DNA of 62,974 nt, filler included, from Octopus bimaculoides (lineage: Eukaryota), in the NCBI RefSeq assembly GCF_001194135.2. It is 5 parts of 4 records of this genome, joined end to end, with 100 filler letters (N's around TTAATTAATTAA, not from the genome) between each part and the next. Parts side by side here need not be neighbours in the genome. Positions count along the whole stretch, not along the records: positions 14,243 to 46,065 come from NC_068984.1; positions 46,166 to 61,092 come from NC_068997.1; 3 more parts are not named here. One strand, written 5' to 3'. The notes under the pieces were generated by a model. That model did no database searches. It was not told the origin of the DNA and saw only the letters and a program-made list of their open reading frames with translations. Positions 1-62,974 of the stretch are shown here, in pieces. Each line of letters starts with the position of its first letter. Position 1 is the stretch's first letter. The position numbers were made by a program, and so were the translations under genes.

Positions 1-40
<40 letters not shown>

Positions 41-806
41 CTTCGAAGTCACAGTCAACCTTTTCCTTCTAAAAGTTTAGTAAGCAGGCTGTCAGCTAAA
101 AGCATTTGAGTAAGCGTTCAGTTTAAAGCTAAACTGTTTTATAAATATATAAACTTGATATAAAGACACATTATTGTATACTTACACACCGTGTGTGTGT
201 GTGTTGATGGTGATGGGTACTGCAATTTGTCAGTTTGGGAATCGCTGCTAAAAGGAAGACCTCGTGGGTAAGGCATTGCTGCTCTACATAATAATCATCG
301 GTTTTTGAGATCAAATCTTCTGAACACATTGTTTTGTGTCTATTATTAGCCTCAAGACAAATGATTCCCCAAAATAGGGAGAAGATCGCCTGGCGACGGC
401 GTTGTCGCCAGTATAGCGCGTTCCATTTGTGAATCTTTTTCGCTACTCTGCCCCTACCACCTCCCTCCTTCTCTCTCTCTCTCTCATCTTCTTCCCGCCA
501 TCAAACTAAAACTTTTACCGCTTAAAAAGGATCTTTAATGGTCAAGTTCCATTTCCATTAATAGCTTCCTTTCAATTTACAGTTTGTTATTAGATCTGTG
601 TGTATTTAGGGATCTGCTGAATGTAGAAGTTGTGAGAGTTCAATTATTTGTCTATTTATGGCTAAAACCGAACTAATCTTACGAATTCTTTTAACTGTTT
701 GTTTGTCTCTCCAAATGTAGGCACACACCAACATCATCATCACCATCATCAACACGGTATTATTATTATTAGAATAAGAATTGCTTATGTCTTGCATTCT
801 TCCTGT

Positions 807-1043
807 CTATTTGCAAACATAACCTATTTTGATATCTTCATAATATTTATACAACTCTTCCGATTCTTTTACAGAGACGCCTGTTGGGATTAATTCATAT
901 ATTAAGCCAGAGATGGTGCTCTTTATTGTCAATAACAACCTTTTCATTCGACCCATGTCTGTGATAACCAGTATATTCCTCCAGATTATTGTTGTTACGT
1001 TGCCTGTAAACACAGCTTTGTATTTCACGTTGCATACCGCCAT
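807..1043 (-). CDS. Candidate small ORF or first coding exon, product unknown
   Basis: gaagaaATGGCG start in a CpG-rich patch, reading MAVCNVKYKAVFTGNV...EELYKYYEDIKIG. Possible donor after 824, or a stop at 807. No family recognised; could be a chance ORF. Confidence 0.22.
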   Translation of the reverse strand: MAVCNVKYKAVFTGNVTTIIWRNILVITDMGRMKRLLLTIKSTISGLIYELIPTGVSVKESEELYKYYEDIKIGYVCK

Positions 1044-1684
1044 TTCTTCGGTCACGATCCAACAAACAGCCGAGCTCCCATGATTGACAAAAACGCCCAA
1101 ACCCCATTCGAGAGAAAACCGAGTTTTTAATAAGGATAAACTCACCAATATACTGTCCTAAGTACCCACCTCACGAATCTGTTGTTTCATCGTGACTCAA
1201 GTCTTTTCTACTCTAACGGTTTCTCCTTCCACTAAGCCACTACTCCCTCTCAAATACGCTTCATGCGCGGATTTCTTCCGATACCTTTTTTTAAATCCCT
1301 ATTGCGATGATGCTCTATAAAAGAGGTTCTCATCCGGGGTCGCCATAAGACGCTTGGGGTTCAGATAAGATTGTTGTCGTTAAAATTTATGTCCAATTAA
1401 CTGGTGAAATTTCTGCAATGCTTAAGATAATTAGTTTTTGTGTGTAATACTTAATAATATTTAATCATAAAAAGATTCTAAGATTTTTTAAACATCAAAT
1501 GGCTCTCATGGGAATAAGTTAGGAATCAAAGGGTGAACAAAATGGCTGTAACCCACTGGTCTATAAAAACTTAGTCCGACCTTTTTTCTGTTGACGACGA
1601 CACCTCTACACTTGTGTACGTGCGCGTTTGTGTACGTGCATGTATGTGTATATTCCTTTCTACTCTTGGCACAATGCCCAACAT

Positions 1685-1864
1685 TTGGGGGAGGGGTCAG
1701 TCGATCACACCGACCTCAGTACGCAATTGGTTCTTAATTCGTCGACCCCGAAAGGATGAAAGGCAAAGTCGACCTCGGCGGAATTCGAACACAGAACTTA
1801 AAGATAAACGAAATACCGCTAAGCATTTCGCCCGGCGTGCTAACGTTTCTGCCAGCTCGCCGCC
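1685..1864 (-). mobile_element. SINE family 2 copy
   Basis: The reverse complement ggcggcgagctggcagaaacgttagcacg...gttcgaattccgccgaggtcgactttgcctttcatcc is tRNA-like. Related copies: ~22040-22215(-), 26150-26280, 50225-50550(-), 50590-50790, 60735-60960, 62800-62974. Confidence 0.8.
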
Positions 1865-2433
1865 ATCCTATGCATGTATATTGTCTTTATTGTCACTGCA
1901 CGAATGTATATTTTGTCTGTTTGTAGCTTGAATCAATGAACTGCGGCCAAACTGGAGTAGCATACTCGCTGGTTGCATACATCAACTCCAGATTTTATTT
2001 CAGTCTGCTAGATGATTTATTCCTCACTAAGTTAAGTTAAGGGTTCCTGACACATTCAGGGATGCGTCTCGACACATTCTTTTAAACACATATGCAATCT
2101 GTGTGACGCGCGTGCGTATGAGTTCCCCAGCCTTGACATAAATGAATTGTTGTAACCGAGCGTGTCTGTCTCACAAATGGTGTTTGTTTCCAATCTTTTG
2201 CGATAGACGTTTTGGGGAATAAGGAAATATTACCTTATTTGGAAACAAAGGTTCACAGCAGGAAAGGCATCCGACCGTCGAAAATTTTCCTCGAAGATTT
2301 TCCGTCAGAATCATACAAGTATAGAAAAGTAAACATTAAAACTATAATGATATATATGCAACGGGGAACGCTGAATACTGCGTCATCGGCCACGTTAAGT
2401 TGGACATAAACATTGCCTTTTGGCACTAATACT

Positions 2434-2539
2434 GCTTCCGGTGCTGGTAGATATAACTATCTCAAAGAAAGCGTGAAGAGATTACAGCTATTTACTTTAT
2501 GTGACAGTTTAGTAAATTAATCCAAGTGTTACTTCCGGT
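2434..2539. promoter_or_regulatory. Pair of ETS/GABP-type motifs in a CpG-rich patch
   Basis: gcttccggt at 2434 and acttccggt at 2531 (reverse complement ACCGGAAGC/ACCGGAAGT). No linked exon was identified. Confidence 0.3.
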
Positions 2540-3270
2540 CTGACAAGATAAAAAAGATTTATTATTTCCTGTTCACGGGGAAACATAGTCCCTGCAGTTG
2601 TACGTAGTCAGGGGTAACACACTGCGGCTTTATTCGTTTCCATTTGTTTTACCACGAAAGTTATTGAAATATGCTTTTTAGGGTGTCATTTGGCATCTAT
2701 TTCTAGCAAAACAAGCGACCCGTAGAGGCTGATTTGTTAACTTGATTTGTAACTTCTCATATCGTGTCACTGTCGTTTACAAGTCTGTTCTGCTTGAGCA
2801 GAGCCGTGATGAATATAGACGTGTGTGTGTGTGTGTGTGTGTGATCTCGATGTTAATTGCTATACGTCAAAGGCAGTTATTTTAGTAACAATACCAATAT
2901 ATTATAAAGTAAAATGTGAGGAAGAAAAGACAGAAACGAAAAAGAGAAAACAAAACCAAACATGGAGTTTCATTGCCTCAGACATTTCAATGCGGCGCTC
3001 ACGAATGTCTATACATACGTCCATGTATTCCTATGGGGGCTATCATGCACTAAAAGCTTCTTAAATTATATATATATATTATCTCTTCGAAACGCCGGTG
3101 TTAAAACGGGGGTAGCTGATGAAGGAGAGTGTTCTCTGTGTGGCTTGTGTGTGTTTTCTTGTCTACGTTTTGTTTGCAATGTCCTGTACCCAGATATGCA
3201 CCTATACATACAGGTGAATGTCGGTATGCACATACCTGTACGTATATATGCATATACTCATTTACTATTT

Positions 3271-3398
<128 letters not shown>

Positions 3399-5323
3399 AT
3401 GCTAAGCCAAAGCAACAGAGTGACTCAAGAGCCGACAGTTTCGTTACAGATCGATGGGTTTCTAAATTTATATACCGGTGATAATCGTATTTCCTTGAAT
3501 AGTTCTAGAACATGTATGTGTGTGTATGTATGTATATGTATGTGTGTGTGTGTATGTATGTATGTTTGTGTATGTGTATGTATGTATGTATGTGTATGCA
3601 TGTATGTATATATGAGGTTATATATGCATTTGTATTATAAATCTGTATGCATATATCTATATCTATATATATATATATATCTATATATATATATACGCGC
3701 GCACACGCACACACAATTGTATTTGTTGTGTTCATATATGCACATGCGCACTCGCACGCATACATACAGTTACGTTTACATTGAAACAAAACATTGTAGA
3801 TACAATAATTTAAGACCAGCCTTCTCTCTTCCTCACTCTCCTTCTCTCTCTCCACCCTTACCTCTTCCATTCCCCCCCTCTCTCTCTATCTATCAACCTT
3901 GGAAATCCGCCAATATTTGTTATCTAAATAACAGGCCAAAGTGAAGCACACACTTCACTCTGTTCCATCTTCGTTTTCCCCTCAACATGGCTCGTGTTTA
4001 TAAAATATATTCTAAACACATTCTTCCAGCCTGTCTCTCTTGAACAGGGGTGAGGAGAGACAGTAGTATTCTCACTGGTCACATTAGTATATGTGGTGTT
4101 GACTTCTACTATAAACTGTTAACTAGGAATCTCTCTCTCTCTCTCTCTCTTCGTTGTTGGCACATTATTTCAACACATCTAACATCGGTTTGACGCAACA
4201 AGAGCTGGAATAAAATTCTTTACGCAAACCCTGCAGTTAATGAACTTCTTTGTTTCTTTGTAGCCAAGTCAGACGGGGGTGGTGGTGAGCAACAACCAGG
4301 ACTTTCTACACATCTTCCAGACTGTTTGCAGGAACGAAAGGTACCACTCTGCTGGAGGTACACAAGGCAAAGCTGGTACTGTTAAAGCAACGCATTAATT
4401 CTCTTCACCTCCCTTTAAGCAGGACCATCCCCGTCAGATGGCCGCACAATTTCTATCTGCCAAAATTCACTGAAAGCTTTTGGCAAACCCGATGCTATGA
4501 TACACTACCTTCTGCATTTCGCACTATTTTGCTCAAATTAATTTATTCAAACCATACACACTGTTTTTACAGTATTTGAGCATCTTACAGCAGCATCCCT
4601 TTTACTTCTGGCTAATCCGATGCGGTCCTTACAAAATTCAATCCATTCTGATTTTCTCTTACCCGCTGGTCTCTCAGTATCTAATCTAAAGAGGTTCTGA
4701 TACCAGCCAAGATATTCTCCATGTTCTCCAAAAGTTATCCAACAATATAGAATGGTTAAAGAATATTCCGACACAACAGAATATTCCCCCACCCTTAGTC
4801 CCATAATGTCTTACTTCGTTTTAGCAGCTCAGGGCCTTGCAAAACCTAAACCCGGCACATGTTATAGTATTGCTGTTTGTGATCCAAAAGTGAACGAAAT
4901 AAACCTTCGTAACTCTTCATCTTGAGGAAATAATTCCAGTCTGAGAAGTTGCCAAATTGCCACTGAATTGCCAATAGTCATTTCTCAACCAAAACCTGGT
5001 TCAGGAAACACACACACACAGACACACACACACACACACACACACACAGGTCGATAAAACCTCTCACGGAAAATCTTCCAGTTGCCTTACAACGTTATAA
5101 TGTACTTTGATTGGCACTATTCTTACCTCTTCTTCCAATAGACTTTCATTTTCTCCTAGCATGTCACATCGACTCAACATGTTGCTTGAAAATGTACACT
5201 ACATCTATACTCTCTCTCTCTCTCTTTCCATATGTACACACACACACACACACACACAGCCATCTTGTATTCAAAATTCAGTTTTAAAGAATCATAAAAC
5301 ATGCCACGTATACACGCGAAAGC

Positions 5324-5420
<97 letters not shown>

Positions 5421-5705
5421 TTTGTATGTCTGTGTGTGGATATTTAGTGTGTATATAAACGAGTTTGTATGTCCGTGTCTGCTCGTTCCTGCATGCATAA
5501 AGAGATTACACTGTAAAGAACAAAAAATATATTTTACTCAAACGGGACAGGTGATGGTTTATTGATCTCTTCATCTATAATGATGGCTACGGGTGAGCCC
5601 CAGGCTAACCTTTATCGTGCAAGAAGATCAATGATCAAAGACGTTACACTATGAATGGCCCAGTTTAGTTTTTCATAGATATATGTCAGGGAATGTATAC
5701 ACACA

Positions 5706-5743
<38 letters not shown>

Positions 5744-7679
5744 TATCACTATCGGCTTCTTTCAGTTTTCGTCTACCAAATCCACTCGCAAGACTTTGTT
5801 CCGCCCGAGGCTACAGTAGAGGGCGCTTGCCTGCGGTGCCGCACAGTGGGACTGAACCCGGAACACGGAATTATCTGGTTGGGAAGCAAACTTCTTAACA
5901 CACAGAAAAGCCTCGTAATTCAGAACACTAATTACCTAGTTGCGTTAGTAATACTAATAACATCTTTAATTAAGTAATTAGAAGTCATGTGATTGGGCGG
6001 AGTAGAAAATATAGCTGCAATGTTTGTTGTACGAAGAACCAAATCTATTGGAACTATATTTTGGTTGAAGGAGAATTGACAGAGAATTATATTCCAATAT
6101 TAAGGGATTTCTCAATAGCATCGGTGAGAGGGGGAAACATACAAAGAGAATAATGATCTTATTTGCAACTTAGAATCCAAAATTTCACCAATTCACAGAA
6201 AGACACAATCATATATGTCACCAACACATTTGCTAATATTACAATTCTTACACACACACATATACAGGGGCACGTTGATGCACGCTCCCCCATCTCCGCT
6301 ACAGCACACACAATAACAAAAACGAAAACGATGGCACACCCTGTATAGTCGCTCGATCTGTTAGAAATGGCAGCAAATTCTGCCTCGAATTTCTGTCTTA
6401 GGAAAAGGATGATGTTGCACTGAATTTCGTTACCAACAAAAGAGTAACAGGCATGACAGTCACGGCTGGATTTTGTGTTTTAAGCCATAGGTCTGCAAGG
6501 GATGTTACATATCAGACACCCCCCACCAACTCTCATAAAAAATAACACAAATGAAATTCCCCGCCTCGTTGATTATTAAGGAAATAAAACAAAACACCCA
6601 ATCGCCATCCGGATAATTCTTTCTTCTTGTGGCGGTGGCGGTGGTGGAGGTGTTTTAAAAGTTTGGAACCGTCTGAATTTATTAAACATGGCATTTTTCA
6701 AACCTCTCAGAGAAACCCCCACACCCTGAGTGGAGGAGGAGGAGGAGGAGGAGGGGAGCCTTGTGAGTAACATTGAACAGCAATAACAGCTACATTCACA
6801 CACAATTCACGCATGCACACACACACACACACACACACACATTCACCACACGGACACAGTCACAGACCGTACATACACACTTTCACACCAAGCATACACA
6901 CACACCCACAGCCCCACTCACATACCCCAAGCTCTTCATTTATTATTACATAAGACAAACATCGTGACAGATAAACTTTACGCAAAAGTTCAAAATTGTA
7001 TTNNNNNNNNNNNNNNNNNNNNNNNNNNNNNNNNNNNNNNNNNNNNNNNNNNNNNNNNNNNNNNNNNNNNNNNNNNNNNNNNNNNNNNNNNNNNNNNNNN
7101 NNNNNNNNNNNNNNNNNNCACATTGAATAAAGACGCCCCCTCCTCTCTTTATCTCTCCCCCTCGCTCTCTCTCCCCTTCTCTCTCACCTCCACTCTCTAC
7201 CCCCTCGCCGCCGCTGCTGGTCTGTTATTCCTGTATTCCGACATATAAAAACCAGCAGGCAACTGCACCGGCTCACTGGTACACACAGCCAGGTATCCCA
7301 GTTTGCCAAGGTAGACGTGACCTACATTCACCTAACTAAACGTTCACCTTATGTTGGCAAAAATATAAACATTTAGAAAGAGAAAACAAAAATGAAATGG
7401 CGATGATGATTATTGTAAATATGATGATGATAATGGTGATCATGGTGGTGTGTGTTTGACATTGTACTGTTGAGAACACAAATATATACTTAAGGTTATA
7501 TTACTGGTACAATTATTACCTATATATACACACACCGGAATATATACAAACCAGCAGATATATATGTATATATATAACAGATACAAAACAGTGGAACGCG
7601 CAGACATACATGCGCATATAGAAGCTCTACATATATTTATGCTGGCGCGCGCGTGTGCGTGCGTTTTACATCCACGTTA

Positions 7680-7724
<45 letters not shown>

Positions 7725-8720
7725 CATACATATACATACATACATATATATATATATACATACACATACATATATGTGCATACATATACATATATATGCA
7801 TATATATNNNNNNNNNNNNNNNNNNNNNNNNNNNNNNNNNNNNNNNNNNNNTTAATTAATTAANNNNNNNNNNNNNNNNNNNNNNNNNNNNNNNNNNNNN
7901 NNNNNNNAGTATATAAATATATATATATATATGTGTGTGTGTGTGTTTGTGTATGTGTTTATATGCTTGTATGTCTGTGTTTGTCCCCCCAACATGGCTT
8001 GACAACCGATGCTGGTGTGTTTACGTCCCCGTAACTTATCGGTTCGGCAAAAGAGACCGATAGAATAAGTATAGGCGTACAAAGAATAAGTCCTGGGCTC
8101 GATTTACTCGACTAAAGACGGTGCTCCAGCATGACTGAAAGAAGTAAAAGAGTAAAAGAGTTGAGGAGTGGAGTCAATATAATCGATAACCCTCTCCCTC
8201 CAAAAACTGTTGGTCTTCGGTCTTAACCAGAAGACTATGCCGTACACATTAAACCTTCTGCATCTCTTCGGTTTCTCTCAATTTTATTCATTCGCTTCTT
8301 TTCTACTCAAGTTGTTGAAGCGGAACTGAAGAGAAATAAGTCAGGCGATAAATAAGAGAATGTAAAATTGATTATTGAACCTAATTATTCAACTAAAGTT
8401 TAGCTTAACTAATAAATTCTTTGAAGATTTTAAAAACAAACTTCCGTTGTACTTCTGAAACATTTTATGTAGGAATTTGGATTTTGACTCATTCAAATTA
8501 GATTTTATTATTTTAAAAAGTTTTACTTACTTTACGCACCAAATTCCAGTTGATGTTATTTAGTTACCATAGTCTAGCAGGCGTCGGTTGTGTGGTAGGA
8601 AGCATGCTTCCCAACTACATGGTTCCGGTTTCTGTCCCACTTGGGCAAGTGTCTTTTGTTATAGCTTCGGGCTAATCAAAGCCTTATAAGTGAATTTGGT
8701 AGACGGAGACTGAACGACGC

Positions 8721-8760
<40 letters not shown>

Positions 8761-8792
8761 TGTGTGTATTATTTATATGTGTGCATGTGTGT

Positions 8793-8831
<39 letters not shown>

Positions 8832-11444
8832 TTTGTGTCTGTAACACCGCTTGACAACTGGTGTTGGCGTGTTTGCGTCCCCGTAACCAAGTGGTTCGTC
8901 AAAAGGATCCGATAGAATAGGTATCAAACTTTAAAATATATAAGTACTGGGATCGATTCATTCACCTAAAAATTCTCCAAGGCGGTGCCCCAGCTTGGCT
9001 GAACTCTAATGACTGGAACAAGTAAAAAATAAAGGATAATTATTCAGCTGCAGCAAATCAACCTCAATGACCCACAGATAATGCTTAATACATATTGCGG
9101 TGTCGCTTTGTTTGTTGCAGAGCACTTAAATTAACATGAAGCATAAGAAAATTGAGCGTTAATGTTTTTAGCATAATTATCTGTGCTTTTATCTATACTA
9201 CATTCTGAGTGGAATATTCTCCAGTCGTATACATATTGTAAGAGTTATCCTGAATGCGAAAATTTTGTTCCAAATGTAAATATTCTTTTATTTTCTTTAT
9301 AAAAGTCTCATGAATGTGATGAAATGACAGAAACTGAGCAATTAAAGTAAAAGAATGTTTATTCCAGCTACCCCCTATACATGTGACAATTAACAAACTA
9401 TTGATAAACAAATAGATTGGGAAATAAGGTAAATACTTCAGATATTCAGTGTAAATATTGGTGGGTATCTCATTCTTCAGATATCTGCAATTCAAAACAT
9501 GGGCTTTTTGTGAAGTGAAATCCAATTAATTTATTCGAATGTTTAAAAAGCGCAATGGCAATAACTTTTGAAAATTTAGTCTTTAAATAATTCATCCGGT
9601 AAGCCAGAATATGTTTAGCGAGAGAATTATGTTCAACGTTACTCTGTGTATTTTTTGCAGCAACATTCTGTCATTGTTTATTTTACAGAATTTCACAAAT
9701 TTCACTCTTTTTTCTTAAAAACAAAAAAGCACTGCAAGAAATATACTAGTGGTGTATTTGTAGCGGTATTGAAGAGGGAGACCTAATATAAAATCAAATT
9801 TAGACGGAATAATAGACTGATAAAAGAGGTGAAGGAAAGATAGAGACACAAAAACAATATGGTGAACAGACAAGGAAATAAAAAAGGTGATTACGAGACA
9901 AAGGCAAAAAAGATTAGAGAAAAGTTGTGTATGTCAGTAGGAGCTCTTTTATTAATTGCTTCTTTTATTAATTTTGGTAAGGTCCCAGGGCTTTCTAGCG
10001 CGAAAGAAAGATATAAAGGAAGTTGTTATTCTTATGAGTTTTCGAATTTGCGTAATTGATGTGGTATAGGCCCTGTCGGTAATCAAAACTATAAATTTGA
10101 CTCGTCAGAATTCTAATTTCACTGCACAACACTCACCTTTTGTTGCTACAACAAAAGCAAAGATTACGTTATTATGAAGAAAAACAATATCACCACCACA
10201 AATGTTCATAATTCTTCCTATATTTTAGCGAATGCCGTAAATTTGCAGAGTAGGAATTCAATCGAGTCTGTCCAAGTAAATAGATAGAACTTAAGTTTTG
10301 AAGTGGTAAGGATGTAACAAAGTCAGCTCGAGTGAAATTTGAACAATGAACATAGATAAAAGAAGGTAATTAATTTCAAGCATTGCACTACAATTTAGTA
10401 TTTCTACAAATCCAGAGAAGCACATGACGAAACGTTATTCCTTAAAAGAAAAATTAACACCAGAAGTATATAAGATATATGCTTAGCAAGTAAAAATTAC
10501 AGCGCTGTGTTTCATGAACAGTGAAAAAATTTGAATGAATAAGTACTGCATGGAAGAGAGTAATCAGAAAAAAAAATTGTTGTTTTAAATAAGAAGCACA
10601 ATATATAATGTTCGGCATCGGGGAAGAAGTGGGATTGGTTGACAGAGAAATCAGAATAAATAATACAAGGAAAGAAAATCCACAAATTTAAAAAAATAAA
10701 TGCAGAGACTGTTTAGTTAGAATTAAGCTGAAGCAGCAAAAAGACAAATGTATATAGTTAAATCTTTAACAGCTAAGAAAAAATGTAAAAAAGGATTAAA
10801 CTGTAACTTAGCCGAAGAAGCATTGAAGAAATTGAGAAGGGTGGAAGTAATATTAGATTTGTAAAAGGTATACAAAAAAAACAAAAAAACAAAGTATGTA
10901 AATGAAAGCAAAGACAAAACTAACAGAAAACAAATAAAATCATTTCATAATCAAGCATCAGAATATAAAATATATATGCTGGCAATTATTATATTAAAAG
11001 TTATCAGGAGCTAATTGGATAAAGTAAGAAGGATTAGTAAGAAAACGTTTAGTTTGATATAGATCCCAAAGATAAATCCCGAAGGAGGGGTATGATATAC
11101 TCAGGAGAACAAGAAAAAGAAGCTGGAGATACCAACATAAACAGAATATATTATTCATATGGTTTACTCAAGTGAGAAAACTATCCGCCCAAAACACCAA
11201 GATACACTAAGAAAACATCAACTTAATACCAAGTACGAAAGGAGACTAGGAAACCATGCGAAGGCAGAGTATGTTGTGATTGGTTAGTAGAGAATACAAA
11301 TGGTTACAATTGATAAACTAGTAATCAAATAAATGTAATTAACCATGCAAAAGACTGCCAGGAATGAGTGAAAGAGGGTTCAAAACAGATCTGTCTAGAA
11401 ATACAGAAACAGGATTTTAAGTCCTATTTCACTAAGCAAACATT

Positions 11445-11765
11445 AGTGGTTAGAGCGACGGGCTCACAATCATAAGGTAGTGAGTTCGATTCTCGGACCG
11501 AGCTGTGTTGTGGTCTTGAGCAAGACACTTTATTTCATGTTGCTCCAGTTCATTCAACTGTAGAAATGAGTTGCGATATCACTGGTGCCAAGCTGTATCG
11601 GCCTTTGCTTATCCCTTGGATAACATCTGTGGCGTGGAGAGGGGAGGCTGGTATGCATGAGCGACTGCTGGTCTTCCATAAACAAACTTGTCCGGACTTG
11701 TGCCTCGGAAGGGAACATTCTCGGTGCAACCCTATGGTCATTTATGACCGAAGAGGGACTTTACC
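11445..11765 (+). mobile_element. SINE family 3 copy (tRNA-like head)
   Basis: tagtggttagagcg...gagttcgattctc (A and B boxes), then cttgagcaagacac. A partial reverse relative lies at ~31440-31590. Confidence 0.75.
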
Positions 11766-12058
11766 AGTTACCCTTAAGTTTCGGGACATAAACATAGGCA
11801 CCGACATTCAAGTGGAATCAGTATAAAAATAGGTGCATTGAAACACCCACTAGCATGCACACACCGTATATGTTTGCATGCATTTATACATATGTATTTA
11901 TCTTTTTTATCATTTTTTCAAGGTTCTAGACAAATAAATCGAGCCTATTAATTATTTTTCCTTTGTACGTATTTCAGATGTATTCCAGTGAACTACAAGG
12001 TTTCGGGGACATAAGCGAAGTAACAATGATTGTCAAGCGGTGATAGGAGATAAACACA

Positions 12059-12116
<58 letters not shown>

Positions 12117-12875
12117 NNNNNNNNNNNNNNNNNNNNNNNNNNNNNNNNNNNNNNNNNNNNNNNNNNNNNNNNNNNNNNNNNNNNNNNNNNNNNNNNNNNN
12201 NNNNNNNNNNNNNNNNNNNNNNNNNNNNNNNNNNNNNNNNNNNNNNNNNNNNNNNNNNNNNNNNNNNNNNNNNNNNNNNNNNNNNNNNNNNNNNNNNNNN
12301 NNNNNNNNNNNNNNNNNNNNNNNNNNNNNNNNNNNNNNNNNNNNNNNNNNNNNNNNNNNNNNNNNNNNNNNNNNNNNNNNNNNNNNNNNNNNNNNNNNNN
12401 NNNNNNNNNNNNNNNNNNNNNNNNNNNNNNNNNNNNNNNNNNNNNNNNNNNNNNNNNNNNNNNNNNNNNNNNNNNNNNNNNNNNNNNNNNNNNNNNNNNN
12501 NNNNNNNNNNNNNNNNNNNNNNNNNNNNNNNNNNNNNNNNNNNNNNNNNNNNNNNNNNNNNNNNNNNNNNNNNNNNNNNNNNNNNNNNNNNNNNNNNNNN
12601 NNNNNNNNNNNNNNNNNNNNNNNNNNNNNNNNNNNNNNNNNNNNNNNNNNNNNNNNNNNNNNNNNNNNNNNNNNNNNNNNNNNNNNNNNNNNNNNNNNNN
12701 NNNNNNNNNNNNNNNNNNNNNNNNNNNNNNNNNNNNNNNNNNNNNNNNNNNNNNNNNNNNNNNNNNNNNNNNNNNNNNNNNNNNNNNNNNNNNNNNNNNN
12801 NNNNNNNNNNNNNNNNNNNNNNNNNNNNNNNNNNNNNNNNNNNNNNNNNNNNNNNNNNNNNNNNNNNNNNNNNNN

Positions 12876-12975
12876 AGAAGAAGAAGAAGAAGAAGAAGAA
12901 GAAGAAGAAGAAGAAGAAGAAGAAGAAGAAGAAGAAGAAGAAGAAGAAGAAGAAGAAGAAGAAGAAGAAGAAGAA
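12876..12975. repeat. (GAA)n microsatellite
   Basis: Uninterrupted GAA run next to a gap. The window also has dozens of (TA)n, (CA)n, (CT)n and (TACA)n tracts, densest at 32500-44000. Confidence 0.95.
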
Positions 12976-13780
12976 TGGGTGTGCGTATGCAGAAGCAGAC
13001 AATGAAATAGAAGGAATATTTGTATCAAGTGATTTCTGAAAATAAATTATGAAGGAAATGTTATCGTTTGTCGTCTGCTTACGCGTACGCATTTTTGCAA
13101 GTGTGTAAGTGTGACGAGTTGTCCATATGTGTATGTGCGTTATTTTGTTTTTCAACATCATTTCCGGTTCAGTGGAAATCTGTTATTTGCTAGACGTAAA
13201 CAATGTGTTTGAGATATTCAGTTGATTAGAGCATATTATACGTCGTTGGATATGTTTGGACTTTAGAAAGTGACAGAAAGAAATGATATGACTGAAGGTT
13301 GTCATGTGAATGTGTATATGAAAAGGAAAGCTGAATTGATGTATACAGAAACTGAGAGGCAGATAAGATGAAGAAAACGACGGAGTAAATTTGTGAAGTA
13401 ATAGGAGGAGGCTGAAAAATAATGTATGGCGCGAACGACGGGAAGGCAGAAAAATACAGAAGGGTATGATTATAAATACATTCATACATAAATACATACA
13501 TACATGGATACATGCATACCTGCAAACATACATGCATACATACATACATACATAAATACATACATACATATAAAAATCACGCAAATTTACTTACGTACGT
13601 ATATATATATATATATACATATATGATCCAAGAAAGTTAGGGGTTGATGATCCAACCCACTAAGGAATAATATATATCAATATACTGCTGGGAGGGTACC
13701 CAATTATTGTTACACTAGTGTTATACCAAGTGTAATAAGTGGGTGCGGGTAAAAGGTTTTTTTTTACCCTAACTTTATAT

Positions 13781-14103
13781 AGCAATAAGAAAATGGAGGA
13801 GAATATGAGGTACTCATCAACTTGCAGACACTGTATTCTGTTGATTAATCTGTTTATCTTATAACCAAAATGACAATAAAGACAATATGCAGACACTTAT
13901 GACATATCATGTCATATCAACAATTAAGATTTCAAATGTAGTCCATTAAATTTGAAATCTTAATTGTTGATATGACATGGTATGTCATAAGTGTCTGTAT
14001 ATTGTCTTTATTGTCATTTTGGTTATAAAATAAACAGATTAATCGACGGAATACAGTGTCTGCAAGTTGATCAGTACCTCATATTCCCCTCCATTTTCTT
14101 ATT

Positions 14104-14106
<3 letters not shown>
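13781..14106. repeat. Long palindrome: 157-bp arms, 12-nt spacer
   Basis: 13781-13937 is the reverse complement of 13950-14106 with 7 mismatches by my count and no indels. Confidence 0.95.
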
Positions 14107-14142
<36 letters not shown>

Positions 14143-44054: not shown

Positions 44055-45291
44055 GAGGGGTTGGACAAAATAATGGAAGCACCTCAAAATTTGAAACAAA
44101 TTTATTTTAATATGTGGTAGCTCCGCCTTTGGCAGTAATTACAGCTTGAATTGTTTCCAAATGAATTTTTGTCCATTCTCCAGTTCTTGTAGTGATGATG
44201 GTGGAGGATAAAGACACCTTACTTGTTTTTCTAAAATGCACCATAAATGTTCAATGATATTGAGACCTGGCGACTGTGGTGGCCAGATAAGATGTTCAGC
44301 TTCACTAGAATGTTCCTCATGTCATTCGGTAACAACTTTAGCTGTGTGAATTGGTGCATTATCATTCTGAAAGATTGCATTTCCCTCTGGAAACAGCTCC
44401 GCAATCATAGGATGAATTTGATCTGATAAAATGCCTAAATAGTCTTGACTATTAATTCTGCCATGAGGGGAACCCATTGGAGTGGCAGATTTCCAAGATA
44501 TAGCCCCCCCTCCACCTCCCGATCTTCACAGATCCTCCTCCATGTTTAACAGTTGGAAGAAGGCAGTCTGGGTCAAATGCTTCTATTGGCTGTCTCCACA
44601 TGTATACTCGGCTGGTGGTCGGAAATAAGGTAAAGGATGACTGGTCCGAGAAAATAACATTCTTCCAATGTGCTAGGGACCAATTCGGTAGGTTTTTACT
44701 TCACTCTAAATGCTTTGCAACATTTGCTTTTGAAAGTAGTGGTTTTCTGATTGCAGCCTCCTGAGAAATCTGGCTTTATGCAGCTCCCAGTGAACAATTT
44801 TTGTGGAAACTGGGTTCTCAGGGTGGTCATTAAGCTTTGTAGCAATTTTTGGAGCTGTACTTTTGTGGTCCTTTCTATTAATTTGCATAAGATTCCAACG
44901 GTCCCTATCTGAAAGTTTTGGTTTTCTTTCTGATTTTGTTTTGACGAGGAGGTTTTTCTGTTTCTCAGAGGCTGTCATTACTTTTGAGAAAGTGCTTCTT
45001 GATACATCAAACATTTTGGCTTTTTTGTGATGCTAGCACCTGCCATACGAATGCCAACAATTTGACCTCTTTGAAAATCTGATACATCTGTCATTTTAAT
45101 GAATTTTAATTACATTTTCCTGATGATATCTGAAAAGAAACAGCAATTTTAGCAAAACATATTAAAAAGAAACAGCAATTTTAGCAAAACACTAATAAAT
45201 CAAAAAACACAAAATAAACAAGGTTTAGATGGTTTTATAGATATTTCAAAATTATGATGCATTGTGTTTCCATTATTTTGTCCATCCCCTG
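44055..45291 (-). mobile_element. Near full-length degenerate Tc1 DNA transposon
   Basis: Inverted termini (gagggg ttggacaaaataatggaagcac / tgtttccattattttgtccatcccctg) flanked by TA on both sides. The minus strand encodes Tc1-like transposase fragments (VSRSTFSKVM...RKPKLSDRDRWNL...STAPKIA...VSTKIVHWELHKARF) with stops and frameshifts. Confidence 0.9.
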
Positions 45292-45309
45292 TATTTGCTT
45301 ACATATTAA

Positions 45310-45370
<61 letters not shown>

Positions 45371-46037
45371 TGTCTATCCTTATTTGTTTGTGAAATGAAA
45401 TTTATATTTTGCTTATGGCTCATCAAGTTTATATATATTTCTATGTGTCAGTTTTTGTGTTTATTAAATCTTTACTTCTTAGTTCTATCATTCTTCATAT
45501 CTATTTGCATCTCTATGAATCTGCTTATATGTATCTTTTGATCCATTGGCCTTGTCTGTCCATACCGAGGAAGACATTATGAATATTGACAGAGGGAGCG
45601 TTTATGAAGTATATGGCATTACAGATCTTCATTTTGTAGGTATATGAAAACATCGAATTTAGACAGGAGCTTCCATTCTCTTCATTACAACTTTCAATGA
45701 TATATCATTTTGACATTGTGGAGAATAAAACTGTAGCATTTCCCAAGCCAATATTAATTCGAAGCTTAAATTTTCTCCAAGGTGGAAGCATGAACTTGTA
45801 CACACTTGTAGAAATCAGGCATATAAATAAAAGTTCCTTTAATTCCTACATATGTTTCATTGTCAAGGTTTTTTTAAAAACTGAGATAATATTAATATAT
45901 ACATAAACTAATTATATTAATATATATATATAGAACGTTTGGTTCTTTTCTCTAAAACTGTATATTTATATATTTTATACTGTGAAACTTAATTTAATTT
46001 TAATTTTTTATTAAATTGCATTTAATTGACTTTTTAC

Positions 46038-46165
46038 CTGTAAATTTGGATTTTTATCCCTAATANNNNNNNNNNNNNNNNNNNNNNNNNNNNNNNNNNN
46101 NNNNNNNNNTTAATTAATTAANNNNNNNNNNNNNNNNNNNNNNNNNNNNNNNNNNNNNNNNNNNN
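46038..46165 (-). CDS. SAFB-family paralog B, possible exon 5 spanning an assembly gap
   Basis: A strong acceptor ttttttttatttccag| abuts the gap at 46166. On the far side ...ATT AGG GAT AAA AAT CCA AAT TTA CAG|GTAAAA (IRDKNPNLQ) ends at 46038. True length and frame are unknown because of the Ns. Confidence 0.5.
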
Positions 46166-47731
46166 CTGGAAATAAAAAAAATAATTCAACATCAGTATTC
46201 TACATCATTCAGTTACACAAACCTATATTACACACATCTGAACACAGACTAAAACAGTTTCACACAACTGTGTATGACATGACATTGAATTAATTAAACT
46301 ACACTACATAATACTGATACACACTGGACTAGTGTGTATAACAGTATCATTTAAAACTTCAGTCTAAAATTCAGTTACACACACCTGAATATGAGGACAT
46401 TGTATTGCATATTAACTAGTGATTACATTGGCAGAAAGGGTTCTAATACACTTCTTGCCCATATGATATGTTACTGTGAAGAGTGTAACTTGTCAGCTCA
46501 GCAGACAGAGATAAAACAATCTGCTAAGGAGAATAACACACCTAATTTATTTACAGTATAAAAAGTTATTATGACTGATACATCTCCCGGTATTATCACC
46601 CATGTTCTTGCAAGAATCATCATCATTTAACATCTGTCTTTGATGCTGGCATAGGTTGAACAGTTCGAAAGGATCCAACAGAACTAGAGATATGCATCAA
46701 ACTCCAATGTTAGATCTGGCATGGTTACTACATTTCAGTTGCCTTTCAAAATTCCAACCACTTTACAGAGTATACTGGGTGCTTTTTCCATAACACCAAC
46801 ATGAGGGAGGTCACCAAGTAACTTGCAAGACAAAGGAAAAGAACCCAGCACTGAATGGGATTGTAGCAGAGTTGGAAGTTATGCCAGGTGTTCAGAGGCC
46901 AGAGTATGATAGAGAGACAGGCTCAGGTGTCTTCTTCTAGAGAAAATAAATGGCTACACCGACATAATGTAAAGGTGGGTGGGAGTAAGTGGAAAGAAGA
47001 CAGTGATGGTAGTGACAAAGAGTCAGAGAGTACTCTCAAGACAAAACAAGGTGAGTATAGGAGAGAATATGGACAGCAGGTGAGGACAGATGGGTGGGTA
47101 TGTTAATCAGAATGAGAAATGAGAGTAATAACAGATGGTTAGAGAAGGGGGTAGAGATGGATGTAGTGAAGGAACAATGCTGGAGGTGTGGTTGATCCGT
47201 AAATATCAGTATGAGAAGGGAAAGGAAGGTGGGAGAAATTGGAATGGCTCAAGAAGGAAGAGGTGACGAGTGGCAGTGCAAGAAGGGTGGAAAGCAGCAG
47301 TATAACAAACCTGTAGATAGACCAGAAAATAAAGAGATTATGAGTGGGGAGGCTCGAGAGAGAGAGAGATGTACAGTGACAGAGATGAATGTCAGAAGTA
47401 TGTAGAGATGACTATAGAGAATGGGAGACAAAGGTGTGGGGAGGCCATCAAGAGCAGACCCAAGACGGTATGACAATTATAGTAGATACAAGAAGATGGG
47501 GTATGGCAGTCTTAAAGTGTAGCTCAGAAAAGGAGAGAAAGCAATAAGTAGAGGCAGAAAGAGAGGTGATCAGTCAACAATAAAATTTGAAACACAGACA
47601 ACTCAATATATACATACACACNNNNNNNNNNNNNNNNNNNNNNNNNNNNNNNNNNNNNNNNNNNNTAATCTTAACACACATAAATGCATATACAAAATCT
47701 GTATCATTAGTTATATAATTCTGATACTTAC

Positions 47732-47786
47732 TAATAATATCTTCAGTAGATTGATTTTCTTCCAGATATTTCTCTTCACAGAAAGC
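47732..47786 (-). CDS. SAFB-family paralog B, probable exon 4 (acidic linker)
   Basis: Acceptor gacaattttag|, donor A|GTAAGT. 55 nt, phase 0 in, reads AFCEEKYLEENQSTEDII, an acidic composition like the SAFB post-SAP linker. Confidence 0.72.
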
Positions 47787-48352
47787 CTAAAATTGTCAAA
47801 ATATCAAGTTAACCAAATAAAAAAGTCCACATACACATGACATTCTGTATGGCTGCTAAAATGTCTAAAGTGACACATTAAATAATTTGTTATGTAATTA
47901 TATATAATTTGTTGTATGTAATTAGAATGAGATGCATGAGAGAGAGAGAGAGAGAGAGTGAATTGATGTAGGAAGGAAATGAAAGTATTCTCAGAAAAAT
48001 GCTGATAGAATACATCTGTGAATTCTATTCAAAATCAAATTAATACAATTAACTGCCTTTTAATATTTACTTGTTTCAGCCATGGGTTTCATTGAACAAA
48101 TTGCTCCTAGTACTTACATCTTTAAGTCTTGCACTAATTGTATTGGAGTGATTTTCCAAACTGTAACATTATGGGAATGTAAACAAACTAACACTGGCTG
48201 TGAAACAGCATGGGATGAGAATGGGGCAAAATTCTTCAGTGGTATTTTATGTAATTTAGTGAAATTCTTGAGCAAGACTAAGTTGAGATAATTACAAGTC
48301 CAAAAAAACTTAGAAATAAATTTAGGAAAAAAAAGAAAAAGAAAAAACTCAC

Positions 48353-48381
48353 CTCAATGTTTACCAACGTAGCTAAATTAT
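48353..48381 (-). CDS. SAFB-family paralog B, probable 29-nt exon 3
   Basis: Acceptor gttcttgttatttttcag|, donor GAG|GTGAGT. Phase 1 in and phase 0 out match the neighbouring exons; reads (D)NLATLVNIE with no stop. Confidence 0.72.
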
Positions 48382-48649
48382 CTGAAAAATAACAAGAACA
48401 TTTGATTAAGAGGAATGAAATGAATATTAAATTTGATTTCTAATTGTAAATTAACCTATATATAATAGAATCATGTCATTTTCTTCAAAGATTAAAACGC
48501 CAGCAAATTCAGTACCAGCAAGAAAGTGTGCATTCATGGAGATGGAAGGATGGGTGAATAGCTGGAACTAAATACATGTATATTTATGAGATGTGTCATT
48601 AGTTTGTATAAAATATTTAAATTGAATCGAATTTATAATTGTTTTGTGT

Positions 48650-48683
<34 letters not shown>

Positions 48684-49099
48684 CATATAATATAAATAAT
48701 ATATATAATATAATATAATATATATATATCTTCTTTCATTCTTTTACTTGTTCCAGTCACTGGACTGAGGCTATGCTCAGGTACTGCAATGAAGGGTTTA
48801 GCTGAAAAATTCTACCCCAGTGCTTATTTTCTCTAAGACTGGGACTTTGGACAGCTTGGACTTCTAGTAGNNNNNNNNNNNNNNNNNNNNNNNNNNNNNN
48901 NNNNNNNNNNNNNNNNNNNNNNNNNNNNNNNNNNNNNNNNNNNNNNNNNNNNNNNNNNNNNNNNNNNNNNNNNNNNNNNNNNNNNNNNNNNNNNNNNNNN
49001 NNNNNNNNNNNNNNNNNNNNNNNNNNNNNNNNNNNNNNNNNNNNNNNNNNNNNNNNNNNNNNNNNNNNNNNAACCAAAATAAATGACATGGAACTGCAC

Positions 49100-49154
49100 C
49101 TGATTTCTCTTCACTTCCTTTGGTATCTTTATGATTTTCTTCACTTTTCAGAGC
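49100..49154 (-). CDS. SAFB: SAFB-family paralog B, coding exon 2
   Basis: Acceptor ttttgttatctcttttccacag|, reads ALKSEENHKDTKGSEEKS, donor G|GTGCAG (phase 1). An alternative weaker phase-1 donor T|GTCATT would end the exon at 49088. Aligns to paralog A exon 2. Confidence 0.85.
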
Positions 49155-49559
49155 CTGTGGAAAAGAGATAACAAAAGCACTAATGAGTTCCTTCAATCTC
49201 CATTAGCACAACATCTATATCAATTGTTGGTACAGAAACCATTAGATATCTGAAGTAACACACACACACGCTATCAATCTATTACCATCTGGTTTGCAAT
49301 GCTGGCACAAATTGTATCAGTTTGTTATTTAACTAATCAATCATCTTAGTTTTAATAATAGGAATTATAGCAATAAGTGTGTGGTGACTCCTCTCTCGTG
49401 GGACCAGTTTTAAAGGGTGGGAACCATTTTCCTTCAATCCTAGTTAAACCTTTTTTGGTTTTTGCTTTTTAAATCATATTTCTGTTGAAATACACTGTGT
49501 TTGTTGCAATTAATCGTGAAAATAACAAAAGACTCAGTAAAAGAACTGTTCATTATTAA

Positions 49560-49700
49560 ACTGGTATTTGGGTAAATGGTTAATGAGAGTAGTGCACACC
49601 GTATGTACAGAGATGCAGACAGCAAAGTGAGGGCTGGCAAGGAGTTCAACAAAGAATTTGGAGTGCAAGTAGATGTTCATCAGGCCTCAGTTCTTCGCGA
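49560..49700 (+). mobile_element. Short RTE reverse transcriptase fragment in paralog B intron 1
   Basis: KWLMRVV..MYRDADSKVRAGKEFNKEFGVQVDVHQASVL, homologous to the 28355 copy. Confidence 0.75.
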
Positions 49701-51226
49701 GGGCCTTTAAATTTACTTTGTCTCATTCCTGGTAATAAAATTAGTTCCCTACATATTTTCTGGCTATGTTCTTCACCACACACCGTATAGTTTGGTCTAA
49801 AAAGATTGAATTTTTATGTAGGATGTAAAGATTTAGGTGAAAAATTTAAAAAAAGAAAAAAGAAAAAAAAGCTTTTAAATTTTCTTAAAAATTTAACAAT
49901 TCTTCACCAGTTCATATAAAATGCTATTCTTGCTTTTTTTGAAGCCGATTTTCATCGTTTCAGGCTCGGTAAAAGAAATTGCTATTGGATACTGAGATGC
50001 GTAAATATTAAAATGTCACGAAAGAGGCAGAAGGACAAATCTTATGCTTAAAAACCGATTTTTTTTGTTTTTTGTTCAATTACGACCTGTGTCAAGTATT
50101 TTCATACCTAAGTATAAAGGGAAAATCTGGTTATCTAAGGGTCTGGAAACTGATTAAAATTATTTTCTTTCATAATTGTTTCAACTATGGGGAGAAGGCC
50201 TGAACATTTGGAGGAGGGAGATAGTCGATTACGATGACCCTCTGGTCAACTGATACTTATCTTAATCAACCCCAAAAGGATGAAAAGCAACGTCAATGCC
50301 GGTGGAATTTGGGCATACCTAAATAAGTAATTTTTTGTATTTAGTTTACCAATTTCATACGCACACATATACACATAACCTACACCATCTGAAGCGGACT
50401 TGTAGAAAATCCATTTGGGGGCGGGGATTATGAGGAAACAAAGTGGATGGGAAAGAAAACACTTATTTAGATATGCCGAAATTTGAACTCGGGACAAAAT
50501 GCCGCAAAGCCTTTTGCCCAGCGTGTTAACGTTTCTGCCAGCGAGCTGCCTTTATCTTCTTTTATAATATCGTTTATCAGCATCCAAAGACCACGAGATG
50601 GCAGAATCGATGTGTCACTTCAGATCCTAGACGTTCTGATTTCAAATTCTGCCGAAGTATCTATCAACTTTGCACTTTATCTTTTATTAGTCGATAAAAT
50701 TAGTACCAGTTGAGCACTTAGTCAATGTAACTAACTGATTGACCCCTTCCTCACAAAATAGCTGGCCGTCTGCCAACACTTGAAACCGTTATATTCTCAT
50801 TTTCGTGGTTAGATGAAGAGATCGGAAGCAAACTGAAATTATGATTACATCCTTATACGAGTCGGAGCGAGATTATGTAAAATTGAATTTCATGAGAATT
50901 AACGTAAATAAGGAAGTGTTAATATGGCCTTGTTTTTCTCGTTTAAATTTTCATCTCTTATAGAAATAGATCTTTACAGTATGCCAAATTTATAAAAGGA
51001 ATGATGGGAGGAGGACGGGAGTTCTGTTTTAAATGAGAATTCCAAATATTTCAGAATGTGGGGTGGGGTATAATAAAATGGTTAAAACTAATGAAGGTAG
51101 AAACGGACTATATGTAATCTGAACCTTTCTCCCCCATATTTATTAATTTTTTTTACGGAATCCCACGTTTTAGGCTATGGATTTCGATTCCCCCCCCCCC
51201 CGGTTTTTATATAGATCCACAGGGTA

Positions 51227-51327
51227 AACCTAACCCTAACTCAAACCCTAACCCTGACCGTAACCCTGACCCTAACCCTTACATGCTAGAAATAACAGCC
51301 AAATCTCAGAAAACTAGTGTTAGGGTT
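51227..51327. repeat. Degenerate (CCCTAA)n telomere-like repeat
   Basis: aacctaaccctaactcaaaccctaaccctgaccgtaaccctgaccctaaccc, then ttagggtt in the opposite orientation just before a gap. Confidence 0.6.
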
Positions 51328-52164
51328 NNNNNNNNNNNNNNNNNNNNNNNNNNNNNNNNNNNNNNNNNNNNNNNNNNNNNNNNNNNNNNNNNNNNNNNNN
51401 NNNNNNNNNNNNNNNNNNNNNNNNNNNNNNNNNNNNNNNNNNNNNNNNNNNNNNNNNNNNNNNNNNNNNNNNNNNNNNNNNNNNNNNNNNNNNNNNNNNN
51501 NNNNNNNNNNNNNNNNNNNNNNNNNNNNNNNNNNNNNNNNNNNNNNNNNNNNNNNNNNNNNNNNNNNNNNNNNNNNNNNNNNNNNNNNNNNNNNNNNNNN
51601 NNNNNNNNNNNNNNNNNNNNNNNNNNNNNNNNNNNNNNNNNNNNNNNNNNNNNNNNNNNNNNNNNNNNNNNNNNNNNNNNNNNNNNNNNNNNNNNNNNNN
51701 NNNNNNNNNNNNNNNNNNNNNNNNNNNNNNNNNNNNNNNNNNNNNNNNNNNNNNNNNNNNNNNNNNNNNNNNNNNNNNNNNNNNNNNNNNNNNNNNNNNN
51801 NNNNNNNNNNNNNNNNNNNNNNNNNNNNNNNNNNNNNNNNNNNNNNNNNNNNNNNNNNNNNNNNNNNNNNNNNNNNNNNNNNNNNNNNNNNNNNNNNNNN
51901 NNNNNNNNNNNNNNNNNNNNNNNNNNNNNNNNNNNNNNNNNNNNNNNNNNNNNNNNNNNNNNNNNNNNNNNNNNNNNNNNNNNNNNNNNNNNNNNNNNNN
52001 NATAATTTTCTTTCAACACTCAGACGTTTATTTTGATCTGTTTGACATTTTTGCATGAGTTTTCAAGGTTCAAGAACCCCCCAACATTGTTTATAATTAC
52101 AACACTATGCCATTATATATATATATTATACATAAACACCGTCGCTCATTAAGATCTCTCCTAC

Positions 52165-52299
52165 CTTTTCCAGACGTTCCAACAACACGGCCTTTACTCC
52201 AGTTTTGTCCAGACCTCGTTTCTCCAGTTCACTGCGGAGATCCACGACCCTTAAATCTATTAACTTGTCACTGGATATCTCACCACTTGCACTGGCCAT
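52165..52299 (-). CDS. SAFB: SAFB/SLTM-family protein, paralog B, coding exon 1 (SAP domain)
   Basis: Reverse strand: ATG at 52299, 45 codons [45 protein letters not shown], phase-0 donor AAG|GTAGGA. It shares 40/45 aa and 113/135 nt with paralog A exon 1, with the same exon length and intron position. Confidence 0.92.
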
Positions 52300-52457
52300 G
52301 ATATAATATATGTAAGTGAATGTCGAGGTTTGTTAATCCAATGGTTTCACACTGAAGCAAAAACTTGGTTAGGACGCAATTTACTGTTTCAATATTTTCC
52401 TATATAACAGTTATCTCCCTTCTTTCCGTGGTGACGTTGAAGCTACTTTTATTGTCG

Positions 52458-52471
52458 CCACCAGATGGCAC
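52458..52471 (+). promoter_or_regulatory. CTCF-consensus-like site
   Basis: CCACCAGATGGCAC matches the CTCF core consensus CCASYAGRKGGCRS at all positions. A partial counterpart (GCCATCTGG) lies at 53416-53424. Confidence 0.5.
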
Positions 52472-53008
52472 AAGCGTGAAACCTAATATCCGTCATATTC
52501 ATAAGGAACCCCCCTCCTCCCACTAGCTTTGTCCTCTTTTACGGAACTCTACGTTTCCGATAATTTTGTCACAAGGCGGAAATCGAAACTTGGTGGTTGT
52601 CAGTTTTTGACATTTTAAAATGAAATGGAAATGTTCAAATTTGATGTTTCGCTGTAATTTGTCACGTTGAATCTGAATTGAATCATTTATTGTAGAAAAA
52701 TATCAGAGAAGTGTTACTAAAGTTTGATCATTTTTAGCCAATCAGAAAACAAGAAAAGGTGCGCGTTTTCTGCGTGATGAGATAACTATGACAGTTGTAC
52801 AAAGTTTTAATAAGTTTTATTGAAAGAAGTTATGTAAAACGAATGGTCGAACATATAAACAACTGAAAAAGGGAAAAGCCTCGACGAAATTTTTTTCGTG
52901 GCAATAAAAAAAAAAAGAAACCGTGAGTCAATTACTGTAAAAGTCGGTGAGAGAAGTGAAGAGCAAAACGCGCGCGGTCAGACGCACCCATTTGTTTTCC
53001 TGTCTTAT

Positions 53009-53350
53009 GTTGTTGTTGGCACCCCGTCGCTTACGACGACGAGTGTTCCAGTTGATCCGATCAACGGAACAGCCTGTTCGTGAAATTAACGTGCATGTGG
53101 CTGAGCACACCACAGACACGTGTACCCTCAACATAGTTGTCGGGGATATTCAGCGTGACACAGTGTGACAAGGCTGACCCTTTGAATTACAGGCACAACA
53201 GAAACAGGAAGAGTGAGAGAAAGTGTACAGCAGGAGCTTTTAGGTGTTTTCGCTCAATAAACACTCACAACACCCGGTCTGGGAATCGAAACCGCGATCC
53301 AATGACCGCGAGTCCGCTACCCTAACCACTAGGCCATTGCGCCTCCACAC
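53009..53350 (-). mobile_element. tRNA-derived SINE inside the SAFB bidirectional promoter
   Basis: The reverse complement begins GTGTGGAGGCGCAATGGCCTAGTGGTTAGGG (A box), has GTTTCGATTCC (B box) and ends in an (AAC)n tail. Same family as 57918-58290. Confidence 0.85.
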
Positions 53351-53579
53351 ACCATATAACACGACAGTGAAACTTCGTTACTTGCTGACCGTGACGCTCT
53401 CGACGCCGAGGAAGCGCCATCTGGGAAATTGTCTAAGGGAGACAATTTCGTAAATCCGGGTAATTTTAACGAACAGACGAGATTTTGTGGAACTGAGTTT
53501 GATGTGTCGCCATTAAATCAGTGACAGCAATTCTAAAGGTGTTTTGACAATCACAATACATAGATATATATCATATATC

Positions 53580-53714
53580 ATGGCTAATGCTAATGGAGAA
53601 ATATCCAGTGATAAATTAATAGATCTAAGGGTTGTGGATCTCCGTAATGAACTGGAAAAACGTGGACTCGATAAAAGCGGAGTGAAGGCCGTATTGTTGG
53701 AACGTCTGGAACAG
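53580..53714 (+). CDS. SAFB: SAFB/SLTM-family protein, paralog A, coding exon 1 (SAP domain)
   Basis: ATG at 53580, 45 codons [45 protein letters not shown], then a phase-0 donor CAG|GTAGGG. The LRVxDLxxELxxRxLDxxGxKxVLxxRLxxA pattern is the SAFB/SLTM-type SAP domain (family recognised from memory, not searched). Confidence 0.9.
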
Positions 53715-54672
53715 GTAGGGGAGAAATAAATGACTTTATGTCCATGTCTGTGTGCATGAAAGGGAAAGAGGTTTATGTCGCTGCTTATCTTGTCGAGAGA
53801 TTTTCTTTTCTTTCAAATGTGAAAATGAATATTCACGAATGAACGCCTCCTCCTCCCTGCCTGTCTCGCTTATTGTAAGATGTATTTTTGTATTTTTCGT
53901 TGTTGCTGAAATCGTCAGAACCAAAAATTTGAAAAAAAAATGGAAAGACGAAAACTTGTCACATTTCTCATCCATTATTCACTGCGGTCCTCTACTTCCG
54001 TTCTTCATTCATTTCTGTTGTACTTTCTACAATTTCTAAGTTTTTTTGTTTTATTAACTCGGTTTCTTCTTAGGATTACATGAAACGTTTGGTTTTAGAA
54101 TCTTCAGCGTCTACATACAGCATTAAAACCGATCAAATAATCAAAGTTTACTAAGCCATTTAAGAAAAATCATAGGGGAAGGTCATGGTGGGTGAATGAC
54201 GTCGTTTACCAACATCGACGGATTGTCAAATTCTCTATGCCGGCAACATGTTTTCTGATCTCTGTTATTATTAAGAATGGCCAGAGCAGCAGACGAAGTG
54301 TCTTCAGTCAAAAAAAGTTTGAATAAGATTGAATAACACGTTCGTTGGTCGCATCTCCAGCGTCTACATACACCATTCTTTTATTCAATCTTCAGAACGA
54401 TTATGTATCCGAAAAAATCTTCCGGAGAAACACTTGATGCGCCGTCTGAAGAAAATTAAAATTATTGGCGAAAAATGGGTATGTTACACGTGTACATCGA
54501 CTTGGCAAAAACACCCATTAAATCGCATTTAGCCGTACTTTTAGTGTTTAATATCTGGGTGTTAAAGTAGATATTAACCATATTTTATAGAGGAAGGATG
54601 TTGAGGGGCTTCTTGAAATGAAGTACACTCTTCGACAACTTTGTAAGCTTTAGCGCCGCAGAGACCTTAAAG

Positions 54673-56231
54673 GGTTAATATCTACTTTAACACCCGACCA
54701 CCAAAACAAAGAAAAAGAAATCATGCGTAATAGGTGTAAAAAAGGTGTAGTAAAAGAATCTAAAAACCAAAATTTGCGCAAACGAACCAAAGGTGGGGAG
54801 AGAGGAGTTTCGGAAAATTCGCACGATCCAATATTTTTTCCCCTTGTAACTTTCAGGAAAGTGGATATCTTTCGATGAAATTTTATAGAAATATCTTTCA
54901 AGCTGCATAGGTTAGAAATTTGTGGGGAAAATGTTTTTCCTAGGTAGTACGGAGAAGATTTTGGGTAAATTCACATGATCCGATTTTTTCCCCCTTAATA
55001 ACTTTCAGGAAAATGGGTATCTTTTGTTAAAAGTTTGTACAAATATTTTTCAAATGGCAAAGATTACAATTAATGAAGAAATTTGTGGGGGAAATTTTTC
55101 CCANNNNNNNNNNNNNNNNNNNNNNNNNNNNNNNNNNNNNNNNNNNNNNNNNNNNNNNNNNNNNNNNNNNNNNNNNNNNNNNNNNNNNNNNNNNNNNNNN
55201 NNNNNNNNNNNNNNNNNNNNNNNNNNNNNNNNNNNNNNNNNNNNNNNNNNNNNNNNNNNNNNNNNNNNNNNNNNNNNNNNNNNNNNNNNNNNNNNNNNNN
55301 NNNNNNNNNNNNNNNNNNNNNNNNNNNNNNNNNNNNNNNNNNNNNNNNNNNNNNNNNNNNNNNNNNNNNNNNNNNNNNNNNNNNNNNNNNNNNNNNNNNN
55401 NNNNNNNNNNNNNNNNNNNNNNNNNNNNNNNNNNNNNNNNNNNNNNNNNNNNNNNNNNNNNNNNNNNNNNNNNNNNNNNNNNNNNNNNNNNNNNNNNNNN
55501 NNNNNNNNNNNNNNNNNNNNNNNNNNNNNNNNNNNNNNNNNNNNNNNNNNNNNNNNNNNNNNNNNNNNNNNNNNNNNNNNNNNNNNNNNNNNNNNNNNNN
55601 NNNNNNNNNNNNNNNNNNNNNNNNNNNNNNNNNNNNNNNNNNNNNNNNNNNNNNNNNNNNNNNNNNNNNNNNNNNNNNNNNNNNNNNNNNNNNNNNNNNN
55701 NNNNNNNNNNNNNNNNNNNNNNNNNNNNNNNNNNNNNNNNNNNNNNNNNNNNNNNNNNNNNNNNNNNNNNNNNNNNNNNNNNNNNNNNNNNNNNNNNNNN
55801 NNNNNNNNNNNNNNNNNNNNNNNNNNNNNNNNNNNNNNNNNNNNNNNNNNNNNNNNNNNNNNNNNNNNNNNNNNNNNNNNNNNNNNNNNNNNNNNNNNNN
55901 NNNNNNNNNNNNNNNNNNNNNNNNNNNNNNNNNNNNNNNNNNNNNNNNNNNNNNNNNNNNNNNNNNNNNNNNNNNNNNNNNNNNNNNNNNNNTGGTCTTC
56001 CCAATCCGAAACTTTTCTCCCCACCCCCTTGGAAAAAGTTTTCCTCACAAATTTCTTTACAGTATATTTGCAATCTATGCCTTTTGAAATTTATTTGTGT
56101 AAACTCGTTAAAAGGTACCTGTTTTCCTGAAAGTTATGCAGGAAAAATCAGATTGTGTGAATTTTCCAAAAGTCCTCTCTCCACATTGTTTGTTTTGTTT
56201 TGGTGGCCGGGTGTTAAACTAGATATTAACC
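54673..56231. mobile_element. Foldback-type element with long inverted arms and ~150-bp internal subrepeats
   Basis: The left end ggttaatatctactttaacacccgaccaccaaaacaaa pairs with the right end tttgttttggtggccgggtgttaaactagatattaacc. The arms keep aligning inward; the subrepeat starts at ~54816 and ~54968; the centre is a gap. Confidence 0.75.
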
Positions 56232-56455
56232 TAAAACAATTTATCAACAAAACCTCTTCTATTATGTCTCAACACAGACTATGTAACCACACTCAAGCAG
56301 ACGACCAATCAATAGAAGGGTTTCTACTAGACCTGAAAAGCCTTGCTATAAAGTATCACATACAATCTCTAATAGCAGAACAACACTGTGACTTATTAAT
56401 TCATGACGCTTTTGTCTCAGGAATAAATTTCTCGACCATTCATCCATGGTTACTG
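56232..56455 (+). mobile_element. Ty3/Gypsy gag fragment
   Basis: Reads QADDQSIEGFLLDLKSLAIKYHIQ...LIHDAFVSGINFSTIHPWLL, matching the Gypsy gag pattern Q..xxSIxxFxxxLxxLA...LIRDxFVxG..IRxRLL. Confidence 0.7.
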
Positions 56456-57008
56456 AAGACTAAAGGTCTTTATCCATGTAAGGTGTTGTTAATCTGTTTG
56501 GTGGGATGTGGAAGGTTTGGTCCATTTTGAACTTTTAAACCCAAACCAAATGATAACAAAGGAAATCCACTGCAAGCAGCTTGAGTGGCTTAAGTCAGTG
56601 GTAGAAGAAAAATGACCATCTTTGGTTTCAAGACAAAAGGTGTTCTTCCATCTGGATAATGCTTGGCCACATACAACGAGGATGACATTCCAAAGGCTGG
56701 AGCAGTTTGAATGGGAAACGATGCTCCACCCACATTGCCCCATCTTATTATCATTTATTCCAGAGTCTTCAAAATCCTTTGGATGGAAAAAATATGAATT
56801 CTGTAGACGGGTCAGAACAGTACTGGAGGAATATTTTTCATTATGAACAAGTGAATTTTGGAAGAGGGGGCCTTGTAAGTCTACCAGATACATGGAAGAG
56901 CATTATAGAAAACGAAGGGGAGTATATTGTAGATTAAAAAGAACTTTATCTTAATTTTGAAAAATAAAAGAAGTATAAAAAAACCACATTATTTATAGGA
57001 TGACCCAA
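56456..57008 (+). mobile_element. 5'-truncated mariner transposase relic
   Basis: Frameshifted motifs WWD...VHFELL, FHLDNAWPH, IAPSYYHLFQSL and LPDTWKSIIENEGEYIVD*, then a TIR-like end ending gacccaa followed by TA. Confidence 0.88.
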
Positions 57009-57917
57009 TACGTTCACTTTTCCACATAGATAGATAATGTTAAAAGTATATGAAGAAAGTTTAGTCCTCCATTATAATTTGTCATTCTTTTATTTTGTTG
57101 TTTGTAACAATTGGTCTATTTATATATAATATAATATGATATAATGTTTGTTTGTTTGTGTATGTAGACAATAAATTTTTGTCTGATTGCAACAGTTGGT
57201 GCTCTTGCAGAATACTTGCATAAAATTCAGCATTTATTATTTCTGCAACTGTCTGCCAGTAATGTTTTATGTATTTATATAGGCCTTTCACTTGACATAT
57301 CATTCAAAAATAAACAAGAATGTTGTTGACTTAAAATGGGTTCCAGGCGATAAAACTTATGTGCTAAATTCTTTTTGGTTCCTGCTGATTAAACTACTGT
57401 GACATCTACATAGGGTTATTTTTATTTCTTTCATATAGGCACAGGAGTGGCTGGCTGTGTGGTAAGTAGCTTGCTTACCAACCACATGGTTCCAGGTTCA
57501 GTCCCACTGCGTGGCACCTTGCGCAAGTGTCATTCATTTAATTGGGAGTACTAAACTGCAAAAAAAAAAAAAAAAGAACTACACTACAGGGTCACCTAAC
57601 TTGTTAGAAATCAGAGTCCAAGCATCTGTGAAATCACACTCAGCTTAAGAGAAAGACACATTGGGAAAAGCCATCCCAGTTTCACAAAAAAGATAATTAC
57701 AACTGAAGCTTCTTTGATTATAGCTCTTTCTCTTTTAGGGAGCTAAAAGAATTAATAACAGGTTAAAAGCAGTGTAATGTTACAGTGAATTTGAGTGCCA
57801 TATTTATTCATAAATAATGCCTACTTAACTCTGAACTACGAAATCCCAGAAAAAATATCTCCTGTATATTATATGGACTGTTTCTTTTTTTTTTTTCTCT
57901 ATTAGTGTTAATGCTGT

Positions 57918-58290
57918 GTGGAGGCGCAATGGCCCAGTGGTTAGGGCAGCGGACTCGTGGTTTCGATTCCCAGACCGGGCGTTCTGAGTGTTTATCGAGT
58001 GAAAACACCTAAAGCTCCACGAGGCTCCGGCAGGAGATGGTGGCGAACCCTGCTGTACTCTTCCACCACAACTTTCTCTCACTCTTACTTCCTGTTTCTG
58101 TTGTGCCTGTAACTCAAAGGGTCAGCCTTGTCACACTGTGTCGCGCTGAATATCCCCGAGAACTACGTTAAGGGTACACGTGTCTGTGGAGTGCTCAGCC
58201 ACTTGCACGTTAATTTCATGAGCAGGCTGTTCCGTTGATTGGATCAACTGGAACCCTCGATGTCGTAAGCGATGGAGTGCCAACAACAAC
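57918..58290 (+). mobile_element. tRNA-derived SINE with 17-bp target-site duplication
   Basis: A box TGGCCCAGTGG, partly deleted B-box region and (AAC)n tail. Flanked by the exact TSD attagtgttaatgctgt at 57901-57917 and 58291-58307. Confidence 0.9.
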
Positions 58291-58677
58291 ATTAGTGTTA
58301 ATGCTGTATATAAAAAAGTGTTTAGTCAGATTTATTAAAATTAATTATAGACTGTAAAAGTATTGAACCAACATGGACAGATATAAATTACAATACGGGA
58401 CGGAAACACTTCTTTGAACACTTCTGTTTTAAAATTTTTTTCATTATCAAATTTCTTTTTTTCTTTTTTCAGTAGGAACGTATGTAATGACACTTCATTT
58501 TAATAAAATAAAGCTTTTGAACTGGACCTTCAGTTTCTTTCCCACCTGTATTTATTTGTAGGCATTGATCTGCCAATATAAATGATGGGTAGTGGCTGTA
58601 TTGAAATTACAGGTGTAAGGACCTGCAAAAGCATAATGTCTCCCTTTTTTTCCCTAAGTTAGCAATATACATGCATG

Positions 58678-59153
58678 CAGGGTGTTTTAGAATTAACTAT
58701 CTATTTCAATGAAATTGGGCAAATTGTAAAAAAAACTGACAGATACCAAAACAAAAAGATTTATAAATCTTACATTAAAACTTTATTGAAAATGTTCAAC
58801 ATGTGCTCTGTCTGTATCCCTGCGAATTTCAAATCTATCTTTTGAAGCATTTCAGGAGTTAACTCCTGCACTGCTAACTGAATGCGTTCTTTAAGTTCAG
58901 CTAAGCCGTTGGTCTATCCTGGGGATGGAAGTAGAGAAAATGATTGCAGCCAAACTGAAAAAAAAAAAAAAAGCTCTTGTGGACAGGTAAGTGAGATCCA
59001 ACAGGAATGAAAATAAAATTATAAAAATATAGACAAAATTAAAAATTTATACACTTTTAACACATATTAATCATGATAAATATAAATAAAAGTGAGTTTT
59101 TAAAAAAATTTCCTGATTTCACTGAAATAGATAGCTAATTCCGGAACACCCTG
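58678..59153 (-). mobile_element. Internally deleted Tc1/mariner-superfamily element (MITE-like)
   Basis: ~40-bp TIRs cagggtgttttagaattaactatctatttcaatgaaat / atttcactgaaatagatagctaattccggaacaccctg. The minus strand keeps the transposase C-terminus LAELKERIQLAVQELTPEML...AHVEHFQ*. Confidence 0.8.
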
Positions 59154-59244
59154 TGTGTATAATATATATATGTGTGTGTGTGTATAGATGTTGTGATACA
59201 TATGAACCTAACAATGCCGACTTGACTTTTATCTATTTACACAG

Positions 59245-59317
59245 GCTCTAAAAAGTGAAGGAGGAAGTCTTGAACATACCGAAAGAAATAGAGAAAAAGC
59301 AGATACAGTTCCAACCA
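59245..59317 (+). CDS. SAFB: SAFB-family paralog A, coding exon 2
   Basis: Acceptor ttttatctatttacacag|, 73 nt reading ALKSEGGSLEHTERNREKADTVPT in phase 0, donor A|GTGAGT. It completes the SAP helix (RLEQ-ALKSEGG, compare vertebrate RLKQAIEEEGG) and aligns to paralog B exon 2. Confidence 0.88.
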
Positions 59318-59349
59318 GTGAGTTACATTTTGTCTTAGCTATCTTGAAG

Positions 59350-60250
59350 TTCCATTATCTTTGGTGGTGCTCTTGACTGACTTCCTTATATACGTACAGG
59401 AGTGATGAATATATTCTATTGTTATGATTTACATTAAAAATAGTGCTTGTGCAATTCAAAGAAAATCTTTGATAGTTGCAAGGACATCTGTGCTCTTGAT
59501 TTTATTTTGGAAAGTTAACTTGCAGCCAAGTATTTAATCCCACTCAATACACAGAGGAAGTGGTTGACTATAGGAGCAGTTTTTGTTGATCTGACAGCTG
59601 CTTATATATGATATGATTAACTGCCATGTATTGTTAAATGATATATAGTTTAAAGGGTACGAATTTCATATAATTTATCTTTGTTATGATAGGAAATAAA
59701 CACTTCTTTATGATTCTGGGTAGCAAAAATGGATGTACATGAATATTATAAAGTGGTCTACTCCAGGGTTGCATGATGGCTCTTTTGTTTGTTTAACATC
59801 TGCTCAAATGATCACCCAAAATGTTTTATCTATCCCTGTGGTATATGCATAGCATACCAAAGACAAAATTTCAATGAAATCTTTTGATGAGTTCTACTTT
59901 AAGCAGTCTTAGCTCTTGTATAAGAACAATGACTTAATTGTTAAATTCATGAAAAATGCAGGTCTCTGAAGTCTATCTTAGAAGGAATTGCGTAGTTAAA
60001 TATATCATGGTCTGAAAGAAAAGTCGAATACTACAAGATTCCCTTGTATCTTAGTCTGTGACAAGACTATAGTCTCAGCAACTCTCAGTTGGGTGCAAGT
60101 CATCAAACATTCAGAATAACTGAATTGGCTCCATAGATCTCACACTTTTGTCACAGGAAGGCAATAAATTGCATAACAAAAGAATTTTCTGCTCACTGAC
60201 TGCTAGGAATTAGCAATGTCATTGCTGACGTGCATAATATATACAGTGAC
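59350..60250 (+). mobile_element. Degenerate non-LTR retrotransposon reverse transcriptase fragment
   Basis: GAVFVDLTAAY... and a decayed GLxQG...FNIxxND pattern; clade not assigned. Confidence 0.55.
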
Positions 60251-60509
60251 AGCTCTTTAGTATTATGATGTATGGAAATAGGAGAGGATTTGTTGTCTCA
60301 AATGCATTGTAAAAGTTCAAATATTATGAACAAAACAAAAGCAAATTTGAAGGTAACCTTTGAACTTTACTGGTACAGCTGTAATAATGCACTTGCTGTA
60401 AAGTCAACGTACAATAAATGTGAAAGTTCACTTGTTAATTCAATAATACATATTCTCTTTTACTTAAATTTTTCTTTTGCTTAGTTAATTGTTATTATTA
60501 TTATTATTA

Positions 60510-60734
60510 TTAATCCTTTAGCATTTAAACTGGCCATATCTGGCCCGAATATTCTACCAGTTTTATGATGAACTTGACCAGATCAGGCCTCTTGTGCCTA
60601 CAATGACATTCTAGAAATAAACAATCACATGGTTCATCAAAATCTCAAAGCTACAAGTTAATGCATGATTAATTCAAAACAATGTGAATGAATAGGCTTT
60701 ACATTTGACAGTAATTTAAATGCTAAAGGGTTAA
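60510..60734. mobile_element. piggyBac-type MITE (TTAA-bounded), copy 3
   Basis: ttaatcctttagcatttaaa ... tttaaatgctaaagggttaa: TIRs with TTAA at both ends. Confidence 0.8.
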
Positions 60735-60932
60735 GGCAGCAATATAGCGGAATTGTCAGGGCATCGGACGAAGTGCTTGGTGGCATTTCTTCCAACTCTT
60801 TACGTTCTGAGTTCAAGTGTCACCCAGGTTGACTTTGCCTTTTATCTTTTGATGGTTGATAAAATAAATACCTGTCGAGTACTGGGGGTGGGATGGGTGA
60901 CGGGTGATGCAATCAGCTACCCCACCCCCACA

Positions 60933-61092
60933 TTTTAAAATTGCAGCCTTGTCTAAAATTTATTAAAATTGCAGCCTTGTCTAAAATTTATTAAAATTGC
61001 AGCCTTGTCTAAAATTTGTTAAAATTGCAGGCCTTGTCTAAAATTTATTAAAATTGCAGCCTTGTCTAAAATTTATTAAAATTGCAGGCCTT
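60933..61092. repeat. 28/29-bp minisatellite grown from a SINE tail
   Basis: Unit attaaaattgcagccttgtctaaaattt, about 5.5 copies, running into a gap. No spacers. Confidence 0.9.
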
Positions 61093-61363
61093 NNNNNNNN
61101 NNNNNNNNNNNNNNNNNNNNNNNNNNNNNNNNNNNNTTAATTAATTAANNNNNNNNNNNNNNNNNNNNNNNNNNNNNNNNNNNNNNNNNNNNAGGACAAT
61201 GATGAAAAGGAGGGGACTAAGTGTTCAGTTGTTCATCAAGGCGTGAGCCTTGATGAACAACTGAACACTAATACACACACAAACACTAAATGCAATAAAC
61301 ACAGACACACATAGGGAGTTAGACAAACAGAGTTAGATCACAATGATTATAATGCATGCTTAT

Positions 61364-61396
<33 letters not shown>

Positions 61397-61489
61397 CACA
61401 AACACATGCATATATTAGGTAGAGAGCTCTGAAAGGGGTTTCAGGGAGTAGTGTCCCTACCTTCCTGAGCTAGTTTCCCACTACATTTC

Positions 61490-62660
61490 TTAAAAATCGT
61501 GGTCGAGGCCTTGGTCTCGAGACCACCCATGTCTAGAAACTGAGGTTGGGGGTAAGCAAGGACATGTCCTTCGTAGAAAATCCAGCTCCAAAAATGCCTC
61601 ATCATTGCAAAGGAGAATGGGTACTAGCCAGCCCAAAGGTTGGGCGAGGGTTGCACCTGCCTACCTAAAAAGGGAAGGTGCAAATCTTTATCCTGGGTTG
61701 CACAAGCATGACTTGCCTTATGATGGCTGATGGCCTGAGGAGAAGCTTGGTGTGAGGTTGGGAAGTTGGAACGTGGGCAGTTTGCATGGAAGGGGAACTG
61801 AGGAAGTGGGGGTGGATGTGTGCTGTGTGCAGGAGGCCAGGTGGAGGGGCCAAGGTGCAAGGTTTGTGGTGGTCAAAGGAAGAAGGGAAGAAGTTGTGGT
61901 GGTCCGGAAATAGCAAGGGGACTGGAGGTGTGGGAGTTTTGGTGAAGGAAGAAATCTGTGAGGTGGTGGTGGAGGTGAGGAGAAAGAGTGACAGAGTGAT
62001 GACAGTAGTGTTAGCATTTGAAGTGGTGAGGGTGATTTGTGGGTTAGGGTCTGCAAAGTGGAAGAGGGATCGCTGAGAAAGAGCAGTTCTTTGATGAAAT
62101 GGGGTGAATGAGTGGGACTTACATAAGGTGGATGAATTGGTATTGGGCATGGGTGATTTTAATGGACATGTTGGGAAATGGATCCAGAGCTTCGAGGGTG
62201 TGCATGGGGGGGGGGAATGGAATTGGGGAGAGAAATGTGGAAGGAAGGATGCTGTTGGAGTTTTGTGATGAGAAAGAGTTGTGACTTTGAGTGCAGGAGA
62301 GAATGAGACAGAGACTGATTCCCTGTTGGTTGGCAGGAAAAACAGAAAATATCTGAGAGATGTGAAGACAAAACCAGGGGAGTTGCAGCACAGCTTTGGT
62401 GGTTGCTGACTTGGATAAGAGGAAAGTAAAAAAGTGTGTGAGAAAGGGAACGGTTGAGGGGAGAAAGGTGTGGAAACTGAAGGAAGAAGAAAGAAGAGCA
62501 AGGTTTGAGGAGAGAGTTGGGGAGTTGGTTAGCATTGATGCACTGGATCTGTGGAAGTCTTTTAAAGAAGGGGTACTAAAGGGATGTGACGAAGTGTGTG
62601 GGAGGATGAAAGGAGATATGTGGTGGTGGAACGAGGAGGTGAGTGATGCGATAACAAGGT
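61490..62660 (+). mobile_element. RTE LINE 5' portion (AP-endonuclease region)
   Basis: Frameshifted WNVGSL, DVCCVQE.RW, KLWWSGNSKGTGGVGVLVKEE...RRKSDRVM, MGDFNGHVG and WWWNEEV motifs. Confidence 0.85.
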
Positions 62661-62974
62661 AGAAGGAGGCAAACTATTTATGAAATAGTCTGGGTTATTA
62701 CATACAGTGTCCATACACTGAAACAATGGACAGAAAGATCCAATGCTCTCTGATCCATGATTATTATTATTATAATTATTATTATTGTTATTATTATTAA
62801 GGTGGTGAGCTTGTAGAATTGTTAGCATGCCAGGTAAAATGCTTAGTGGTATTTCATCTGCTGCTACATTCTGAGTCAAAATTCTGCTTAGGTTGATTTA
62901 ACCTTTCGTCCTTTTGGGGTCAAAAAATTAAGTACCAGTTATGCATTGGGGTCGATATAATTGACTAGTCCCAA

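Follow-up and report, generated by a model that had tools for sequence, protein, structure and literature searches.

Does the octopus genome contain a pair of SAFB genes arranged as in mammals, and how did such a pair arise? Human SAFB1 and SAFB2 are separated by about 500 bp (PMC4582101), the fly has one SAFB gene (PMC2857882), and invertebrate SAFB is described as single-copy in that paper and in PMC10901741. A sequence-only reading of DNA from Octopus bimaculoides had proposed that an independent inverted duplication recreated the mammalian layout as a two-gene locus. The whole stretch of DNA concerned, 62,974 nucleotides with filler, is referred to here as the window.

Divergent first exons A and B

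Two SAP exons of 135 nt (45 codons) each were found in divergent orientation, at exactly the coordinates and on the strands proposed earlier. The distinguished features are as follows.

52165..52299, minus strand: copy A coding exon 1, with ATG, SAP domain and phase-0 donor (Pfam, codon alignment)
49100..49154, minus strand: copy A exon 2, 55 nt, AG/GT (splice sites, reading frame)
48353..48381, minus strand: copy A exon 3, 29 nt, AG/GT, missed in the sequence-only reading (splice sites, reading frame)
47732..47786, minus strand: copy A exon 4, 55 nt, AG/GT (splice sites, reading frame)
46166..46190, minus strand: polypyrimidine-AG acceptor-like site adjoining a scaffold join of unknown size at 46066-46165 (sequence inspection)
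53580..53714, plus strand: copy B coding exon 1, with ATG and SAP domain, the N-terminus of XP_014769867/8 (Pfam, protein match)
54437..54478, plus strand: alternative first coding exon of B, for a form without SAP (public models XP_014769869, UniRef A0A0L8HS79)
59245..59317, plus strand: copy B exon 2, 73 nt, AG/GT (splice sites, RefSeq protein match)
52300..53579: spacer of 1,280 bp between the two ATGs, a candidate divergent promoter region (exon ends, composition)
52002..54750: CpG-rich island across both first exons (CpG observed/expected 0.86-1.38 vs 0.47 for the window)
53004..53362, minus strand: SINE-like insert within the spacer (a second copy at 57905-58295 is 78.6% identical)

Both first exons match Pfam SAP (E 6-8e-11), carry atatc directly 5′ of the ATG and close with a phase-0 GT donor; the common intron position and phase and the intron starts quoted earlier were seen in A and B alike. 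The second-exon regions are homologous, as had been claimed (49171-49089 vs 59229-59313, 75.6% over 86 nt, E 8e-8). A recount of the exon 1 codons gave the same figures as before, i.e. 16 synonymous changes and 5 conservative replacements (S/N in three cases, T/S and K/Q), with 24 codons identical. By the NG86 method, pS was 0.55 (bootstrap 0.35-0.75) and pN 0.048, corresponding to JC-corrected values of about 1.0 for dS and 0.05 for dN and a dN/dS of about 0.05 (Fisher p 2e-9 for silent vs replacement changes). As judged from these codons, both first exons have been under purifying selection, in agreement with the earlier claim. DNA homology between the copies (83% over 168 nt) extends into the intron for about 19 nt and, 5′ of the ATG, for just 12-14 nt or so. 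No gap interrupts the piece that carries the two first exons (52002-55103), so their divergent orientation is independent of any scaffold join; the link between exons 1 and 2 crosses an N gap in A and in B.

Exons 1-2 of B match an O. bimaculoides RefSeq protein over 69 residues, and B is 100% identical to XP_014769867/8, annotated as SAFB. The central RRM (RRM_1 in XP_014769867; 63/76 identical to the primate RRM) is followed by an ER-rich repeat, visible on inspection, without a profile, in the B protein and in the orthologues of A. On the protein match, the B exons in the window encode the start of a complete protein with SAP, RRM and ER-rich repeat.

Exons 1-4 of A are in frame with canonical splice sites and form 91 open codons; two O. 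sinensis SAP+RRM paralogs each share 87 of the 91 residues with A, so that two types tie as nearest to it. The exon 1 protein is identical (45/45) to full-length paralogs of O. sinensis and O. vulgaris. By these comparisons, A begins a gene that belongs to a younger paralog group, whose members are about 90% identical to one another. No SAFB exon past exon 4 was found within the window's 46 kb downstream of it. Exons 5 onward being absent from the window, the full-length A rests on its orthologues and on the scaffold join: the acceptor-like site at 46166..46190 is probably the start of exon 5, the rest of which would be lost in the gap. The RRM exon of A falls outside the window, and this domain is seen via the closest orthologues alone.

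Assignment to the SAFB/SLTM family, and to a cephalopod, was borne out by the identity of B and by a SAP-exon search, in which 14 of 25 matches were named SAFB or SLTM, 3 were uncharacterised and 8 unnamed; none of the 25 was named Acinus or hnRNPU. A and B also group with SAFB/SLTM in trees, which were built without Acinus or hnRNPU rows. Acinus (ACIN1), named earlier as the alternative, carries an RSB motif besides SAP and RRM; this identity was rejected, as Pfam gave only SAP and RRM families in 10 cephalopod proteins (E 0.01). A PDB sequence search with SAP returned only the SAP domains of hnRNPUL1 and MKL1 and is uninformative on family.

The spacer between the start codons

The criterion for a bidirectional-promoter pair (divergent genes, start sites within about 1 kb) concerns start sites; the 1,280 bp measured here, between ATGs on opposite strands, is a distance between start codons. 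The insert of about 360 bp, in which a tRNA-like head and a (CAA)n tail were recognized by eye, is presumably a SINE, judging from the usual SINE anatomy. Its head had no match in Rfam, which gave 6 matches over positions 44000-62974, all far under gathering scores. Likeness between the upstream regions of A and B was not clearly above that of shuffles, in local (score 29 vs 27±3.5) or global alignment (102.5 vs 81±10, shuffle maximum 112.5). A sigma-70 promoter scan gave chance-level matches, with a bacterial-type model that is not applicable to a eukaryote. In O. vulgaris, B is modelled as a fusion with a DUF7041 gag-like ORF lying upstream, which the window lacks; this hints that the region 5′ of B differs between species.

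An octopod cluster with its own origin

The view of a two-gene locus did not hold: judging from public proteins, A and B belong to an Octopus cluster of five to six such genes. In three Octopus species, five to six SAFB paralogs were found on one chromosome, a placement drawn from the fact that all models of a species trace to a source sequence of the same size (O. vulgaris accessions CAI9735048-56); order and orientation outside the window likewise come from accession numbers and source-sequence sizes, not coordinates. O. sinensis has six distinct C-terminal signatures (58-92% pairwise identity) and four SAP-bearing starts against six 3′ ends. In public models of two species one 5′ end is joined to different 3′ modules, and because some models mix parts of different paralogs, the six could be five. 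Paralog types recur across the three species, and trees group them by type. The RRM of the canonical copies is 62-65/76 identical to the primate SAFB2-type RRM, while two paralogs have a strongly altered RRM (31-33/76 identical to the primate RRM). Between insects and primates, the SAFB RRM hardly changes.

Trees were built with FastTree (LG+CAT) or IQ-TREE (LG+G4), without a mixture model. P0119, a primate protein under the label SAFB1, carries a SAFB2-type RRM; in the AU tests of the mammalian and SLTM groupings it was replaced by ruminant SAFB1 halves. The octopod clade (100/100) and the clade of non-B copies (100/99) were recovered in IQ-TREE; the sister clade of B comprises five or more other copies, A among them. 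Thus the prediction that A and B would be sisters outside the vertebrate SAFB1/2 split stands as to their position outside it, but not as to sisterhood. Grouping of an octopus copy with mammalian SAFB1 or SAFB2 was rejected (p-AU 5e-66 and 7e-103), as were pairing with SLTM and pairing of either cuttlefish copy with octopus copies (p-AU 7e-6 to 4e-5). There was weak rejection (p-AU 0.017) of a tree in which Argonauta is sister to the non-B copies; its placement relative to B had a support of 54/17, and Octopus monophyly a p-AU of 0.48. As far as trees can show, all octopod copies go back to a single ancestor that the vertebrate and cuttlefish duplicates do not share, and the octopus gene is co-orthologous to SLTM as well as to SAFB1/2. 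Since common ancestry with SAFB1/2, SLTM and the cuttlefish duplicates is rejected, the head-to-head layouts of octopus and mammals arose independently; the earlier claims of an origin separate from mammalian SAFB1/2 (AU p < 1e-60) and of a pair not ancestral to bilaterians are upheld.

Cuttlefish and argonaut have at least two models each, apparently from their own separate duplications. When the divergent cuttlefish copy served as query (46 matches from 8,000 candidates), no octopus match fell beyond the known cluster. We found no paper discussing the octopus SAFB expansion, though the genes are already annotated, and SAFB terms had no match in the searched supplementary files of PMC9115989 (4/8) and PMC9476566 (12/22).

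Origin of the layout and its meaning

The locus probably marks the inverted junction in a tandem cluster of SAFB/SLTM-family genes specific to octopods, seeded by an inverted duplication at the promoter. Near the Octopus-Argonauta split, the single gene would have been duplicated in inverted orientation, with the break falling within the CpG-rich promoter, so that two start exons came to lie about 1 kb from each other. B may have kept near the ancestral form, while the A-side lineage would have duplicated on to three copies with canonical RRM and two with remodelled RRM; a SINE presumably inserted into the spacer. The likeness to mammalian SAFB1/2 appears to be a real convergence of layout, most simply explained if a break at an open promoter gives two expressed copies at once, the layout itself not being selected.

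It is unlikely that selection rebuilt a co-regulated pair on one common bidirectional promoter to restrain LINEs. The divergent start exons within one CpG-rich island, the independent origin, the human spacing and the repeat content of O. vulgaris (12.9% LINE, 11.6% SINE; PMC13282606), which confirms the genus as LINE-rich, are consistent with such selection, but there are five to six paralogs instead of two, the SINE-like insert splits the spacer, and the DUF7041 fusion marks the O. vulgaris model of B. We consider it very improbable that the pair is older (coleoid or bilaterian), its age masked by gene conversion between the arms. The two cuttlefish copies lie on the same scaffold under close accession numbers (CAE1316075/76 and 81), and the two Argonauta copies are 97% identical; against this, the cuttlefish, mammalian and SLTM pairings are rejected, the fly has one gene, and B is only 58-71% identical to the other octopus copies and was therefore not recently homogenised. 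There is, finally, very little chance that A is an orphan or truncated 5′ fragment (pseudogene or misjoin). Besides the missing downstream exons, no public O. bimaculoides model among those seen contains A's exact exons, but the four in-frame, canonically spliced exons, the 45/45 identity to full-length paralogs, the acceptor-like site where exon 5 is expected and the 5′-truncated, RRM-bearing models numbered next to B (XP_014769865/6) all argue for a working gene.

The inverted junction shares with the mammalian locus divergent paralogs, a short spacer and the SAP+RRM+ER-rich layout. It differs in its longer, SINE-bearing spacer, its independent origin, and its place in a larger cluster with two remodelled RRMs. 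Family, domain order and orthologous group are common to octopus and to Drosophila Saf-B and other invertebrate SAFB/SLTM pro-orthologues, from which octopus differs in copy number. Octopus also has tandem expansions of protocadherins and C2H2 zinc fingers; the SAFB cluster resembles these in local duplication and divergence, but is small and derives from a normally single-copy housekeeping RNA-binding gene.

According to PMC10901741, Saf-B of the fly recognizes a purine-rich motif and binds L1/LTR RNA, binding of purine-rich and transposon RNA and suppression of exonisation extend to human, mouse and fly, and SAFB1 and SAFB2 cross-compensate. By analogy, the canonical octopus copies most likely act as in flies and mammals: SAP would tether them to DNA, the RRM and ER repeat would attach to nascent RNA rich in purines and keep cryptic splicing down, also within transposon inserts, and the copies would be largely redundant, adding dose. 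More speculatively, and with low probability, the cluster might be a diversifying RNA-level transposon-control arsenal grown from a re-created head-to-head promoter, with two RRMs rebuilt for other RNA motifs, tracking LINE/SINE bursts, and A-type promoter/SAP exons possibly spliced to alternative RRM/C-terminal modules.

The RefSeq/GenBank models of Octopus named “scaffold attachment factor B1/B2” and “SAFB-like transcription modulator” include B, and A matches their N-termini; those of O. bimaculoides are fragmented, and the automatic B1/B2/SLTM labels do not follow orthology and are misleading. The same 2024 study (PMC10901741) presents SAFB as a somatic anti-transposon defence encoded by a single gene in invertebrates. 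Three coleoid lineages depart from this, it seems each on its own. Octopus can serve as a natural experiment on two questions: do SAFB dose and RNA specificity change together with transposon load over evolution, and has selection favoured the head-to-head layout, or does this layout follow incidentally when duplications occur at promoters? For binding assays, the paralogs whose RRM is remodelled are the obvious candidates.

Divergent SAFB first exons

Two SAP-domain exons open divergently oriented genes, copy A on the minus strand and copy B on the plus strand, separated by a 1,280-bp spacer. They lie where the sequence-only reading had placed them, and the details it described were all recovered: both copies have the atatcATG context, phase-0 donors and like intron starts, and their second exons are 75.6% identical over an 86-nt alignment.

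52299-52165, minus strand: SAP exon of A (Pfam SAP)
53580-53714, plus strand: SAP exon of B (Pfam SAP)
54437-54478: alternative first exon of B, skipping SAP, based on public predicted proteins (models)
46166: acceptor-like site on the A side, adjoining a join

The codon pattern also agreed with the earlier description: among 45 codons, 24 are the same, 16 differ silently and five carry conservative replacements (dS ~1.0, dN 0.05; Fisher p 2e-9). Both exons are under constraint. Both sit on a single piece free of gaps (52002-55103), so scaffolding did not create their divergent orientation; the surrounding unit (46166-61092) is flanked on both sides by joins of unknown size. The window combines several smaller scaffolds, with uncertain adjacency over its four 100-bp linker joins (7808-7907, 14143-14242, 46066-46165 and 61093-61192), each composed of 44 N, 12 fixed bases and 44 N.

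A and B belong to the SAFB/SLTM-type family. The SAP exon query gave 25 matches (70 candidates), 14 of them named SAFB or SLTM, three uncharacterised and eight without a name. Acinus was not supported by the Pfam domain search. The product of B exons 1-2 equals residues 1-69 of O. bimaculoides XP_014769868, whose longer isoform contains SAP and RRM domains (Pfam) and an ER-rich tract. Copy A has four exons with AG/GT ends, yielding 91 open codons with 87/91 identity to each of two O. sinensis paralogs; its closest relatives are canonical-RRM types. No exon after the fourth was found within the window, and the remainder of A presumably lies in another assembly piece, the likeliest continuation being XP_014769865/6, 5'-truncated RRM models of O. 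bimaculoides with accession numbers adjoining that of B.

The spacer lies inside a CpG-rich stretch (observed/expected 0.86-1.38 versus 0.47), as would be expected for an unmethylated promoter. Sequence comparison of the A and B upstream regions revealed no clear likeness. Two CTCF-like motifs occur at 52458-52470 and 50591-50603 (plus strand), against 0.13 expected in shuffles, the pattern having been picked after viewing the site. One lies ~160 bp upstream of the A ATG, and a related core, AGATGGC (~53414-53425, minus strand), is found at a like distance upstream of B.

Several repeats accompany the locus. A SINE-like insert occupies ~360 bp of the spacer, with a copy in the first intron of B at 78.6% identity; the intronic copy (57905-58295, plus strand) has a direct repeat of ~15 bp on either side that looks like a target-site duplication. 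Inverted ~150-bp repeat units flank a gap in the same intron (within 54673-56231), and A intron 1 contains a degenerate telomere-like short repeat (~51220-51285). Transposon remnants of the window include one reverse-transcriptase fragment (Pfam RVT_1); the others gave no Pfam match and by eye resemble Tc1/mariner and LINE endonuclease pieces.

28352-28693, plus strand: transposon remnant
~44100-45130, minus strand: transposon remnant
56400-57000, plus strand: transposon remnant
61700-62700, plus strand: transposon remnant

A cluster of Octopus paralogs

Rather than the two-gene locus originally proposed, C-terminal signatures, accession runs and grouping by type revealed a cluster of five to six paralogs. 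Octopus SAFB proteins are numerous among public matches (in one search, 120 of 1,965 matches listed). Six distinct C-terminal signatures (types B, A', D, F, C and E; 58-92% identity overall) were distinguished in O. sinensis, and pieces of five types in O. bimaculoides, which has four distinct SAP exons, the two of the window (A and B) and those of protein rows P0007 and P0012 (species inferred for the latter). The O. vulgaris models span accessions CAI9735048-56, and for the longest contig all NCBI models within each species share one size. Since the same types reappear from species to species, and trees cluster full-length sequences by type, the copies are loci rather than alleles. D parts are mixed with E in some O. 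sinensis models and with F in some O. vulgaris models, through either mis-joined similar exons or real alternative use, hence the range in the paralog count.

In an O. vulgaris model, a DUF7041 gag-like ORF without counterpart in the window is fused upstream of B (rows P0031 CAI9735052 and P0032 O. sinensis XP_036366107), which may mark a retroelement inserted close to the junction in the vulgaris group. Two cuttlefish copies (51% identity) lie on the same scaffold; the cuttlefish model CAE1316081 (P0058) contains two tandem RRM segments (58 and 65 of 76, one more diverged), reflecting either a duplication inside the gene or a third copy merged into the model. The two Argonauta copies (97% identity) could be uncollapsed haplotypes.

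Origin of the head-to-head layout

Trees were built under LG+G4, with long branches among the rows. The 17-row tree, excluding isoforms and O. vulgaris rows, united all octopod copies (100/100) and placed the other five types in a clade apart from B (100/99), with no well-supported placement for Argonauta. Pairings of cuttlefish with octopus copies were rejected in all three such tests (p-AU 4e-5 or lower), while cuttlefish copies as one group (68/55) were neither shown nor rejected. In the 20-row tree, mammalian SAFB1 and SAFB2 grouped together within chordates, alongside SLTM. Grouping of B with SAFB1 or with SAFB2, and of non-B copies with SLTM, was rejected (p-AU < 1e-50 in each case), so the layout arose independently of that in mammals, as had been proposed. 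By these trees, the octopus genes are co-orthologous to SAFB1, SAFB2 and SLTM together. Fused muntjac and sheep models (P0062, P0063), each with two SAFB1-type halves, hint at an extra tandem SAFB1 duplication in ruminants.

We consider it probable that an inverted duplication with a break inside the promoter gave rise to the A and B start exons, that further tandem copies were added afterwards on the A side, and that the octopus copies function like fly and mammalian SAFB. A co-regulated pair maintained by selection seems to us improbable; an older pair that underwent conversion is considerably more so, and the view that A is a fragment is marginally the least credible.

PMC10901741 describes fly and mammalian SAFB as binding purine-rich RNA and suppressing transposon exonisation, with cross-compensating paralogs. 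According to PMC13282606, the O. vulgaris genome comprises 12.9% LINE and 11.6% SINE, with many families recently active, which makes a link between SAFB and transposons plausible.

Remodelled RRMs and significance

Over 76 residues compared with a primate SAFB2-type RRM, identity is 62-65 for types B, A', D, F and Argonauta, 56-68 for the eight non-cephalopod invertebrates compared, and 31-33 for types C and E. In C and E the loop following the second RRM strand is rewritten and one RNP1 aromatic residue is altered; the Pfam RRM_1 score is kept despite this divergence. The RRM of the second cuttlefish copy has also diverged (52 of 76).

The octopus SAFB genes already carry automatic annotation, which makes them no novelty in databases. 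Literature mostly outside subscription journals, covering best matches and, in part, supplements, yielded no study of SAFB in cephalopods. It is common for a tandem expansion to include one inverted junction, and the convergence by itself is therefore modest. What is notable to the specialist is the departure from single-copy status together with the remodelled RRMs.
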